DNA of 64,000 nt from positions 64,001-128,000 of the IMG/VR virus record IMGVR_UViG_3300037333_000013; one strand, written 5' to 3'. The translations under genes and the position numbers were made by a program. The stretch is from a virus. The notes under the pieces were generated by a model. The model made no database searches, had not been told where the DNA came from, and saw only the letters and a program-made list of their open reading frames with translations. This document shows, piece by piece, positions 1 through 64,000 of the stretch (position 1 is its first letter; every line of letters starts with the position of its first letter).

Positions 1-385
1 TGTTTGCTCTCACCACATCTTTACTTGGTTTACCGAGACTGTATCCGTCTGACTCTGCACTTATCTTATCTGCAAACATATCTTTACTCGCTAATATTTG
101 AATAGCGAACTTAGCATCTGCACCATAGACTTCTAACATGACATTAAAAGCTGTTCTAATAATTGATGAGAACATATCTACTTCTGCTGTGACGAGCTTC
201 TGTATATGTTCATGTCCCTTTAAACTTGTTGAGATTTTAATCTGCGGTTCAATAATGAACTGTGATAAGAAACGTGTTGCAGAACCTCTCGCTAACATTA
301 AATCAACTTCAACGTTTTCTTCCCCATTGACGATATCTACTGCTTTAAAAATAGACGCTGCTGCATCTAGGAACGATGTAACCAT
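1..385 (-). CDS. Partial ORF running off the window start; probable virion structural protein
   Basis: ATG at 385 with SD AAAAGGA; open frame MVTSFLDAAASIFKAVDIVNGEENVEVDL... to position 1; divergent from the structural operon. Confidence 0.6.
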   Translation of the reverse strand, partial: MVTSFLDAAASIFKAVDIVNGEENVEVDLMLARGSATRFLSQFIIEPQIKISTSLKGHEHIQKLVTAEVDMFSSIIRTAFNVMLEVYGADAKFAIQILASKDMFADKISAESDGYSLGKPSKDVVRAN

Positions 386-467
386 AATAATCCTTTTCTA
401 TTTAATCACGAAAAACGTTAGATGACCACCAGACACTTCATTGACATATCCATATAAAGGAGATATA

Positions 468-1526
468 ATGGCAAATTATGATTTGTCAGATGACGAAGAT
501 TACATAAAGAGTATCATCGATACATCTACGTTTTCTAAATACGAAGATGTACAACTTCTAAATGCATTAAGAGGACACTCTAACATACCTATTACATCTA
601 TGCCACAGATGGAATCAGATGATATGATGTTTGTCTATTTTACACGACCGAACTTAAATCTTAGTGACTTATCACTTAGTCGCAATAGAAGATACCAACA
701 TCATACATCAAAAGAACCAAATGAGATGAATAATTTGATACGTGCAACATTATCACCGTATGAAGTAAAGATGGGTCTGGTTAGCAATATTGCAAATACC
801 AACTCTCCATTTATCCCAATGCTCTCGAATACACTATTGGAGTTATCTGGAATGCCTGACGAAGTGATTAAATCTTGGGACTCACCAGCCGGTATGGTGG
901 GAGAACAATGGGGACACGCGAACAGTACCATTGAGTTTAAAGGGAGTATAGAGATAAACCTCACATTCCAATCTATTGCTGGTGGACCTGTTGCAAAGCT
1001 ATTTGACGTATGGACTACGTATGAATCTGATGTACGTTACGGTAGGTTAATGCCACACCCATATTGCATTGCTTCTAGAGAAACAGATTATTTCTCAGCT
1101 ATCTATATACTTATTCTTAATGCGAACTTTAAGATTAAACATATTGCAAAGACGAGAGGATACCCCATTGCTAACCCTAAGGGTGAGAAGTTTACTTATC
1201 GTAGAGGTGAAGATGTCTCTGGAAAATATCCAACGTTTCAAACACGTTTTAAATGTTATGGTGTTGACTATGATGACCCCGCACTGCTCCAAGAGTTTAA
1301 TACATCGATGATGGCGTTTAACAGTGATATTAAATCAACCGTTTTGAGTAGTGATAAATCTGTTGTGGAAGTACCTGCTAAGTTTAAAGCACTCTTCCAG
1401 AATGAGTGTTACCCATACATCGACTTAAGATATAATACATTAGAATTCTTACTTCCTACAAGTAAGTTTGAAGTAAAAGATAAACCACTCAATAATGTGG
1501 ATGAGGAGAAGAAAGATGACAATTGA
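468..1526 (+). CDS. phiKZ-like virion structural protein (baseplate/tube-related)
   Basis: Start reassigned to ATG 468 after SD AAAGGAG; motifs YFTRPNLNL, PFIPMLSN and DDPALLQEFN recall conserved phiKZ-like structural proteins. Confidence 0.6.
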   Translation: MANYDLSDDEDYIKSIIDTSTFSKYEDVQLLNALRGHSNIPITSMPQMESDDMMFVYFTRPNLNLSDLSLSRNRRYQHHTSKEPNEMNNLIRATLSPYEVKMGLVSNIANTNSPFIPMLSNTLLELSGMPDEVIKSWDSPAGMVGEQWGHANSTIEFKGSIEINLTFQSIAGGPVAKLFDVWTTYESDVRYGRLMPHPYCIASRETDYFSAIYILILNANFKIKHIAKTRGYPIANPKGEKFTYRRGEDVSGKYPTFQTRFKCYGVDYDDPALLQEFNTSMMAFNSDIKSTVLSSDKSVVEVPAKFKALFQNECYPYIDLRYNTLEFLLPTSKFEVKDKPLNNVDEEKKDDN

Positions 1527-4344
1527 TATATTAGAGCTTGACCCAGTATCTGTTCAATCTGGACTGGTATCTGCGATTGAGTCGAATGACTTTATTATGG
1601 AAGACCCAACAAATCCATTGGCTATGTTACTAGAGGCAGAAGTATCTGGAATCACGGATGTCAGTGACAGTATCATAAATCTAGAGAGGAGATTGTTCCC
1701 AGCGATGTCTAGGACATTCGAAGACTTGTATCCTCACTTAGTCGATGGTGACGATATCGATATGTTTGCATCACCATCATCTACGAGTGTCCGTATGTTG
1801 ATAGAAGTGCAGACACTCTTAAATTTTGGTGTAAAAAGTGACTTTACTTATACCGCTATTATACCAAAAGAGTCAAATGTTGTGGTTGATGACGTTTCAT
1901 TTATGCTTGTGAATGACGTAAAGATAATTTTAAATACGAAGAGAGATATCTACAATGCCTTTGTCGAGTTATTACACGATGGTGACAGTGTAGAATTTGA
2001 CGATGTTGGTGCGTTGCAGACTTCTATTGTTACAGATTCAAACAATGTAGACTGGGTAATGGCAGATATACCCGTGAAACAATTAGATGTCATTATTGCG
2101 TCAGCTAGGATTATCTCTGGATATACGTTCGATAACACACAACCTTATCTAGGACAATTATATCATGTAGAGGTATATGGAAAAGACTTGAATGGTAACA
2201 CTTTTACTATTAAGAAGACATACAGTGAAGACTACTATGACCCAACAGAACCCACTGCATTTATACAACTAACTGATGATGGTTTACGTGTGCGTGTAGA
2301 CAGTATCTATTGTGGCAGTAAACTACGTGGCAATATCACCGTAAAGATATGGACAACAAATGGTAAGCTATCATTAGACTTATCTAACTTCGATACTGAT
2401 AGCTTCTCATTTATGTTGGGTGGTGTAAGTGATACTGTTGAGAAGAGTGTCAGCACAAAGTTAAATTATATTGTCTTTTCAAATAGTGTTGTGAATAGTG
2501 GCGTTGACACACGTGACTTTGAGACAGTTCGTGGTATGGTCATTAACAGAACAAACGGTAAAATGGACGCAATCATCACAGACTACCAAGTAGGTGTCTC
2601 TGGAAAGCAGTATCAGTTTGATATACATAAGTCAACTGACTTAATTACGAATCGTACATATATAGCTTCTAAAGTTTACGACAACAATAGTTTAATCGAC
2701 GCACCCACAACGGTATCAAACTTCCGTGCTAAAGTATGGTATGACGCACTGCGTGTAGATGATAAACTTATTGTTGATGATAACTATACGTTAATAAAAC
2801 CAGGTAAACTGTTTGAAGTAACAAATGGGTTATGTCAGCCTTTACAAAATGAGGTATCGGATAAATTAAAAACGCTTTCTAATGTTGAGAAACGCACGTT
2901 ACTAAACAATACAGAAGTTTTCTTTACACCATTCCTTTATATCACAGAGACAGATATTGGTGTAATAGAGAACCGTGTGTATCACATCGATACACCAAAA
3001 GCTGATTTCTTAACGATAGATGCAAAGAACACATTTATCAATATCTCTGTGAATATTGTAGATATTCATATCTTTCGTAGTGGTGATGGGTATGATGTAC
3101 TCATAGAGTTGGTTGGTAACAGTGACTATGAGAACGATAAATCGAATATTGGCATACAACTCAAGCTCTCTGGAGAGGTTGGTTCTACTTATTACCATTC
3201 TGCGATTGATGATGATAAAACATCACAATACTTCCCAACACAAGCAGGAATGCACTATATCCGTATTGACTCTTCATTATTCATTAATGAGAACGATAGA
3301 ATGGACCTGTCAAATGGGTATACTGATACTGGAATTGCTGACGTAATGATTAACGATACTGCGTCTCTTATCATATACACTACAAATGACAGTATTGATA
3401 CTTCTTCTGACACAGATGCATCAAACTTCTTATCGGATACAGATATTGTAAACAATGATGATGTAACATACGGAATTACAAAAGAACACGTTACGTTAGA
3501 GTTCGCTATTAAACTTGAACATATATGGAATAGGGTAAACCAAATTTACAATGGAAACAAATACAAAGTATATGAAAATGATGTTGAAGCAACATACGAT
3601 AAAGATATTTATGAACTAGTAGATGGAAGACCTTTTACAGTTATCAAGAATGATGATGGTAGTTGTGAGATAGATAGAAATATTATACACACAAAAGGAG
3701 ACACGATACTAGATGATGATGGAAATATTGTTTATGTGCACAGACGAGGCGACATCATCTATGATGAGTTTGGCGACCCTATCATTGACACAAGATTAGG
3801 AATCGTAAAGTATATTGATATCTTAATGCTTGAGTATAAGTATGTTGCATTCAACAACGTCTCTTATATTGCACACATCGATGACATTATAAAGAATATC
3901 CTCACAGATACGACAGAGTACTTACCAGAACTCACGAATAAATTACTAGAACGTACAGACATATTTTATAGACCTATACGAAATACGAACTATGTAATTA
4001 GTGCTAGTGATGTGATTTATGACACTATTATTTCACCAGTTGTGACATTATACATCTCTAAAGATAAAGTGTTTAACTTAAACATCGATGAACTACATAC
4101 GTCTATTGGCTCTCTATTAAACGATGCATTTAGTAACATTGATATTAATATCAGTGTATTGGAAGAGAACATTAAGTCCTCTATCAATACAGATATACTT
4201 GCTATTAACGTAAGTGGATACTCTCCTAAGAATGAGAAGCTCATACACCTCAAGTCTGACTCTAATCGTTTTTCTATCAAAAAGACAATTACGAATGACT
4301 ACTCAATCACATATGATTATAAACTTGAAATAGAGACACTATGA
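1516..4344 (+). CDS. Large virion structural protein (baseplate wedge-like)
   Basis: ~940 aa; N-terminal DPTNPLAMLLE...LYPHL as in phiKZ-like baseplate proteins; SD GAGGAG before ATG 1516. Confidence 0.6.
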   Translation: MTIDILELDPVSVQSGLVSAIESNDFIMEDPTNPLAMLLEAEVSGITDVSDSIINLERRLFPAMSRTFEDLYPHLVDGDDIDMFASPSSTSVRMLIEVQTLLNFGVKSDFTYTAIIPKESNVVVDDVSFMLVNDVKIILNTKRDIYNAFVELLHDGDSVEFDDVGALQTSIVTDSNNVDWVMADIPVKQLDVIIASARIISGYTFDNTQPYLGQLYHVEVYGKDLNGNTFTIKKTYSEDYYDPTEPTAFIQLTDDGLRVRVDSIYCGSKLRGNITVKIWTTNGKLSLDLSNFDTDSFSFMLGGVSDTVEKSVSTKLNYIVFSNSVVNSGVDTRDFETVRGMVINRTNGKMDAIITDYQVGVSGKQYQFDIHKSTDLITNRTYIASKVYDNNSLIDAPTTVSNFRAKVWYDALRVDDKLIVDDNYTLIKPGKLFEVTNGLCQPLQNEVSDKLKTLSNVEKRTLLNNTEVFFTPFLYITETDIGVIENRVYHIDTPKADFLTIDAKNTFINISVNIVDIHIFRSGDGYDVLIELVGNSDYENDKSNIGIQLKLSGEVGSTYYHSAIDDDKTSQYFPTQAGMHYIRIDSSLFINENDRMDLSNGYTDTGIADVMINDTASLIIYTTNDSIDTSSDTDASNFLSDTDIVNNDDVTYGITKEHVTLEFAIKLEHIWNRVNQIYNGNKYKVYENDVEATYDKDIYELVDGRPFTVIKNDDGSCEIDRNIIHTKGDTILDDDGNIVYVHRRGDIIYDEFGDPIIDTRLGIVKYIDILMLEYKYVAFNNVSYIAHIDDIIKNILTDTTEYLPELTNKLLERTDIFYRPIRNTNYVISASDVIYDTIISPVVTLYISKDKVFNLNIDELHTSIGSLLNDAFSNIDINISVLEENIKSSINTDILAINVSGYSPKNEKLIHLKSDSNRFSIKKTITNDYSITYDYKLEIETL

Positions 4345-4366
4345 TACGGCAAATGCCGTATCATAG
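4339..4366. terminator. Hairpin between convergent genes
   Basis: ctatgatacggc-aaat-gccgtatcatag perfect inverted repeat. Confidence 0.75.
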
Positions 4367-4367
4367 C

Positions 4368-5702
4368 TTACTCTTCTGAATTTGTTATCTTCTCAATCTT
4401 TTCTGTTAGTATCTTAATATTGTCATTTAGCTTCTCTAACTCTTTTACAGCAGACGTCACATCTTTCTCACTCTTTAAGTGTGCATTCCCTACACTAATA
4501 AACTTTGTTACAGGTATAGATGCGTTCTTAATTAAGTTGGTTAAGTAGATGCGTTTTGCATCATCTTCGTTCTTTACTTTGTCTGCATTAATTGTATCTT
4601 TCATTCTCCCATAGAGGGTCTTATAAAACTTCTTGTCATTTTGACGTTTCTCAATGGCTTTCTGATATGATTCGAATGACTTCTTGTTTGCAACCACCGC
4701 ATCTAGGAACCTCACTCTATCCGCACTAATCCTATCGAACTCTGCACTATGCTTTTTCAAATCATCTTTACCTACGTCTTCGAATGATATCTCTGGTATC
4801 TGTACATTCTTCATAATTGTTGCACCAACCATACGTTTGTTCAAGTAGAGTCCACGTTGTACACAAACAAGTAGTTGTATAGAAGTGTTATTTACAGATG
4901 TTAGTATTGTTGAATATTCACTCTCATGTATGATTGCTTTATGGTTAAAATCTTTCGTGATTATCTTTTCATAATCGAAAATACCATCATCGTCTAAGAA
5001 TAACATATCGCAAAGCCTTATGTAGAATTGCAAGTGAGTTGTGAGTTCTTTATAGACACTCTTGATACCTAGTATCTTTTCTACCTCTTTTGTATGTGAA
5101 ACTAACTGCACTGTCTTTGAGCTTGTTGACTTCATTAGTTGTTTATGTTGCTCTTTGAGTTGGTCAAGCTCTTCTTTTAACTCTTCTAACTTTGTCTTCT
5201 GTTCCTCATGTGTCTCTTCATTAGTCTCTGTACGTATGATTTCTTCAGCATCATTAATAGCTTCTTCTGCTTTATCAGTTGCATCTTCTACATCTTCGGA
5301 CTCTTGTACAATATCGTCAGCTGATTTGGTGGAGCCACCACCACCACCACCACCAGAGCCACCTCCGAATAGACCCATAATAAAGTCAATGATAGCTTTA
5401 AAGAAACCTGCAATAGCACCAAAGATAGCACCAAAGAATCCCTCTGCATCAAGGTTGTTCAGTTCCCTCAAGTCATCTATCTTTACAGAGTACTCTTCCA
5501 TTACAAGGTTTAAGTGTTCTCTCGCAACGAGTACTTCCTTTGATGTACCGTTATCAAGCATATCCAGAGATGTTTGAAATCCTGTATCTACTAACATCAT
5601 TAGAGATGTCATTGCATCTTGCTCTTCGCAGAGTCTATCCAACTCCTCTAGGAACTTTCTATTAGACTCTCTCTGTTTAAAATACGAAGCGTTGTAAGTC
5701 AT
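4368..5702 (-). CDS. Internal head (ejection-type) protein with propeptide
   Basis: Acidic N-terminus, LDAE/G, amphipathic GFFGAIFGAIAGFFKAIIDFIMGLF, Gly-rich linker and coiled coil, as in phiKZ head paralog families. Confidence 0.6.
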   Translation of the reverse strand: MTYNASYFKQRESNRKFLEELDRLCEEQDAMTSLMMLVDTGFQTSLDMLDNGTSKEVLVAREHLNLVMEEYSVKIDDLRELNNLDAEGFFGAIFGAIAGFFKAIIDFIMGLFGGGSGGGGGGGSTKSADDIVQESEDVEDATDKAEEAINDAEEIIRTETNEETHEEQKTKLEELKEELDQLKEQHKQLMKSTSSKTVQLVSHTKEVEKILGIKSVYKELTTHLQFYIRLCDMLFLDDDGIFDYEKIITKDFNHKAIIHESEYSTILTSVNNTSIQLLVCVQRGLYLNKRMVGATIMKNVQIPEISFEDVGKDDLKKHSAEFDRISADRVRFLDAVVANKKSFESYQKAIEKRQNDKKFYKTLYGRMKDTINADKVKNEDDAKRIYLTNLIKNASIPVTKFISVGNAHLKSEKDVTSAVKELEKLNDNIKILTEKIEKITNSEE

Positions 5703-6351
5703 TGTATTTATCCTTTCTTGGTTTTTTAGCCATCAGTAATGACGTGATGAATTGTATCATATTTACCTCACACGGTGAAAGCTCTTTACACCCCTCACCT
5801 TTAAGTAATCCATCAATCGTGTACCCTAACTGTGCTAATCCCCCCTCACCACGTATCTCCTTTAGAACGAATACCCAATCTTCAAGTGTCCAAGAGGCAT
5901 ACTTATCTTCATAAGATGCGACGGCTTTATTCAAGTCTGTCTCTACTTCATTCCCAAACACATCTATCAACAACGCTTTCTGTGCAAGCACATCTAATGC
6001 TCTAGACCTCATCATAAGGCGAGTCTTATCATCTTTAATAAAAGACATAGACTCCAAAATCTCATAGTTCTCTAATGACAGTTTTGTTTCGAGTGACCTT
6101 TTAAACTTCTCTTTAATCCGTTCGTACTTATCCACTTCTTCCTTCATCTCCATAGGAGTGAGTTCTTTTGTCCCAAGATACTCTTCAATCACCTCCTCGG
6201 TTTCTACAAAGTTTACCCTCGATTTGTTTCTCGTGTATGAACCTTTTGGTATCATTTCGAATAAGAACCCATTTGTCTGTTCATTCAGTCTCATTGCATC
6301 TGAACGAGAGATAAGACCGTTATCTCTACATGCTCTAAACATACTTCCCAC
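5677..6351 (-). CDS. Hypothetical protein, probably virion-associated
   Basis: 224-aa ORF coupled to neighbours; GLISRSDA...SYTRNKSRVNF. Confidence 0.5.
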   Translation of the reverse strand: MGSMFRACRDNGLISRSDAMRLNEQTNGFLFEMIPKGSYTRNKSRVNFVETEEVIEEYLGTKELTPMEMKEEVDKYERIKEKFKRSLETKLSLENYEILESMSFIKDDKTRLMMRSRALDVLAQKALLIDVFGNEVETDLNKAVASYEDKYASWTLEDWVFVLKEIRGEGGLAQLGYTIDGLLKGEGCKELSPCEVNMIQFITSLLMAKKPRKDKYNDLQRFVF

Positions 6352-6745
6352 CTGATACGATTGTTACAACGTCTTCCATAATAGACGGTAAGTATAGTGA
6401 TAATCTTTCTGCTTCTACAATCTCCTTGTGTCTCGCAACTCTTTCATACGACACCCCTCTCATACGCCATTCATTAAGCTTCTCAAAAATCATAATCGTC
6501 AATAAGTTGTATACTTCCGACTTATTCACATCATACCCTACTCTTTTGACGGAATCGTCTACTACATTGTTAATCGCCTGAATATCTGTTTCAGAAACAT
6601 CTCTACCATCAACATATCTACCTGCTATTAACTGCCTAATTGTCGTTGTATTGAACAGAACCAAAGACCACGCATAGTATAACACTTTTGCATTATCATT
6701 TCCCATTGACTCTAACTCGAATAATCTTAATACTTCTTTTCTCAT
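6335..6745 (-). CDS. Hypothetical protein
   Basis: 136-aa ORF in the same operon. Confidence 0.55.
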   Translation of the reverse strand: MRKEVLRLFELESMGNDNAKVLYYAWSLVLFNTTTIRQLIAGRYVDGRDVSETDIQAINNVVDDSVKRVGYDVNKSEVYNLLTIMIFEKLNEWRMRGVSYERVARHKEIVEAERLSLYLPSIMEDVVTIVSGGKYV

Positions 6746-6751
6746 TTCTGT

Positions 6752-8254
6752 TTACCTTTGTAGTAGTTTTTTAAATTCTCTGCCTCTGACATGGAAGTCA
6801 TTTTCCATAATCTCCTCAATGTTCATAAAGAACTTTGCTGTACCGACATCCTTAGACTCCAATAATACTAAGTGACTTACCAACCTGAAGAATCCCCTAT
6901 CATTTGATATCTTTGTCATTAAGAGTTCTATTTTCTTAATCTGTTTCAAGTAGTCGTCTACTGTATCTTCTGATAAGTCATAGGTTCTCATCTGACGAAT
7001 GATATCTAGTTTCACACGTTTGAAACGCTGTTTTAAATCATCGTAGATTGATTTGCTAGAATATGACCCAATATAATCGTGTTGTTCAATTAGCCCTAAT
7101 TTATCAGCAATCTTATCGCTTCCTAGAAATGAAATGGTTGAACCATTTGTTATCATCTTGTACACTACTTTTAATAGTATTACGAGTATGATGACCGGTG
7201 AGAGTGCTGCGATAGATATCAATATCGAAGCCACCAATACCAATGTCAACAATAAGAATAGATATAGCTTCATCATCGCAATGACAAAGTTAAAGAACTG
7301 TTTGAAGTCACCTATTACAGTACTCTCTTTATTCTCTGTATCGATGTTATAAAACATTGCGAGTGCTGTCACAAGCTCTTTCCCATAACCAAATCGTGTG
7401 GAAAATTGGTCTGCTGTTGATTCATTGTTCTTGATGAGGTACTTATTATCATTATACATAACTGTATCATCTGTGAACAATTGATAGAACAAATCATTTG
7501 CATTCTTAAACTTTCTATTATAGAAGTTCTCTGCTAAGTCGACAACCTCTTTCTCATTTGGTTTATTGTTTACCAGTGCATCTGCTGTTGTCATTACTGT
7601 CGTAGCCATTTGATGCATCGTGGAAATCATATTAAAGGAGTGACCAACCTCGTGTAATATAATTGCCATAATCTGTCTTGCTGTCATCTTATGCTTGAAG
7701 TATGTTCTGAACGGTATTCCTATAAACGACACCACGTCTTTACTCAACCCATGTATCTTCATATTCTTATAGTCTACTCTAAAGTTACCTGTAAAAAGTG
7801 CTTTCTCTAACTCAACCATTCCCTTATGCACAGAACTATAAATCGCTTCTGTCTGATTACTCCTAGTGACTTTATCTATCTTGTTTTCTGCTTTGATATT
7901 GTATTCATCAAACGCTAGCTTTAAAAATTCATACGTCTTAGCCCCGGTTACATTTACGATATTAGATTGTGGTGCTGGTGTTACAATACAGTGTGCACCA
8001 TAGTTTGTACCGTAGAACTTATAAGTAATACCAACTCTTTCGGTCAGAATATTTCCTGCTTTGGTTAACAACTCCTTTGTTACTCTATCTTCCATCACTT
8101 TCATATTTTGTGGAAGCTTACCACGGATATAAAGCTGTTCCATCTCATCCATTATTTTCTGGATTGCTTCTATATCTTTATCATTCTCAAAAGCTTTTAT
8201 AGCTTCTGTGTCCAAGTGTGCCGTCTGTCCTGCACGTATCATACTCTCTATCAT
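6752..8254 (-). CDS. Virion-associated zinc metallopeptidase-like membrane protein
   Basis: HExxH motif (ILHEVGH), downstream E..AD.F..RFGYG and a hydrophobic segment; start reassigned to ATG 8254 after SD AAAGGA. Confidence 0.7.
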   Translation of the reverse strand: MIESMIRAGQTAHLDTEAIKAFENDKDIEAIQKIMDEMEQLYIRGKLPQNMKVMEDRVTKELLTKAGNILTERVGITYKFYGTNYGAHCIVTPAPQSNIVNVTGAKTYEFLKLAFDEYNIKAENKIDKVTRSNQTEAIYSSVHKGMVELEKALFTGNFRVDYKNMKIHGLSKDVVSFIGIPFRTYFKHKMTARQIMAIILHEVGHSFNMISTMHQMATTVMTTADALVNNKPNEKEVVDLAENFYNRKFKNANDLFYQLFTDDTVMYNDNKYLIKNNESTADQFSTRFGYGKELVTALAMFYNIDTENKESTVIGDFKQFFNFVIAMMKLYLFLLLTLVLVASILISIAALSPVIILVILLKVVYKMITNGSTISFLGSDKIADKLGLIEQHDYIGSYSSKSIYDDLKQRFKRVKLDIIRQMRTYDLSEDTVDDYLKQIKKIELLMTKISNDRGFFRLVSHLVLLESKDVGTAKFFMNIEEIMENDFHVRGREFKKLLQR

Positions 8255-8322
8255 TATATGTCCTTTCAATAAGTCATAAAAATCAGGTGTTGCTATTTTC
8301 ATTAGTGTATAAAAGGATAAGT

Positions 8323-10089
8323 ATGAGTAATAGAGAATTTAAATTTGCATTTCATATACCAGAGATTATCGGAGAAAACGGTGGTGTGGTTCGTGAAGAT
8401 GCACATGTCGTAAAGTATATAGAACACGGCGAGAACATGGAAAGAAACCCAAAACTCGTTCTAGTAAAGAATTATAAAAGACCGTTCTGGATAACAAAGC
8501 CGTTTTACAGAAATCATAAACAGAGAAAAGAAGCAGAAGATAAGGATAAGTTAGATGTTTACTATACAACAGAGTCACGCATTGGTAACTCTATATGTAA
8601 GGCTTTAAAGAAACCTAAGTTTGGAAAGGTATCACGTTACGATGTGAGAAAGATGCCAGAAAGTGTTTATGTATATGGAAGTGATATTACGTCTGTTGCT
8701 ATGATACATCACGAGTTTAAAGAGAAGTGTGATATCGTTACGCCATACAGAGTTGGTATTTTAGATATTGAAAACAGTGTTGATGGTGAGGATAGAATTA
8801 ATCTCATCTCATATGTACACCACAAAGGTGATAGATTACAAGTCTACTTATATGGTAATAAGAAAGAGCTTCCTGTCGTATATAACTATGAACGAAAAGT
8901 TGAAGAGATACTAAAGAGTGGACTACCTGATGAGCTTCCAGACGGAATAGATTTTGATAAGATTGACTTACACATCGAAGTATGGGACGATGAAATCACA
9001 TTGATTAAACGTATGATGGACATTGTTCATCGTTCTGATATTGATATCTTAAGTGGGTGGAACTTCTTACACGATGTGAGTATCATCGCTAAACGTTCAG
9101 AACACTTTGGTGTTAGAGCAGAAGATATTTTCTCAGATGAGTCCATACCAACAGAATACAGACACTTTAAGATTAATGTGGGTAGTGATAAATTTGTCTC
9201 TCAAGATGGAAGTACGACGAGTGTCCTGTATGAAGAGAGGTGGCATACATTTGAAGCGACAGCGTCATTTATTATGGTAGATGCTATGGCTCTCTACTTT
9301 TTTATTCGTTCTCAAGATGAGAAGATATATGGCGGTCCAGGATTAGACAATGTGTTGAAGAAATCTATTGGTATAGGGAAGTTAAAGGTAGACTCTATTG
9401 AGAACGTCGCATCTTCTGTTTGGCACGAAAGGATGAGAAAAGAAAAACCGGTAGAGTATGGTGCTTATGCGATATGGGACTCTGTCGGGTTAATGGCTAA
9501 GAATATGAAAGACCACGACTTGGACTTTACTTTACCCCTATTGAGTGGCATCTCTCCATTCTCAAGCTTTAATAGTAACCCATCTAAAATATTCGACGAC
9601 TTCTTCTTATTCTACTTAAGGGATAATAAGATTATTGCATCGTTTGGAAATGCTGGTGAGTTTGAGTCTCTTGGTAGGAGACATTGGACTGTCACGTTGA
9701 ACTTATGGAAAGTAGACAGTGCGTTTAGTACACCGATACTAAGTGACTCTTTAAATAGAGATGCTTCGTATAGTGGAGATGACGAGATAGCATTCTTGAG
9801 AAGTATTGGATATCAGTTTGAGGATAGAATTTTTGATACGAGATACTTTGTATTAAACTTTGACTTAGATGTAACATCAGCATATCCTACTGCTATTCTT
9901 GTTCTGAATATCTCTACAGACACTGTTGTAAGAGAGGTTATTGAAGTTTATGGTATAGAGAAAGAGACAATGAAGATATTAAACTTAGAGTTGATGAGTG
10001 GGGTGATTGGACATATCCATTATGGATGTGAAATGCACGATTTGCCAGACACATTCGAGTTAGAAGAACTAATAAAAGGACAATTATGA
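8323..10089 (+). CDS. Split family B DNA polymerase, N-terminal part (3'-5' exonuclease plus motif A)
   Basis: Exo I LDIEN, Exo II GWNFLHD, Exo III YAIWD and Pol motif A DLDVTSAYP; SD AAAAGGA before ATG 8323. Confidence 0.8.
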   Translation: MSNREFKFAFHIPEIIGENGGVVREDAHVVKYIEHGENMERNPKLVLVKNYKRPFWITKPFYRNHKQRKEAEDKDKLDVYYTTESRIGNSICKALKKPKFGKVSRYDVRKMPESVYVYGSDITSVAMIHHEFKEKCDIVTPYRVGILDIENSVDGEDRINLISYVHHKGDRLQVYLYGNKKELPVVYNYERKVEEILKSGLPDELPDGIDFDKIDLHIEVWDDEITLIKRMMDIVHRSDIDILSGWNFLHDVSIIAKRSEHFGVRAEDIFSDESIPTEYRHFKINVGSDKFVSQDGSTTSVLYEERWHTFEATASFIMVDAMALYFFIRSQDEKIYGGPGLDNVLKKSIGIGKLKVDSIENVASSVWHERMRKEKPVEYGAYAIWDSVGLMAKNMKDHDLDFTLPLLSGISPFSSFNSNPSKIFDDFFLFYLRDNKIIASFGNAGEFESLGRRHWTVTLNLWKVDSAFSTPILSDSLNRDASYSGDDEIAFLRSIGYQFEDRIFDTRYFVLNFDLDVTSAYPTAILVLNISTDTVVREVIEVYGIEKETMKILNLELMSGVIGHIHYGCEMHDLPDTFELEELIKGQL

Positions 10090-10790
10090 CACCGTATGGA
10101 TTGATAGTATATGCAAGAAATAACAGCAGTTTAAACCCTATCGAAATATTAAAGAACACAAATATTTCACTTGTGACTGAAACAGATGATGATGAGACAG
10201 TTATGTCACTTGTAAACGATATCAATAACATAACACACAACGATACATATAATTTGTTAGAGTGGATTGAAACATTTAAAAGAAAGAAGAGGATTAAATT
10301 TTATCGCATTATTATAGAAGATTTCATATTCAGAGACTATAAGTCAACACTCATACTCAGTGCTATCATTAACTCTGATATACATAAGAGTCAAAAGCAT
10401 TATGTGCTACATAAGTTCACATCCTCAGAACATATTGATAGCCACGATAAATTGACCATTCTTCGCCGTGTCTTAGACGATGATAATGAAATCATAGATT
10501 TATATTTAGATGTGTATCCTGAAAATAATCGCTCGTTATTAGACTACATATCAAAAGAAGATAACTTTAAGAGGTGTATACTTATGAAGTTAGTGAAAGA
10601 GAATAATATAGAGACATATGATAACTTGTGTAAAGTCGATTATTTCAAAGATGTTGGATGCGATGGCATTAAGAATAAGAGATTCACTAGCCATTGTACT
10701 CTACTTGAAAAGATATCACGATTTACGTATGATGCTATAAACAGCGACAATAACGTTATGATACGCTATCTATTTAAAAAGAAAAAATAA
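10086..10790 (+). CDS. Hypothetical protein
   Basis: 234-aa ORF with ATGA overlap to the upstream stop. Confidence 0.55.
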   Translation: MTPYGLIVYARNNSSLNPIEILKNTNISLVTETDDDETVMSLVNDINNITHNDTYNLLEWIETFKRKKRIKFYRIIIEDFIFRDYKSTLILSAIINSDIHKSQKHYVLHKFTSSEHIDSHDKLTILRRVLDDDNEIIDLYLDVYPENNRSLLDYISKEDNFKRCILMKLVKENNIETYDNLCKVDYFKDVGCDGIKNKRFTSHCTLLEKISRFTYDAINSDNNVMIRYLFKKKK

Positions 10791-10792
10791 AG

Positions 10793-10826
10793 TAGTCAAT
10801 AGTGAGCTGTGGCTCACTATTGACTA
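10793..10826. terminator. Intrinsic terminator hairpin
   Basis: tagtcaatagtgagc-tgtg-gctcactattgacta; A-tract on the left gives a U-tract on the minus strand. Confidence 0.75.
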
Positions 10827-11114
10827 ATTATTCAACCAATCCCAATCCTCCTTATCTATGTCTCTAAATCTTCCCTTTGCTTCCTCCAGTTCCATAATTT
10901 TCTCTTCGTATAGGATACGAAGTTTTGTCTCTAATATCCCCCTATTTATTCTCTCGCATCTCTCGATGCTTTGAAATAATTTGTTTATTTCTTCTTCTGT
11001 TGTTTCTATACAACTCCAGTTACCACAGTTTGTGTTTATTTCTTTTAATGATTTTTCAATTTCATTATATCTAACTTCTAATATCTCCACTACGTCTGTT
11101 ACTAACTTTTTCAT
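10824..11114 (-). CDS. Small early hypothetical protein
   Basis: 96 aa, SD AAAGGAG, downstream of the early promoter motif. Confidence 0.7.
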   Translation of the reverse strand: MKKLVTDVVEILEVRYNEIEKSLKEINTNCGNWSCIETTEEEINKLFQSIERCERINRGILETKLRILYEEKIMELEEAKGRFRDIDKEDWDWLNN

Positions 11115-11171
11115 AATTTCTCCTTTATTATTAAGTGGGTTATGAAGCCCATAATGTTAGCTTCTACGAAG

Positions 11172-11217
11172 CACAGCAATTCAATTACACCATAATAATA
11201 TATAGGTAAAAAAAAGG
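11172..11217 (-). promoter_or_regulatory. Early (virion RNAP-type) promoter plus conserved leader
   Basis: Minus strand TATATATTATTATGGTGTAATTGAATTGCTGTG; near-identical copies at 30672-30706 and 53096-53140. Confidence 0.7.
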
Positions 11218-11218
11218 C

Positions 11219-11246
11219 ATACACAATGTCATATGACATTGTGTAT
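11219..11246 (-). terminator. Intrinsic terminator
   Basis: atacacaatgtc-atat-gacattgtgtat followed by a T-tract on the minus strand. Confidence 0.75.
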
Positions 11247-11250
11247 TCTT

Positions 11251-12240
11251 TCACTTCTTTCTATTTACCATTACTCCACTAGCAATTAACTCAAACCCAT
11301 ATCTTTCATAATAAGGTATCAAATCATCTTTCCAAGCATTCAATACTATATCCATATCTTTTATAAAAGCAATATCAATAATGTGGTGGAGTATCTTTGC
11401 TCCATTATTGTCTCCAACAGACATAAAGTCTGACAAGAAGATATAATCTCCATCAGCTTTATATTCATTAAAGTCTTCATTTTCAATCTTATACCTACAA
11501 GCACTTTTTAACTTATTGTCAACATCGAATAGACCCATTGTTATAGAGCCTTTGTTTTGAAAGATAAAATCATTAGTCGTATACTTTACTTTAAACACCT
11601 TTTGGTAGAGCCTGCAATATTGGTCTACTTCTTTATCTTTAGGAAATACTCTTCTTATCTCATACTTCTCTTTAATATTAATTAAGTTTACAAATTCCCA
11701 TTGATTTGGTAATGTTGAGTGTACTTGTACGTGTGGTATGTATGTCGCATACTGAGATTTAGAACCCTCTTTAATATTGATATCCACGTACTTGTCTATA
11801 TCCATATAGTCTGATAAGTTAGGGTGCCTCATCAACTCATCATATGTCATAGGTACTCCAGCACACTTACACTGTTTCATATGCTCTTTGAGTGCTTTTT
11901 TGTACTTTGCTTTCGCCTTTAAGAACTCTTCTCTGGTCTTTGCATCTTTAGTATATTTAACCCAGTTATCTTTCTCAAATTGACGTTCTTCCTTTGTTGA
12001 ATATAGTGTAAAGTTATGCATGTTTGAAACGTCTTTTACTCCATATTCAAAGAGTATCTCAGCATTGTAGTTTGTAAATCCTGCACGTTGTAACTTTAAT
12101 ATGTTTCTTAATCCTAACCTATTTAAGAAGAACGAGATATACTCATTGTTCTCTGGATATAATCTACAATTATCACTCTTCTTCTCTTGTGTTGCACAAG
12201 ACCTAATATCTTTATATAGCTCGCTACTGTAATGTAACAT
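11251..12240 (-). CDS. Protein with C-terminal GNAT acetyltransferase-like domain
   Basis: YIFLSDFMS...NGAKIL...IVLNA...LIPYYERYGF matches GNAT motifs A/B. Confidence 0.6.
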   Translation of the reverse strand: MLHYSSELYKDIRSCATQEKKSDNCRLYPENNEYISFFLNRLGLRNILKLQRAGFTNYNAEILFEYGVKDVSNMHNFTLYSTKEERQFEKDNWVKYTKDAKTREEFLKAKAKYKKALKEHMKQCKCAGVPMTYDELMRHPNLSDYMDIDKYVDINIKEGSKSQYATYIPHVQVHSTLPNQWEFVNLINIKEKYEIRRVFPKDKEVDQYCRLYQKVFKVKYTTNDFIFQNKGSITMGLFDVDNKLKSACRYKIENEDFNEYKADGDYIFLSDFMSVGDNNGAKILHHIIDIAFIKDMDIVLNAWKDDLIPYYERYGFELIASGVMVNRKK

Positions 12241-12263
12241 AATTTCCCCTTTTTTTCTTGTTT

Positions 12264-13463
12264 TTATTTTCTTTTAAAGTCAACAATCGCTAGTACGTAG
12301 ATGTATATTGCAAGAATAATCGCCGTAGATGTGAGTATCCAACTCGTCTTTATTCCTGTTGCTTCCTTTACGAATGCTATCAGTTTCACTTTCGTCTCAT
12401 TCATCTTCTTATCTTTTAAAGAGCTACTACTCCAGTAGTTCTTTAAGAATTTAATCACAGCCACCATTCTATCTGAATATGGTGGGTATAGTTTTCCTAT
12501 GTATAAGTAGTAAATACATACCTCTACTATATCTTCTAATAGGTTCATGATAGATGGGTCTGTTAACGACTTCTCGTGTATTAATATAGCTGTATCCTTT
12601 ACTGCACTGATTTTCACCTTTGAAAATAAATCACCAATGAGTCCAAACAACTTCTCATTGATGAATTCGTGTCGGATAAATACTTTCTGCTTGACTGCAT
12701 TAATATAAAAACTATGGATATCTTCTACATCTACAATTCGTGCTTCGTCATCTTCACCTTTCCCTAATACGGAAGATGTCTGTCGTGTCTCTTCTTCTTC
12801 TTTTACTTTCACAAGTAAACTATACTGTTCTAATACGGAACTCTTTACTGTCGTGTGTAAGTTAGATATGTAATATGTAAATTTCTCTACTTTATTACTC
12901 TCTAATAGTTTATGTTTCTCCTTATCATCAAAGCGTACCTTTGCGAAATACTCAAGTACTTTGTAGTTACTCCCAAGTCTCTTAATGATAAACTTTTTAG
13001 ACATCTTCTCATATACGAGTGTAGCTAAGTTTTCGTCTACTTGGAAAGAGAAGTACTGTGAATACATCGATGTAATCATCTTAAACTCTACAATAATACC
13101 GGTATCTACAAATGCATCTTCTTTCATTTTCTGAGAAAGTGTACTCATTAATATCATTCTTTGTAGGACAGAGCAAGAGAAGTTGAATGGGTCTACCACA
13201 ACATTCCAACTCGCCTTTACACTATCTAACGTGAGAATATCTTTCTTTAGTTCTGACGCATCCACATCTATTAACATAAAGAAGTTCTCTTTATCCTCGT
13301 CTGTAAACCGTATTGCATGCACACCAAAGTAGAATGATGAGAAGTATCCCATATTATCTTCATTCTTACTCATCAGTGCGAGTTTAAATCTCCCTAACTT
13401 CTTCACTAATTCTGGAGTAATCTTTACACTGAAGTGTTTTGTTATCAAGTCTTTTAATTTCAT
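12264..13463 (-). CDS. Conserved phiKZ-like hypothetical protein
   Basis: KNEDNMGYF...GVHAIRF recalls a core gene that neighbours the virion RNAP beta' fragment. Confidence 0.55.
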   Translation of the reverse strand: MKLKDLITKHFSVKITPELVKKLGRFKLALMSKNEDNMGYFSSFYFGVHAIRFTDEDKENFFMLIDVDASELKKDILTLDSVKASWNVVVDPFNFSCSVLQRMILMSTLSQKMKEDAFVDTGIIVEFKMITSMYSQYFSFQVDENLATLVYEKMSKKFIIKRLGSNYKVLEYFAKVRFDDKEKHKLLESNKVEKFTYYISNLHTTVKSSVLEQYSLLVKVKEEEETRQTSSVLGKGEDDEARIVDVEDIHSFYINAVKQKVFIRHEFINEKLFGLIGDLFSKVKISAVKDTAILIHEKSLTDPSIMNLLEDIVEVCIYYLYIGKLYPPYSDRMVAVIKFLKNYWSSSSLKDKKMNETKVKLIAFVKEATGIKTSWILTSTAIILAIYIYVLAIVDFKRK

Positions 13464-13489
13464 AGTATCTCCTATCGTTCAAAGAAGTC

Positions 13490-13517
13490 ATCATAGTACC
13501 CATACGGGTACTATGAT
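13490..13517. terminator. Hairpin terminator
   Basis: atcatagtaccc-atac-gggtactatgat. Confidence 0.65.
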
Positions 13518-13518
13518 A

Positions 13519-14145
13519 CTAGAGTGTTCTTGGTTGTTTCAGATGCACAGTCTTGAGTGCTTCTCCTAGTGGTGCAAACTTACCATTGAATTGTCTTCTA
13601 ATCCCTGCGGTAGTCATTGGTAGGCCCTTTTGTTTTGCGATAACAATCGCAATAAGTCCAGTGAACGCATTGAGTGAGCTATTGTCGTGTGTCCAATGTG
13701 GTGCACACGCACCTGTTTTGTTCAAATCAATCACGCTATGTGTTAATAGATTAACAATACGTGTTGCTTCTTTCTCTTTGTTTTTGTTTTTTGTTAGTAC
13801 AGTGTTGAGTGTAAATACTAAGTTATATGCTTCGAGTGCACCTTGTTTAGACGCCATAGAGTTACCAATATGGAACTTTAGAAATCTATCGATAGCTTTC
13901 TCGATATTATCTTTCTTCTTTTTCACATCTTTAACTTCTTCATCTGGAGTCTCTTTAGGAACTGGTTCTGCATTAGGTTTATCTTTATGATGGACCTTTG
14001 CATCTTCACTTTTTGTTGGTTCGATAATAGACTCATCAACATTCGGTATTTCTTCTAATGGATTATCTTCTTGTGTTTCAAGTGTATCACTCTCAACCAC
14101 TTTTGTTTCATCTTTTCTACTTAAGATTGCTCTTTTTTTTGCCAT
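13519..14145 (-). CDS. Hypothetical protein with disordered charged N-terminus
   Basis: 208-aa ORF in operon. Confidence 0.6.
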   Translation of the reverse strand: MAKKRAILSRKDETKVVESDTLETQEDNPLEEIPNVDESIIEPTKSEDAKVHHKDKPNAEPVPKETPDEEVKDVKKKKDNIEKAIDRFLKFHIGNSMASKQGALEAYNLVFTLNTVLTKNKNKEKEATRIVNLLTHSVIDLNKTGACAPHWTHDNSSLNAFTGLIAIVIAKQKGLPMTTAGIRRQFNGKFAPLGEALKTVHLKQPRTL

Positions 14146-14148
14146 TTT

Positions 14149-14898
14149 CTAATCCTTTGCTTCTTGTTTAATATCTTCTAACAATGTGTTGACGTCTTCT
14201 TCATTCCCTAGGTTATAAACCGGAATGTCTAGACGTCTACAATCTTTAATCACCCGAGGAACTTCAAATCCTAGTTCATCATAGTTTGTATCACGTGTTA
14301 TCTTATTCGTCCCACACTTCGACCAAACAATCATAAACTCTACAGGCTCATTTAATTTCTCACCAAGATATAGGTGCATATTCGTGGCTTTAAAAGCTTT
14401 GAAATTATAGCTGTACCCATTAAATTTATCGATAGCTTCCATTGGTTTACCATCCTTGTCTTTGGCATACTCTCCGATAATCTTACAATATAACCAAGCC
14501 GCTGCTGAGAACGCTGCATCTGTTGGTTTAGTGTGTTCTGTTGAGACTGACTTATTTACGGCTCTAAACGGCAAGAAGATTTCTTTAAATGCATAAATTG
14601 GAAAGATGACTTGTTCTAACGGATTACGGTTACTTGCACTTGCTCTAAGCACATACTGCTTCATACCGAGTGTCATCGCTATGTCGGTGATAAGCTTCTT
14701 GACGTCTTCCGGAATATCCTTACCATTATCACTTACCACACCGAAACGTTTTGTACCACGTTTCAACCCATCAACATCAATATCTTTTGCAAGATATACT
14801 TTATCTTCTTGTCCGTATGTATTGGTCTTTTTGACCGGTTGTTCTTTATCTTCTAACTTCTGTGCTGATGCTTGTTCAATTGTATCAAATATAGACAT
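14149..14898 (-). CDS. DprA/SLOG-fold-like protein
   Basis: YVLRAS, EIFLPF, LGEKLNEPVEFMIVWS and DIPVYNLG motifs. Confidence 0.55.
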   Translation of the reverse strand: MSIFDTIEQASAQKLEDKEQPVKKTNTYGQEDKVYLAKDIDVDGLKRGTKRFGVVSDNGKDIPEDVKKLITDIAMTLGMKQYVLRASASNRNPLEQVIFPIYAFKEIFLPFRAVNKSVSTEHTKPTDAAFSAAAWLYCKIIGEYAKDKDGKPMEAIDKFNGYSYNFKAFKATNMHLYLGEKLNEPVEFMIVWSKCGTNKITRDTNYDELGFEVPRVIKDCRRLDIPVYNLGNEEDVNTLLEDIKQEAKD

Positions 14899-14933
14899 TT
14901 TGTACCTTTTGTTCTAATTTCATATAAGTGAAG

Positions 14934-16178
14934 CTAGTAGATTAAATCATCTATCCCAATATCTAAGAGTTTGTAGTTTGTCACGTGGAACTTTGATAAG
15001 TTGTGCTTTAGTGCCATACCACCTGTCTCAGACGCAAGTAATACAACCATATATTCTAACCTAGAGAGTTCGTCACCAGCACATGTAGAGCAGAACGTAG
15101 AGCCTTTACTCTTACAGTTGTGCATTACACGCATATCGACAAAACTGTTTATGAGTGACTTATAGTTGTCTTTTGTAATCTTTACCACTTTGTTATTGTG
15201 TACATAGTTCATTCCGATTAGTTTACTAGCAAACTTCTTGGTTACTTCTATCTTACATGTCCGTCTTGTTCCACAATCACCTTTCACAACTTTATAAGGG
15301 AACATTGCTCTAAGAATAATCTTTGATAAATACCCAGAGTCTTTCGTTGAGATACCACGTTCATTCGAACCATTAATCAAGTTGTTGATAACGATAGCAA
15401 ACTCACGTTTATCTTTTGGTAAACCATCTCTCAATGACGTGACAATGATTCCTGTTCGTTCATCTGGGTCAATAGAGTCTAATACACCCACCGACACATA
15501 CTTCTTTCTGATAGATGAACCAATAATCTTATTGTCAGTTGTAATCATATAGGTAGGGTCATCTTTCAAATAGTCGTGATACTTGTCCATCACTATCTTT
15601 TCATACTCTAGAAAGACGTGTTTATTCTTAATAGAACCTTTCCCATATTTACCCTCTAACTTTTTAATAGTTTCTTTCTTAAACTTATCTAACCACTTTG
15701 GCTTTGCACTGGTCTTCCGTGTACCACTAATGACAAAGATATCGGCCATCTCCCTTAAGTATGCACATACAACACCACACTTCTTGAAACGTTTTACACC
15801 AACAAGCTCTTTGTTCTGTAATATATAGGTTGACTCTATATCATCGTAGACAAACTCTTCATTAATGTATCCATCGAATAGTCCTTCTAAACCGAAGTCG
15901 AAGTATAAGTAGTTATTGATAGCAATACCAATTGTAGTATCAATCTTCTTTGTGACACCTGAAAATACCCCTGCATCTAACGTGACTTCTGTATACTGTG
16001 TTAGTAATGGTTTATCTTTCTTTCCTGGTAATGTATACTCTACACCATTATATGTTACAGTATATCCAGAGCCATTATACTTTATATACTCGTTCTCTGT
16101 CTTTGCAAACATACTCTTGAAGAACTTTAGTTTCTCAAAGGCACCTATCTGCAACATCTTATTTAAAAACTCATTCAC
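14934..16178 (-). CDS. Multisubunit RNA polymerase beta' C-terminal fragment, probably virion RNAP
   Basis: RG.STKDSGYLSK bridge-helix region, GDCGT and Zn site C...FCSTCAG. Confidence 0.8.
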   Translation of the reverse strand: MNEFLNKMLQIGAFEKLKFFKSMFAKTENEYIKYNGSGYTVTYNGVEYTLPGKKDKPLLTQYTEVTLDAGVFSGVTKKIDTTIGIAINNYLYFDFGLEGLFDGYINEEFVYDDIESTYILQNKELVGVKRFKKCGVVCAYLREMADIFVISGTRKTSAKPKWLDKFKKETIKKLEGKYGKGSIKNKHVFLEYEKIVMDKYHDYLKDDPTYMITTDNKIIGSSIRKKYVSVGVLDSIDPDERTGIIVTSLRDGLPKDKREFAIVINNLINGSNERGISTKDSGYLSKIILRAMFPYKVVKGDCGTRRTCKIEVTKKFASKLIGMNYVHNNKVVKITKDNYKSLINSFVDMRVMHNCKSKGSTFCSTCAGDELSRLEYMVVLLASETGGMALKHNLSKFHVTNYKLLDIGIDDLIY

Positions 16179-16959
16179 TCTTTATCCTTTCGATTTCAGA
16201 CGGTAATATCGGAATCAACCTATTATATATATCATCTGGTGTCTTTCTAGATAACTCTTGAATGTAGCTATCATATGATGTCTCTTCTAAGAATAGATAA
16301 ACAATCGCTAGTTTTGATAGTGTCACTTGTATGTCTTCATCGTTAAATCTGATGTAGTTGACCTTATCAAAGTCATCTTTATTAATGTCTGATACGTTCT
16401 CTAGAAATACGTCTAGTGTTTCAAAGTCACAGTGTTTTACAATACGCTTCTTTATCTTCGCATATTCGATAACTCTCGATAGGTCATTGTGGTCTAACTC
16501 ATCTGTCTTTATAATAGAACGTAATAAGTCTATGGTATGCTTAGTAGCTGTGATTCCATTTAAATCAAATAGTGATACGTCTGTTTTTAGGAAGTCTGTT
16601 ACCAAATACTCAAATGATTCTGAAACAAATGTGATGCTGTCGCTGTTCTCTAGTAGTTCCTCACCAAGAGATACATCAATATCGGATAAGACAAACATAG
16701 CTTCTAAAATATCTATCTTTGTACGCATTGTATTGTCTACTTTAATATCATAATATGACAGCAGTATATCCAAGTGCCTACTATAAATATCTAATACTTC
16801 TGTGTTAATAGATGTCCCACCATACACGTCTTCTAACAGTGTTTCAAACTCTTCTAGATGGTCTTCATACTCATACTCTAGAAACAGTGATTCGATATTA
16901 TCGAATAGCGGGTAGGATAACTCATTAATTAAGTTTAATCGCAATAACTCGTCTAACAT
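16171..16959 (-). CDS. Acidic hypothetical protein upstream of the RNAP fragment
   Basis: 262 aa with SD AAAAGGAG. Confidence 0.6.
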   Translation of the reverse strand: MLDELLRLNLINELSYPLFDNIESLFLEYEYEDHLEEFETLLEDVYGGTSINTEVLDIYSRHLDILLSYYDIKVDNTMRTKIDILEAMFVLSDIDVSLGEELLENSDSITFVSESFEYLVTDFLKTDVSLFDLNGITATKHTIDLLRSIIKTDELDHNDLSRVIEYAKIKKRIVKHCDFETLDVFLENVSDINKDDFDKVNYIRFNDEDIQVTLSKLAIVYLFLEETSYDSYIQELSRKTPDDIYNRLIPILPSEIERIKSE

Positions 16960-17028
16960 TATATACTCCTTTTCATTAGAAAAAATATCTCTATTTCATT
17001 ACTGTGAAATAAACACAAAAGGAATACT

Positions 17029-17526
17029 ATGGGTATTAATAGAAAGTTAAATAGAAAATCAGACATCGTCACAAAGAAGAATGATAAGAAAATCATTAAG
17101 AAGATTGCTAAGGAAGATATCGAAGAGGGCTTTGACTTTAAGCAGGGTGTAGTGGATACTATAGTTGCATCACAAGGTGTTATCGCAAAATCAAACCAGG
17201 TTCAAAGTTTTGTTGGAAACATTGTTAAGGCTGTGTCGGAACAGATGACTACTGAGAAGAATGACGAGGTAATGAGAATCTTATCAGAAAAGGTAGATAC
17301 ATTAAAAGCAATCAAAACAAAGCTATTGAGAGAAACCGGAACATTAGATGTTACGACACAGATGCTCTCTGAGCATAAGAACATCATTGATAACAATGAT
17401 GATACCACACTCGTTGAGCCACTAGAGTTATACTTTACAATGCAAGAATCTATGATTATTGTTAGTGATTTGATAGATGACGTGAACATCACTATATCGA
17501 AAGATATAGATAGCGAGGTAGCATAA
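17029..17526 (+). CDS. Hypothetical helical protein
   Basis: 165 aa with SD AAAAGGA. Confidence 0.6.
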   Translation: MGINRKLNRKSDIVTKKNDKKIIKKIAKEDIEEGFDFKQGVVDTIVASQGVIAKSNQVQSFVGNIVKAVSEQMTTEKNDEVMRILSEKVDTLKAIKTKLLRETGTLDVTTQMLSEHKNIIDNNDDTTLVEPLELYFTMQESMIIVSDLIDDVNITISKDIDSEVA

Positions 17527-18941
17527 TGAATGAGCTTAAAAATAAGAAAGATGTAAAACCGCACCTTGAGAGTGTATACGGTAAGTTCTTCTTGCCATCT
17601 ACAACCATTGAAGAGTTTGAAAAGAGAACAGTAGAGATTGAGAATATCCCAAAAAAATATGTTGTCGCAAAACGTACAGATGATGGTCGTGTCGTTAGGA
17701 GGAAAGCCTCATGGGTTGAGAAGCGTGTCGATGATGTAGACTCTACTGAACTCTTCTGTTTTGGGTTGGAGTCTAAATACCGTGGAATGGTTTCGTCCAC
17801 ACAACACGATGGAGAGTGTGGCGGTGAGTTCAAATTAAGGAATAAGAACATCCGTGGTAAGACAGGAAAAGTACTAAAGGGTGCAGATGCAGTATTGGCT
17901 GTTAGACAATCTTTAAATCTAGACAGAGAAATGTTGATACCACTCCCTCATTCACATTTCAGTATTGAACTTAGTTCTTTCTCGCCTGCCGAAAAGATTA
18001 AGCTCAGCGAGATGATTACAGAATCGTTAACCGATTATTGTAGCCAGACGCTTGGACTTATCTTCTCTCATGACAGTGTTGTTTACTACAAGGCTATCTT
18101 CCAATACTTACGCAAGAAGATTATTTCGCACACACTTATTATACCAGAAGATAAAGACATTTTAGACTACATTGATGTAAGAGATATTACTAGTATTTTA
18201 GCATACTTGTCTGCTGTGATGCACCCTAAAGGTGTAGATACCATTGTCACTTGTAGGAATAAGATGAAAGTAGACAACGAGAACGAAAAGTTACTGTGTA
18301 CAAATACTGTAACTGGTTTACTCGATGCTAAAAATATGTTGTACATTAAAGAGCAAAACATTCCAGAAAGTGGAAAGTCATTGTTACGGAAAACAAAGTC
18401 AAACTCTATCACTATTGAAGAGATGATGAAGAGTAGAGAAGAAGCACCATACCATAACAGTAAAGAGATGAAATATGGTGATAGTCTTATTATCACTGTT
18501 GAGAGTTCATCTATCAGTAAGTACCTAGAGTCTGGTGACTCTTATATTAATAGGCTCGTTGAACTCATTGATGATGCAGTGACGCTAATAGACGACCCAG
18601 ATGAGAGAAAACGTGAAGTAAACAAGTTCTTAGCTCTTCTTGTTGTGAATAGGTACAGTCACTTCATTAGCTCTGTTGAGATAGAGAATGTTGGTATCAT
18701 TACTGACCAAGAGACTATCTTTAAAACACTTGAAGACCTGCTGGAAGAATATGAGATGGGTGTGAATCTTGTTACTGACATATCTGATAGTGTCAACACT
18801 GATAAGCTCTCATATATTGGTGTATCTGCATTCACTTGTAAGGAATGTAAGAAGACAATGAAAGAGGACGATAAGATTGAATTCGATGGAACAATTGAGT
18901 TGAATGCATTAGAGGTTTTTTCAAATCTCCGTATTATCTAG
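17526..18941 (+). CDS. Baseplate hub / tail assembly chaperone-like protein
   Basis: IPLPHS near the N-terminus, C-terminal CKEC and ...LEVF ending on a T6 run. Confidence 0.5.
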   Translation: MNELKNKKDVKPHLESVYGKFFLPSTTIEEFEKRTVEIENIPKKYVVAKRTDDGRVVRRKASWVEKRVDDVDSTELFCFGLESKYRGMVSSTQHDGECGGEFKLRNKNIRGKTGKVLKGADAVLAVRQSLNLDREMLIPLPHSHFSIELSSFSPAEKIKLSEMITESLTDYCSQTLGLIFSHDSVVYYKAIFQYLRKKIISHTLIIPEDKDILDYIDVRDITSILAYLSAVMHPKGVDTIVTCRNKMKVDNENEKLLCTNTVTGLLDAKNMLYIKEQNIPESGKSLLRKTKSNSITIEEMMKSREEAPYHNSKEMKYGDSLIITVESSSISKYLESGDSYINRLVELIDDAVTLIDDPDERKREVNKFLALLVVNRYSHFISSVEIENVGIITDQETIFKTLEDLLEEYEMGVNLVTDISDSVNTDKLSYIGVSAFTCKECKKTMKEDDKIEFDGTIELNALEVFSNLRII

Positions 18942-19459
18942 TTCGTGACGGTGAGTTTAAAGCTCACCCCATTGTTAATACGGAGTATATTAATCCAATA
19001 TTGAGTGCTATATATAGCGATGACGAACACGGAGATATCTCGATAGACTTTGAACATTATGCTATGAAACCCATTAACTCCCTACTTACTGTAAACAGGA
19101 GACTAAGTGAGATTGAACTAAAGAATCTAAAGCGGTATCTATTCTTGAGTACCTTTGAATGGAATAGAAATGACAATGGGTTCTCATCTCTTACGCCTGT
19201 ATCTGTTGTTGTAGATGAGCTTGATAATTGGCTAGATTATACATACTACGAGTATCTCGTATTATACACGAGTCTTGGTGTATGGAAACACACAAAGTAT
19301 ACACTCAATGACTTCTTATCGTTGAGCTTCAAAGAGATTCATAAGATAACTGAGTCGTGTAAGTTTATCATTGATACGGAAGAGAGAATCAAAAACACCA
19401 TGAAGAAAGATGGCGACCCTGCCTTAGGAGCACTAGAAGATGAAGAAGATTTATTGTGA
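18920..19459 (+). CDS. Probable -1 frameshift extension (chaperone T/E'-like domain)
   Basis: -1 frame is open from 18899 to 19459, spanning the T6 run, and lacks a well-placed SD+ATG; contains KYTLNDFLSLSFKE. Confidence 0.5.
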   Translation, partial: FKSPYYLVRDGEFKAHPIVNTEYINPILSAIYSDDEHGDISIDFEHYAMKPINSLLTVNRRLSEIELKNLKRYLFLSTFEWNRNDNGFSSLTPVSVVVDELDNWLDYTYYEYLVLYTSLGVWKHTKYTLNDFLSLSFKEIHKITESCKFIIDTEERIKNTMKKDGDPALGALEDEEDLL

Positions 19460-20039
19460 CATAGATGCATTACTGGATACTAGGTATCCAGTAATGTCTA
19501 GATTAACAGCTGACTATATAGAAGATGTGATTACACAACGTGCAAAACATATATTATTCTCCACTAAGAGTAAAGTATCACTCTTTCAAGCGAACGTGAC
19601 AGCTATCGTGAAAGACATTAATGGTTTGTATCTCTATAAAGAGAAAGAACATATTATGAATGGTGTTGCAGATGACATTGGATTAGATATTAATGTCTAT
19701 GGGTATTCACTAACTGATAATGAGAAAGAGATTGTTAAAGTACAATTTGATAGGCTCTTTCCTAATATGACTATTCATATTATTGATAATGAACCATCGT
19801 ATAAGATAATGAACCAATATTTTGGTATCGTTATGTATGATGCTTTATTCTTTCTAGAGAGGTTACAGTTTACAGATACGTTGGGAATGAATGGTGATAC
19901 TATCTTTATTACCACGATGAACACTGATTCTGTTGATGATATCAATAATGTGGTTAAGATGATTGAAGAGCGATATAAGCCTTATGTAGACTTACAAATT
20001 GTGAGTGAAGAAGCGATGAGTACAAAATCTATTATATGA
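19440..20039 (+). CDS. Conserved hypothetical protein with HAD-like DxD N-terminus
   Basis: IYCDIDALLDTR. Confidence 0.5.
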   Translation: MKKIYCDIDALLDTRYPVMSRLTADYIEDVITQRAKHILFSTKSKVSLFQANVTAIVKDINGLYLYKEKEHIMNGVADDIGLDINVYGYSLTDNEKEIVKVQFDRLFPNMTIHIIDNEPSYKIMNQYFGIVMYDALFFLERLQFTDTLGMNGDTIFITTMNTDSVDDINNVVKMIEERYKPYVDLQIVSEEAMSTKSII

Positions 20040-20103
20040 TGGCGTTGCCTCAAACTTAATACAAGAGATTGTATTTGCAAATATTATCTAAAAAGGAGTA
20101 CGT

Positions 20104-21357
20104 ATGCCGTACGCAAAACTACTTAAAAAAGTGAACTCAGGAATGGACACTGAGTCAGCAGGGACTATCAACTTTTCCGTTATTGACCTAGCAACAATGG
20201 ATACCGAAAACGAAATCAGAGCATTTGACGATGCTGAGACAGCAGTGTCTCTACTAGCTAGTGCTGAACGCCTGTATGAAGTAAAAGGTTCTTTAGATAC
20301 AGAGTCTGCTAAACAGTCTGCTTCTACAACTATTGCCGTCTGCATTGCTAAAGCATGTTTACTAGACGCAGAATCTGCTGGGTATCTCGGAATTAGAGAC
20401 ACTGATACAGAGGGTGAAAAAATGGATAAAGCCAAGAACTGGCTTAAAGTAGCACGTGATAACGTGATGGTTGCTATCCAACGTATCATTGACATTGGTA
20501 AAAAATACTTCTTAAAAGTAAGTGCTTGGTTTGCAACAAACGATAAGCTTAAAAAAGATATTCTTAAGAAGCTTGATGCTAATGGCAAACACAAAGAGTA
20601 CGTAATGAAAGATGACTTAAAGAGCGATGGCGATAAATTCAAAACATTTGCAAAAGCACATCAAAGTCTTCTACGTGACCATATGCTAATTGATAAAATC
20701 AATACTAACATTATCGAGGACGTAACTGTTGGTAGCAAAACACTTACTGACCTATCTGATAAACTTGAAGCATTTGCAGGAAGTGAACCAGATGGAATGA
20801 GTTCAGATGTAGAGAAAATCTTCAATGATGATGATACTGTTAAGTCATTTGCAGGTGCTGTATGGAATAAGCTCTTTGTTGTTCTATACAATGAGTCTTA
20901 TGTAGACCCTGAAGACGAAAATGATACCGACCCTAATGCTGTATATGCTGTTGTAAAGTATGATATTGAAGATAAAGTATTTACTAATGGTGTAGATACT
21001 GCTGTTGAGGGACTACATACTTACTTTAATAAAAATAAAGCTACATTAAAGACTGAATTCTCGAAGCTTGAGAGTGCATCTAAGGTGCAGTCAAACATTG
21101 ACAAAGCAATGAAAGTCTTTGATGATGTTAAGAAAGATGCAGATAAAGAGTTTGGCAAAGACCCATCTGAAGTTGCTGATAAGCAAAAACGCATGGCTAT
21201 GATAAAGAATTCACTCATTGCTCGTTCTAAGACCGCATATGGTCTCTGTAAATACGACATCTTAAAGTACAAAACAACACTTGAGATGGCAAAATTATAC
21301 ACTGATAACTTGGTAAAGAACAAAGGTAACTCTAACACTACCCCAGAGGAAGACTAA
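20104..21357 (+). CDS. Internal head protein with cleavable propeptide
   Basis: Repeated D-x-E motifs followed by an amphipathic helix (MDKAKNWLKVARDNVMVAIQRII); strong SD. Confidence 0.65.
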   Translation: MPYAKLLKKVNSGMDTESAGTINFSVIDLATMDTENEIRAFDDAETAVSLLASAERLYEVKGSLDTESAKQSASTTIAVCIAKACLLDAESAGYLGIRDTDTEGEKMDKAKNWLKVARDNVMVAIQRIIDIGKKYFLKVSAWFATNDKLKKDILKKLDANGKHKEYVMKDDLKSDGDKFKTFAKAHQSLLRDHMLIDKINTNIIEDVTVGSKTLTDLSDKLEAFAGSEPDGMSSDVEKIFNDDDTVKSFAGAVWNKLFVVLYNESYVDPEDENDTDPNAVYAVVKYDIEDKVFTNGVDTAVEGLHTYFNKNKATLKTEFSKLESASKVQSNIDKAMKVFDDVKKDADKEFGKDPSEVADKQKRMAMIKNSLIARSKTAYGLCKYDILKYKTTLEMAKLYTDNLVKNKGNSNTTPEED

Positions 21358-21368
21358 GACTCATAATC

Positions 21369-21400
21369 ATTATACCCACACCACATGGTGTGGGTATAAT
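21369..21400 (+). terminator. Intrinsic terminator
   Basis: attatacccacacc-acat-ggtgtgggtataat followed by CTTTCTT. Confidence 0.75.
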
Positions 21401-21432
21401 CTTTCTTGACACTACATAAATAAAGGATTTGT

Positions 21433-22386
21433 ATGTATAGAATAAAACTTGGTGGAGAAGATATCGATATTGAATCAGAGTTTAAACTACTAGATAAAGC
21501 AGAAGTTGCTTATGAGAAGAGAGATAACATTATCTTCTCAGACTACCTAAAAAGTATTGGTATTGATGTTGAAGGAGTTGTTGACTTTATCAAAGATATG
21601 ATTGTACGATTGAAAAAACTCTTATCTAAGATGGGAACTCAAGCAAAGAGGATATGGCTTAGAGCACTGATATTCTTCGGAGAGAATGACAAGTTACTCA
21701 GTGACCATAAATCAAAGATTTCAGGGCTGTTAGTGTTAGACATAAAGAACAAAGGTGAGGTGAAAGATGAACTAAAATCATTTGTATTAGAGCAGGCATA
21801 TGACTTTATGTCTTCTAAAGAAGTAACTGGTTCATCTACATCACTAGAAGCTGTCTTTTACAATGGTGAACACGATAGATATACACCAACGGATTTGATA
21901 AAAATTATTCCTTCCCCTGACCAGAAGTTGACAGACTATCTTGTAGGTAAATCAGATATTGGATTTGTTAGATTTCAAAAAGATAATATCTCTTTTATTG
22001 TGCGTTCAAAAGTAAGTGAGCAAGATGATGGATATATCAAACTTGTAAAGTCTCCTGTTACAAGAACAGTATACAATAAGTTAGAGAGTGATATGCTTTA
22101 TAACATCGACAACAACCGTATGCTAGAGCCACTAAGGGCATTGTTTAAATCTGTCTTATCGTACGATGACTTGAAAGAGACTATCTCAACATCGTTTAAA
22201 AAGTTATCAGATTACGAAGATATGGCTAGAAAGATTGAGAGTGATGATGATACATCTAGTAAAAAATTGAGATTAGAGTATGATACGTTAAAGGCACATA
22301 GCCTAACAACTTATGCTGGAATGCGTGCAGAGATTAGAAAGACAAAACTAGCCATTAGGCTCGGTCGTATTCTCTTTGAAGAATAA
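21433..22386 (+). CDS. Internal head protein paralog
   Basis: IDVE/GVVDFIKDMIVRLKKLL...ALIFFGENDKL parallels the upstream SAWFATNDKL. Confidence 0.6.
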   Translation: MYRIKLGGEDIDIESEFKLLDKAEVAYEKRDNIIFSDYLKSIGIDVEGVVDFIKDMIVRLKKLLSKMGTQAKRIWLRALIFFGENDKLLSDHKSKISGLLVLDIKNKGEVKDELKSFVLEQAYDFMSSKEVTGSSTSLEAVFYNGEHDRYTPTDLIKIIPSPDQKLTDYLVGKSDIGFVRFQKDNISFIVRSKVSEQDDGYIKLVKSPVTRTVYNKLESDMLYNIDNNRMLEPLRALFKSVLSYDDLKETISTSFKKLSDYEDMARKIESDDDTSSKKLRLEYDTLKAHSLTTYAGMRAEIRKTKLAIRLGRILFEE

Positions 22387-22404
22387 AAGAAAAAATAAAC
22401 AAGT

Positions 22405-22432
22405 ATACATAGTGGGATAACCCACTATGTAT
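22405..22432. terminator. Bidirectional terminator
   Basis: atacatagtggg-ataa-cccactatgtat between convergent genes. Confidence 0.75.
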
Positions 22433-22437
22433 CTCTT

Positions 22438-22992
22438 TTATATGTCTGTAAAGTCATCGTCATCTTCAACCAAAGCATTGACATAAAATGACCAAACATC
22501 AAGGACACGTTCATACCTGTCCATACCAGTGTCACTATCATCAGAATCAGCGAAGATAGCACAGTCGTTAAACTCATCAGCAACACCACCGACAAGAGAT
22601 GTATATAGAATATCATCATATTCTCCTTTATCTTTTCCAAATCCTGCAATGTCGCCACCCTCATACTCATTGTATAAGTACGGGTTACACATCACCACCT
22701 CTTGCATATATGGGTTAATATGCATATAGTTCTCTTCATCATACATTTCGATATCTGTTGTGATTTCGAATGTTTGGCGTTTTACTTCATCGATGTCGTT
22801 TAGTATAGCATCACTCTGTAAATACTGAGATACCATATTGACATTGTTCTGGAATGCTCTCCCTGCGTCTGTGAGTTCAATTCCTAAACTCATATTCACA
22901 CCATCTATATACTGACGCACCTGCGTCATATCTGGACGATATGCATTTGCAGATGACGCCGCATATGTATCATTAACCTTGATGACTCGCAT
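22438..22992 (-). CDS. Conserved hypothetical protein downstream of nvRNAP beta'
   Basis: 184 aa, coupled; MQEVVMCNPYL...GF...Y. Confidence 0.55.
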   Translation of the reverse strand: MRVIKVNDTYAASSANAYRPDMTQVRQYIDGVNMSLGIELTDAGRAFQNNVNMVSQYLQSDAILNDIDEVKRQTFEITTDIEMYDEENYMHINPYMQEVVMCNPYLYNEYEGGDIAGFGKDKGEYDDILYTSLVGGVADEFNDCAIFADSDDSDTGMDRYERVLDVWSFYVNALVEDDDDFTDI

Positions 22993-24442
22993 GCTTCTTC
23001 TCCTCTCTAATAATGTTCGTGAGTGTCATAGATACAGTGTCTGGTATGTTTACCTTACCGAATATGGACTCTGTATTTGCAGAGACTGTCGAGACAGTGT
23101 GTTCTGGACTAAACGGTTCTAGTAAGTCTACCATATAGTTGTCTAATGGTAACTGTGCATTACATTGGTCCCCATCCACGTCAGCATTCATTAGTGGCAT
23201 CGTGAGTGGTGAGAGTGAGAAGGTATCATCTTCTATGTCTGGCTTGACTCTCGTAATTCTTAGTCGTACGATAGATGCATTGTTTTGTGCTGGATTACGG
23301 TAGAAAATACAACGTATCCCATTTTGTGCTTCAGCAATGAGTGTAAGCATTGCATCATAGACAACTTGCACAAACTCAGTCTCGGCTAAGTCTAGTAACT
23401 TATTAATATGGTTTGTTGTCATATTCATCCTGTTATACAAAAGGTTTCTGATATGCATCTCGAATAACCTACACGACGACTTATAGGGTAAGTACAACTC
23501 ATCATACTCATGTGGTCCTGGTATAGGAACAATCACAGCACGAATATTATAGTCTCCTCTTAATCCGAACAGATTCTTTCTAAACCCACCTTCCTTTTTT
23601 GCTAGGAATGTATCTGTGATGTTTATATAAGCCTTTGTTAAGAAACTAAGTACACGTCCTATCGCACGCTCTTTATAGACAACACTGTCATAATCTTTAT
23701 ACTTCATAAAGAGTAGTGCGGCATTCATAAGATATGGGATAGAACCTTGAATGTAGTTACCCAATGCGTTTGGCTCGTGTATCAGAAACTTCTTATGTGG
23801 AAACGGAATAACGTTCACGTGAATGACATTTCTTCTATTACGATATATCTCAAGAAGCAACGTAAGTTTCTCACTTTTCGCTTGTGTAGTTGTGAACATC
23901 CGTATCTTAGAGATAATATACTCGATGTTATTCACGAACCATTGATATGAACGAATAACATCTTCGTCTTTCTCAAAGATTCCTAGCACACCACGACTTG
24001 TAGACTTTACATCTGGAGAGTACTGTTTATCGCTAAACCATCTCACCATACTGAAGGTGTCGTTACCAACAACCTGTATATTTACGACTCTATCCAACTC
24101 TAGAAGAAAGAGTGGTGATATAAATTCTGGCATTCCTCCCATGCGTTTCAACCACAATACTGGCTCAAAGTTTGCAAACATATCCACTACCTCTGTATTA
24201 CAGAGTGGACAGATTGCACCCATATTTGAGAACCCACTAATGTGCTTACAAGAACACGTCGGTATGAGCGATACGACATCATCTTTAATCGTATTCTTCA
24301 CTAGGTTTGGAAGCATATCTCTATGCTCCTTGTTTAGATAATCTAAGTTGTTTAAGATTACCTTTTTATCACTCGGTATGGAGTGATATAAGATTTCAAA
24401 ATCTTCTATCTGCTCCTGAATGATGAACTCTTGTTTTGGCAT
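22973..24442 (-). CDS. Non-virion RNA polymerase beta' N-terminal/catalytic subunit
   Basis: Zn finger CSC...CPLC, KKEGGFRKNLFG.R, RAVI, RNP and catalytic NADVDGD. Confidence 0.85.
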   Translation of the reverse strand: MPKQEFIIQEQIEDFEILYHSIPSDKKVILNNLDYLNKEHRDMLPNLVKNTIKDDVVSLIPTCSCKHISGFSNMGAICPLCNTEVVDMFANFEPVLWLKRMGGMPEFISPLFLLELDRVVNIQVVGNDTFSMVRWFSDKQYSPDVKSTSRGVLGIFEKDEDVIRSYQWFVNNIEYIISKIRMFTTTQAKSEKLTLLLEIYRNRRNVIHVNVIPFPHKKFLIHEPNALGNYIQGSIPYLMNAALLFMKYKDYDSVVYKERAIGRVLSFLTKAYINITDTFLAKKEGGFRKNLFGLRGDYNIRAVIVPIPGPHEYDELYLPYKSSCRLFEMHIRNLLYNRMNMTTNHINKLLDLAETEFVQVVYDAMLTLIAEAQNGIRCIFYRNPAQNNASIVRLRITRVKPDIEDDTFSLSPLTMPLMNADVDGDQCNAQLPLDNYMVDLLEPFSPEHTVSTVSANTESIFGKVNIPDTVSMTLTNIIREEKKHASHQG

Positions 24443-24473
24443 AACATTTTCTCCTTTACGTTTGATACCATAC

Positions 24474-24484
24474 TAATAATATAT
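24474..24484 (-). promoter_or_regulatory. Early promoter motif
   Basis: ATATATTATTA upstream of the nvRNAP gene. Confidence 0.6.
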
Positions 24485-24491
24485 GGATATA

Positions 24492-26609
24492 TTAAAATTG
24501 TTCCGAGTACAATAAACCATCTCTTCTGATAATACCAAGTATCTCCATCACGTTGTAGAAAGGACTGAGCGTGTTCTCAACAATCTTATTCTTATCAATA
24601 ATGTTGAAGAGTTCTATTGGTAAACCTTGACTCTTTACAATTTCATACGGTACGATGACTTGCGTCATAGAGCCTTTAGGATACTTCTCGAAGAACACTG
24701 CCCATCTCTCTCTAATACCTGCATCCTCTATACTAGAAATCATATCTTCTATTTTCTTCTTCGTAGAGAGGTCTATACTCACTTTCATTGCTAAGTATGG
24801 TGGTGTCTCTACGTGTCCATACTTCTCTGCAAATACCTGCTCCCAAAGCTCATAATGAAAGTACTGTGAACTCATCGGTATCTTATAGTCCTTCTTTCCT
24901 TTTACGTCGCTGAATAAGAAGATACTAGAGTCAGCATTCTTTATCATTTCGATAATCTCTATCTCCAATGTTTTAATAAATGAGATGATTTCTTTTAAAT
25001 CTACCCTACCACCACTCTCAACAGTGTGAATCAAACTCTTTACTAAAGCTTTCTTCTTATCCGTATACTTCGCTAATACTTTGTTCGCTATTAGCGACAC
25101 CCCGTGGAATGTTACTTTATCTAACATCTGAATGAGTTCTTTAATTACTGTCTTCTCTATATAGTGCTTACTACCATATGTCGGCATAAATGAAGAGAAC
25201 ATATACTCTGATTTCATATCAATCTCATCCATTACATCTTCTTCTACATTCATATTCTTACCGAGCTGTATTAAGACATTTCTAATGGACTCTGATACGA
25301 AGATAGATGCTGATGCACTGTATGCTATCGACTCATTGTTGAGTTCGAACTTACCATACTTTGCTTTAACATAATGGTAGTAGAATGAAACAGTGGAGTC
25401 CGTATCTGATAGTACAATAACACGTCTTACGGCGTCTTTAACCATTGATGCATTAGGTGGTATCACTTGACTCATAAAGAACGCTTTAATAAGCAATTCT
25501 GACTCTTTAAGAACACTGTTTATATTTCTCATTGTTCCAGAGAGTACTTTCTCTATCTGCTTTCCTTTAAAGTCCCCATGTTTAATACCTAAACCTTTCA
25601 GCTCGTCAAAACATACGTGGTGCAGTAGGTTTATCTTATAGTCCTCTTCTTCTGTTACTTCTTCTATTGTCCCATTTGCTGTATGTTGTGCTGATAAAGC
25701 TGTCAAGATAGCTTCCATTAGTGTTTTGTTTAGTTTATGTATATGATACATATCAAATGTATAGAGATAAGCTACTTTCTGAACATCCGTTAGTGTGTCT
25801 ACGTATCCATGTATCTTATCCATATAATCAGTACTTCTCCAATAGTAGTATGTATTGTAGAGTACCATATTCATAATATCTTCTGTTGTTGGTATCTTTA
25901 GCTTATACTTATCAATAGCTTTTTGTACTAACCCCATATCAGAATACGTGATGATAGATGCAATATGTCGCATGACGTCCATCGGCTTATAGTATAGTCT
26001 ATTGCCCATCACAATCGACTCTGACAGTGCATTGGCACTAGACGTCAAGATACGTGTAAACGACGTCATAGAGTAGTGTGATGAGTGTCTAGAGGTTGGG
26101 TACTTTAAGAGCGATGACTTTCCAGATACTGAGTTGTTCTTTACTTTCGCCGCTATGTTGAGTGTGTTGTTGATGATGAAGTTATCAGTATCCCCTACCG
26201 CTTCATACTGTTTTGCTTTCTTTTTAAACTCATTACGACTACGCTTATTTACATCAGTCCATCTACTGTGCATACTCACCCATTTTTCACCATCTTTATT
26301 TACCTTAGTATAACAAGTAAATGATGGTGCTATTGTCATCTTGTTTGTTTTTACACTATAAATGAACTTTGTCAAGTCCATCTCAGTTATTTCCATATCT
26401 AGTGTCTCTAAGTCTTTCTCATATAGACGAACTTTCCTTGTTTTAAACCTTTCTTTTACTTGTTGCTCTACGAGTTCTCTTACTTTATCATATGGTTTAT
26501 TTAACTTTTGTGCTAATAAAGTCGATTGTTGGTGTATATAACCCTCGACATAGTTTAAGTCGTGTGTGTAATCTTTAAGTGGTTTTTGGAATGGATTTAT
26601 TTTAGACAT
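24492..26609 (-). CDS. Split family B DNA polymerase, C-terminal catalytic part
   Basis: Motif B K...NSVSG, motif C SDTDS, KHY; phiKZ-type divergent PolB. Confidence 0.8.
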   Translation of the reverse strand: MSKINPFQKPLKDYTHDLNYVEGYIHQQSTLLAQKLNKPYDKVRELVEQQVKERFKTRKVRLYEKDLETLDMEITEMDLTKFIYSVKTNKMTIAPSFTCYTKVNKDGEKWVSMHSRWTDVNKRSRNEFKKKAKQYEAVGDTDNFIINNTLNIAAKVKNNSVSGKSSLLKYPTSRHSSHYSMTSFTRILTSSANALSESIVMGNRLYYKPMDVMRHIASIITYSDMGLVQKAIDKYKLKIPTTEDIMNMVLYNTYYYWRSTDYMDKIHGYVDTLTDVQKVAYLYTFDMYHIHKLNKTLMEAILTALSAQHTANGTIEEVTEEEDYKINLLHHVCFDELKGLGIKHGDFKGKQIEKVLSGTMRNINSVLKESELLIKAFFMSQVIPPNASMVKDAVRRVIVLSDTDSTVSFYYHYVKAKYGKFELNNESIAYSASASIFVSESIRNVLIQLGKNMNVEEDVMDEIDMKSEYMFSSFMPTYGSKHYIEKTVIKELIQMLDKVTFHGVSLIANKVLAKYTDKKKALVKSLIHTVESGGRVDLKEIISFIKTLEIEIIEMIKNADSSIFLFSDVKGKKDYKIPMSSQYFHYELWEQVFAEKYGHVETPPYLAMKVSIDLSTKKKIEDMISSIEDAGIRERWAVFFEKYPKGSMTQVIVPYEIVKSQGLPIELFNIIDKNKIVENTLSPFYNVMEILGIIRRDGLLYSEQF

Positions 26610-26679
26610 TTTGCTTCCTTTTGGTTATCAAGTGAATGTGTCAAATATGTTATTTATTTAAAGAAAGAAAAAGAGATTC

Positions 26680-26707
26680 TCAGTATAGTGCAAAGGCACT
26701 ATACTGA
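26680..26707 (-). terminator. Intrinsic terminator
   Basis: tcagtatagtgc-aaag-gcactatactga with an A-rich left flank. Confidence 0.7.
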
Positions 26708-26744
26708 AACTATATTTCGATAATCACTCTTTTAATCTTGATTA

Positions 26745-27155
26745 TCACACATTTCTAAATCCTTTCCAATATCCACTTAACTCAATATATGACTTAGACA
26801 AGAACGCATACAACGGAATAAAGTCATCATCAGTGATAGACTGTATTCTTACTGGGAAGTATATGCCCTTCCTCTGCTGTATGAATATAATTTGACAACA
26901 CATATGCAACCCATCTTCATTAGGTGTATATTGGACATCAAATAGTCTCGCATTGAACTCATCTCTTGACAACTGTTCAACATCAAATCTGAATACTATG
27001 TTGTAGTCTATAAACGCACCACCATACTCTTTTATAAAGTCATCAAAGTTTAGGAACACTTGACACAAATCATTATCGCAATAATTAGATTCAGACGCTT
27101 GGTATCTATGTTCCGTTAATAATGCTTCCTTTTCCTGTTCTTTAGTAACACTTAC
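26745..27155 (-). CDS. Phage hypothetical protein with uncertain start
   Basis: Frame is open up to TAA at 27156-27158; contains EHRYQASESNY...DYNIVFRFD...QRKG. Confidence 0.45.
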   Translation of the reverse strand, partial: VSVTKEQEKEALLTEHRYQASESNYCDNDLCQVFLNFDDFIKEYGGAFIDYNIVFRFDVEQLSRDEFNARLFDVQYTPNEDGLHMCCQIIFIQQRKGIYFPVRIQSITDDDFIPLYAFLSKSYIELSGYWKGFRNV

Positions 27156-27335
27156 TTATCTAGTCTCAAACCTCAGACGTTTCTCATTTACACCATCACT
27201 ATATTCTATACTATGTGTATAGTCATATGTTGGTACATAAGTAATATCTAAGATTGTGTTGTCTCTAGCTACCCCACGCAACTTATCTCTGTCCTCGTCT
27301 GTTAAGAGCTTAAGCCGTAGTTCACTAATCTGCAT
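27156..27335 (-). CDS. 59-aa hypothetical protein not in the ORF track
   Basis: MQISELRLKLLTDEDRDKLRG...; start overlaps the end of the upstream gene. Confidence 0.5.
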   Translation of the reverse strand: MQISELRLKLLTDEDRDKLRGVARDNTILDITYVPTYDYTHSIEYSDGVNEKRLRFETR

Positions 27336-27972
27336 AGTTTACACCATCGAATATAAATATGTTTTCATCTGTTATAATATATACTCTACCAGACACATCT
27401 TCAACACACGCCCTCACTATCGTACCTAACATACTATTTAACTTCTTCAGTCGCATCTCGTCATACTTAAGAACCACGTCTACCATAGTCATCCCTACAA
27501 TGATGAGTCCATTGCATACATCTATTGATGATATCTTCGATGGATTCAAGTTCTTGTGGAATGAGTCGTCGTCATACTTAACGAATGCGTTCGTATAAAT
27601 CAATATACTAGACGCTTGTACATTCAAGTTGCATGCTAGTGAAGATTTACGTTTTATGATTGCACCATTAATATTTGCAACCGATTCTAAAGTATCAAAG
27701 TCATAGTGTAACTTACACTCCACTGTGTCTTTGATATCAAGATACATCAATGTCTCTAGTCTATTGTATACAGCTTGTGTGTACGTTATATTATTCATAA
27801 GTACAACAACGTAGTATACACCGTAAGACGTTATAACTGTTATGAGAGGACATCCTACGATATCCATGTCTATCTCTAATTCTTTACCTCGTAGTATATG
27901 TTCATCATCTGATGTAATGATGATGATACAATCCTCGTTTGTTATTATTTCCTCAATGATATTTTTACCCAT
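27325..27972 (-). CDS. Hypothetical beta-rich protein
   Basis: Start reassigned to MGKNII after SD AAGAGGA. Confidence 0.55.
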   Translation of the reverse strand: MGKNIIEEIITNEDCIIIITSDDEHILRGKELEIDMDIVGCPLITVITSYGVYYVVVLMNNITYTQAVYNRLETLMYLDIKDTVECKLHYDFDTLESVANINGAIIKRKSSLACNLNVQASSILIYTNAFVKYDDDSFHKNLNPSKISSIDVCNGLIIVGMTMVDVVLKYDEMRLKKLNSMLGTIVRACVEDVSGRVYIITDENIFIFDGVNYAD

Positions 27973-28200
27973 TTCAATCCTCTTTTTGTTTTTTTTTATT
28001 ATGCATGTTGTCAATTGCTTTAAATGTTGATGATACGACAGACTTTATTATCCACTATCTCATCAACTCTAGTGGCATTAACTTTGTAATGATTAAGTCA
28101 TCTCTTTCAATCGCTTTACCATTATATGTCAGTTCACCTATCAACTCATCTATCTTGTACTCTTTATCGACTACATAGAGCTTATCATAGCCACGTACTT

Positions 28201-28593
28201 TTATACCGTATATAACATATACTCCCTAGCCATATTACCTATTGTGAACTCCATCGTTGACGTATCTATATCACTTACGAAGCATACCAGATTATAGAAG
28301 TTCGCGTATGTTAATTTTAAAAAGATTGTTTTATCTTCACTATCATACTCTTTATCAAAGTATCTCATTACTTCATCATATGGTCTAGCTTCGATATCAT
28401 GCACCTTCATCATATCCACATACTCATTGTAGATAAAACGTTTTAACGCATCGTTAATACCTTCTACTGATAAATTCATATCGCTGCTTAGTGATAGACT
28501 TGGCAAGTTTGTTTCGTCACTATTTGTTTTTGACACACTTCTGTTTGTTAGCTTACTTAAAAGCGAAGCTGTTTGCTTTGTATATTTCTTCAT
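28201..28593 (-). CDS. Hypothetical protein
   Basis: 130 aa, SD AAAGGA. Confidence 0.55.
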   Translation of the reverse strand: MKKYTKQTASLLSKLTNRSVSKTNSDETNLPSLSLSSDMNLSVEGINDALKRFIYNEYVDMMKVHDIEARPYDEVMRYFDKEYDSEDKTIFLKLTYANFYNLVCFVSDIDTSTMEFTIGNMAREYMLYTV

Positions 28594-28608
28594 CTCTATT
28601 ATCCTTTA

Positions 28609-28878
28609 TTACATTATTTCCATATCATCTACTCTGAGTAATCCTAGCTTAGATACCAAAGACTCTGGTAGTTCTACTTCTGTTGTGATGAGTACATCTT
28701 GTGGGTCATTATCACCAGATGGGTAGTTAAACATAGTATCTAAGTCTGTATCACCTATTACTTCTAAGATGGCATCTTCTAGCTCATCTACCTTAATTGC
28801 GAATAACTCATCATACTTTAATAGTTCATCATTTACTGGGGTTGTTTGTGTTGTTATTGTCTTCTTATATGTTGCCAT
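28609..28878 (-). CDS. Small acidic early protein
   Basis: Start MATYKK after SD AAAGGA; promoter-like motif at 28943-28952. Confidence 0.55.
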   Translation of the reverse strand: MATYKKTITTQTTPVNDELLKYDELFAIKVDELEDAILEVIGDTDLDTMFNYPSGDNDPQDVLITTEVELPESLVSKLGLLRVDDMEIM

Positions 28879-28954
28879 ATTGTTTCCTTTATACTTTGGT
28901 TTGTTAGATAGTTTAGATACTATCACTCTGGTTTAGTCGTACTAATAATATACC

Positions 28955-29745
28955 AGTATACTTTACTTATTCTCTAGGTAGAGATAAAAGATACTAGAGA
29001 GTATAGTCTAAGGACTATACTCTATGTGATACTAAAGGATGTACATTACAGAGTAATGTACTATTATTAAGAGAAAGGAAAAGGGTTCTCTCGGATAGGG
29101 GCTACGCCCCTATCCTCACTCTCCTAAAAGGAAAGAGAAGTATTGTTTATTATTATTGCCTGCTCCCACCACTCCTAGCCTATGCCCACCCCTAAAAAAT
29201 ATAGATAGTTATATATACTCTATCCGATAGTGTATTACGTTAGTAATACTACCTTTAGTATAAACAACTATGTTCTATCTACATCTTCCTGGGTCCCGTC
29301 TGGTATATAGTGTAGTATGTGTTTGGTTCATATAATAGAGAGAAGAGAATATAAGTAAGAGTATACTCTCTTAGAGAGAGAATAAGAGTAGAGTATGGTA
29401 ATGAAGAATGTATAGTTTGAATAAAAGAAAAAGAGTAGTATATGAGAGAGATAGAGTATACAGTAATCAGATATGAGGAATAAGGTAAAGAAGAGAAGAG
29501 TATGAGAGAAAGTATACTAGAGAAAGAGAATAGGATAAAGAGTAGTAGTATGAACCACTGTAAGTGTCTGAAGAAAATGGAAAAAATAAATAGGTATGGT
29601 ATCACTCACCACCTAGATTCTATCTAGATAGTGAATGTATGTCTATGTTTAATGTCACCAAGTATCAATACGTATGTACTGTTTACCTAATGGTGTATGT
29701 ATCTCTCTAACATGATAACCATGCTTACAAATATCTGACTCTCAG
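28955..29745. other. Long non-coding island with a hairpin cluster and a purine-rich tract
   Basis: Perfect hairpins at 28998-29023, 29041-29061, 29093-29115 and 29232-29249; A/G-rich plus strand at ~29335-29600. Confidence 0.6.
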
Positions 29746-30348
29746 TTACTTCTCAAGAAGTTCTTTTTTCATGTGTATGTAGTGGTGATTTATTCTATAT
29801 AAGATAGATATAACCACACCATTATGAGTAGATGTGGATAGTGTCTCGTATTGCTCATTTTCAATATCTCCGAATAGAAAGTAATCTGAAAACATTCCGA
29901 TAGTACATATCGGAGTGAGCTCATCTGTGAATGAAACGATACTAAATTCTAGATTTGGTCTCCTTACTAGTATGTAATCACCATCAACTATCATTGTACT
30001 ATTGTTTGGTAGGCGATTGAAAAGGTTGGATATGAACTTATTCTGATTAATCCTATCTACATACTCCGTATGCATAGTAAGACATTCGTCAATATCGTTC
30101 AACAATAACATGATAAACACAACATACATGAGTCTTTTACCTACTATCCCATACGACAACATCTTTGTATTCCCAAAGTCTACTCTTTCCTCTGTCATAA
30201 TATATCTGATACCATCATGTATGAACTGTCTATGGTTAATACCTAACTCCTCACATAATGTAGAAAAGCGTTTATACTCGTTATCTGTTTTGTATTGCAT
30301 GGTGATATTACCAATGCACTCTCTATGATTTGTTTTGTAAATATACAT
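29746..30348 (-). CDS. Hypothetical protein
   Basis: 200 aa, SD AAAGGA. Confidence 0.55.
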   Translation of the reverse strand: MYIYKTNHRECIGNITMQYKTDNEYKRFSTLCEELGINHRQFIHDGIRYIMTEERVDFGNTKMLSYGIVGKRLMYVVFIMLLLNDIDECLTMHTEYVDRINQNKFISNLFNRLPNNSTMIVDGDYILVRRPNLEFSIVSFTDELTPICTIGMFSDYFLFGDIENEQYETLSTSTHNGVVISILYRINHHYIHMKKELLEK

Positions 30349-30360
30349 CTTCTTCCTTTA

Positions 30361-30636
30361 CTATTTATTGTATGGGTCTATCTCTAATAGACGTTTGTTT
30401 AACTCCCTGAACATTGATTGCTCTGCAAGTGGGAGTAGTGATAGGTCAGTATCTTTGATACTGTTGTGTATTGTTGTCTCTAGACGTATTGTCTCATATG
30501 TCTGTCTGACTGGAGAATCTGGATGATACAGTGATTTCTTTGTATCGATGAGTTTCCATAAGTTAGACATTATGACATCGTATACAAAGTTTGTATCTGT
30601 CTTCTTAACCAGTAGGTCATCTAGTAGTTCTAGCAT
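30361..30636 (-). CDS. Small early protein
   Basis: 91 aa downstream of the conserved promoter/leader. Confidence 0.6.
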   Translation of the reverse strand: MLELLDDLLVKKTDTNFVYDVIMSNLWKLIDTKKSLYHPDSPVRQTYETIRLETTIHNSIKDTDLSLLPLAEQSMFRELNKRLLEIDPYNK

Positions 30637-30671
30637 TAATATTCCTTCAATAATGTTAGCTTAGTATGTAA

Positions 30672-30706
30672 ACACAGCATTTCAATTACACCGTAATAAT
30701 ATATAT
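30672..30706 (-). promoter_or_regulatory. Early promoter plus conserved leader
   Basis: TATATATTATTACGGTGTAATTGAAATGCTGTG. Confidence 0.7.
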
Positions 30707-30719
30707 AAGTAGTTTGGTA

Positions 30720-31154
30720 CTAAATATAATATTTCCTTAATTCTGGTGTCCTACTTAAATACCTCTTTGGTACATATAATGCATTTTTATGCACTTTATC
30801 AAATACAGCTACTGCAACACAAAGTCCATTATCTAAGAACATACGAAAGTTAGATATAATACAAACTGTAAATAGGTCTAGTGAGCTTTCTCCAACCTTT
30901 ATCCTAGTTACCTTATTCTTGTAACAATCAATGACTTTATCTAAACTATCGATAAATCTCTTCGATTCTTTATAAGACATTTGTGGCAATATGAAATCAA
31001 AGTCAAAACACTTGTTATCTGTATACTGTATTTCATAAGCAAGTTTTCCCATACGTCTAGCAACAAAGATAGCCTTGTGTATTTCGTTTCTATCCATTAG
31101 GTTATTATATCTTCTTATTAGAGCTACCATATCGTCGTTATCTTCGTATATCAT
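30720..31154 (-). CDS. Hypothetical early protein
   Basis: 144 aa, SD AAAAGGAG, promoter-like motif at 31214-31222. Confidence 0.6.
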   Translation of the reverse strand: MIYEDNDDMVALIRRYNNLMDRNEIHKAIFVARRMGKLAYEIQYTDNKCFDFDFILPQMSYKESKRFIDSLDKVIDCYKNKVTRIKVGESSLDLFTVCIISNFRMFLDNGLCVAVAVFDKVHKNALYVPKRYLSRTPELRKYYI

Positions 31155-31284
31155 TTCTACTCCTTTTATTATTTATTTTCTGTTAGCATAATGCACTCTA
31201 GTGTAGTCGTATGAATAATATACGAATATGAATAAACAATAATCTTACTGGTGTATATATTATGATATTAAATAAAGGGACTAC

Positions 31285-31542
31285 ATGGATATATTTTCTC
31301 TCACAATACTGACAGTAATGATTATATCAACATCATTATATGCCATCGATAATATTAAAAATAGTTTAGCTATCTTTTGCATTATTACCACAATGATTAT
31401 CGTTAGTTATATCGATGGTGAAGCGTGTAAGATAACATCTTATATTAATTATAGAGATAAGTCGTATAAAGATTACAGTAAAGATAAAGAGTACTTAAAG
31501 TGGTTAGTAGATAACCCAAAGGAGAACGTTAATGGCGAGTAA
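31285..31542 (+). CDS. Small membrane protein with two hydrophobic segments
   Basis: SD AAAGGGA; plus-strand TATATATTAT at 31254-31263. Confidence 0.55.
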   Translation: MDIFSLTILTVMIISTSLYAIDNIKNSLAIFCIITTMIIVSYIDGEACKITSYINYRDKSYKDYSKDKEYLKWLVDNPKENVNGE

Positions 31543-31615
31543 TAATGTTGACCTAGGATAACATATATTTAGTATGTATAAATGGATACTTTTTGGATTA
31601 AAAAAAAAGACACGA

Positions 31616-31645
31616 ATACTAGCTACGTGTGTACGTAGCTAGTAT
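31616..31645. terminator. Bidirectional terminator
   Basis: atactagctacgt-gtgt-acgtagctagtat. Confidence 0.75.
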
Positions 31646-31648
31646 ATA

Positions 31649-31870
31649 TTATAATCGTATGTGCTGATAACAACTAAGATACCGTATGTGTCTTCGCCTA
31701 AAGTTTACTTCGTTATGCTTAGTTTCGTCTTTGACGTTCATTGAGTATATCACGTTTAGATATACCCATAAATACCTAATAAGTATTGGAACTCGTAGAA
31801 TAAACACCTTTATCTTATCAATCATTCTTTCCAAAGCATCAAAAATCACAACTGGCACCATCGTATCCAA
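31649..31870 (-). CDS. Small hypothetical protein
   Basis: 73 aa, ends at the terminator. Confidence 0.45.
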   Translation of the reverse strand: MDTMVPVVIFDALERMIDKIKVFILRVPILIRYLWVYLNVIYSMNVKDETKHNEVNFRRRHIRYLSCYQHIRL

Positions 31871-32564
31871 TGTTGTTTAAGTACATGTGTCTATTCTTGT
31901 CATTATCTAAGATACCTATGACTTGTAGGTTCTCTTGTCTGATTGGACAAGCACTACAATGAGAGTTTGATATGTAATACTCTACTCTATCCTCGTATTC
32001 GATATCTGCTATTTCAGCGATACTGTTATCGATATCTAATAATAGACTATTCTCATATATCACATTTCCAGATTTATCTTTAAATCCAGTATCTCTCCCT
32101 AGTTGGAGTTTTGTATGTTGGCATACACCATCTTTTACGATTGGGTCCAAGAATGTCTGTCCACTCCAAGGTTGCATATAGTCCATCTCTTCATCTCTAC
32201 GTTCTTTCTTATTCATGCCATTTCCTTTAAATGTTAAGTTTTCTATAATTGAGTCATCTCTTTCAAATGTTACGTTTTCACAACATACCAAGAATGATAG
32301 TGCTTTCTTAATAGCATCATCAATCGTATCGTCTGTTATCTCGTAATGTAAGTAATCATACATCCATTTAGAGGTATCTAACAGACCATCTAAGTCGAGT
32401 TCTCCTGTTAAAGATATCTTTGATAAGCAGTAGTCTATGACTGCTTTATCTTTGCTATCATCCTCAACATTCTCTCTATTCCGAATCTCTGCATAACCAC
32501 CGTCCTCTGTAATGACGCTGATATCACCTGACCACGAACCATCGCTGATTATTGCATACTTCAT
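31839..32564 (-). CDS. Protein with C-terminal YopX-like domain
   Basis: DTGFKDKSGNVIYE...LQVIG. Confidence 0.6.
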   Translation of the reverse strand: MKYAIISDGSWSGDISVITEDGGYAEIRNRENVEDDSKDKAVIDYCLSKISLTGELDLDGLLDTSKWMYDYLHYEITDDTIDDAIKKALSFLVCCENVTFERDDSIIENLTFKGNGMNKKERRDEEMDYMQPWSGQTFLDPIVKDGVCQHTKLQLGRDTGFKDKSGNVIYENSLLLDIDNSIAEIADIEYEDRVEYYISNSHCSACPIRQENLQVIGILDNDKNRHMYLNNIGYDGASCDF

Positions 32565-33172
32565 TTTTGCTCCTTTACTTTTAGTAGTTCTATATTATCG
32601 TGAATGTGGTCGAACCTGACGTGCTCTTTAAAATCGTGTATTACATCGTAGTTGTCAATGATGTGTTCATTAAGTTCGTCACCTCCCGTACATCCACCGT
32701 ATCCCTCGCCTATATGTAGTAGATATTTAGGCATCCTGTGTGATTTGATATGACTCATTATCTTACTGTCACCCATATACGGGACCCAACATAACACCAA
32801 CATATCTTTGTTAAACTCATCATTTGGTACGTCCATAATATCTTTGTACTCTAGTATTCCGTCCTCTAAACATTGTATAGTGAATTCGTTTTTATTTGTG
32901 AACCCATTTGCATCGAAATCCCCTGGGTCAAGTGTATAACCCTTTCCAGAGACACCGATGTCATTGAGTATTCTTGTTAGTTTGCCTGTACCAGCATATG
33001 CCTCAATGTATGACTTTATGTCATACTTTTCGAATACGTCTTTCATCTCACCAATCAAATCATCGTGCCATAAGACATATCCGTTTTCCTCGATGTACGT
33101 CCATCGACTAGAAGTAACTCCGTCACTATAGTATATGTTTCTCTTTAGTTCCATTGCTTTCTCTTTTGTCAT
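32561..33172 (-). CDS. Class I SAM-dependent methyltransferase-like protein
   Basis: EAYAGTG motif I, LVLCWVPY, HIGEGYGGCTG. Confidence 0.6.
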   Translation of the reverse strand: MTKEKAMELKRNIYYSDGVTSSRWTYIEENGYVLWHDDLIGEMKDVFEKYDIKSYIEAYAGTGKLTRILNDIGVSGKGYTLDPGDFDANGFTNKNEFTIQCLEDGILEYKDIMDVPNDEFNKDMLVLCWVPYMGDSKIMSHIKSHRMPKYLLHIGEGYGGCTGGDELNEHIIDNYDVIHDFKEHVRFDHIHDNIELLKVKEQK

Positions 33173-33234
33173 TGTTTGTTTCCTTTATTATTTATTAGTT
33201 TAGATTACGTTGTAATCACAGCATTTATACGCGG

Positions 33235-33245
33235 TAATAATATAT
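33235..33245 (-). promoter_or_regulatory. Early promoter motif
   Basis: ATATATTATTACCGC followed by a GCTGTG leader and hairpin gattac-gtt-gtaatc. Confidence 0.6.
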
Positions 33246-33260
33246 TGGTAAAAAGAAGCA

Positions 33261-33292
33261 ATATACTACACAGGACATCCCGTGTAGTATAT
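33261..33292 (-). terminator. Intrinsic terminator
   Basis: atatactacac...gtgtagtatat. Confidence 0.65.
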
Positions 33293-33296
33293 AATG

Positions 33297-33722
33297 CTAT
33301 TGTTCGTATCTGAAGATGTCTCTAATGATTTCCATTCTATCAGGCGTAATAGACTCCAATGACAGCTCAATATCAGATGCACGCTCAAGAAGCTCAAACG
33401 CTTCATCTACTTTATTGTCGTAGATACGTTGCTCAATCCAAGCACGACAGTCGTTTAACATATCCTCTGCCAGTGCAATCTTATCGTTCGTACTTTCATG
33501 CTTCTCGATAATTGCTTTACACTTCTCTTCGTCGAACTTGCCTGCCTTTGCATGCCCATATAATCTCTCGTATAATTTGAGTTGCGAATTAGATGCTTTT
33601 GAGTCATTCATATATGGTTTATCGATACTGATTTTCTCGAGTCCGTTATATGCTGCAATAAGCAACTCTTCTAGCTTGATAAATGCTAATCTCTGTTTTG
33701 TTGTTAGTGGTAATATCTTCAC
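33297..33722 (-). CDS. Hypothetical protein, possibly tail-fibre associated
   Basis: 141 aa coupled to the cupin gene. Confidence 0.5.
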   Translation of the reverse strand: MKILPLTTKQRLAFIKLEELLIAAYNGLEKISIDKPYMNDSKASNSQLKLYERLYGHAKAGKFDEEKCKAIIEKHESTNDKIALAEDMLNDCRAWIEQRIYDNKVDEAFELLERASDIELSLESITPDRMEIIRDIFRYEQ

Positions 33723-34162
33723 TTTAACTCCTCATCTTGTAACCCGTTCTCTTTTTCAAATGCTTTCACTTCCTCAATCCAATCCTCGTCTTTTGCATAG
33801 TCCGTCTCTTTTACTGTACCATCTTCATTCATTATAGCTTGTATACAGTACCCGATTGAGTTATCTTCTAACGCAATGATATCGTGAAAATGTTCTTTGG
33901 GGACTTTAATCACTGCTGGTGCACTATACTCTTTCTTAAAGATAATTTTATCTCTAAGTTTGTTGTCATAGACACGTACCTCAACTCTACCACTTGTTAC
34001 AAAATGTAAGTGGTCGAACTTATGTTTATGTCCCGGTTTATAGTCGCCAGCCTTCTTAAACTTCACTTGTCTCGTCCATATGTTTCCATATGTTTTAATC
34101 TTTGCCTCACAAAGAGGTCTTCTGACCTCTAATCCATCTTTCGCTGTGTTTTTCTTACTCAT
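33719..34162 (-). CDS. Cupin-domain protein
   Basis: HKHKFDHLHFVTSG...VPKEHFHDIIALED. Confidence 0.75.
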   Translation of the reverse strand: MSKKNTAKDGLEVRRPLCEAKIKTYGNIWTRQVKFKKAGDYKPGHKHKFDHLHFVTSGRVEVRVYDNKLRDKIIFKKEYSAPAVIKVPKEHFHDIIALEDNSIGYCIQAIMNEDGTVKETDYAKDEDWIEEVKAFEKENGLQDEELK

Positions 34163-35100
34163 TAACTATCCACCTCCACGATAATACCATCTTCCGACGT
34201 CCACAATGCACCATCGTCAGATGTAAGCTTGTCAATCTCGTCTGCGGTTGGTGATACAAGATTGTTAGTGGAATAAAACATATTAGATTTATCCGACGCA
34301 TTTCTCGTATCGATTGTCCCTACAATATGTGACGCTTCTGCATAGCTAAACATAGACGATAAGTCATCAGCATTATCCCAATTCAACCCACTAATATCAA
34401 GTACATCAGCAGTAGTGTGTGAGAATGTTGAGTCATATCTCGTACAAGTACCAGATGTATTTACAGAGCTAAAATCACTATGACCACTGTATCTGAACGT
34501 TAAGTAGAGTGAGTCAGCACTGCTGAAGTCAACGTTCTCTAATCCTATGATTTCGCCAACTTTTCCAGTGAATGCTTCAGCATATGAATTTAACTTAATA
34601 GCACAGTTAATAATTAACTTATCAACACCACCATCTGGGACAAAGTCTTTCAATGTAGTTATTCCATTTAAAGAGACAATCTCAATAGCATACGCATCAT
34701 TTACAGGATTATAATAATCCTCTGAAATTGTATCGCTTAAGTTGATAGTCGTACTCTCAATAATTTGTTCGGGTGTCTTGTAGTAGTTATAGACACTAGC
34801 ATCAATTGGAGATACTTCAAAGTTCGCATCCACTATATCATAATATAGATTTGATAAATCATCACCATTTGTGAAGTATCTAATTAATACAGGTGCATAT
34901 CCATCAAATACCATCGAACCATCTCCACCTAATTCAGTCCACAAACCACTCTCTTGGTCCTTGATTAATAGTTTATTTAAGTCACTCACAAAGACAAAGT
35001 TCTCTGGTATTTGCCTAGTAAATAACCCCTTATAATCGACTGTCGGTATACCAGAAGTTCTTGAGAAACTTCTACCAAAACCAGCACTTACTATTTTCAT
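34162..35100 (-). CDS. DUF285/BspA-like repeat protein, probable adhesin or tail fibre
   Basis: Repeats ENVDFSSADSLYLTF, SGLNWDNADDLSSMF, IDTRNASDKSNMF. Confidence 0.55.
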   Translation of the reverse strand: MKIVSAGFGRSFSRTSGIPTVDYKGLFTRQIPENFVFVSDLNKLLIKDQESGLWTELGGDGSMVFDGYAPVLIRYFTNGDDLSNLYYDIVDANFEVSPIDASVYNYYKTPEQIIESTTINLSDTISEDYYNPVNDAYAIEIVSLNGITTLKDFVPDGGVDKLIINCAIKLNSYAEAFTGKVGEIIGLENVDFSSADSLYLTFRYSGHSDFSSVNTSGTCTRYDSTFSHTTADVLDISGLNWDNADDLSSMFSYAEASHIVGTIDTRNASDKSNMFYSTNNLVSPTADEIDKLTSDDGALWTSEDGIIVEVDS

Positions 35101-35108
35101 TTGTACTC

Positions 35109-35360
35109 CTAAAATGTCTTATTTGTAGCTGTGATAGTGACACCGTCTCTTCCACGAAAGTATATATCTCTAGGAACAGAGAACTCGATGATTTGGTTAT
35201 CACCAATCCTAAATCCCAAATTGTCCTTTGTGATAGGTTCATCACTCCAACGTACCTCTTCACCGGTATCATTAGAGAACATCATAATGCCTTCTAACTT
35301 AAGCTCTTCGTACTTACCAATAGAAACAGTTTGACTTTTTTCAACACTTACAGTTTTCAT
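35109..35360 (-). CDS. Small beta-rich hypothetical protein
   Basis: 83 aa, SD AAAAGGA. Confidence 0.55.
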   Translation of the reverse strand: MKTVSVEKSQTVSIGKYEELKLEGIMMFSNDTGEEVRWSDEPITKDNLGFRIGDNQIIEFSVPRDIYFRGRDGVTITATNKTF

Positions 35361-35422
35361 TTATATCCTTTTCTTTGTAGTCATTTAAGACTATCTTAAC
35401 TGAAACACTAAAAGGAGAAATA

Positions 35423-35806
35423 ATGGCATTACATTACAGCAAAGACTTTTCACAATACACAAACAAAGGTGTCGTATTTGTGATAGAAGGCTCTTTAAAT
35501 AAGACGTCTGAAATCAGACCACGTTGGTTAGGTGCAAACGACACACTTATTGAGATACCAACCATTAACTTACGAAATAAGAACTCTAGAGAGATAAAAA
35601 ACACACAGACTACACGATTAGAACTATACAAAGTATTATCAAGACTAACTGAGCTATTTGACAATGGTGAGACAATTGTTATACCGTTCAAACGTATTGG
35701 TAAACATCTATGTGATTTAGAATCAATAGACATTGAACTCTATGATATGATACGAAATACACTCGTTGATATAGCACCAAATTATGAAGAAGTGACATAT
35801 GATTAG
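35423..35806 (+). CDS. Hypothetical protein
   Basis: 127 aa, SD AAAAGGAG. Confidence 0.6.
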   Translation: MALHYSKDFSQYTNKGVVFVIEGSLNKTSEIRPRWLGANDTLIEIPTINLRNKNSREIKNTQTTRLELYKVLSRLTELFDNGETIVIPFKRIGKHLCDLESIDIELYDMIRNTLVDIAPNYEEVTYD

Positions 35807-36119
35807 AAAAGAATTCTATCTGTTCGTTTATAAAACGATAGCTCTATATGTTGTACTTCTGGCTTTTAGGCTCTGCCTGTTGCTTTGTGTCATATACTCT
35901 ACATATACATCACAAGAGTTTAACAATGACTTATACTTAACATTTGGTTCAATTATGGTGGCGATGATAATGGTAAAGTCCATTGTTGACTCATACATCT
36001 ATGATGAGATATTGTGGGTATTGCATAAGTCTGGGATACACTATACAAGAGTGGAGTGCTTTAAAGCAGAACAAGTAAGAATATTACTATATAAGATGGT
36101 AAGGAAGATAACTATTTAA
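35799..36119 (+). CDS. Small membrane protein
   Basis: Two hydrophobic segments; coupled to the upstream gene. Confidence 0.55.
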   Translation: MIRKEFYLFVYKTIALYVVLLAFRLCLLLCVIYSTYTSQEFNNDLYLTFGSIMVAMIMVKSIVDSYIYDEILWVLHKSGIHYTRVECFKAEQVRILLYKMVRKITI

Positions 36120-36137
36120 AAGAAAAAAGAAAGTTTG

Positions 36138-36166
36138 TACTATTGTAGGCAATGCCTACAATAGTA
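36138..36166. terminator. Bidirectional terminator downstream of chmA
   Basis: tactattgtaggc-aat-gcctacaatagta. Confidence 0.75.
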
Positions 36167-36171
36167 TTGTT

Positions 36172-37983
36172 TTACATCATATATGCATATGGGTTTTCAC
36201 CATTGCTGCCTTTTGGTTGGTATGAGTTGTATCCATTACCGAATGTGATATCTGATGGGTTTACTGCATGTCTTAGTAACTGACTGTTATCCGCGAATCT
36301 GATTTCACGTTGAATGTGTGCTTGTTCAGGAACGTGCAAGTTTATACCACTATCAGTCACGAACATCTTTAATTTATTTACAAACTCGGCACTGATGAAT
36401 ACACGAGTACGTACGGATGAAATCTCGATTTCTGCATCCGTTGTTGCGTCGAGCTCTTTATAGATATCAACGACCTCGTCGAACGGTGTTTCCATCACAG
36501 TTAGTCCTGTACCAACTTTGCCTGAGAGTGCGTTTGAGTAACGTCTGATAAGGTCCTCATCACTTGTCATCTCCGCAAAACGTAATTCGTCAAACATTGT
36601 AGTTGGGACTCTTTGACCTTTCCTGTTCTTGTACGTACCTGATGGAAGCTCAATCGTTGGTCGTGCAAATATTTCTTTTCTGCTGATTTTTCCAACGGAC
36701 TTACCACCAGTAAACGCTGATACAGCACGCATGATATCATCGAGTGCATTTTCATCTCCTTGTGCAGCAAGAACGAATGTAGATAGTACACCTGCACCAA
36801 AACCAAACTTCTCGCTATCTAATACCAAGAGAGCTTTGTCATAATATGCCTTGTTGATATCGGCAATACGCTTATCGATGGTATTTTGAACACCTTTCTT
36901 CTGCGGTTTCTTGCCTTGACTAATATCATTATCCATATCAAGTAGTTGATTTAGGGCACCTGGGTTTCTACCAACTTTAATATTCTGTGCAAGGATTTCT
37001 TTCCATCGTTTGGCTACTTCCAACATACCAATTAGAAGTGACAAGACAGTAGATATTGTAGGTAAGTTCGTTTCACTTACATCAAAGTTTATTGTAGGAA
37101 TCAGCTTCGTTTTCTTAATAGTTTGCGTAACCATACCATACTGCCCATTTGGAACTGGTATGTCCATTTTCGATTCAGATGCTAATGAGCCAATATAACC
37201 ATATGCAGTACCAATATGTACTTGACCGTTTGTTCTGTTAAGCTTCTCTTTTGTGTTACTTTTAGCAATGGATTTTACAGTCCATTCTGAGAAGTGCGTT
37301 TCTCCAAGAACATCTATTGTACAGTCTCCTGTAACGACACCAATATCGTAATGGACATTCTTTAGTTTGTCCAGGGTGTTTCTAAAAATCTTGTCTAATG
37401 GGTAGTTGAAACCTTTAGATGTAGTTGATGCTAATGTTTCGTTTGCAATGACAACTGCCTGACTTACAAGTAAGTCTATGTTATTGATGTCAATATGTCT
37501 GATAACGTATCCTTTACCACTAACAATATCGTCATCATCTATTGCTAACTCCTTTCCGATATGAGACTTAGCAATGTCTAATAATGTCTTATCAAGCCCA
37601 AACGATGGCAACTTTACAAATTCTTTAACACGCATCTCGTCAGCATACTGTGATGGTGATACACCTGTCTGACCAGTCATGCTATATAATATGATAGATA
37701 CACCAACTCTCTTCTCACTACCTTCCTGCATAGGAACATAAACAGCACTAAATGTGTAGTTAGTGTTGTATTTGTCAGATGCAAACGTATGCATCTTGAA
37801 GTTAGCCAATGTTTCGTGTCCCTTGAAAGCTGTTGTTAACAACTCTTCGAATTCATTAATCTCCTGAGGAACACTAGATGTTGGAGTTGCAAACATATCT
37901 GTAATGTCCTTATATTCTCTCCTTGTCATCTCGCTGTCAAATTCCTCTTCGTGCTGTTGTTTGATTTTTACGTCTACTGCCAT
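36172..37983 (-). CDS. chmA: Chimallin, phage nuclear shell protein
   Basis: ~603 aa; segments IDVLGETHFSEW, RNPGALN, LVLDSEKFG...AAQG...IMRAVSAFTGG, LPSGTY and RVFISAEFVNKL...SGI match recalled 201phi2-1 ChmA motifs in order; strong SD before ATG 37983. Confidence 0.85.
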   Translation of the reverse strand: MAVDVKIKQQHEEEFDSEMTRREYKDITDMFATPTSSVPQEINEFEELLTTAFKGHETLANFKMHTFASDKYNTNYTFSAVYVPMQEGSEKRVGVSIILYSMTGQTGVSPSQYADEMRVKEFVKLPSFGLDKTLLDIAKSHIGKELAIDDDDIVSGKGYVIRHIDINNIDLLVSQAVVIANETLASTTSKGFNYPLDKIFRNTLDKLKNVHYDIGVVTGDCTIDVLGETHFSEWTVKSIAKSNTKEKLNRTNGQVHIGTAYGYIGSLASESKMDIPVPNGQYGMVTQTIKKTKLIPTINFDVSETNLPTISTVLSLLIGMLEVAKRWKEILAQNIKVGRNPGALNQLLDMDNDISQGKKPQKKGVQNTIDKRIADINKAYYDKALLVLDSEKFGFGAGVLSTFVLAAQGDENALDDIMRAVSAFTGGKSVGKISRKEIFARPTIELPSGTYKNRKGQRVPTTMFDELRFAEMTSDEDLIRRYSNALSGKVGTGLTVMETPFDEVVDIYKELDATTDAEIEISSVRTRVFISAEFVNKLKMFVTDSGINLHVPEQAHIQREIRFADNSQLLRHAVNPSDITFGNGYNSYQPKGSNGENPYAYMM

Positions 37984-38128
37984 TTGTTTCTCCTTAGATT
38001 TATGTGTCTCCACTTATTTGTGTATAGCGTGCCATACATCATATCAATAATATCCTGATGAAAAAATACCATATTACGATGCACTTCATTATGCGTGGTT
38101 TTACCCACAACATAACTACTTCATATAA

Positions 38129-38521
38129 CTATACAGTTAGCGAAGCTTTATAACCCATTCGTTTTACATAGTCAACAACGAACTTAGCTTCGTCTACTGA
38201 AATATCTTCTATATTAATGGTAGCGTTCTTCAGCAAGTCATCAAGAACGATGCTATCGTACACCACCCAATCCAAACAGAATACGTTCGTCTCGTCCAAA
38301 TAGTCAAATGAGAAGAACCGTTTATCTTTTAAGTCAATGGGGTCTTCATTAATGTATTGATATAACTCTGCATTTGTTGTGTGTAAGTTTGGGTCGAGTT
38401 TAATAGCAGTCCGGTATGTCATATCAGCAATATCAATAACCACACCTTTATATTCAGAACCAATAGGTCCACCTAATGTTTTAAAACTCGCAGTCTTTCC
38501 AGAAACAAAGTTTGTCATCAT
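38129..38521 (-). CDS. Conserved phiKZ-like hypothetical protein (SH3-like N-terminus)
   Basis: 130 aa; last gene of the operon upstream of chmA. Confidence 0.5.
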   Translation of the reverse strand: MMTNFVSGKTASFKTLGGPIGSEYKGVVIDIADMTYRTAIKLDPNLHTTNAELYQYINEDPIDLKDKRFFSFDYLDETNVFCLDWVVYDSIVLDDLLKNATINIEDISVDEAKFVVDYVKRMGYKASLTV

Positions 38522-38809
38522 TTATCCTTTTCTTATTAGTATTAGTTTATCGCCAACTAAGTCGTATGGTGATAAGTTTGTTATGTCTATATCATAATCT
38601 GTCAATGTGGTGTTTAAGCCATCAATAACAGGGAGTATAGAATCAATCACATCACTATTCGAATATCTACACTGCGATACAATGAAATCAAGTGTCTCAT
38701 ATGTATAGGTATAGTCTATCAACTTTGTGATTAAACAAAGTATCTCGCTCTTTGACAAAACCTTAGCCAATGGAATCAAGTATCGTGAATCTAAGTCAAC
38801 AACTACCAT
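38522..38809 (-). CDS. Small acidic protein (array member)
   Basis: 95 aa, ends GDKLILIRKG. Confidence 0.55.
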   Translation of the reverse strand: MVVVDLDSRYLIPLAKVLSKSEILCLITKLIDYTYTYETLDFIVSQCRYSNSDVIDSILPVIDGLNTTLTDYDIDITNLSPYDLVGDKLILIRKG

Positions 38810-39183
38810 ACCGATAACTCCATCATTTCTCCATGTACCTTTTTTATAAGTGTGTCCTTACCCATTAAGTTAAGTCTACGCAGTTCTTCGAGAAGTTCAA
38901 TGCCGGACATTATAAGTATGTCTTCATATCCAACTATTGTAGATGCAAGTAAGTTAATACTCTCTTCGATAGTATAATTAGATAGTGTCTCATATACATC
39001 CAGCATCAATCCTCTATCCAACTTATTCTGCAATAATTCATTCTTAGAAAGCAACAACGTATTCAAGATGTTTACAATCAAAGCATCAACATCAATATTA
39101 ATAGTCGTGTTATTAATCATATCTTTTACAATAATAATACTATCTGGAACACGTGCCACAATTGTTTTACTTAGTTCTTCCAT
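38803..39183 (-). CDS. Small acidic protein (array member)
   Basis: 126 aa, ends HGEMMELSVW. Confidence 0.55.
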   Translation of the reverse strand: MEELSKTIVARVPDSIIIVKDMINNTTINIDVDALIVNILNTLLLSKNELLQNKLDRGLMLDVYETLSNYTIEESINLLASTIVGYEDILIMSGIELLEELRRLNLMGKDTLIKKVHGEMMELSVW

Positions 39184-39536
39184 ATTAACAACTCTCCATT
39201 TCCTAGATACTTTGTCATAATGACACTATCTATATCTTTTAGCAATACTCTGTATATAATGGTATGAATATTGTTGACAATATTCATAAAGACTTCTATG
39301 TACTCCTCTACATAACCCTCTACAACATCATATGTGTCGTCAGTATCTGGTATATCTACTTCTGATATAGCTTCGAATATTGGTCCGAAAATATCCTCTA
39401 TATCTTCGTCTCCATTAATTTCACCAGCTACATTCCGAGAGATAATGTCAGTAATGCTATCAATGACATTTCCCATTGTTCTAGTACCTAGTACCTCTTC
39501 TATAATACATAGTAATGAGTCAGTTACCTTTATCAT
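39171..39536 (-). CDS. Small acidic protein (array member)
   Basis: 121 aa, ends NGELLIWKN. Confidence 0.55.
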   Translation of the reverse strand: MIKVTDSLLCIIEEVLGTRTMGNVIDSITDIISRNVAGEINGDEDIEDIFGPIFEAISEVDIPDTDDTYDVVEGYVEEYIEVFMNIVNNIHTIIYRVLLKDIDSVIMTKYLGNGELLIWKN

Positions 39537-39883
39537 AACTCAACCACCACAACTTCTGACTTCGTTACACATGATAGTTCCATATCTTTACCTTTAAAAT
39601 TATCAAATATAAATGAATACCATTCATCATAGACATCATCGATAAGTGAACTGATAGTGTCATCTAGTTCCTCACGAATGTTGATATGATACAATATCAT
39701 CGTTCCGTTGTATGATGCTATATCTGATATACACTCATCTATTTCATCATTTGTGAGATTTGTGTTAGTGTATGATAACATTGCATCGACAAGTGATGTA
39801 ATAGTCGCAATGCCAATATCTTTATCTAAAGACATAAGTGATACTGAGTATTGCATTAAGTCAATGCGGTGTACTTTACTCAT
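39533..39883 (-). CDS. Small acidic protein (array member)
   Basis: Start reassigned to MSKVHRIDL; ends KSEVVVVEL. Confidence 0.55.
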   Translation of the reverse strand: MSKVHRIDLMQYSVSLMSLDKDIGIATITSLVDAMLSYTNTNLTNDEIDECISDIASYNGTMILYHINIREELDDTISSLIDDVYDEWYSFIFDNFKGKDMELSCVTKSEVVVVEL

Positions 39884-40220
39884 CTTTAAAGACCAGATAT
39901 CCAGACACCATGTCAACTGTGAATTTTGACGGTATATTAATGCGTTTAAATAGCTCATTGCTAATATCTGAGATGAGTGACACTGACTTTTTTCTATCTT
40001 CTAACACATCATCTATCAAGTCACATAGTGAACCGAAGACGTCGCATTCAATCGTTCCGTGCATAACAAACTCATCTCTACATGAAATCACATTCTCGTA
40101 CACTCCACAAATAAACGCTCTCCTACTACCGCCAACAGCTGTCTTCTTCTTTAACTTGGCTTTATCATAAAGCTCAGTTAGCTCAGTTATACCAAGTAAC
40201 CCATCCATATAGATAGTCAT
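39876..40220 (-). CDS. Small protein (array member)
   Basis: 114 aa, SD AAGGAGG, ends SGYLVFKDE. Confidence 0.55.
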   Translation of the reverse strand: MTIYMDGLLGITELTELYDKAKLKKKTAVGGSRRAFICGVYENVISCRDEFVMHGTIECDVFGSLCDLIDDVLEDRKKSVSLISDISNELFKRINIPSKFTVDMVSGYLVFKDE

Positions 40221-40221
40221 A

Positions 40222-40569
40222 CTACCTCCTTATACATATTGTTGCATATATTGTGTCACCAATATCTTCGAATTTTAAAACAAACAAACATTTTAAGTCG
40301 TCTGGTACCTTGTAGATAGGAAATAGTTCACCAAACGTAGACTCAAGCGATGTCATTACATTATCATACAATGCACTCGCTTCTTGATAGCAGAGTTCTG
40401 ACACACTTGGAAGGAAAGACATAATCTCTCTCATACTATCAACGACATTAAATGCTTGTAATATCACAGCGTGCTTTGGTTCGATAGAATGGACTTCAAC
40501 CATCACCACACCATCACACTCTACATAGTCAAAATCATACATAGCATATAGTTCATTTACTATTTTCAT
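40222..40569 (-). CDS. Small acidic protein (array member)
   Basis: 115 aa, ends GDTIYATICIRR. Confidence 0.55.
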   Translation of the reverse strand: MKIVNELYAMYDFDYVECDGVVMVEVHSIEPKHAVILQAFNVVDSMREIMSFLPSVSELCYQEASALYDNVMTSLESTFGELFPIYKVPDDLKCLFVLKFEDIGDTIYATICIRR

Positions 40570-40877
40570 AATAGAACATGAATCACTACCGTCACTTCGT
40601 GTTCACCACTCTTCACGAACTCTTTGATAAAACAGCAGTGTCGTGTAGAAACATTAGGGGTCGGTAACATAGGTTTACTAATGAGTAACTTAAATGTCTT
40701 CTCTAAATGCATAGTAATATCATTATAAGTACTTACATACTCATCCATATCTGTAATATCACTATCGAACAATAACGAGTTTATCTCGTGTTCGTTTAAG
40801 TTGTTGTTTACGATGTTTAATCCATCGCACGCTAAATCTGTATCTACCTTAATGAGTAATGTACCACAAAGAGTCAT
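40566..40877 (-). CDS. Small protein (array member)
   Basis: 103 aa, SD AAGGAG, ends GEHEVTVVIHVLL. Confidence 0.55.
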   Translation of the reverse strand: MTLCGTLLIKVDTDLACDGLNIVNNNLNEHEINSLLFDSDITDMDEYVSTYNDITMHLEKTFKLLISKPMLPTPNVSTRHCCFIKEFVKSGEHEVTVVIHVLL

Positions 40878-41526
40878 TCTCTTTCTCCTTCAATCTGTTA
40901 TTTTCATCACGTATTTTTATAAGAGATTCGTCGAACCTCAACTCTTTTGCTGAACCTAATGGAACAACTTCTAACATACTTCCACCATAGTCAACATTGT
41001 ATACAATAGAACTATCAAAATGAACAGTGTCTATAATACACGCCAATATATAATGTACAATAGCAAGTGTCTCGTCGTCGATATTATAATATGAGTGTAT
41101 AGATGATATGAGTGCATCATTAAGTGTCTCCGTTGTTGGAATCACAGGTATGAGTTGTGTATCCTCATTGGTTAGGGGATTAAACATAATAAGCTCTTTA
41201 TGGTCGTGCCTAAAATACTGTGCTAAGTTTAAAGCATCAACAATGAGCATAGCTGGCGATATGTGAAGATAGGGAACCAGGCGTAAGTTTCGATTATCCT
41301 CTTTTCGTACGATAACGTGCTTACTTTCATCTACAATATCAAGATATAGATACCGAATCTGTTTGTTCTCGTCCAGAATAGGTTCACCATTGTCGTAGCT
41401 CAGTCCGCCTAGTTTAATGGCATCTCTCCTATCTGGAAGATAGATACCAATATCTACATCAAAGTTTGACATACCACACAATGATGCTATCCTGATTACT
41501 TCTGTCTCGAAATTAAAAACTCTCAT
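40849..41526 (-). CDS. Hypothetical protein, first full gene of an early operon
   Basis: 225 aa, SD AAAGGAG. Confidence 0.6.
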   Translation of the reverse strand: MRVFNFETEVIRIASLCGMSNFDVDIGIYLPDRRDAIKLGGLSYDNGEPILDENKQIRYLYLDIVDESKHVIVRKEDNRNLRLVPYLHISPAMLIVDALNLAQYFRHDHKELIMFNPLTNEDTQLIPVIPTTETLNDALISSIHSYYNIDDETLAIVHYILACIIDTVHFDSSIVYNVDYGGSMLEVVPLGSAKELRFDESLIKIRDENNRLKEKENDSLWYITH

Positions 41527-41640
41527 TGTTCTCCTTTATCATAGAAGCCTACTCCTATCTAAAATAGGTACTATCTATACTTATGTACTCTTCAATCATT
41601 TTATCTCCTTTATACGTTGTTTTTGTCTCATTAGACACTA

Positions 41641-41651
41641 TAATAATATAT
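41641..41651 (-). promoter_or_regulatory. Early promoter motif
   Basis: ATATATTATTA immediately after the terminator at 41666-41697. Confidence 0.6.
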
Positions 41652-41665
41652 GACTAAAAAGAAAC

Positions 41666-41697
41666 AATAGTCTGTGTGCATATGCACACAGACTATT
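41666..41697 (-). terminator. Intrinsic terminator
   Basis: aatagtctgtgtgc-atat-gcacacagactatt followed by a T-tract. Confidence 0.75.
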
Positions 41698-42472
41698 AAC
41701 TTAATCCACCAAAACACAAACGTGTGTAATTCCTCATGCGTGTTCTGTCAGCCATAAATAACTGTTTCTTTGTCTTCTTGTTAATGAGTTCGAAATATTC
41801 ATTAAAGGAGTTAGAGTAGCTATTGATAATGTTATCTACTTCACCAAGTTCATAACCGTTATATAAGTGAGCAGTACCCTTTCTAATAATGAGTGTATTG
41901 TAGATATATAACTCAACAGCTTTCATTGCTGTCAAAGCAAGGTCAGGATAAAACCCATTTCCTATTTCGCTAAATGACTCTGAGTAACTAACGAGTATCT
42001 TCACGTCAGTATTTGAGAAGTCACTGATGACTTCGTTTACAAGAAACTCATTGCCACTTATTTTCTCAATGGCAGTTGTCATAAAGGAGTTTTGCCTTAC
42101 CTCTTTTTGAAATGCTCTTCTTCCAACATTATCAATTCCAGAACCATAGATATCAATGTCGAAATCGTAACTTGTGACTAAGTTAAGCACATTAATAATG
42201 TATCTTCCATTTAGTGCTTCGTCTGGCACTCGCATTAACATAGACCTATCTGTCTCATATACAACAGTACAAACATCTAACGGTACTGTTATCTCAACAC
42301 CAGAGATATAGTTCATATCCAGAAAGAACCTAGGTTCCAATGCTCTAGAGCTTATTTTATAATCTAAACTGTAGACGCTGTCATTAATCTCTCTATTAAA
42401 GAATGCCATCTGCAATACCTGTTCAGGTATACCTTGACGAATGACACCTAAACAATACTGTTTAAAACTCAT
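41696..42472 (-). CDS. Conserved Chimalliviridae-type hypothetical protein
   Basis: IPEQVLQMAF...YIYNTLII...G..LG...IINSY recalls the core gene downstream of phuZ. Confidence 0.55.
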   Translation of the reverse strand: MSFKQYCLGVIRQGIPEQVLQMAFFNREINDSVYSLDYKISSRALEPRFFLDMNYISGVEITVPLDVCTVVYETDRSMLMRVPDEALNGRYIINVLNLVTSYDFDIDIYGSGIDNVGRRAFQKEVRQNSFMTTAIEKISGNEFLVNEVISDFSNTDVKILVSYSESFSEIGNGFYPDLALTAMKAVELYIYNTLIIRKGTAHLYNGYELGEVDNIINSYSNSFNEYFELINKKTKKQLFMADRTRMRNYTRLCFGGLS

Positions 42473-42474
42473 CG

Positions 42475-43497
42475 TTATCCTTTTATATTTTTAAAGAATG
42501 AATAGATAGTGTCTCTATCCATCTCAAATAACGAACACTCAAGTTTTCCAACATCGGCTGACTTTGCTACCAAAAAGAACTGTTTTAGTCCACGTGTGTT
42601 ACTGAAGAACTGCTTTTTACTCACGCGACTCAATGTATCATAGAGACGCATGACAAGAGACCCATAAATAATAAAGTATGGTAGTGTATCATACCTATTG
42701 AAGTATGGGAAACTCACTTGCATATATTCTAGTGCCGTACTATGGGTACTCGGTATGTTGTGCAAGACAGAATCATAAGTAGCACTTTTGTCCTTTATCT
42801 TACGCAATAGTAGTTTCTTATCCTCTTCAAAGATATCTGTGTAGTCTGTAACATAGAACGGATGTAAATTTACATTAAAAGGAGAAGCATCAAAGAGGTA
42901 GAAATTCATCAGTGATATATTAAACATTCCACATATGGCGTTTGTATAGACGTATCTATACAAGAACTCTCTTTCTGAGTATCCTAAGTTACTACCATTT
43001 CTTACCCTACAAAAATCTAAATATTGCAGTGCCATTAACGTAATGTCAATGGTATAAAAACAGAACGAATACGACGCGTCTAGTGGATGTGGGTGTGTGA
43101 AACTACAATGGTCAGAATATAATGGCTTTAACGCAACAGCATTATCATACTTTATATCTCTTAGATAATCACTTTTCGTATGGATAAAAATATCTCTGTC
43201 GTCGTAGTCGGTATATGAAACACGACTCGCTATATTATGTAACCTTACTAACTTCGGTATCATATATTCGCACCTATCAATGACATCAAACTTTGTCAAT
43301 GTTGGCTCTACACCAATAGCGTGTAAAATCTTATATAAAGTATCGTTATGCGATACTCTATCTATCCTTCCACTGTAATACTCTTTTACTTTTGAAATAT
43401 CTTTTTTTATCTTCTCTATGTATTGTGGTACTTTACCAGACCCAGAGATATTTAATATCTTATCTGGAGTAAATCCTATTCTGAAAGCATCTAACAT
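42475..43497 (-). CDS. Conserved Chimalliviridae-type hypothetical protein
   Basis: IDITLMALQY...FLYRYVYTN recalls the core gene downstream of phuZ. Confidence 0.55.
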   Translation of the reverse strand: MLDAFRIGFTPDKILNISGSGKVPQYIEKIKKDISKVKEYYSGRIDRVSHNDTLYKILHAIGVEPTLTKFDVIDRCEYMIPKLVRLHNIASRVSYTDYDDRDIFIHTKSDYLRDIKYDNAVALKPLYSDHCSFTHPHPLDASYSFCFYTIDITLMALQYLDFCRVRNGSNLGYSEREFLYRYVYTNAICGMFNISLMNFYLFDASPFNVNLHPFYVTDYTDIFEEDKKLLLRKIKDKSATYDSVLHNIPSTHSTALEYMQVSFPYFNRYDTLPYFIIYGSLVMRLYDTLSRVSKKQFFSNTRGLKQFFLVAKSADVGKLECSLFEMDRDTIYSFFKNIKG

Positions 43498-43532
43498 TGT
43501 TATCCCCTTTGTATAATCAAAAAAGAAAAGTC

Positions 43533-43560
43533 TGATACTAGGACAAATGTCCTAGTATCA
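43533..43560 (-). terminator. Terminator after phuZ
   Basis: tgatactaggac-aaat-gtcctagtatca followed by a T-tract. Confidence 0.75.
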
Positions 43561-43562
43561 TA

Positions 43563-44567
43563 TTATAGTACGAACTCTTCGTCAGTGACCTCCATATCAT
43601 CATCTTCGAATGTATATTGTTGTGCGTCTTTAATCTGCTTCAAGTTTGTCATGATTGTACCCATTAGACCAATGCGTGAGTGCATAGTAAGTGGTAAGCT
43701 ACCTTTGTCTCCAAGGTTATCTAAGACAGACTTATCTAAAATGACACCTTGTCTATTTGACATAGATGGTACATCAATGGTTGTGTTGTTATTGTCCGTC
43801 AATACTCTCGTTACGACGTATTGGTCATCTCCAAAGTTATCCCCACTTGTTACGTCTACGATAGAGATTCCACTAGGTACATTGAACTTCTTAGCGAGCA
43901 TATGTGGTTTGAAGAATACTGCCATGTCAGCAGGGTCTAACTGTTCATTCTCGCCACTCACAAAGATTGACGTAGCAACAACAAATGATACTACATCTAA
44001 GTTTACAGATGTGAGTGTATCGGACATCGCATTGTCCCTGAACATCATACTGATATTTTTTCTGTTCTTTTTTGCCAAGTTGTGGAATGTCTGGAGCGTG
44101 TCAACGGTATTAGATGTGACATGCAATGTACTACTATCACCTATTGTAATCGTTCCAAAGTTCACATCTCTCTCTAGGAATTCTTTCACAATGATTGGTG
44201 CCGCAACAGAACCAGTTGCACCACTAGCACTATGTACAAGTAGTGCAAAGTTTGTTTCGTTCTCTTCAAAGATTCCAGTATTATTCAAGAACTTCACAAC
44301 CCCATTCTTAATCACATCTAAGTTCTCCCCACGAATTGTCCCACTACCAACAACACCTTTACTTCCAATTCTGGTGTCGTCAATCTTGAAGAACTCGGCA
44401 TCAATAGCAGTTGCTTTATGTTTGTTTGCCTCACTTGTGTCTAGCACTAAGTACTCAATATCAGCAATCCCATTTCCAGTAATATCTAATGCGTCGAAGT
44501 AATCTTTGATTTCGTATGCAATATTTGCACCTGTCCCACCTAATGCGATGATTCTTAATTTTACCAT
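43563..44567 (-). CDS. phuZ: PhuZ phage tubulin
   Basis: ALGGTGANI, LDTS, G.G..R, tubulin signature variant SGATGS, T7-like QLDPADM and acidic tail EEFVL. Confidence 0.9.
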   Translation of the reverse strand: MVKLRIIALGGTGANIAYEIKDYFDALDITGNGIADIEYLVLDTSEANKHKATAIDAEFFKIDDTRIGSKGVVGSGTIRGENLDVIKNGVVKFLNNTGIFEENETNFALLVHSASGATGSVAAPIIVKEFLERDVNFGTITIGDSSTLHVTSNTVDTLQTFHNLAKKNRKNISMMFRDNAMSDTLTSVNLDVVSFVVATSIFVSGENEQLDPADMAVFFKPHMLAKKFNVPSGISIVDVTSGDNFGDDQYVVTRVLTDNNNTTIDVPSMSNRQGVILDKSVLDNLGDKGSLPLTMHSRIGLMGTIMTNLKQIKDAQQYTFEDDDMEVTDEEFVL

Positions 44568-44615
44568 ATTGTCTCCTTTAGACGTTGTTTTAGTTTATGT
44601 GTTTATCACACACAC

Positions 44616-44627
44616 CAATAATATATA
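44616..44627 (-). promoter_or_regulatory. Early promoter motif upstream of phuZ
   Basis: TATATATTATTG. Confidence 0.6.
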
Positions 44628-44636
44628 AGTCTCTTT

Positions 44637-45008
44637 TTATGCTGTGATTGTCTCTCTGATAAAGAAAGCAACAACAATAAACTGTTCATGAGTTAACTTA
44701 TCAAGCTCTGGAATTAAGACAGCTTTAGATAACGTATCATCGATGAACTCTTTGTAAATCTCATTATACGATTCAATGTATCTTCTCACCTCATTTGGAA
44801 CCTCTTTATGTAGTGTTAATGAGAAGTACGTAGAGAATATCGCTTCTCTTTTAAGCCAAGTATCCTCAATGCTCTCTGACCCATCACTTTCTAATCCATT
44901 TAGAATCTCATATAGGTTAAGTTCAGAACAACTAACCAACAACTCTTCGATGTAATCTGTGTATGGTGTAGACTTAACAATATTATTTACTACTTCAATT
45001 ACTTTCAT
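44637..45008 (-). CDS. Hypothetical protein
   Basis: 123 aa, SD AGGAG. Confidence 0.55.
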   Translation of the reverse strand: MKVIEVVNNIVKSTPYTDYIEELLVSCSELNLYEILNGLESDGSESIEDTWLKREAIFSTYFSLTLHKEVPNEVRRYIESYNEIYKEFIDDTLSKAVLIPELDKLTHEQFIVVAFFIRETITA

Positions 45009-45056
45009 TATTTCTCCTAGGACGATATGTCAAGAAAAGAAAGTGAAAACAATTTA

Positions 45057-45080
45057 ACATACTGTCCGAAGACAGTATGT
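45057..45080 (-). terminator. Hairpin with cUUCGg tetraloop after nrdB
   Basis: Minus strand ACATACTGTC-TTCG-GACAGTATGT. Confidence 0.7.
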
Positions 45081-45147
45081 CATTTTTTAACACCGTGTAG
45101 AAAAAGCAGAGCAGTTAATTGTAAATCATTCGGAGAAAATGTGAACT

Positions 45148-46323
45148 CTACACGGTCATATAAATGGACTTTAGGTTCTCCCAGTCTTCATCTACTAATG
45201 GTATAGTCATTCCAATCTTATATTGCGTGGGGTCCATCTCTTGTAAGAGTTCTTGTACTCTATCTCCACCTAGCCACTTATTCATATACGGTAAGTCTGA
45301 ACACTCATCACTAGGATAAATAATATCCTCTTTGATTGCACGTAAACGTATATTTGCTAAGTGCTTAATATAACGTGTCAATACAATGGTATTTAGTCCT
45401 AACAGTGGGCCGTTTTCAAATAGGTAACCAGCCCACTCAATCTCATCTTGAACAGCTTCTGCATAGAGTCTACGCACTTTATCTTTACATTGGTGTGCTA
45501 TCTCTACAAATCCTTCACTCTCGTTTGTCTTGAGAATCTTGACGAGTTTCTGGGAGATGTTCAAGTGATTAAGCTCATCCCTAGCAATCAACTTCAACTC
45601 TTGACCATTCCCACTGAAAATCTTATTGTCCGCCATCTTAAAAGTACATGCAAATGAGACAAAGAACCGTATGCCCTCAATGATGTTCCATGCAATAATA
45701 GCAAGGTACACAGACTCCTTCAGTTCATCTTCTGTTATAAAGTGGTAGAGTCCCATCTTAGATAAGATACGTTTAACTTTATATTCGTTAGAGTTGGTGG
45801 ACTTCTCATACTCATCAGCTTCCCACTTAGCTAACTTGATATATAAGTCTTCATAGAGTTCTTTAATCTTACTAGCATGTGATGTAATGACTTTATCCAC
45901 AGCAATTTGGTCAAAGATATCTGATGGGTTGTTATAGACATTACGTAAGATATATGTATAAGTATCGCTATGGTTTACTTCTTGTTGTTGCAGGATTGTT
46001 AGTGCTTTCTCAATCTCTGTGTTACAGAGCACTCTACCAATAGTAGATAGCAAACTCCTACCTTGAATGGTATCCATAATAGATTGTCTTTTAATGTTTA
46101 AATCAAAGACCCTACGAATAGCAGAGTCCGCATTATCGTAGTCTGATTTATCGTTAATAAGTTTTACCTCTTGCTTCTTCCAGAAGTCCTCTAACATACT
46201 CTCGCTTATGTCTTCAAATCTAGAATACTTTACAGTATCATATCTCTGTATACCTTTACCACTACCGAAGAAAATCTTCTCTTCGTGTGGGTTTGTTTTG
46301 TTTAATTCGTCATAGATATTCAT
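45148..46323 (-). CDS. nrdB: Ribonucleotide reductase class Ia beta subunit
   Basis: QRYD, EVNHSDTY, EGIRFFVSF, IARDELNH. Confidence 0.95.
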   Translation of the reverse strand: MNIYDELNKTNPHEEKIFFGSGKGIQRYDTVKYSRFEDISESMLEDFWKKQEVKLINDKSDYDNADSAIRRVFDLNIKRQSIMDTIQGRSLLSTIGRVLCNTEIEKALTILQQQEVNHSDTYTYILRNVYNNPSDIFDQIAVDKVITSHASKIKELYEDLYIKLAKWEADEYEKSTNSNEYKVKRILSKMGLYHFITEDELKESVYLAIIAWNIIEGIRFFVSFACTFKMADNKIFSGNGQELKLIARDELNHLNISQKLVKILKTNESEGFVEIAHQCKDKVRRLYAEAVQDEIEWAGYLFENGPLLGLNTIVLTRYIKHLANIRLRAIKEDIIYPSDECSDLPYMNKWLGGDRVQELLQEMDPTQYKIGMTIPLVDEDWENLKSIYMTV

Positions 46324-46354
46324 CTTTTATACTACCTTCAGTTTGTTATTTATC

Positions 46355-48565
46355 TTATACACCACATCCACCACCAGCACAACCACTATCTATAACCACA
46401 TCACCATTGTTAAATGTAGAGTAATAGAGTGAGTTCAGCCCTAGTGCATCTGCTTCATAAAGTACTTCAATCATTTTAAAGAGCTTAAACTTATCAACAT
46501 CCTCACCCTCTTTCTCGATGTCTGTCTCAAACCAATCAACGTCAACTGATATCCCTTGGTCTATAAACTCATTAATCACACCAATGGTTTTCAAGTACCT
46601 CTTGTTATCTATCTCTGTTCCGAATACATAGTACTCACTATACTTTTCAAACTCAGGAACAACAACAGGAATTGCACCATACTTTGTTGCTTTTAAGTAG
46701 AATGGGGATAGTGGTACTTTCACACCGTTCGTAGCACCGCTGATATCTCCAGATGTACCAGCTGGTGGAATAGCACTCAACGACAAGTTATATAATCCAT
46801 ACTGAATAATATCAGTGTTTAGTTTATCGATATCGTCTTCTGATACGTATTCCCAATTAAGTGTCTTGAGATACCCATCAGAGTATCTAGATTTCTCTCT
46901 AAACCATTTAGCTTCACCGTTCTCTTTTGCTAGTTTACAAGAAGCAACCAACAACCAATACTGAAAGTGTTCAATATACTCTTTTATTTTTGCATCTGCT
47001 TCATCTGTACCGAACTTCGTTTTAGACTTAGCTGTAAAGTGTGACAAGTCCGATACGCCCATACCTAAGTACCTACCATTCATCATTGTTCTTCGAATCA
47101 TCTCATGTGGATACTCTTGCATATCTATGACTCTATTTCCCATCTTCACAAGTAGTTCACACACTCGTTTTAATCTATCTAAAGAACAGAATCCCATATT
47201 AACATTACCCAATATACAAAGTGGTAACTCTGCATTTGTATCATTAATAGATTGGATAGGGGTTGTCGGTAAGAATATCTCTACACATAGATTTGTGGTT
47301 CTGATAGCGACTTTAAATGGTCCATCGTTTGCGTTGCTAATAAAGATAGGGTGTATTCTACCTGTTTCGAAGAACTCAACAGCATATCTCTCTAATAGTT
47401 CCCTTGCAGAGATTTGTTTCTTTTTGATACTCTCATTACTCTCGTAGTTCTTATACGTCTCTTCCCATAGTTCTGTGTCATAAAGGTTATCTAAAAGTAA
47501 CCTAGTCTCATGTGAGCTAAAGAGTGTCCACATCTCATCGTTTAATGCTCTCTTTAATAATAGTTTAGGAATCAAAACAGAATATGTTAAACCTTTGACA
47601 GAGTTCTCCTCTGTTGACTTATTACTCTTTAGAGTAAGAAGCTTCTCAATATCCCAGTCCCATATTGCATTAATGTTATTTGCGGAGTTGTTTCTAGCAC
47701 CCTGAGAGAATGGGTTAATCGATACTTCAAACCACCTCAATATAGGTATCTTTCCAGTATGTTTGATAGTTCCATTTGAAATAGGCATACCATCACCTCT
47801 AATGTTCGCACTTGATAGACCAATACCAGAACGTAATGCACCCATATCTGTTAAGATTGTGACAGTTGCACTTATACCTTTTTTCGTATCCCCTGTTTCA
47901 ATAACACAACACGAGGCATACCCATCTTTATTTGTTCTAAATCCTGACATAATTGGTGATGGTAAACTGATTTCAAATCTATTAAAACTGTGATACATAT
48001 CTATGATATCATCTTTATTTTTCGTATCTGAAAATGCCATCATTGCGATAAGCATATATGCCTCTTGTGGTGTCTCGATAAACCTACCAGAATCTTTATC
48101 TCCAACGAGATACTTATCTATGAATGTTCTTACGCCTATATACTTAATGTTTCTATTATAAGTATAATCAATCTCATTTCCAAAAGCGTTTATCTCTTCT
48201 TCCGTATAAAGCTCTAGTATCTTGTTTGTATAGAACCCATCTTTAATGTTTCTCTTTACAATATCTAATAGTGGCAATGGTGTTTTACCACCATAGACAG
48301 ACTTATAAACACCTATCATTAATGCTCTCGACGAAGCATATTGGAAGTCAGGATATCTCAATGATATTTTGTCTTTTAATAACGTCGATAGGGTATCTTG
48401 AATATCTCTTGTATGTATCCCACTATCCAAATGGAAAGACATCTCTTTCTTCACTTCATCGACTGGTACTTTGAGTCCATGGCAAAGGTAATCAATCATT
48501 CTGTCAATTTTCCCTCTATCGAGGAGTTGCTTCTCCCCATTTTGTTTAATTACATATTGTTGCAT
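46355..48565 (-). CDS. nrdA: Ribonucleotide reductase class Ia alpha subunit
   Basis: N-terminal ATP cone, SCC, TNLCVE, LCILG, PAGTS, SLYY and C-terminal CAGGGC. Confidence 0.95.
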   Translation of the reverse strand: MQQYVIKQNGEKQLLDRGKIDRMIDYLCHGLKVPVDEVKKEMSFHLDSGIHTRDIQDTLSTLLKDKISLRYPDFQYASSRALMIGVYKSVYGGKTPLPLLDIVKRNIKDGFYTNKILELYTEEEINAFGNEIDYTYNRNIKYIGVRTFIDKYLVGDKDSGRFIETPQEAYMLIAMMAFSDTKNKDDIIDMYHSFNRFEISLPSPIMSGFRTNKDGYASCCVIETGDTKKGISATVTILTDMGALRSGIGLSSANIRGDGMPISNGTIKHTGKIPILRWFEVSINPFSQGARNNSANNINAIWDWDIEKLLTLKSNKSTEENSVKGLTYSVLIPKLLLKRALNDEMWTLFSSHETRLLLDNLYDTELWEETYKNYESNESIKKKQISARELLERYAVEFFETGRIHPIFISNANDGPFKVAIRTTNLCVEIFLPTTPIQSINDTNAELPLCILGNVNMGFCSLDRLKRVCELLVKMGNRVIDMQEYPHEMIRRTMMNGRYLGMGVSDLSHFTAKSKTKFGTDEADAKIKEYIEHFQYWLLVASCKLAKENGEAKWFREKSRYSDGYLKTLNWEYVSEDDIDKLNTDIIQYGLYNLSLSAIPPAGTSGDISGATNGVKVPLSPFYLKATKYGAIPVVVPEFEKYSEYYVFGTEIDNKRYLKTIGVINEFIDQGISVDVDWFETDIEKEGEDVDKFKLFKMIEVLYEADALGLNSLYYSTFNNGDVVIDSGCAGGGCGV

Positions 48566-48656
48566 TATAGTCCTTTTTAGTCTGATTTAGTCAGCTAAAA
48601 TCTTTCTTAAATTATTAATGTATGCCTTAAGTGATAATAAATAATAGGATAATAAA

Positions 48657-49679
48657 ATGTTTCATGTGATTTCAATATTTAGTGGTGCCGGCGGGATGGA
48701 TTTAGGGTTTTGTGGTGGTTTTCGATACTTAGATAACTATTATAGAAAGTTGAAGTTTAAGACAACATTGATGGTTGAGAGAGACAAGGAAGCCTGTGAT
48801 ACATTAAAGAACAATAAATGGTTTAAAGATGCAGATATAAAGAATGCAGATATTACAACAATGGATAAGAAACAATATAGTTGCGATGTATTGATAGGTG
48901 GATTTCCGTGTGTAACGTTTAGTGTGGTTGGTAATAGGAATGGTGTAAATGATGATATTAATGGTAAGTTATATCTATCGTTTGTTGACTACATTACTTT
49001 TTACAAACCAAAAGTGTTTGTGGCTGAGAACGTAAAAGGAATACTAAGTTCTAATAAGGGGAGAGACAAGGAGATTATACTAAAGTCATTTGAAGATTTA
49101 GGGTATGTTGTATCAGTATATCTAGTCAACTTTGCAGATTACGGTGTCCAACAACTGAGAGAAAGAGTTTTGTTTATTGGGGTGTGTAATAACATTAAAG
49201 AGAAGTTTATTCCACCAACAAAGATAACAACAAAACATACCACATCAAGAGAAGCATTATCATCCATAAGTGATAATATTGCAAATAATGAAATTGGTAT
49301 TGTATCTGATAATGTGAAGAAGAAGTTAGAACATATTCCTGAGGGTGGTAACTTTAAAGATTTGCCTGTTCACTTATCTGTTAAAGGAATGATGTCTAAC
49401 ATATATAGAAAGTTAGACAGGAATAAACCAAGCACAACCGTCATTGCATCTGGTGGTGGTGGGACATATGGGTATCATTACGAAGAACATAGACCACTCA
49501 CAAACAGAGAACGTGCAAGGTTGCAATCGTTTCCAGATGATTTTGTATTCTATGGTACTGGAAAATCTGTACGAAGGCAAATCGGAAATGCAGTCCCGCC
49601 AGTTGGTATATTCTGGTTTGCACAAGCGATTGAAGCACTGTTATGCAAGATTGATATGAATACGAAAAAAATAAAGTAG
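48657..49679 (+). CDS. C5 cytosine DNA methyltransferase (orphan)
   Basis: FSGAGG, GGFPC, ENV, Q.RER, RERARLQSFPD, QIGNAVP. Confidence 0.92.
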   Translation: MFHVISIFSGAGGMDLGFCGGFRYLDNYYRKLKFKTTLMVERDKEACDTLKNNKWFKDADIKNADITTMDKKQYSCDVLIGGFPCVTFSVVGNRNGVNDDINGKLYLSFVDYITFYKPKVFVAENVKGILSSNKGRDKEIILKSFEDLGYVVSVYLVNFADYGVQQLRERVLFIGVCNNIKEKFIPPTKITTKHTTSREALSSISDNIANNEIGIVSDNVKKKLEHIPEGGNFKDLPVHLSVKGMMSNIYRKLDRNKPSTTVIASGGGGTYGYHYEEHRPLTNRERARLQSFPDDFVFYGTGKSVRRQIGNAVPPVGIFWFAQAIEALLCKIDMNTKKIK

Positions 49680-49690
49680 TGCCTAAGGAT

Positions 49691-51412
49691 TTACATCCCT
49701 AGGTCTTTCTTCGTTCTTTGTAGTGCCTCCATCACTACCATCTTAAACCGTCCATCTTCATCCGTTAGATGGTCTATAATCTTCTCTAACCCTATAATTC
49801 CATCTGTCGGCAATCCTCGTAATCTTAACCACTCTAGTGTGCCTGGAAGGCAGTTACCAGCACTCTTGCTTGTTTCCATCGTTACCAATGGACATGCTAA
49901 GTCAGAGACTCTCTCGAACTCTCTTTTTAGCATTGATACAGGTTTAGTATCTAACCATTTCAGGTGAGCTTCATTAGCATCACTAATAGCATAGGCAATG
50001 CGGTTAGAAGTTGAGTGGTATGTGAAGCCGTCATCGAACTCGATGACGAATCCATCATATATGTACGGTGTATTAACCCACTGGGCTTTGTGTATTTTTA
50101 GACCACCACGTACAAATGTACGTAATATCGCCGTTTCAACACCGTCAACTATAGTCTTCTCAGACTTTAACCATCCCAGTATTAATGAAGTTTCCTCAAA
50201 AATCCCTCTCTTTGATGGGTGCCTCCAGTCAGAGTCCTCTCTTAACCACCCTGGAACAAGGCATTTGTCATCATGTCTCATTCTTCTAGTCCAATAGACA
50301 GCATCATTGTAGTTACCACAAAAGTCTACAACTTTACCTTTACTGGCTTTTTGGATTGCCAGCTTATCTATTGACGCTTTGTGGTGGTCAAAGGTTCCAC
50401 GCCAATATCCCTCGCACCAAGATTGGCGATTGAGCAGGTCACCAAGCTTTAGGTTAAGCTCTTTAAGCTTAGGCATAAACTCTACCAGAGCTTGTCTTGC
50501 TCTTTGGTAGCTTGATGTCACTACGCCAGCTCTGTTAGCTAGCATAATGATTACAGCCTTTCTAGGGACTAGACTGTAGCCCATAGCATCAAGAGCAAGC
50601 TCATATGACACATTACGCCCTGTGATGCGTTTGAATGCATCAACCACTTTCCAGAGCATATTGTCTATCGCTTGTGGTGAAGCGAAGAACCCACGCTCCT
50701 TGAATAGAGTGTATTCAAAGAGAGGCTTTCCAGTATGTGGGCTGTTAGCACCACACCCTGAGTATGCCCTTCTCTGGATTTCAAACAGGGGGCTATACCC
50801 ATCAGCCATTGAAATGGCTTTGTGGAACCCAACAAACTCTCTGAGCTTTATGACTTTCATCCCTCGTTCAGAGTGTCTGCATTCAGTTCCATACTCGAAC
50901 CCAACACTACGGACGAACTCCGTTACCGTGTTGTGTTCGAAGTATGGGTATATATTCCCAATATCACCACCAGCTATTGACCAGAGCTTTCTTAACCCAT
51001 AGCTGGTATCACACTTGACAAGGTTGTCAAGTGTGATAGTTGGACGTTCGTCCAATGGGGATACCCATACGTCTCCCCACACTGGAGCTGGGTCGCTCCA
51101 GTTTTTTACTTCTTCCGAGTGCCTGCTCGGAAGAAATTCAGCTACGAATGCTCTCGCGTTCGTAGCTGAGGCAGTCTTAACTGCTTTTCTCTTTGCGTCA
51201 TAAGACGCAAAGAGAGTCTTGTTCTTTTTGGCACGTTTCCGTGCCAAATTGGCACGTCTTCGCAGACGTGCCTCCTTTAGTGCTGACTTAAAGTCAGCAC
51301 TAATTACCTCCTCTACTAGAGGAGCAGAAGCTCCTCTAGTAGAAAGTTTAGGAGAGCCTGTAGACTCTCCTAGGAATGTAGAATAAATATCTTTATTTGT
51401 AACTTGTCTCAT
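49691..51412 (-). CDS. Unknown early protein whose coding sequence is tiled with stem-loops
   Basis: Uninterrupted ~573 codons from ATG 51412 (SD AAAGG); basic N-terminus and C-terminal SAGNCLPGT.W. Confidence 0.7.
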   Translation of the reverse strand: MRQVTNKDIYSTFLGESTGSPKLSTRGASAPLVEEVISADFKSALKEARLRRRANLARKRAKKNKTLFASYDAKRKAVKTASATNARAFVAEFLPSRHSEEVKNWSDPAPVWGDVWVSPLDERPTITLDNLVKCDTSYGLRKLWSIAGGDIGNIYPYFEHNTVTEFVRSVGFEYGTECRHSERGMKVIKLREFVGFHKAISMADGYSPLFEIQRRAYSGCGANSPHTGKPLFEYTLFKERGFFASPQAIDNMLWKVVDAFKRITGRNVSYELALDAMGYSLVPRKAVIIMLANRAGVVTSSYQRARQALVEFMPKLKELNLKLGDLLNRQSWCEGYWRGTFDHHKASIDKLAIQKASKGKVVDFCGNYNDAVYWTRRMRHDDKCLVPGWLREDSDWRHPSKRGIFEETSLILGWLKSEKTIVDGVETAILRTFVRGGLKIHKAQWVNTPYIYDGFVIEFDDGFTYHSTSNRIAYAISDANEAHLKWLDTKPVSMLKREFERVSDLACPLVTMETSKSAGNCLPGTLEWLRLRGLPTDGIIGLEKIIDHLTDEDGRFKMVVMEALQRTKKDLGM

Positions 51413-51419
51413 CCGAGAC
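50891..51419. repeat. Array of consecutive, mutually unrelated inverted repeats inside the CDS
   Basis: Examples: 51312-51343 (14 bp), 51007-51038 (14 bp), 51277-51303 (12 bp), 51188-51215 (12 bp), 51110-51135 (10 bp). Confidence 0.9.
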
Positions 51420-51746
51420 CTTTCACTATTTGACCTATACGAATACCGTGTAGCTTTCACATCACGTATCTATTAATCCATCAGTGCTTTGTATAGTGTT
51501 CTCTGTAACTCCTGCCAATGGCTCGGTAGTTACTTTCTACATCGATAGATGCTTACTAACTATAACAAAGTTTACTAATAGTAGACTTCGGTCTGGCGTT
51601 ACCCTGTTTACGTGTTCATAAACGTTCATCTTCAATCACCATAGAGCAGGTGTGCCTTGGGTCATCATATCCTGAGTTATGGGATACTCTCCAGAGAAGA
51701 TATAGAGTTTATACAATAGCAGTCGCTATCCATCACACTCTTGCAT
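51413..51746 (-). ncRNA. Putative structured 5' leader or ncRNA
   Basis: ~330 nt with several hairpins between the promoter and the proposed ATG. Confidence 0.45.
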
Positions 51747-51758
51747 TAATAATATATA
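51747..51758 (-). promoter_or_regulatory. Early promoter motif
   Basis: TATATATTATTA. Confidence 0.65.
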
Positions 51759-51773
51759 AAAAAAAATAATCGT

Positions 51774-51802
51774 ATACACAACCCAACGAGTGGGCTATGT
51801 AT
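51774..51802 (-). terminator. Terminator after the helicase gene
   Basis: Minus strand ATACATAGCCCA-CTCGT-TGGGTTGTGTAT (G-U pairs) followed by a T-tract. Confidence 0.6.
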
Positions 51803-53004
51803 TAACGGTTGAAGAACGAGACAAATGGATTTTCGATTCCTACCTTTTCAGATAGTTTCTTGTTTCTCTCCTTTCTCTTTCTTTCTTTATCATTTATATT
51901 TCGTTCTTTCTTAATAAGATACCGGAGTTTCTTCTCCTCGTCATGTATCATTTTTAGAGCTTCCCTTTCCTCCCTATTCGCATAACCAACGCCATCAAGC
52001 CACGTAAGTAATTTCTTACTGTACTTGTACCCACTGTATGATGTTAAGTCATACGGGATTTCGAAGTCTTGTAACTTCAAGTCCGATATATTAATTCCTC
52101 TATATCTTTCGATTATAAACTCATCCATCTCTACTGTGAAGTGCTTTTTCTCTTTTCTACCTCTTTCGTGTAGGAAGTACCACCCCTTATCAGAGTATTG
52201 TGGTCTACCACATCTTCCAATTTTTTGTTCAATTATCTCCCACTCATCCCATTCGTTGTATTCAATAAGAACAACTTCGGCAGGAAAGTTTACCCCTTGG
52301 GCTAACACATTTGTCGAAATCATTATTTTGATTTCACCTCTTTTGAAAGCTAACTGTAACTCTAACCTTTCAGACGTTGGTGTGTCTGCCGATATAGTTG
52401 CGATATCTTCGAAGTCAATGCCTAGTAGGTTTGCATAGTACCGTCTGTGACCATCATCTGGTACATATTTACTAAATATTAGAGTTGATTTCGTCTTAGC
52501 CAACTCTTTAATCTCCTCTAAGTTTTCAAGCTGAATCTTTTTAACCTCTTTGAAAGGTTTTAATTCAATAACCTCTATATTCAGTAACTCTTTCAGCTCA
52601 TCACTTAGTGAATCTGTCGCTGTGAGCAACACAACCTCAACTCCTAAGTTCTTTGCTTTTATGATGTTATTGAGTAACATCAAACCTCTATCTTCATCAT
52701 TGATGAAGTGGCATTCATCAATGATTACTGTTTCGTATGTGTCTATTGCGTTTGGGATACTCTCATAGACACATACTTGAGAGCCTCCTTTCCCATCTTT
52801 TGAGAGGTTTATATTCACCTCTCCGGTATTGCATATGGTGAATTTATTGTAATCCACCATTATCTCGTACGCTAGCTGTCTGGTTGGGACTGCTATTAAG
52901 GTCTTTCCTTTACTCTCTTTAATAGCGGTATATGTCTTACCGCTACCTGTCCCCCCTACAAGCATTTTTGTTTTGCTATTATTCGTTAATTTATTTAATT
53001 TCAT
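51802..53004 (-). CDS. SF2 DExH helicase, Ski2/HelY/SUV3-like minimal core
   Basis: GTGSGKT, PTRQLA, DECH...DRG, TAT, TNVLAQGVNFPA, QKIGRCGR. Confidence 0.85.
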   Translation of the reverse strand: MKLNKLTNNSKTKMLVGGTGSGKTYTAIKESKGKTLIAVPTRQLAYEIMVDYNKFTICNTGEVNINLSKDGKGGSQVCVYESIPNAIDTYETVIIDECHFINDEDRGLMLLNNIIKAKNLGVEVVLLTATDSLSDELKELLNIEVIELKPFKEVKKIQLENLEEIKELAKTKSTLIFSKYVPDDGHRRYYANLLGIDFEDIATISADTPTSERLELQLAFKRGEIKIMISTNVLAQGVNFPAEVVLIEYNEWDEWEIIEQKIGRCGRPQYSDKGWYFLHERGRKEKKHFTVEMDEFIIERYRGINISDLKLQDFEIPYDLTSYSGYKYSKKLLTWLDGVGYANREEREALKMIHDEEKKLRYLIKKERNINDKERKRKERNKKLSEKVGIENPFVSFFNR

Positions 53005-53095
53005 TTGTTATCCTTTTAGGTTTACTTTATATTCTGCATTACCAGATACACGACTATGACTCTTTTAACTTAACACCGCGTGACAAAGTGTTAAC

Positions 53096-53140
53096 AGTAA
53101 TTCAATTACACCATAATAATATATAGGTAAAAAAAAAGGT
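53096..53140 (-). promoter_or_regulatory. Early promoter plus conserved leader
   Basis: Near-identical to 11174-11217. Confidence 0.7.
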
Positions 53141-53143
53141 ATG

Positions 53144-53166
53144 CACAGTAGGATTATCCTACTGTG
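53144..53166 (-). terminator. Intrinsic terminator
   Basis: cacagtagga-tta-tcctactgtg with a T9 tract on the minus strand. Confidence 0.7.
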
Positions 53167-53268
53167 TATTATGTTTGGATAAGATGAAAGTCATAAATCG
53201 TTTTCTGAACCTTCCAATAACAAGATAATTTCCTGGTAAAGTCATTCTCTTATTTAATTTAGCTTTCA

Positions 53269-53913
53269 TTAGCAATTCCTCCTATCATCTTCTGCGTCGT
53301 CGAAGTATCCAAAGTCATCCATAACCATACACGGCATAGTTAAACCGCGACCAGCGAGTGAATGTGGTCTCGCACTTATAAGTTGTAGAACATCAAACCA
53401 TAACTTATCGTTATATAGTAACGTATCACACGTATCTCTTTCATCTTCAGCTTTAATCTCCAAGTGTTCGTGATTTATGAGCTTATTGAGAAATTTGTTC
53501 AGTACCAATATACTTTCATTACTTGTTGTGTTGAAATTTAAACTACCAACCTTACCAGTAGATAAATCCAATACATATAAAGTAACAAACAAACTAAAGT
53601 TTCCGAAGATTAGTTGTTGTTTGTTCAGATTTAAGTAATATTGTTCTATGCAAAGCCAAGATTTTCGAGATATTTCTATTCCACCTGTTATAACAAGTGT
53701 TTCAAAACTTAATGGTGTGCGATGGTTTAATTCCAAGAACTTACGAACTTCAATGTTGTTTAATGGTTTTATCTTGATGTTATTCAGTTTCTTCATTATA
53801 GTTGTGATTTTATCATCTGTTGTTATTTTTGAACTTTTATCTGGACTTACCTCAAGTCCAGATAAACTGTATGTGTAATTATGTAAATCTTGTGAATTTT
53901 TAAACTCTTTCAT
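53269..53913 (-). CDS. Degenerate terminase-ATPase-like protein
   Basis: AGRGLTMPCMVMDDFGYF versus this phage's TerL VGRGLTAPTVGVDEICFI; start reassigned to MKEFK. Confidence 0.45.
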   Translation of the reverse strand: MKEFKNSQDLHNYTYSLSGLEVSPDKSSKITTDDKITTIMKKLNNIKIKPLNNIEVRKFLELNHRTPLSFETLVITGGIEISRKSWLCIEQYYLNLNKQQLIFGNFSLFVTLYVLDLSTGKVGSLNFNTTSNESILVLNKFLNKLINHEHLEIKAEDERDTCDTLLYNDKLWFDVLQLISARPHSLAGRGLTMPCMVMDDFGYFDDAEDDRRNC

Positions 53914-53945
53914 TATTTTCTCCATATAAGTGTATTTGTTAGGGT

Positions 53946-54257
53946 TCATTTACAATCCCACCAGAATACTTCCAAATAGTAATGTAATGAACATCCTTTT
54001 TGTCTTTCTGATTGTCGATAAACATCATCGTTTCTAAATTTGTCACCGAGTCTTCTGGCAGCATCATCTCTAAATGTTTCGTCGTAGATAGATGGACAAT
54101 TCTCAACCTTCTCAAATCTAATGACTCCACTGTCATCTAGATAGAGTTTCTCTGGTACCCCATCTAACTCTTTTAAGAACTCTGGATATAATTCAAATTC
54201 CTCTATAAAATCTTTTATAACGCTATCTCTTACATCATTTGATACAAACATTTTCAA
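53946..54257 (-). CDS. Hypothetical protein
   Basis: 103 aa in an early operon; start uncertain. Confidence 0.5.
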   Translation of the reverse strand: MKMFVSNDVRDSVIKDFIEEFELYPEFLKELDGVPEKLYLDDSGVIRFEKVENCPSIYDETFRDDAARRLGDKFRNDDVYRQSERQKGCSLHYYLEVFWWDCK

Positions 54258-54864
54258 TTCCTTTTACTCTAATTTTTCTAGCTAATTTGACATCGCTCGT
54301 TGTGTCAACCTCTACGAAGTAACGATAATGGTAACTCTCAAGGATACTCTTATCTTTCTTACCAAGCTCATATGATTTACCATTACCATCTTTACCATTA
54401 AAGCCTATCATATATTCAATGGGACACACAGTATCGCCATACATAAATTGTATTGCGTTGTATCTGAGTTCCTTTTCACTACGTGTTAATTTAATTATAT
54501 ATAATTCAAAACTATGTCTTATGCCTTGTTTTCCGATCACGTACTTTGTATTAATTATGTTTGAGCGGTAGATCGCATACCACATATCATCATATGTTTT
54601 ACGTTGTGTTGGTGCGACTTTGTTAAAAATTATATAATTTAAAACAAAATGTCTGTTTGGTCCTCTGTATTTTTCAATGTGTTTGTATTGTTTTTTTACA
54701 TCGTTTAAGTTATTTAAGAATGTTGAAACATGCGAATACCCACCACATATTTCAAAGTCAAACTCTTTAAGTTCCTTATCTTCAACGTGTTTATATCCAA
54801 AAGCCATTACGTGCTCAACCTCTTTTAGTGCATCTCTATATGCCTTTATCGTTCCTTTTCTCAT
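54235..54864 (-). CDS. Hypothetical early protein
   Basis: 209 aa, SD AAAGGA, promoter variant at 54933-54942. Confidence 0.6.
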   Translation of the reverse strand: MRKGTIKAYRDALKEVEHVMAFGYKHVEDKELKEFDFEICGGYSHVSTFLNNLNDVKKQYKHIEKYRGPNRHFVLNYIIFNKVAPTQRKTYDDMWYAIYRSNIINTKYVIGKQGIRHSFELYIIKLTRSEKELRYNAIQFMYGDTVCPIEYMIGFNGKDGNGKSYELGKKDKSILESYHYRYFVEVDTTSDVKLARKIRVKGIENVCIK

Positions 54865-54950
54865 TTATTGTTTTCCTTTATTGCTTATATTCTTCATTAA
54901 CCTTTTGATAAGGCACAGTACTAACACCGTAGTAATGATATACAAACAAT

Positions 54951-54976
54951 TATTAGCTAGGAAATCCTAGCTAATA
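54951..54976 (-). terminator. Hairpin after dUTPase
   Basis: tattagctagg-aaat-cctagctaata. Confidence 0.65.
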
Positions 54977-55557
54977 ACATCTTTGTAGATTTCCTCTAGT
55001 GCGTTATAGATACTATCAATATCTTTGTGAACTTCTATAGCTGCTGCAATGTAGGTATTATCTTCTACACCACCCCACATCTTAATGTATTCTCCGTCAG
55101 CATACCCATAGTTCTTTCTGAGTTTGTTTAAAGCATACTTTCCATAATAGATTCTTAACAGTGTATTGGTATCTAGTTTATACATATCACATAGCAATTC
55201 TATAACAGTAAGTCTAGTATTGATGCGTCTATCAAAGATTAAGAGTGCTAAGAGTTCGTCTAATTCTTTTGTTGTAATCACACATTCACCACTACACGGA
55301 TTCACGAGTTCCGAAGATAGAACGAAGTGCAACAAGTCAACAATCTCAATATGCACATTTTCAATATCGTCTTTTCCATCTTTCCAATGCTTATAGTTTG
55401 TAGACTCGATGAGTTCACCTACTTCAGCTTGTATACATAATTCAAAGTTTATCTTCTTGCCTGTTCTTTTGCAGATTCCGTGTTTATACTCATTACATAG
55501 CTCTGTATTTAACTCGTCTTGTAATCTAAGTAACTGCTCTTTCTTCTCTAATAACAT
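54967..55557 (-). CDS. dut: Dimeric all-alpha dUTPase
   Basis: LQDELN, E..ELIES..YKHWK, EIVDLLHF, N.LR...GY..G.Y.K.W.G.EDN; start at ATG 55557. Confidence 0.88.
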   Translation of the reverse strand: MLLEKKEQLLRLQDELNTELCNEYKHGICKRTGKKINFELCIQAEVGELIESTNYKHWKDGKDDIENVHIEIVDLLHFVLSSELVNPCSGECVITTKELDELLALLIFDRRINTRLTVIELLCDMYKLDTNTLLRIYYGKYALNKLRKNYGYADGEYIKMWGGVEDNTYIAAAIEVHKDIDSIYNALEEIYKDVIS

Positions 55558-55606
55558 TTGTATCCTTTGTATTTTTTCATATAATGTCAATATTAATAAT
55601 AAATTA

Positions 55607-57037
55607 CTATTGTCTAATAGAGTTTGCAATGATAACGATGTCTTTATCTATCTCTAGTGTTCCTGTAACGATGATTGGTAACGACTCGTCGATTTCATTC
55701 TTCTTAAAGTATAATACAGTGAACTCTTGTTTTCCGTCTGTAACGGCAACCTTTGTCATAGAGGGGTAGTAGTGTACCTTCATTACTTCTAGGTCTTGTA
55801 TCTCATAAGTTGGGTATGGATTACTATTTCCGAATGGTCGGTTCTCTTCAATCCATGCAACCTCTTCCATTATATCACAAGCATCTATCTTACTGCTCTC
55901 CACAGAGTCACTATACTCTATATTATGCTCTTCTAAGTACTTGCTAAAAAGAGTGATAAAGTTATCGATTGCGTCATTTGTATATTTGATACTGACACCA
56001 TTTGCCATATTATGTCCACCATAATGACCAATCGTACCCGGGGCATTGTCATTAATGTATTTGTAGATGTCTAAAAGTGGCAGTTGCTGTATTGCACGAG
56101 CAGAACCATTCAGATACCCATCTTTATTCTTTAATACGAATGTCGGCTTATTCAGGTCATTACCAATTCTACCGGCAACCAACCCTGCTAGAGAAGACAT
56201 TGCGTCCGATGGCATAACGATAATAGACATTGTATCCAATGACTTGTTAGCTCTTAGTTGTGGTTTGATGAAGTCAATCAGTTCCGTTGTCATCTTCTTA
56301 CGCTCTTTGTTCAGTAAGTCTAATTCACACATAGACTGTTTATGTCCTAACAAGGCTCTCACAGCGACTTCTGGTCTCCCCAATCTATGAGACGAATTAA
56401 TAAGTGGTCCTAGGTTAATAGAAATCCATCTATCGTGCACTCTCTTCTTTCTAGATACTTTTAGCATATGTTTAATAAAGATATCCTCTTTGAGTTCATC
56501 AACATAGTGGTGATACAACGGTACGTTCCTACCTGTCATAGGCATCTGGTCCACTAAGTTTGCTACCACGACGTACTGTGTCAATCTCTCAATATAGTCA
56601 TCACCTATCTTCTCTTCCAAGTATTCTCGTAATACACCGGCACCAGATAATCCTTTATCATAATTACATTTTGAGTAGTATGGATTATAAATCTCATCAC
56701 ACACTTCTTCTAACGCTTCTTCATCTGGAATAATATGATGGTCTGTTACAACAATATATACGTTCTTTCTTTGTTCTCGTAAGTATACGAGTGCATCAAC
56801 TGAGCTACTTCCATGGTCGGCAGTAAGGAAGATAAATGATTCATTGTTATCTGTCTTTTCTAATGTCATATCGATAGTGTGTTTAGACACACCACGAGGA
56901 TACTTATTGTTAAGTATAATATGTTCGAATGGTATACTACAATGTTTAAAACATTTAATTCCTATAACGGCAGAGAGTATTCCGTCTGCATCGTAATCCG
57001 TACTTAATATCACTTTCGTCGCTTTATTTAATGTCAT
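55607..57037 (-). CDS. recJ: RecJ-like DHH ssDNA exonuclease
   Basis: DYDADG, TADHG, TDHH, GSAR, GGH..A.G, PFG..NP.P; start at ATG 57037 after SD AAAGGAG. Confidence 0.88.
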   Translation of the reverse strand: MTLNKATKVILSTDYDADGILSAVIGIKCFKHCSIPFEHIILNNKYPRGVSKHTIDMTLEKTDNNESFIFLTADHGSSSVDALVYLREQRKNVYIVVTDHHIIPDEEALEEVCDEIYNPYYSKCNYDKGLSGAGVLREYLEEKIGDDYIERLTQYVVVANLVDQMPMTGRNVPLYHHYVDELKEDIFIKHMLKVSRKKRVHDRWISINLGPLINSSHRLGRPEVAVRALLGHKQSMCELDLLNKERKKMTTELIDFIKPQLRANKSLDTMSIIVMPSDAMSSLAGLVAGRIGNDLNKPTFVLKNKDGYLNGSARAIQQLPLLDIYKYINDNAPGTIGHYGGHNMANGVSIKYTNDAIDNFITLFSKYLEEHNIEYSDSVESSKIDACDIMEEVAWIEENRPFGNSNPYPTYEIQDLEVMKVHYYPSMTKVAVTDGKQEFTVLYFKKNEIDESLPIIVTGTLEIDKDIVIIANSIRQ

Positions 57038-57081
57038 AATGACTCCTTTATCATGAAACCTCCAAAGAAAGAAAAAGAGAG

Positions 57082-57113
57082 AGTATGTATGTGGGATATC
57101 CCACATACATACT
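57082..57113 (-). terminator. Intrinsic terminator
   Basis: agtatgtatgtggg-atat-cccacatacatact followed by a T-rich tract. Confidence 0.75.
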
Positions 57114-57591
57114 AATTAAACGAATACTCATCATAGATTACAGATAATCCATTTATGAGTGTTTGGTACTCACTCTCTTCCAAGTCAGACTTCAGTACTT
57201 CCGTCATCTTATCTAAAACAACCAATTGTTCATTATCGTCATCCTCAACTTCATCGAGTATCTTAATTGTCTCATCAAGACCGAGTAGCTTTTTACAAAT
57301 GACTAAGTGACTGTTGTCGACATCTGTTCCGATGGTTAACGTATCATAGATATGCACAATAGACTTCACCATTGTATGTACAGAAATCTTTGTAAGAACA
57401 GAGTCTTTCTCAATCACTGTTTCCGTAAGTTTATCCATCAATAGTTTACCGACATCTAAGTTAGCTTCATACGCTTCTTCTACATTCATTCCGTCTTTAA
57501 TATCGTCTAGTACAGCATATACTGATTTTAGACCAATAACAGTTGCTAGCTCTGCGAATGCAACATAATCTTTACTCTTTAGTCTGTCCAT
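57112..57591 (-). CDS. Hypothetical acidic protein
   Basis: Start MDRLK after SD GGAG. Confidence 0.55.
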   Translation of the reverse strand: MDRLKSKDYVAFAELATVIGLKSVYAVLDDIKDGMNVEEAYEANLDVGKLLMDKLTETVIEKDSVLTKISVHTMVKSIVHIYDTLTIGTDVDNSHLVICKKLLGLDETIKILDEVEDDDNEQLVVLDKMTEVLKSDLEESEYQTLINGLSVIYDEYSFN

Positions 57592-58258
57592 AGTTAATCT
57601 CCATAACATTTATTTTTAAGTTTCTCTCATTGAGTTTTCTTAACTCAATGTCTGTATCCTCGTTCAACTTAGAAAAACTAAGTTTTCTTTTCAGCTCTCC
57701 ATCAACGATAAAGAATGTGTGTTCTTTTTCATCTTTATCACTGATGATAAGTAATCCGTCAAGTGTTCTTATTTTCTCTTTATTATCGAACACAAAAGCG
57801 ATATCTTGGTATCCATATCTCCTACTAGTAAAGATAGCTTCATCAGAGTCAGACCCATAAATCAGTATCTCCCCATCTAGTCCTACATAAGCATCTCTAA
57901 CAGAGCCACCTAAGTATGCTCTACACTTTGTGAGCTTTGTTGCTTTTGGTGCTTCGGTCACTGCAATGATATCCCCGGATAATACCATAGCATTGTGGTC
58001 GTCGTTTGGTCTCTTTCTAAAGAGCATATATTTAGACTCTTTAAATTTAGAGTTCCAACCTTCGTAACTTCTCACACATTTGAACCCCAAGTCAGTGTAT
58101 GGTAAGATGTGTTCTCCAGGCTCAGTTGAGAGAACAAATGTTTTGTTCTCATCTTTCACATGGTGAAGAATTTCACCTTTCTCACAATGTACCTCGTTCT
58201 CACCATCTCCATAGACTAAGAAGTCGTCTCCGTATGTTACTTTATAGAAGTCTTTCAT
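57572..58258 (-). CDS. Hypothetical protein
   Basis: Start MKDFYK after SD AAAGGA. Confidence 0.55.
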   Translation of the reverse strand: MKDFYKVTYGDDFLVYGDGENEVHCEKGEILHHVKDENKTFVLSTEPGEHILPYTDLGFKCVRSYEGWNSKFKESKYMLFRKRPNDDHNAMVLSGDIIAVTEAPKATKLTKCRAYLGGSVRDAYVGLDGEILIYGSDSDEAIFTSRRYGYQDIAFVFDNKEKIRTLDGLLIISDKDEKEHTFFIVDGELKRKLSFSKLNEDTDIELRKLNERNLKINVMEINYGQTKE

Positions 58259-59456
58259 CAATTTTCCTTTTCTCTTTAATTTTCTCTTTAATTGTTTCAA
58301 TAGCGGTTGTTCTGTATACCAATGTTTTTTCTACATCAGTAATGTTCGTCTCTAACAAAGCTCTTTTTCTATTATCTATCTCTTTGTCAGTAAATCCTCG
58401 TTGTTTATAACATCGTTCAATGTCTTTCTCATCTGTATCTAGAAAGAATATGCTAGATTGTATGTTGATAGATTTACTAAACTCAATAGCTCGCTTCATA
58501 GATATAAATGATACGACAGAGAGAGCACCAGTAGGTTCTCCATATCCATAGATTGTATCTTCTGTTGACTCGAATGTATATGGTAAAGTCACACGCAACT
58601 TATCCATAACATCTTTCTCAACACACCACGTTGTATCATCGTCACTTCTCTTCTCTCTTGTGGAGAATACCTTTACTGGAATAGCATCCAGTTCATTCGA
58701 TAATGCGTTCTCTAGAGTTGTCTTACCACTGCACGATGCACCAACAAGTATGATGCAGTGCTTCTCACGATATGAGAACATGCGTGTATCAGTTTTTACC
58801 ATATTGATATGTCTATTTGATAAGAGTTCTCTAGCGATGTTCATATCTATCTCTTTTGTCGTTGTAATTGCTCCATTCGAAGCACCACGTATGAATCTTC
58901 TACAATAGTCTTCACTCCGTATATCTGACGAGTTGTACTTTGCTGTTGCCCACGCTGGAGGAATGGTGTGTACAATACCCATGATGACCATAGTGTTTAA
59001 GTATCTAAGAGAAGCTGTTAAGAACTCAACACCTCCACCCATTATCACTGTTGTATCATCTTCAAGAGTGATGAGTGTTGATAAGAGTGAGAGTCCTTCG
59101 TGTGTGAAGTCTGTATAGATGCGTTCGCATCTACTCCCTTTTATCTTCGTTACTTTCTTCGTTACACCAATATATGAGTCTTCAACTATCGTATAGTTAA
59201 CACTTGGAAGTTTACTTACTTGCTTCGTCGCTGTGATAACTGTAATGTTGTTTACGCATTCGTTAAATGCGACAGAACGCACAAGTGATTCGTCGTATGA
59301 CCCTATGACAAAGACAGACATACTCTGATAATTCTTCAACGCGTTCTCTATGTTGTCTAATCCCTTTACGAGTACTCTACAATTATCCCACTCCTCGAAC
59401 ATACTTGCTATGGTTATCCCATCTAGATTCTTTTCTACTATTACTATGTTTTTCAT
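58242..59456 (-). CDS. Fusion protein with C-terminal guanylate kinase-like P-loop domain
   Basis: GASCSGKT, STREKR..D, YGY, R...RG; promoter motif at 59508-59519. Confidence 0.6.
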   Translation of the reverse strand: MKNIVIVEKNLDGITIASMFEEWDNCRVLVKGLDNIENALKNYQSMSVFVIGSYDESLVRSVAFNECVNNITVITATKQVSKLPSVNYTIVEDSYIGVTKKVTKIKGSRCERIYTDFTHEGLSLLSTLITLEDDTTVIMGGGVEFLTASLRYLNTMVIMGIVHTIPPAWATAKYNSSDIRSEDYCRRFIRGASNGAITTTKEIDMNIARELLSNRHINMVKTDTRMFSYREKHCIILVGASCSGKTTLENALSNELDAIPVKVFSTREKRSDDDTTWCVEKDVMDKLRVTLPYTFESTEDTIYGYGEPTGALSVVSFISMKRAIEFSKSINIQSSIFFLDTDEKDIERCYKQRGFTDKEIDNRKRALLETNITDVEKTLVYRTTAIETIKEKIKEKRKIDERLL

Positions 59457-59535
59457 TTGGTTTCCTTATAAATTTAATTTACGATTAACTACAAGTTAGT
59501 AGCACAGTAATAATATATAGATAGAAAAAAATAGT

Positions 59536-59559
59536 AGTATGGTGCAGTTGCACCATACT
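59536..59559 (-). terminator. Intrinsic terminator
   Basis: agtatggtgc-agtt-gcaccatact followed by a T-tract. Confidence 0.7.
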
Positions 59560-59560
59560 C

Positions 59561-60448
59561 TTAAAATAGTTTGTCTACTTTATACTCACGCATCAAATTT
59601 AACATTTGATTATTGAACATATCCACTTTTAATGCGGATTTAAATGTTCCTACTGAGAATACGATGCCGGTCTTCTTATACAGTGGGTTATTTAAATATG
59701 TATAAACGATAGGTATGAGTGTGTATGGTGACTCTAAACCAATGAGTAACGGCAATCTATGTGTTCCAAACACGACACCACCGACAGCATCGTTTACTAC
59801 CTCTTGAGTCACACTTCGCAATGTCTTAGAACAATCTTCTATTCCCGAGAGTACTTCACATACCTTCGCAATAGAGTCCATATTGACACCATTGATATAC
59901 GTCTTCAAATCATTCTCGTGCAACTTCTCACCAATAGTATTCATTTGTGCTACACCGATACACGCATCAATTCTATCATAGTCCGTTACCATATTAGTAG
60001 CGTAGACAGCTAAGATGTTATTGAGTACGAGACTGTCTGATATAGATAAATTGAGAGCATTCTTCAATCTCCCACCAACGAGTATCTGAATGACTTTGAT
60101 GTAGAACTGTTTGAACATATCAATCTCATTATTGTCAACAAGTATTCCTGAAAGCAACGGTATGCCAAAAGATAGTCGTAAGTTAATAATCTCTTCTAAC
60201 TCAAACTTCTCAGTATTTTTTACGTAAGGTCTTAAGTCAATAATTGTCTTGTCATCTATCTTATAGGGGTAATGGAAAACAGGTAGTTCCTTTTCTATTA
60301 CATTTCTTCCAGTAATGATAGAGATACCTCTCTTTGGTCTCACACCATAGGTTAAGTCAGAACCAAGTAACTCTGACCTTAACATGTGTTCATCATACAT
60401 AATAAGAGAGCCAAGTGTAGTCTCTTGTGGTAATTTTATCATAATCAT
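59561..60448 (-). CDS. phiKZ-like virion structural protein divergent from terminase
   Basis: P.ETT, LPVFHYP...IDLRPY, IGLESPYT. Confidence 0.55.
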   Translation of the reverse strand: MIMIKLPQETTLGSLIMYDEHMLRSELLGSDLTYGVRPKRGISIITGRNVIEKELPVFHYPYKIDDKTIIDLRPYVKNTEKFELEEIINLRLSFGIPLLSGILVDNNEIDMFKQFYIKVIQILVGGRLKNALNLSISDSLVLNNILAVYATNMVTDYDRIDACIGVAQMNTIGEKLHENDLKTYINGVNMDSIAKVCEVLSGIEDCSKTLRSVTQEVVNDAVGGVVFGTHRLPLLIGLESPYTLIPIVYTYLNNPLYKKTGIVFSVGTFKSALKVDMFNNQMLNLMREYKVDKLF

Positions 60449-60506
60449 CCTTTTTATAATCTCATTAAAGCCAGAATCGACTTTATTGACATAGAAAAGG
60501 ATAATT

Positions 60507-62621
60507 ATGATTCTATTTAAAAAAGATTGGAAGAAGTATAAGGGTGCGATTGTTGACTATAAAACAACAAATATCGAAGCACTAAAGACGGCATTCATAT
60601 ATGAGAAGATGGGTGTGAAGAATTGGCAGTTTATACTCGCACTTCATAATCCAGAACTACAAGGTATTGACCCACTAGCAAATGACTTACCTAGACACAT
60701 TAGAGACATGATTCACGATGAGATGAGTGAGAATCCATGGTACTATTTTAGGGAAGTGGCTAGGGTCCCAGCAAAAGGTGCGATTGAACCAGTTAGGTTT
60801 AGACTCAACCGTGCCAATGTGGCACTCTATTGGTGTTACTTTAACCATAAGACAACACTGCTGATACAAGCTAGACAAACAGGAAAGTCACTCTCTACAA
60901 ACCAACTCTATGTATGGATAATAATGTTTGGTTCTGAGAATTATAGTATAGAACTCTTAACGAAAGATAACAAGCTACGTGTAGAGAACATTGATGTACT
61001 AAAGAAGATTATTGACTTATTACCATCGTGGATGAACTTCCGTTCCAAGAAAGACTCCAACAATAATGAATATATCAGCATTAATGCAAAACGCAATAGT
61101 TTTAACACAAACGTAGCACAGATGACAGAGACAGGTGCATTTAAAGTAGGTAGGGGTCTTACTGCACCAACAGTTGGGGTGGATGAGATTTGTTTTATCT
61201 CAAACCTTAGCATTACGTTATCTGCACTACTACCATCAATGGGTGCTGCGAGAGATTCAGCAAGAGATTCTGGACAACCATATGGTACTATGTTCTATAC
61301 GACAGCTGGTTTTCTAGACGACCCTGTTGGAGAATATGTTTACGATGAGATATACTCAAAGGCATACCCATTTAGAGAAGAACTCTTTGATTGCGAAGAT
61401 GTGAAAGCAGTTGATGATGTTGTTGGCAAAGTATCAAAAGCTGGTATTGCACTCATAGAGATGAACCACAGGAAATTAGGGTATACCGATGAATGGGTTA
61501 AAGATAAGATGGCAACAGCATTGGCTAAAGGAGAACGTGCCGCCGCAGACTACCTTTTGATATGGTCTAGGGGTAAAGTAACATCTGCACTAGATAAAAA
61601 TATTATTAAGAGGTTGGAGAACTCTATTCGTGACTCAGAGTCAAATGAGATAACCCCAGAGAACTTAACAATAGAGTGGTATATAAGCGACGAGAAACGC
61701 GACGAGTATCGCAATAAACCATTCGTGATTGGTCTAGATACATCGAGTGCATTTGGCGATGATGATATTGGTATGCATCTACGATGCCCACTATCAGGAG
61801 AAACGTTAGGGAAAGGGAAGTATAACAATATCTCACTCAGTACGTTTGGTGAGTTCATGTATAACTTTATGATGAAGTATAAGAAATCTATCTTAGTGAT
61901 AGAACGACACTCGTCAGCTATGGGCATATTAGACCACTTAGAGTCACTCTTCCGTGCATCCGGAGAAAATATCTTCAAACGTGTCTTTAACTGGGTAGTA
62001 GATGATTACAAAGCAAGGGAGAATGAATATAGAGAGCTACTATACGGCGATGGTCAACGCAATCCAGAAGTTTTCTACATTAAACATAGAAAGAAGTTTG
62101 GGTTTGTCACAGCTGGTGCAGGTAAATCATCTCGTAATATGCTTTACTCCGAAGTACTGATGGAGTCTATTAAGTATACTGGTGACTTAACACACGATAG
62201 GAACTTGGTATACCAAATGATTAAACTAGAAGTGAAAGATGGTAGAATTGACCACAAAAGTGGTGAACACGATGACCTCGTCTTTGCTTATATGTTGACG
62301 TACTGGTTCTTGACACGTGCGAAGAACTTAAAATATTATGGTATCAACCCAAACTTGGTATTAAGTAGCGTGGTGATTAAAGATGAAGAGATGATAGATG
62401 AACGTGCGGATATGCAAGATAGAGCAAAACGTAAAAAGCTCATTGATGAGATGGCTAGCATTCTAGACACTATGGAAGTGACTGGTGACAGGGTACTTGT
62501 TTACAAGTTAAATCATAGATTAAAGATTTTAAAGACGAAGCTAAAAGATTCGGATATCTTGAGTTTAAACATAGAGGAGAGAATCAGTGAGTTATCGAAA
62601 AGACATAAGGTTGGATTATGA
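60507..62621 (+). CDS. terL: Terminase large subunit
   Basis: NPWYYFRE, Walker A RQTGKS, Walker B VGVDE, TTAG, nuclease IGLDTS and HDD. Confidence 0.92.
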   Translation: MILFKKDWKKYKGAIVDYKTTNIEALKTAFIYEKMGVKNWQFILALHNPELQGIDPLANDLPRHIRDMIHDEMSENPWYYFREVARVPAKGAIEPVRFRLNRANVALYWCYFNHKTTLLIQARQTGKSLSTNQLYVWIIMFGSENYSIELLTKDNKLRVENIDVLKKIIDLLPSWMNFRSKKDSNNNEYISINAKRNSFNTNVAQMTETGAFKVGRGLTAPTVGVDEICFISNLSITLSALLPSMGAARDSARDSGQPYGTMFYTTAGFLDDPVGEYVYDEIYSKAYPFREELFDCEDVKAVDDVVGKVSKAGIALIEMNHRKLGYTDEWVKDKMATALAKGERAAADYLLIWSRGKVTSALDKNIIKRLENSIRDSESNEITPENLTIEWYISDEKRDEYRNKPFVIGLDTSSAFGDDDIGMHLRCPLSGETLGKGKYNNISLSTFGEFMYNFMMKYKKSILVIERHSSAMGILDHLESLFRASGENIFKRVFNWVVDDYKARENEYRELLYGDGQRNPEVFYIKHRKKFGFVTAGAGKSSRNMLYSEVLMESIKYTGDLTHDRNLVYQMIKLEVKDGRIDHKSGEHDDLVFAYMLTYWFLTRAKNLKYYGINPNLVLSSVVIKDEEMIDERADMQDRAKRKKLIDEMASILDTMEVTGDRVLVYKLNHRLKILKTKLKDSDILSLNIEERISELSKRHKVGL

Positions 62622-62944
62622 GAGCAAGTATAAATGAGATAGAAGTATACGTACAAGAAGGAGAACATGAAAAGACAGATTGGACGTTTTATGGAAAACT
62701 CAATGATGATGATGAGTATGAGAAGTACTTTGAGTCACTAGACAATGAGACATACTTATTGAATATCAGTATGTCTTTAAAAGATGAAGATGGTAACGAC
62801 ATTGACCCAGAGTTGATTACTTCTGGTAAACTTGTGGTTGCACTAACTATAAATGGTGAGAAAACACAAGACTTTGAATTTGAATGTACACAGCATACCG
62901 GATTCCCATATGAATTCCCACTCACATTTCCAATAGAGGAGTAG
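62618..62944 (+). CDS. Acidic hypothetical protein
   Basis: 108 aa coupled to terL. Confidence 0.55.
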   Translation: MRASINEIEVYVQEGEHEKTDWTFYGKLNDDDEYEKYFESLDNETYLLNISMSLKDEDGNDIDPELITSGKLVVALTINGEKTQDFEFECTQHTGFPYEFPLTFPIEE

Positions 62945-62947
62945 TAA

Positions 62948-64000
62948 ATGATTAAGACAGTAAATGTATCAGATATACCATTACCAGACGGTGTATCCAT
63001 AGAGAGTGCAGATTGGTATTATAGCACGAAAGCAGACTTCTCAGATGAGGCTCTTCCAACAGAAGAAGAGTCTGATGATATCTATGAGAAGACATTCGAA
63101 TATGACTTCTACGAGGACAGTATCTTATATGTAAAGGCAATTTTAAATGGCGGTGATGATAAAGAGTACCATACGAATATTATCGTTGTAACAAAGCATT
63201 ACAATAAGATGCTTGTGAATGGGATTGTCTATGCACCAATTGTTTCGTGTTCGCTTCGTGTAGATAGAGGTGGTGCAACACTAAACATTAACAGACCAAT
63301 ATTCTATTTCGACTCCTATGAACATACCAGTACAAGCTATCAAGTAGAAGATGCAAATGGGAACGTCGTTTATAGTAGAATGTATGATAAAGATAATCTA
63401 CTTGGAATTACTATACCAATACCTGAGGCATACAGACGTTCTACACTCGTATTCTCAGTGAGATATGAGTTCCAAGATACAATAGAAGATGTATGGGGTA
63501 GGTCTCTTAAAGTCTATGTAGATGATAGTATCGATGTATCTCTGGATAAACAGTTTGTCTATCGAGGTGAAGATAGTGTGTTAACTGTTCTGGCAAACGA
63601 TAATCATACAGGAAACTTGATTTATCATTTAGAAGATATGCGTGGTGTGAGACTCACAGATGATATGGAACTCTCTGATACACTATTTATTGGTGCGACG
63701 GATATTGCTGGCGTGAAGTTCTTTAACGTTTGTATAGAGGAAAAAGATGGTGTGGATAACGGTATTGTGAAGATAAAGATACAAGCAAAAGAGCCAAGAG
63801 CTATCTATGTAGATGAAATGATTAAGCCATCTGTTGTGGAAGTAACTGGGACGTCACCAGATACATTTAGTATCCGTGCCGTGAGAGAAAGTCATTTCTT
63901 GGATAAAAACAGTGATGACTATATTGATATCTACAAACAGTCTGATGATACTGTATCGTTGGTCTATGAGGATGTTCTCTACTTAGATAAATTCGACAAT
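62948..64000 (+). CDS. Partial virion structural protein with Ig-like repeats
   Basis: ATG 62948 after GAGGAG; ESADWYYSTKADF and EHTSTSYQV motifs; appears open to the window end. Confidence 0.55.
   Translation, partial: MIKTVNVSDIPLPDGVSIESADWYYSTKADFSDEALPTEEESDDIYEKTFEYDFYEDSILYVKAILNGGDDKEYHTNIIVVTKHYNKMLVNGIVYAPIVSCSLRVDRGGATLNINRPIFYFDSYEHTSTSYQVEDANGNVVYSRMYDKDNLLGITIPIPEAYRRSTLVFSVRYEFQDTIEDVWGRSLKVYVDDSIDVSLDKQFVYRGEDSVLTVLANDNHTGNLIYHLEDMRGVRLTDDMELSDTLFIGATDIAGVKFFNVCIEEKDGVDNGIVKIKIQAKEPRAIYVDEMIKPSVVEVTGTSPDTFSIRAVRESHFLDKNSDDYIDIYKQSDDTVSLVYEDVLYLDKFDN

Follow-up and report, generated by a model that had tools for sequence, protein, structure and literature searches.

Hairpins on translated messages are familiar in two settings: 5' and 3' hairpins shield bacterial mRNAs from RNase E and exonucleases, and MS2-type RNA phages have coding genomes that are densely folded. 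The coding palindromes of Nematomorpha (hairworm) mitochondria are the closest, and the sole, published parallel that we found to the phage locus described here; they occur genome-wide, in respiratory genes that are conserved, and measure up to 284 bp, and template switching was proposed as both their maker and their keeper (2019, NAR, PMC6649704). Template switching can create a perfect stem in one event and introduces multi-nucleotide compensatory changes, and inversion of the loop is a described footprint of this type of mutation (Monttinen & Loytynoja 2022, PNAS, PMC8794818). The Rickettsia palindromic elements (RPE) and the translationally bypassed "byp" elements of Magnusiomyces mitochondria are, as they are cited in PMC6649704, in-frame insertions belonging to families of similar sequence.

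The window analysed here is a stretch of 64,000 nt from the 165-kb contig of an uncultured jumbo phage with a multisubunit RNA polymerase, of which a beta-like protein is encoded on the contig. On the minus strand of this window, an orphan gene (Table 1) has far more base pairing in its coding sequence than its protein and codon usage require. The sequence-only reading of this DNA had listed a series of closely spaced inverted repeats, all of which came out of an exhaustive search for inverted repeats that are perfect (stem of at least 7, loop of at most 10); its additional shorter stems and its long imperfect one are present in the minimum free energy (MFE) fold, and its three GNRA loops (GCGA, GAAA, and GAGA) are there as well. 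The same scan counted 13 perfect repeats between positions 51000 and 51500, compared with 5 or fewer in every other 500-nt bin of the window, and with a stem of at least 8 there were 12 in this bin and 4 or fewer in any other bin across the 165-kb contig. The resulting array spans nucleotides 41-406 of the coding sequence.

Table 1. Features of the hairpin gene and its surroundings, in window coordinates (L001 carries the 58%-identical homologue).
Feature	Position	Strand	Details
Orphan protein-coding gene	49691..51412	minus	573 aa; ORF and homologues
Dense perfect-hairpin array	51007..51372	minus	10-12 units; stems 8-15 bp, loops 1-10 nt, gaps 0-11 nt
Hairpin	51349-51372	minus	8 bp
Hairpin	51312-51343	minus	14 bp
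Hairpin, kept in homologue	51277-51303	minus	13 bp; 8 pairs identical, 1 compensatory C-G to U-A
Hairpin	51251-51272	minus	9 bp
Hairpin	51227-51248	minus	9 bp
Hairpin, kept in homologue	51188-51215	minus	12 bp; 6 unchanged pairs, 3 two-sided changes, 1 one-sided change, 2 broken pairs
Hairpin, kept in homologue	51138-51169	minus	11+2 bp; outer stem differs, two-sided changes in 5 contiguous pairs, 0 broken
Hairpin	51110-51135	minus	10 bp
Hairpin	51081-51102	minus	8 bp
Hairpin	51040-51055	minus	7 bp
Hairpin	51007-51038	minus	15 bp; 2-nt loop 51022-51023
Remainder of coding sequence	49691..51006	minus	weaker yet excess local structure; scattered perfect 7-9 bp hairpins
Hairpins in the remainder	50700-50718, 50804-50819, 50108-50123, 50029-50048	minus	inverted-repeat scan
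Structured conserved 5' leader	51413..51746	minus	about 330 nt; no Rfam family
Early-type promoter core	51747..51758	minus	TATATATTATTA, also given as TATATATTAT core, T run before it; motif match, perfectly conserved in L001
Terminator-like hairpin and T run	51774..51802	minus	ends the upstream helicase gene
Suv3-like DEXQ-box helicase gene	51802..53004	minus	Pfam PF22527 and PF00271; directly upstream
12-bp hairpin over helicase DECH motif	52696-52725	minus	identical sequence in L001

The frame stays open through the hairpins, as had been claimed, with no interruption in the ORF listing across the whole hairpin region. Identity to the 58%-identical homologue is 0.64, 0.63, and 0.37 at codon positions 1, 2, and 3, respectively, and every indel between the two is a multiple of 3. 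Taken together, these three observations clearly indicate that the hairpin region is translated and that the gene is genuine, and they rule out that the array is a 5' UTR; the values for positions 1 and 2, well above that for position 3, are a clear sign of purifying selection on the protein. An assembly artefact was also ruled out, since the hairpins are intact in independent assemblies from four samples. As for the gene start, the ATG at 51412 is the likely start codon, rather than 51419 or 51460; a GTG further upstream does not stay in frame when the homologue is compared.

Positions 51080-51375 folded at -173 kcal/mol, compared with -84 +/- 5 in 200 shuffles of the dinucleotide type (z -17.9), and shuffles preserving both codon usage and protein gave z -15.0 for nucleotides 1-420 of the coding sequence and z -7.3 for the remainder of the gene. 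Folding scores against these two types of shuffle were among the checks proposed in the sequence-only reading, and its weaker hairpins toward the stop codon are real by the last of these values. Seven control genes ranged from 0 to -3.0, save the adjacent helicase gene, at -5.9. Local MFE was -34.5 kcal per 100 nt in the hairpin gene and -14.7 to -20.3 in 28 other ORFs, and the gene is the most extreme outlier among 100 ORFs on the contig. The earlier statement that no other gene looks similar was nearly right within the window, where the helicase coding sequence is moderately enriched in hairpins (z -7.0 in L001), but a second clear case lies elsewhere in the contig: a MYG1-like gene, GC-rich and hairpin-rich (z -9.3), behind the same promoter motif. 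Clear structure outliers are thus two of the 100 ORFs, with the helicase weakly a third. The raised GC noted for the orphan gene was likewise found, at 0.445 against about 0.35 for the genome.

Relatives of the orphan protein comprise P0002, which is syntenic and 58% identical, and 13 distant homologues. Excess local structure was present in all 11 homologues tested, with z from -4.9 to -31, whereas neighbouring control genes ranged from 0 to -3.4; the genomes carrying the family are unrelated, with GC from 29% to 56%, and in all family members the GC of the gene exceeds that of its flanks. On these comparisons, the excess structure is heritable and belongs to the orphan protein family as a whole. 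Four members have 25, 13, 8, and 6 perfect hairpins (stem of at least 8) per gene, for an expectation of 0.1-0.4 from mononucleotide shuffles, and in one homologue about 38% of the gene is within perfect stems of at least 8 bp. The distant homologue L004 has 22-25 perfect hairpins in 1.6 kb, at positions non-homologous to those of the window gene, and hairpins in relatives are spread over whole ORFs. Members L007 (z -14 to -21) and L006 have few perfect stems yet strong structure, so the perfect-only pattern is not family-wide. Neither the gene nor P0006 had a relative among 50,697 phage records by blastn and tblastn, scans of viral contigs with a peptide pattern and a leader DNA pattern gave no match, and a metagenome scan returned two diverged lineages only, next to near-identical copies.

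No family was found for the protein or its 14 homologues in Pfam, PHROG, NCBIfam, or PADLOC, and a sequence-profile search of the PDB with the 573-aa protein had no match. Two AlphaFold models (pLDDT 68 and 74) compared with Foldseek-PDB, VIA-align wide, and the ESM Atlas gave trivial long-helix matches only (Z of at most 6), and a feature search of the ESM Atlas returned unnamed viral clusters only; no RNA-binding fold or family was detectable by these family and fold searches. The core of the protein is conserved across homologues, and the densest part of the array falls in its least constrained, low-pLDDT N-terminal extension, poorly conserved and partly basic. A long Lys/Arg-rich helix at residues 39-93 of the AlphaFold model, encoded by the hairpin region, is missing from the distant homologues.

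Compared with the hairworm palindromes, the phage gene shows the same in-frame perfect inverted repeats inside an intact ORF with both arms translated, the same all-or-none character, with perfect repeats common and imperfect ones rare (perfect versus interrupted stems of at least 8 bp: 11 versus 1 in the window gene, 22 versus 2 in L004), and the same gain and loss between relatives. Unlike them, the phage stems are of 8-17 bp and tiled back to back, and they are confined to two or three genes of the phage and travel with one protein family instead of being genome-wide. The phage hairpins also differ in their GC enrichment and sense-strand bias, which point to selection at the RNA level. The statement in the sequence-only reading that no such system had been described overlooked these palindromes (PMC6649704) as well as the genesis of hairpins by template switching (PMC8794818), the latter studied in rRNA and microRNA genes, whereas the phage case is an array in a protein-coding ORF.

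The RPE and byp elements, as far as they are described in PMC6649704, resemble the phage gene in placing hairpin-forming sequence, GC-richer than an AT-rich genome, inside coding genes. Unlike those families, the phage hairpins are mutually unrelated, with no shared repeat except two matches of 13-14 nt between neighbouring arms, and the gene aligns codon for codon with that of L001 save one 15-nt indel. This absence of shared repeats and of insertions argues against an in-frame palindromic mobile element (RPE, byp, or MITE-like), and a captured structured-RNA element, as had been suggested, is likewise not borne out, also given that a search of Rfam 15 over positions 49000-52500 had best E values of 0.07-0.9, far under the gathering scores. 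The array hairpins have neither a common sequence or loop motif nor iterons. As in the mRNA stabilisers and RNA phages, these are local hairpins on a translated message, of the type thought to govern decay and ribosome access. However, the known stabilisers are single terminal hairpins and this ORF has dozens of perfect short ones, and RNA-phage structures are imperfect, G.U-rich, and long-range, whereas here they are perfect and short, in the ORF of a DNA phage.

Three helices persist in the 58%-identical homologue with 9 two-sided changes in total, in two lineages only, whose third codon positions have diverged to saturation (Table 1); the counterpart of 51138-51169 is a perfect 15-bp stem at L001 6228-6261. 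Of 15 helices, about 12 have no counterpart there. The pairing expected in homologues by the sequence-only reading was found for three helices, through compensatory change, and was absent for the rest, so that by this alignment a few hairpins persist and most turn over quickly. The five contiguous two-sided changes in the helix at 51138-51169 fit copying of one arm from the other. In addition, the 2-nt loop at 51022-51023 (minus strand) is CC in this genome but GG in L013 and L014, relatives with 95% identity, an exact inversion on an otherwise near-identical background, like those described for template-switch hairpins (PMC8794818). Template switching is thus the likely source of the hairpins, as far as these alignments indicate. 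A low divergence of the 5' third relative to L013 was considered as a sign of constraint and discarded, as the two genomes are a recombination mosaic, mostly identical.

Upstream of the gene, the leader has 74% nucleotide identity to that of L001, compared with 37-42% at third codon positions of the orphan gene, and RNAalifold proposed 87 pairs for it, 15 of them with a compensatory change, on what are effectively two sequences. Early genes of phiKZ/AR9-like jumbo phages have an extended, AT-rich promoter that recurs across the genome; for the early virion RNA polymerase (vRNAP) of AR9 it has the consensus AAATATATATTAT-(6N)-G (PMC5312081), with which the T run and TATATATTATTA before the leader agree. 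There are 23 copies of the TATATATTATTA motif in the contig (at most one mismatch), 21 of them on the minus strand and mostly just upstream of genes, behind a terminator hairpin. The gene therefore looks early, judging from this virion RNA polymerase promoter motif and the conserved leader, which lends indirect support to the earlier proposal of an early mRNA. About 19 other units behind the same motif are not hairpin-rich; thus, being an early mRNA does not by itself explain the trait. Within the array, no intrinsic terminator or attenuator was found on the transcribed strand; terminator-like matches occur only on the plus (antisense) strand, because the linkers of the sense strand are A-rich.

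With regard to the molecule on which selection could act, the core array is strand-symmetric, scoring z -17.9 when folded as RNA and -17.8 when its plus strand is folded as DNA, and its stems are purely Watson-Crick, with abrupt ends flanked by random mismatches, a pattern equally expected from copying at the DNA level without RNA function. The difference between sense and antisense energies of this gene alone was discarded as proof of RNA over DNA, as its value falls inside the range of ordinary genes. Across the family, the sense RNA is favoured: its excess stabilisation exceeded that of the antisense in nine of nine genes (ratio 1.10-1.69). In-stem interruptions in the family were G.U in 7 cases, A.C in 1, and other in 2, while the remainder of the genome had 4, 5, and 16, respectively; the G.U counts are small (7 against 1).

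The earlier claim of selection for nucleic-acid structure on top of coding is supported by a structure that exceeds the codon-preserving shuffles, is found family-wide, and includes three helices kept past third-position saturation. We give about an even chance to selection at the mRNA level, acting on hairpins made by template switching, in an early structured message. During replication, one arm would be copied from the other by template switching, so that perfect, sharply bounded stems are made and repaired; an early promoter of the virion-polymerase type would then yield a single highly structured RNA, with the conserved leader followed by the hairpin-tiled ORF, and selection would act on the folded mRNA. 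In its purpose, the weakest part of this proposal, the hairpins may keep the message double-stranded between ribosomes, insulating it from attack specific to single strands (decay of RNase E type, RNA-guided nucleases), setting translation rate and lifetime, or both, that is, a presumed role as armour or in expression control. A broader version seems rather doubtful to us: that, in jumbo phages that have RNA polymerases of their own, a small class of early messages (the orphan, the MYG1-like exonuclease and, more weakly, the Suv3-like helicase) are dual-function RNAs, with ORFs that template switching has built into perfect-hairpin arrays, the arrays being selected as armour against RNA-targeting immunity or host RNases, or the substrate of a phage helicase-exonuclease module. 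Against selection on the mRNA stands the unlikely, though quite conceivable, reading of the hairpins as non-adaptive, "parasitic" coding palindromes that arise by template switching or arm conversion in DNA, have no RNA function, and persist because conversion keeps the arms identical and deletion would break the ORF. The perfect, abruptly ending stems and the rarity of interrupted ones, the exact loop inversion between near-identical relatives, the fast turnover between lineages, the strand symmetry of the core array, and the location of its densest part in the least constrained extension of the protein all agree with such an origin, for which the same argument was made in the hairworm mitochondrial genes (PMC6649704). 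However, a genome-wide quirk should hit many genes and not two or three in 100 ORFs, and it would hardly track one protein family through unrelated genomes of such different GC. Moreover, members with few perfect stems, such as L007, keep strong excess structure, the sense strand is favoured throughout with G.U exceeding A.C inside stems, and three helices outlast the saturation of synonymous sites.

The remaining alternatives assign the hairpins to a binding partner or to the DNA. In a cis-acting RNA-protein module, which we regard as quite improbable, they would serve the encoded protein or the Suv3-like helicase, possibly together with the MYG1-like exonuclease, as sites to bind or unwind, and would autoregulate the translation or decay of a few phage messages. 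The helicase gene lies immediately upstream in both diverged lineages, with synteny in L001 and L013, two of the structure-rich trio of genes belong to RNA-metabolism families, the orphan protein has its Lys/Arg-rich helix, and the trait moves with the gene family; yet this helix is itself encoded by hairpins and absent from distant homologues, no RNA-binding fold or family came out of the searches, the hairpins lack a common sequence or loop motif, and no helicase is annotated within 4 kb upstream of the L004 gene, the hairpin-richest homologue. It is very unlikely that the transcript, as an abundant early RNA, serves as a decoy or sponge, the former suggested in the sequence-only reading, titrating a host duplex-RNA factor (RNase III or a structured-RNA-sensing defence enzyme), with coding as a secondary role: 8-15 bp is a short stem length for RNase III, the protein is under clear purifying selection with a core conserved across the family, and no link of the gene to a defence system came out of the analysis, even if many independent perfect A-form helices of 9-15 bp on one transcript, with an early-promoter motif at the gene, are what a decoy would present. 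Finally, origins within genes are known in phages, as in the case of the lambda ori in gene O, and hairpins that fold equally well as single-stranded DNA of either strand could form a DNA-level element in the gene (a replication origin, a primosome site, a cruciform, or single-strand hairpin promoters of N4 type). Neither iterons nor a shared motif exist, though, the cumulative GC skew has no turning point at the array, the trait covers whole ORFs in relatives at non-homologous sites and follows the gene into unrelated genomes, and the sense-strand bias suits RNA better, all of which makes this last alternative highly improbable.

The hairpin density in this working ORF is an extreme instance of two codes in one sequence, and excess structure as a property of a protein family allows selection to be told from a mutational quirk more clearly than the hairworm mitochondria allow. 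If the dual-function reading is true, RNA structure would be a heritable trait that moves with a gene between phages. In nucleus-forming phages, the mRNA is exposed in the cytoplasm, a known weak point; if structure protects early messages, the trait would bear on this exposed mRNA and on RNA-targeting CRISPR tools. In addition, the family may be used to study, in a natural setting, how template switching gives rise to new RNA structure, and it offers models from nature to those who design stable mRNAs.

Some further features of the folded genes were recorded. A preference of the stems for a codon phase was considered and discarded, as the combined counts of 14, 7, and 12 are not significant. 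Two others speak for the sense RNA: adenine makes up 43-44% of the unpaired positions, and pairing around the start codon (-20 to +20) averages 0.46, compared with 0.62 for the ORF.

Perfect inverted repeats (stems of at least 7 bp, loops of at most 10 nt) numbered 13 in 51000–51500 and five or fewer in any other 500-nt bin of the window; for stems of at least 8 bp, the same bin held 12, and every other bin of the whole contig at most four. All the stems of 7 bp or more listed in the sequence-only reading were recovered at their positions, and the shorter ones were seen in the MFE fold. The excess of structure that this reading proposed was confirmed with two kinds of shuffle. Segment 51080–51375 folded at −173 kcal/mol versus −84 ± 5 in 200 dinucleotide shuffles (z −17.9), and under synonymous-codon shuffling, which holds protein and codon usage constant, z was −15.0 for nt 1–420 of the coding sequence and −7.3 for the remainder. 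Seven control genes gave codon-preserving values of 0 to −3.0, and the adjacent helicase −5.9. The local folding energy of the hairpin-tiled gene was −34.5 kcal per 100 nt, versus −14.7 to −20.3 in the window's 28 other long ORFs, and when structure was regressed on GC it was the strongest outlier of 100 contig ORFs.

The hairpins are mutually unrelated, which excludes copies of one element and, together with the lack of an insertion pattern relative to the homologue, mobile palindromic insertions. An assembly artefact was also discarded, as other samples, assembled independently, show the array hairpins intact, and no Rfam family matched. Terminators were ruled out on the sense strand; on the plus (antisense) strand, several hairpins within 51081–51216 score as intrinsic terminators (8 terminator-like sites versus 1.7 expected), a consequence of A-rich linkers on the sense strand, and these might stop antisense transcription or be a by-product. 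In addition, two adjacent hairpins (51227–51272, minus strand) have the arm GGCACG/CGTGCC in common, so that a third, mutually exclusive hairpin (51240–51256) can form between them in what is, as predicted from the sequence, a switch-like arrangement.

The hairpin region is coding: its conservation is that of a translated sequence under weaker constraint. The syntenic homologue P0002 (58% identity, locus L001) aligns with the protein over its full length, and codons 1–140 show the expected pattern, with identities of 0.64, 0.63, and 0.37 at codon positions 1, 2, and 3 and indels that are, without exception, multiples of three. Translation probably begins at the ATG at 51412 (573 aa), since the sole diverged homologue does not keep the GTG further upstream in frame and MRQV begins both proteins. 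Distant homologues align at residues 180–315 and 451–570 only; thus, the densest part of the array falls in a lineage-specific N-terminal extension, modelled as disordered segments and a single long basic helix.

The main new result is that excess structure is a trait of the gene family. None of the 13 distant homologues carries a known domain, and DNA of ten homologues was examined. The gene of P0006, at locus L004, with a phage RNA-polymerase beta gene as its neighbour, contains 25 perfect hairpins with stems of 8–17 bp, 22 of them non-overlapping, in 1581 nt; they cover 38% of the gene, even the conserved YPAL motif, and the locus has only five more in its remaining 8 kb. The remaining members have 8, 6, 4, 3, 3, 3, 2, 1, and 0 hairpins, with 0.1–0.4 expected from mononucleotide shuffles. 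Under codon-preserving shuffles, every member tested showed excess structure (z −4.9 to −31), including the one at L007, which has few perfect stems yet reaches −14 to −21, whereas non-helicase neighbours ranged from +0.1 to −3.4. Each member lies 3–12 GC points above its own flanks, in genomes spanning 29–56% GC, and the extra GC is located in paired positions. Three members (L007, L008, and L009) are on very short metagenomic contigs of 1.75–1.95 kb with little else present; hairpin-rich DNA may break assemblies.

Conservation of the pairing itself in the 58% homologue was partial: three helices are kept (51277–51303, 51188–51215, and 51138–51169), with nine two-sided changes, and about 12 are lineage-specific. 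At this distance, third codon positions have reached saturation, so the three shared helices have probably been maintained. In helix 51138–51169, a run of five contiguous pairs has been exchanged without any being broken, and L001 has in its place a perfect 15-bp stem that differs in sequence. The near-identical relatives L013 and L014 (95% overall) are recombination mosaics, mostly identical to the window; over 46640–54460, L013 alternates long identical stretches with patches diverged by 10–20% (e.g., 49678–50276, 52226–52375, and 52526–52825). Only five differences fall in the array, two leading to U.G pairs, one to an A.C mismatch, and two adjacent in the loop of a 15-bp hairpin, CC in the window and GG in both relatives, an exact loop inversion. 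Loop inversion, perfect stems made in one step, and multi-base compensation are published footprints of template switching (PMC8794818), which we therefore take as the mutational source; switching would make the stems, and selection would decide which stay.

The array alone cannot settle whether RNA or DNA is the relevant level, since its core is strand-symmetric (z −17.9 for the sense RNA, −17.8 for plus-strand DNA), its stems are pure Watson–Crick blocks that end abruptly, with mismatches at random in the flanks, and the sense-minus-antisense energy of the gene is within the normal range. Across the family, the excess over strand-matched shuffles is larger on the sense strand in nine of nine genes (ratio 1.10–1.69); single interruptions within stems are G.U in seven cases, A.C in one, and other in two, versus 4, 5, and 16 in the rest of the genome; A makes up 43–44% of unpaired bases; and mean pairing is 0.46 in the ribosome-binding window versus 0.62 in the ORF. 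Although the numbers are modest, these data favour selection on the sense transcript, and a DNA-level element is accordingly very improbable.

The sequence-only interpretation thus stands in part, its core proposal of selection for structure on top of coding being supported: a translated gene carries a second layer of local base pairing that is family-wide, partly conserved, and biased to the sense strand. We propose that template switching creates and repairs the stems and that selection on the mRNA retains them. The folding would hold the message double-stranded between ribosomes, the weakest part of the proposal, and could thereby guard it against RNA-guided nucleases or single-strand-specific decay, determine how long it lasts and how fast it is translated, or both. 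Taken as a whole, this scheme seems to us evenly balanced between right and wrong. The main rival, rather unlikely, is that the hairpins are non-adaptive coding palindromes maintained by conversion between arms, the explanation put forward for hairworm mitochondria (PMC6649704); against it speak the family-specificity of the trait, the structure of members without perfect stems, and the strand bias. The coding palindromes of Nematomorpha are the nearest published phenomenon, being likewise perfect, in-frame, translated, all-or-none, and dynamic, but they are genome-wide and much longer. A cis-acting module in which the helicase or the gene's own protein takes part is a more doubtful candidate, and a decoy RNA an improbable one. 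The literature searched gave no account of phage ORFs tiled with hairpins, which does not prove their absence.

The IMG/VR contig (164.7 kb, estimated completeness 62%) encodes a multisubunit RNA-polymerase beta-like protein and is therefore a jumbo phage of the kind carrying its own RNA polymerases; sequence searches found no cultured relatives. Along the transcribed strand, a Suv3-like DEXQ helicase is followed by a 390-nt gap, the hairpin-tiled gene, a C5-cytosine methyltransferase on the opposite strand, and ribonucleotide reductase. The methyltransferase is also present in L013 and is missing at the corresponding place in L001 (7764–7834).

Features of the hairpin-tiled gene and its genome (window coordinates unless stated)
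Feature	Position	Strand	Basis or remark
Hairpin-tiled ORF, longest start	49691–51460	−	ORF call
C5-cytosine methyltransferase gene	48657–49679	+	sits between hairpin-tiled gene and ribonucleotide reductase
Early-type promoter motif, T run + TATATATTATTA	51747–51758	−	motif recurrence, AR9 consensus match
Promoter cassette, examples	11204, 24485, 30705, 33246, 41652, 44627, 51758, 53125, 59519	−	motif scan
5′ leader, ~330 nt	51413–51746; L001 5672–6000	−	conservation and consensus fold
Zero-spacer palindromes, examples	contig 75219–75246, 105666–105697, 121082–121113 = window 11219–11246, 41666–41697, 57082–57113
MYG1-like exonuclease gene (PF03690)	contig 5425–6525 (outside window); L019 626–1726	−	same early-type promoter motif
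Suv3-like helicase gene	51802–53004; L001 3847–5052	−	adjoins hairpin-tiled gene

The gap contains the helicase terminator, the promoter motif, and the leader. The contig has 23 copies of the motif, 21 of them on the minus strand, mostly behind a terminator hairpin and ahead of genes, in a cassette composed of a hairpin ending in GTGTAT, the T run, ACC, and TATATATTATTA; a common transcript start, tGGTGTAATTGAAT, often comes next. The motif agrees with the early virion-polymerase promoter consensus of AR9, AAATATATATTAT-(6N)-G; the corresponding promoters of phiKZ-related phages are likewise extended, AT-rich, and highly conserved (PMC5312081). It is perfectly conserved in L001, and a ATATATTAT-(6N)-G match was seen by eye upstream of the L004 family gene. 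The leader shows 74% nucleotide identity between the two lineages, versus 37–42% at third codon positions of the gene, and a consensus fold of 87 pairs, 15 of them compensatory. It matched no Rfam family and may act independently as a regulatory or functional RNA. Leader and ORF together look like one heavily structured RNA, predicted to be early.

The sequence-only reading saw nothing similar in other genes, which is true of most of them; however, the helicase shows a moderate excess of structure in both lineages (z −5.9 in the window, −7.0 in L001), and the MYG1-like gene, outside the window, is a clear second case (GC 0.43, about 12 perfect hairpins of at least 7 bp, codon-preserving z −9.3, second-strongest outlier among the 100 ORFs). 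Among the 21 promoter-motif units, it is the only other clearly structure-rich and GC-rich one; thus, being early is insufficient for the trait. Both genes are members of RNA-metabolism families, a link that may be meaningful or fortuitous. In the helicase, a 12-bp perfect hairpin (52696–52725), identical in sequence in L001, lies exactly over the DECH motif (peptide IIDECHFIND). Finally, some 15 perfect palindromes of 26–32 bp with zero spacer are scattered over the contig; those checked lie about 15 nt upstream of an early-type promoter core and so look like terminator stems of the promoter cassette.
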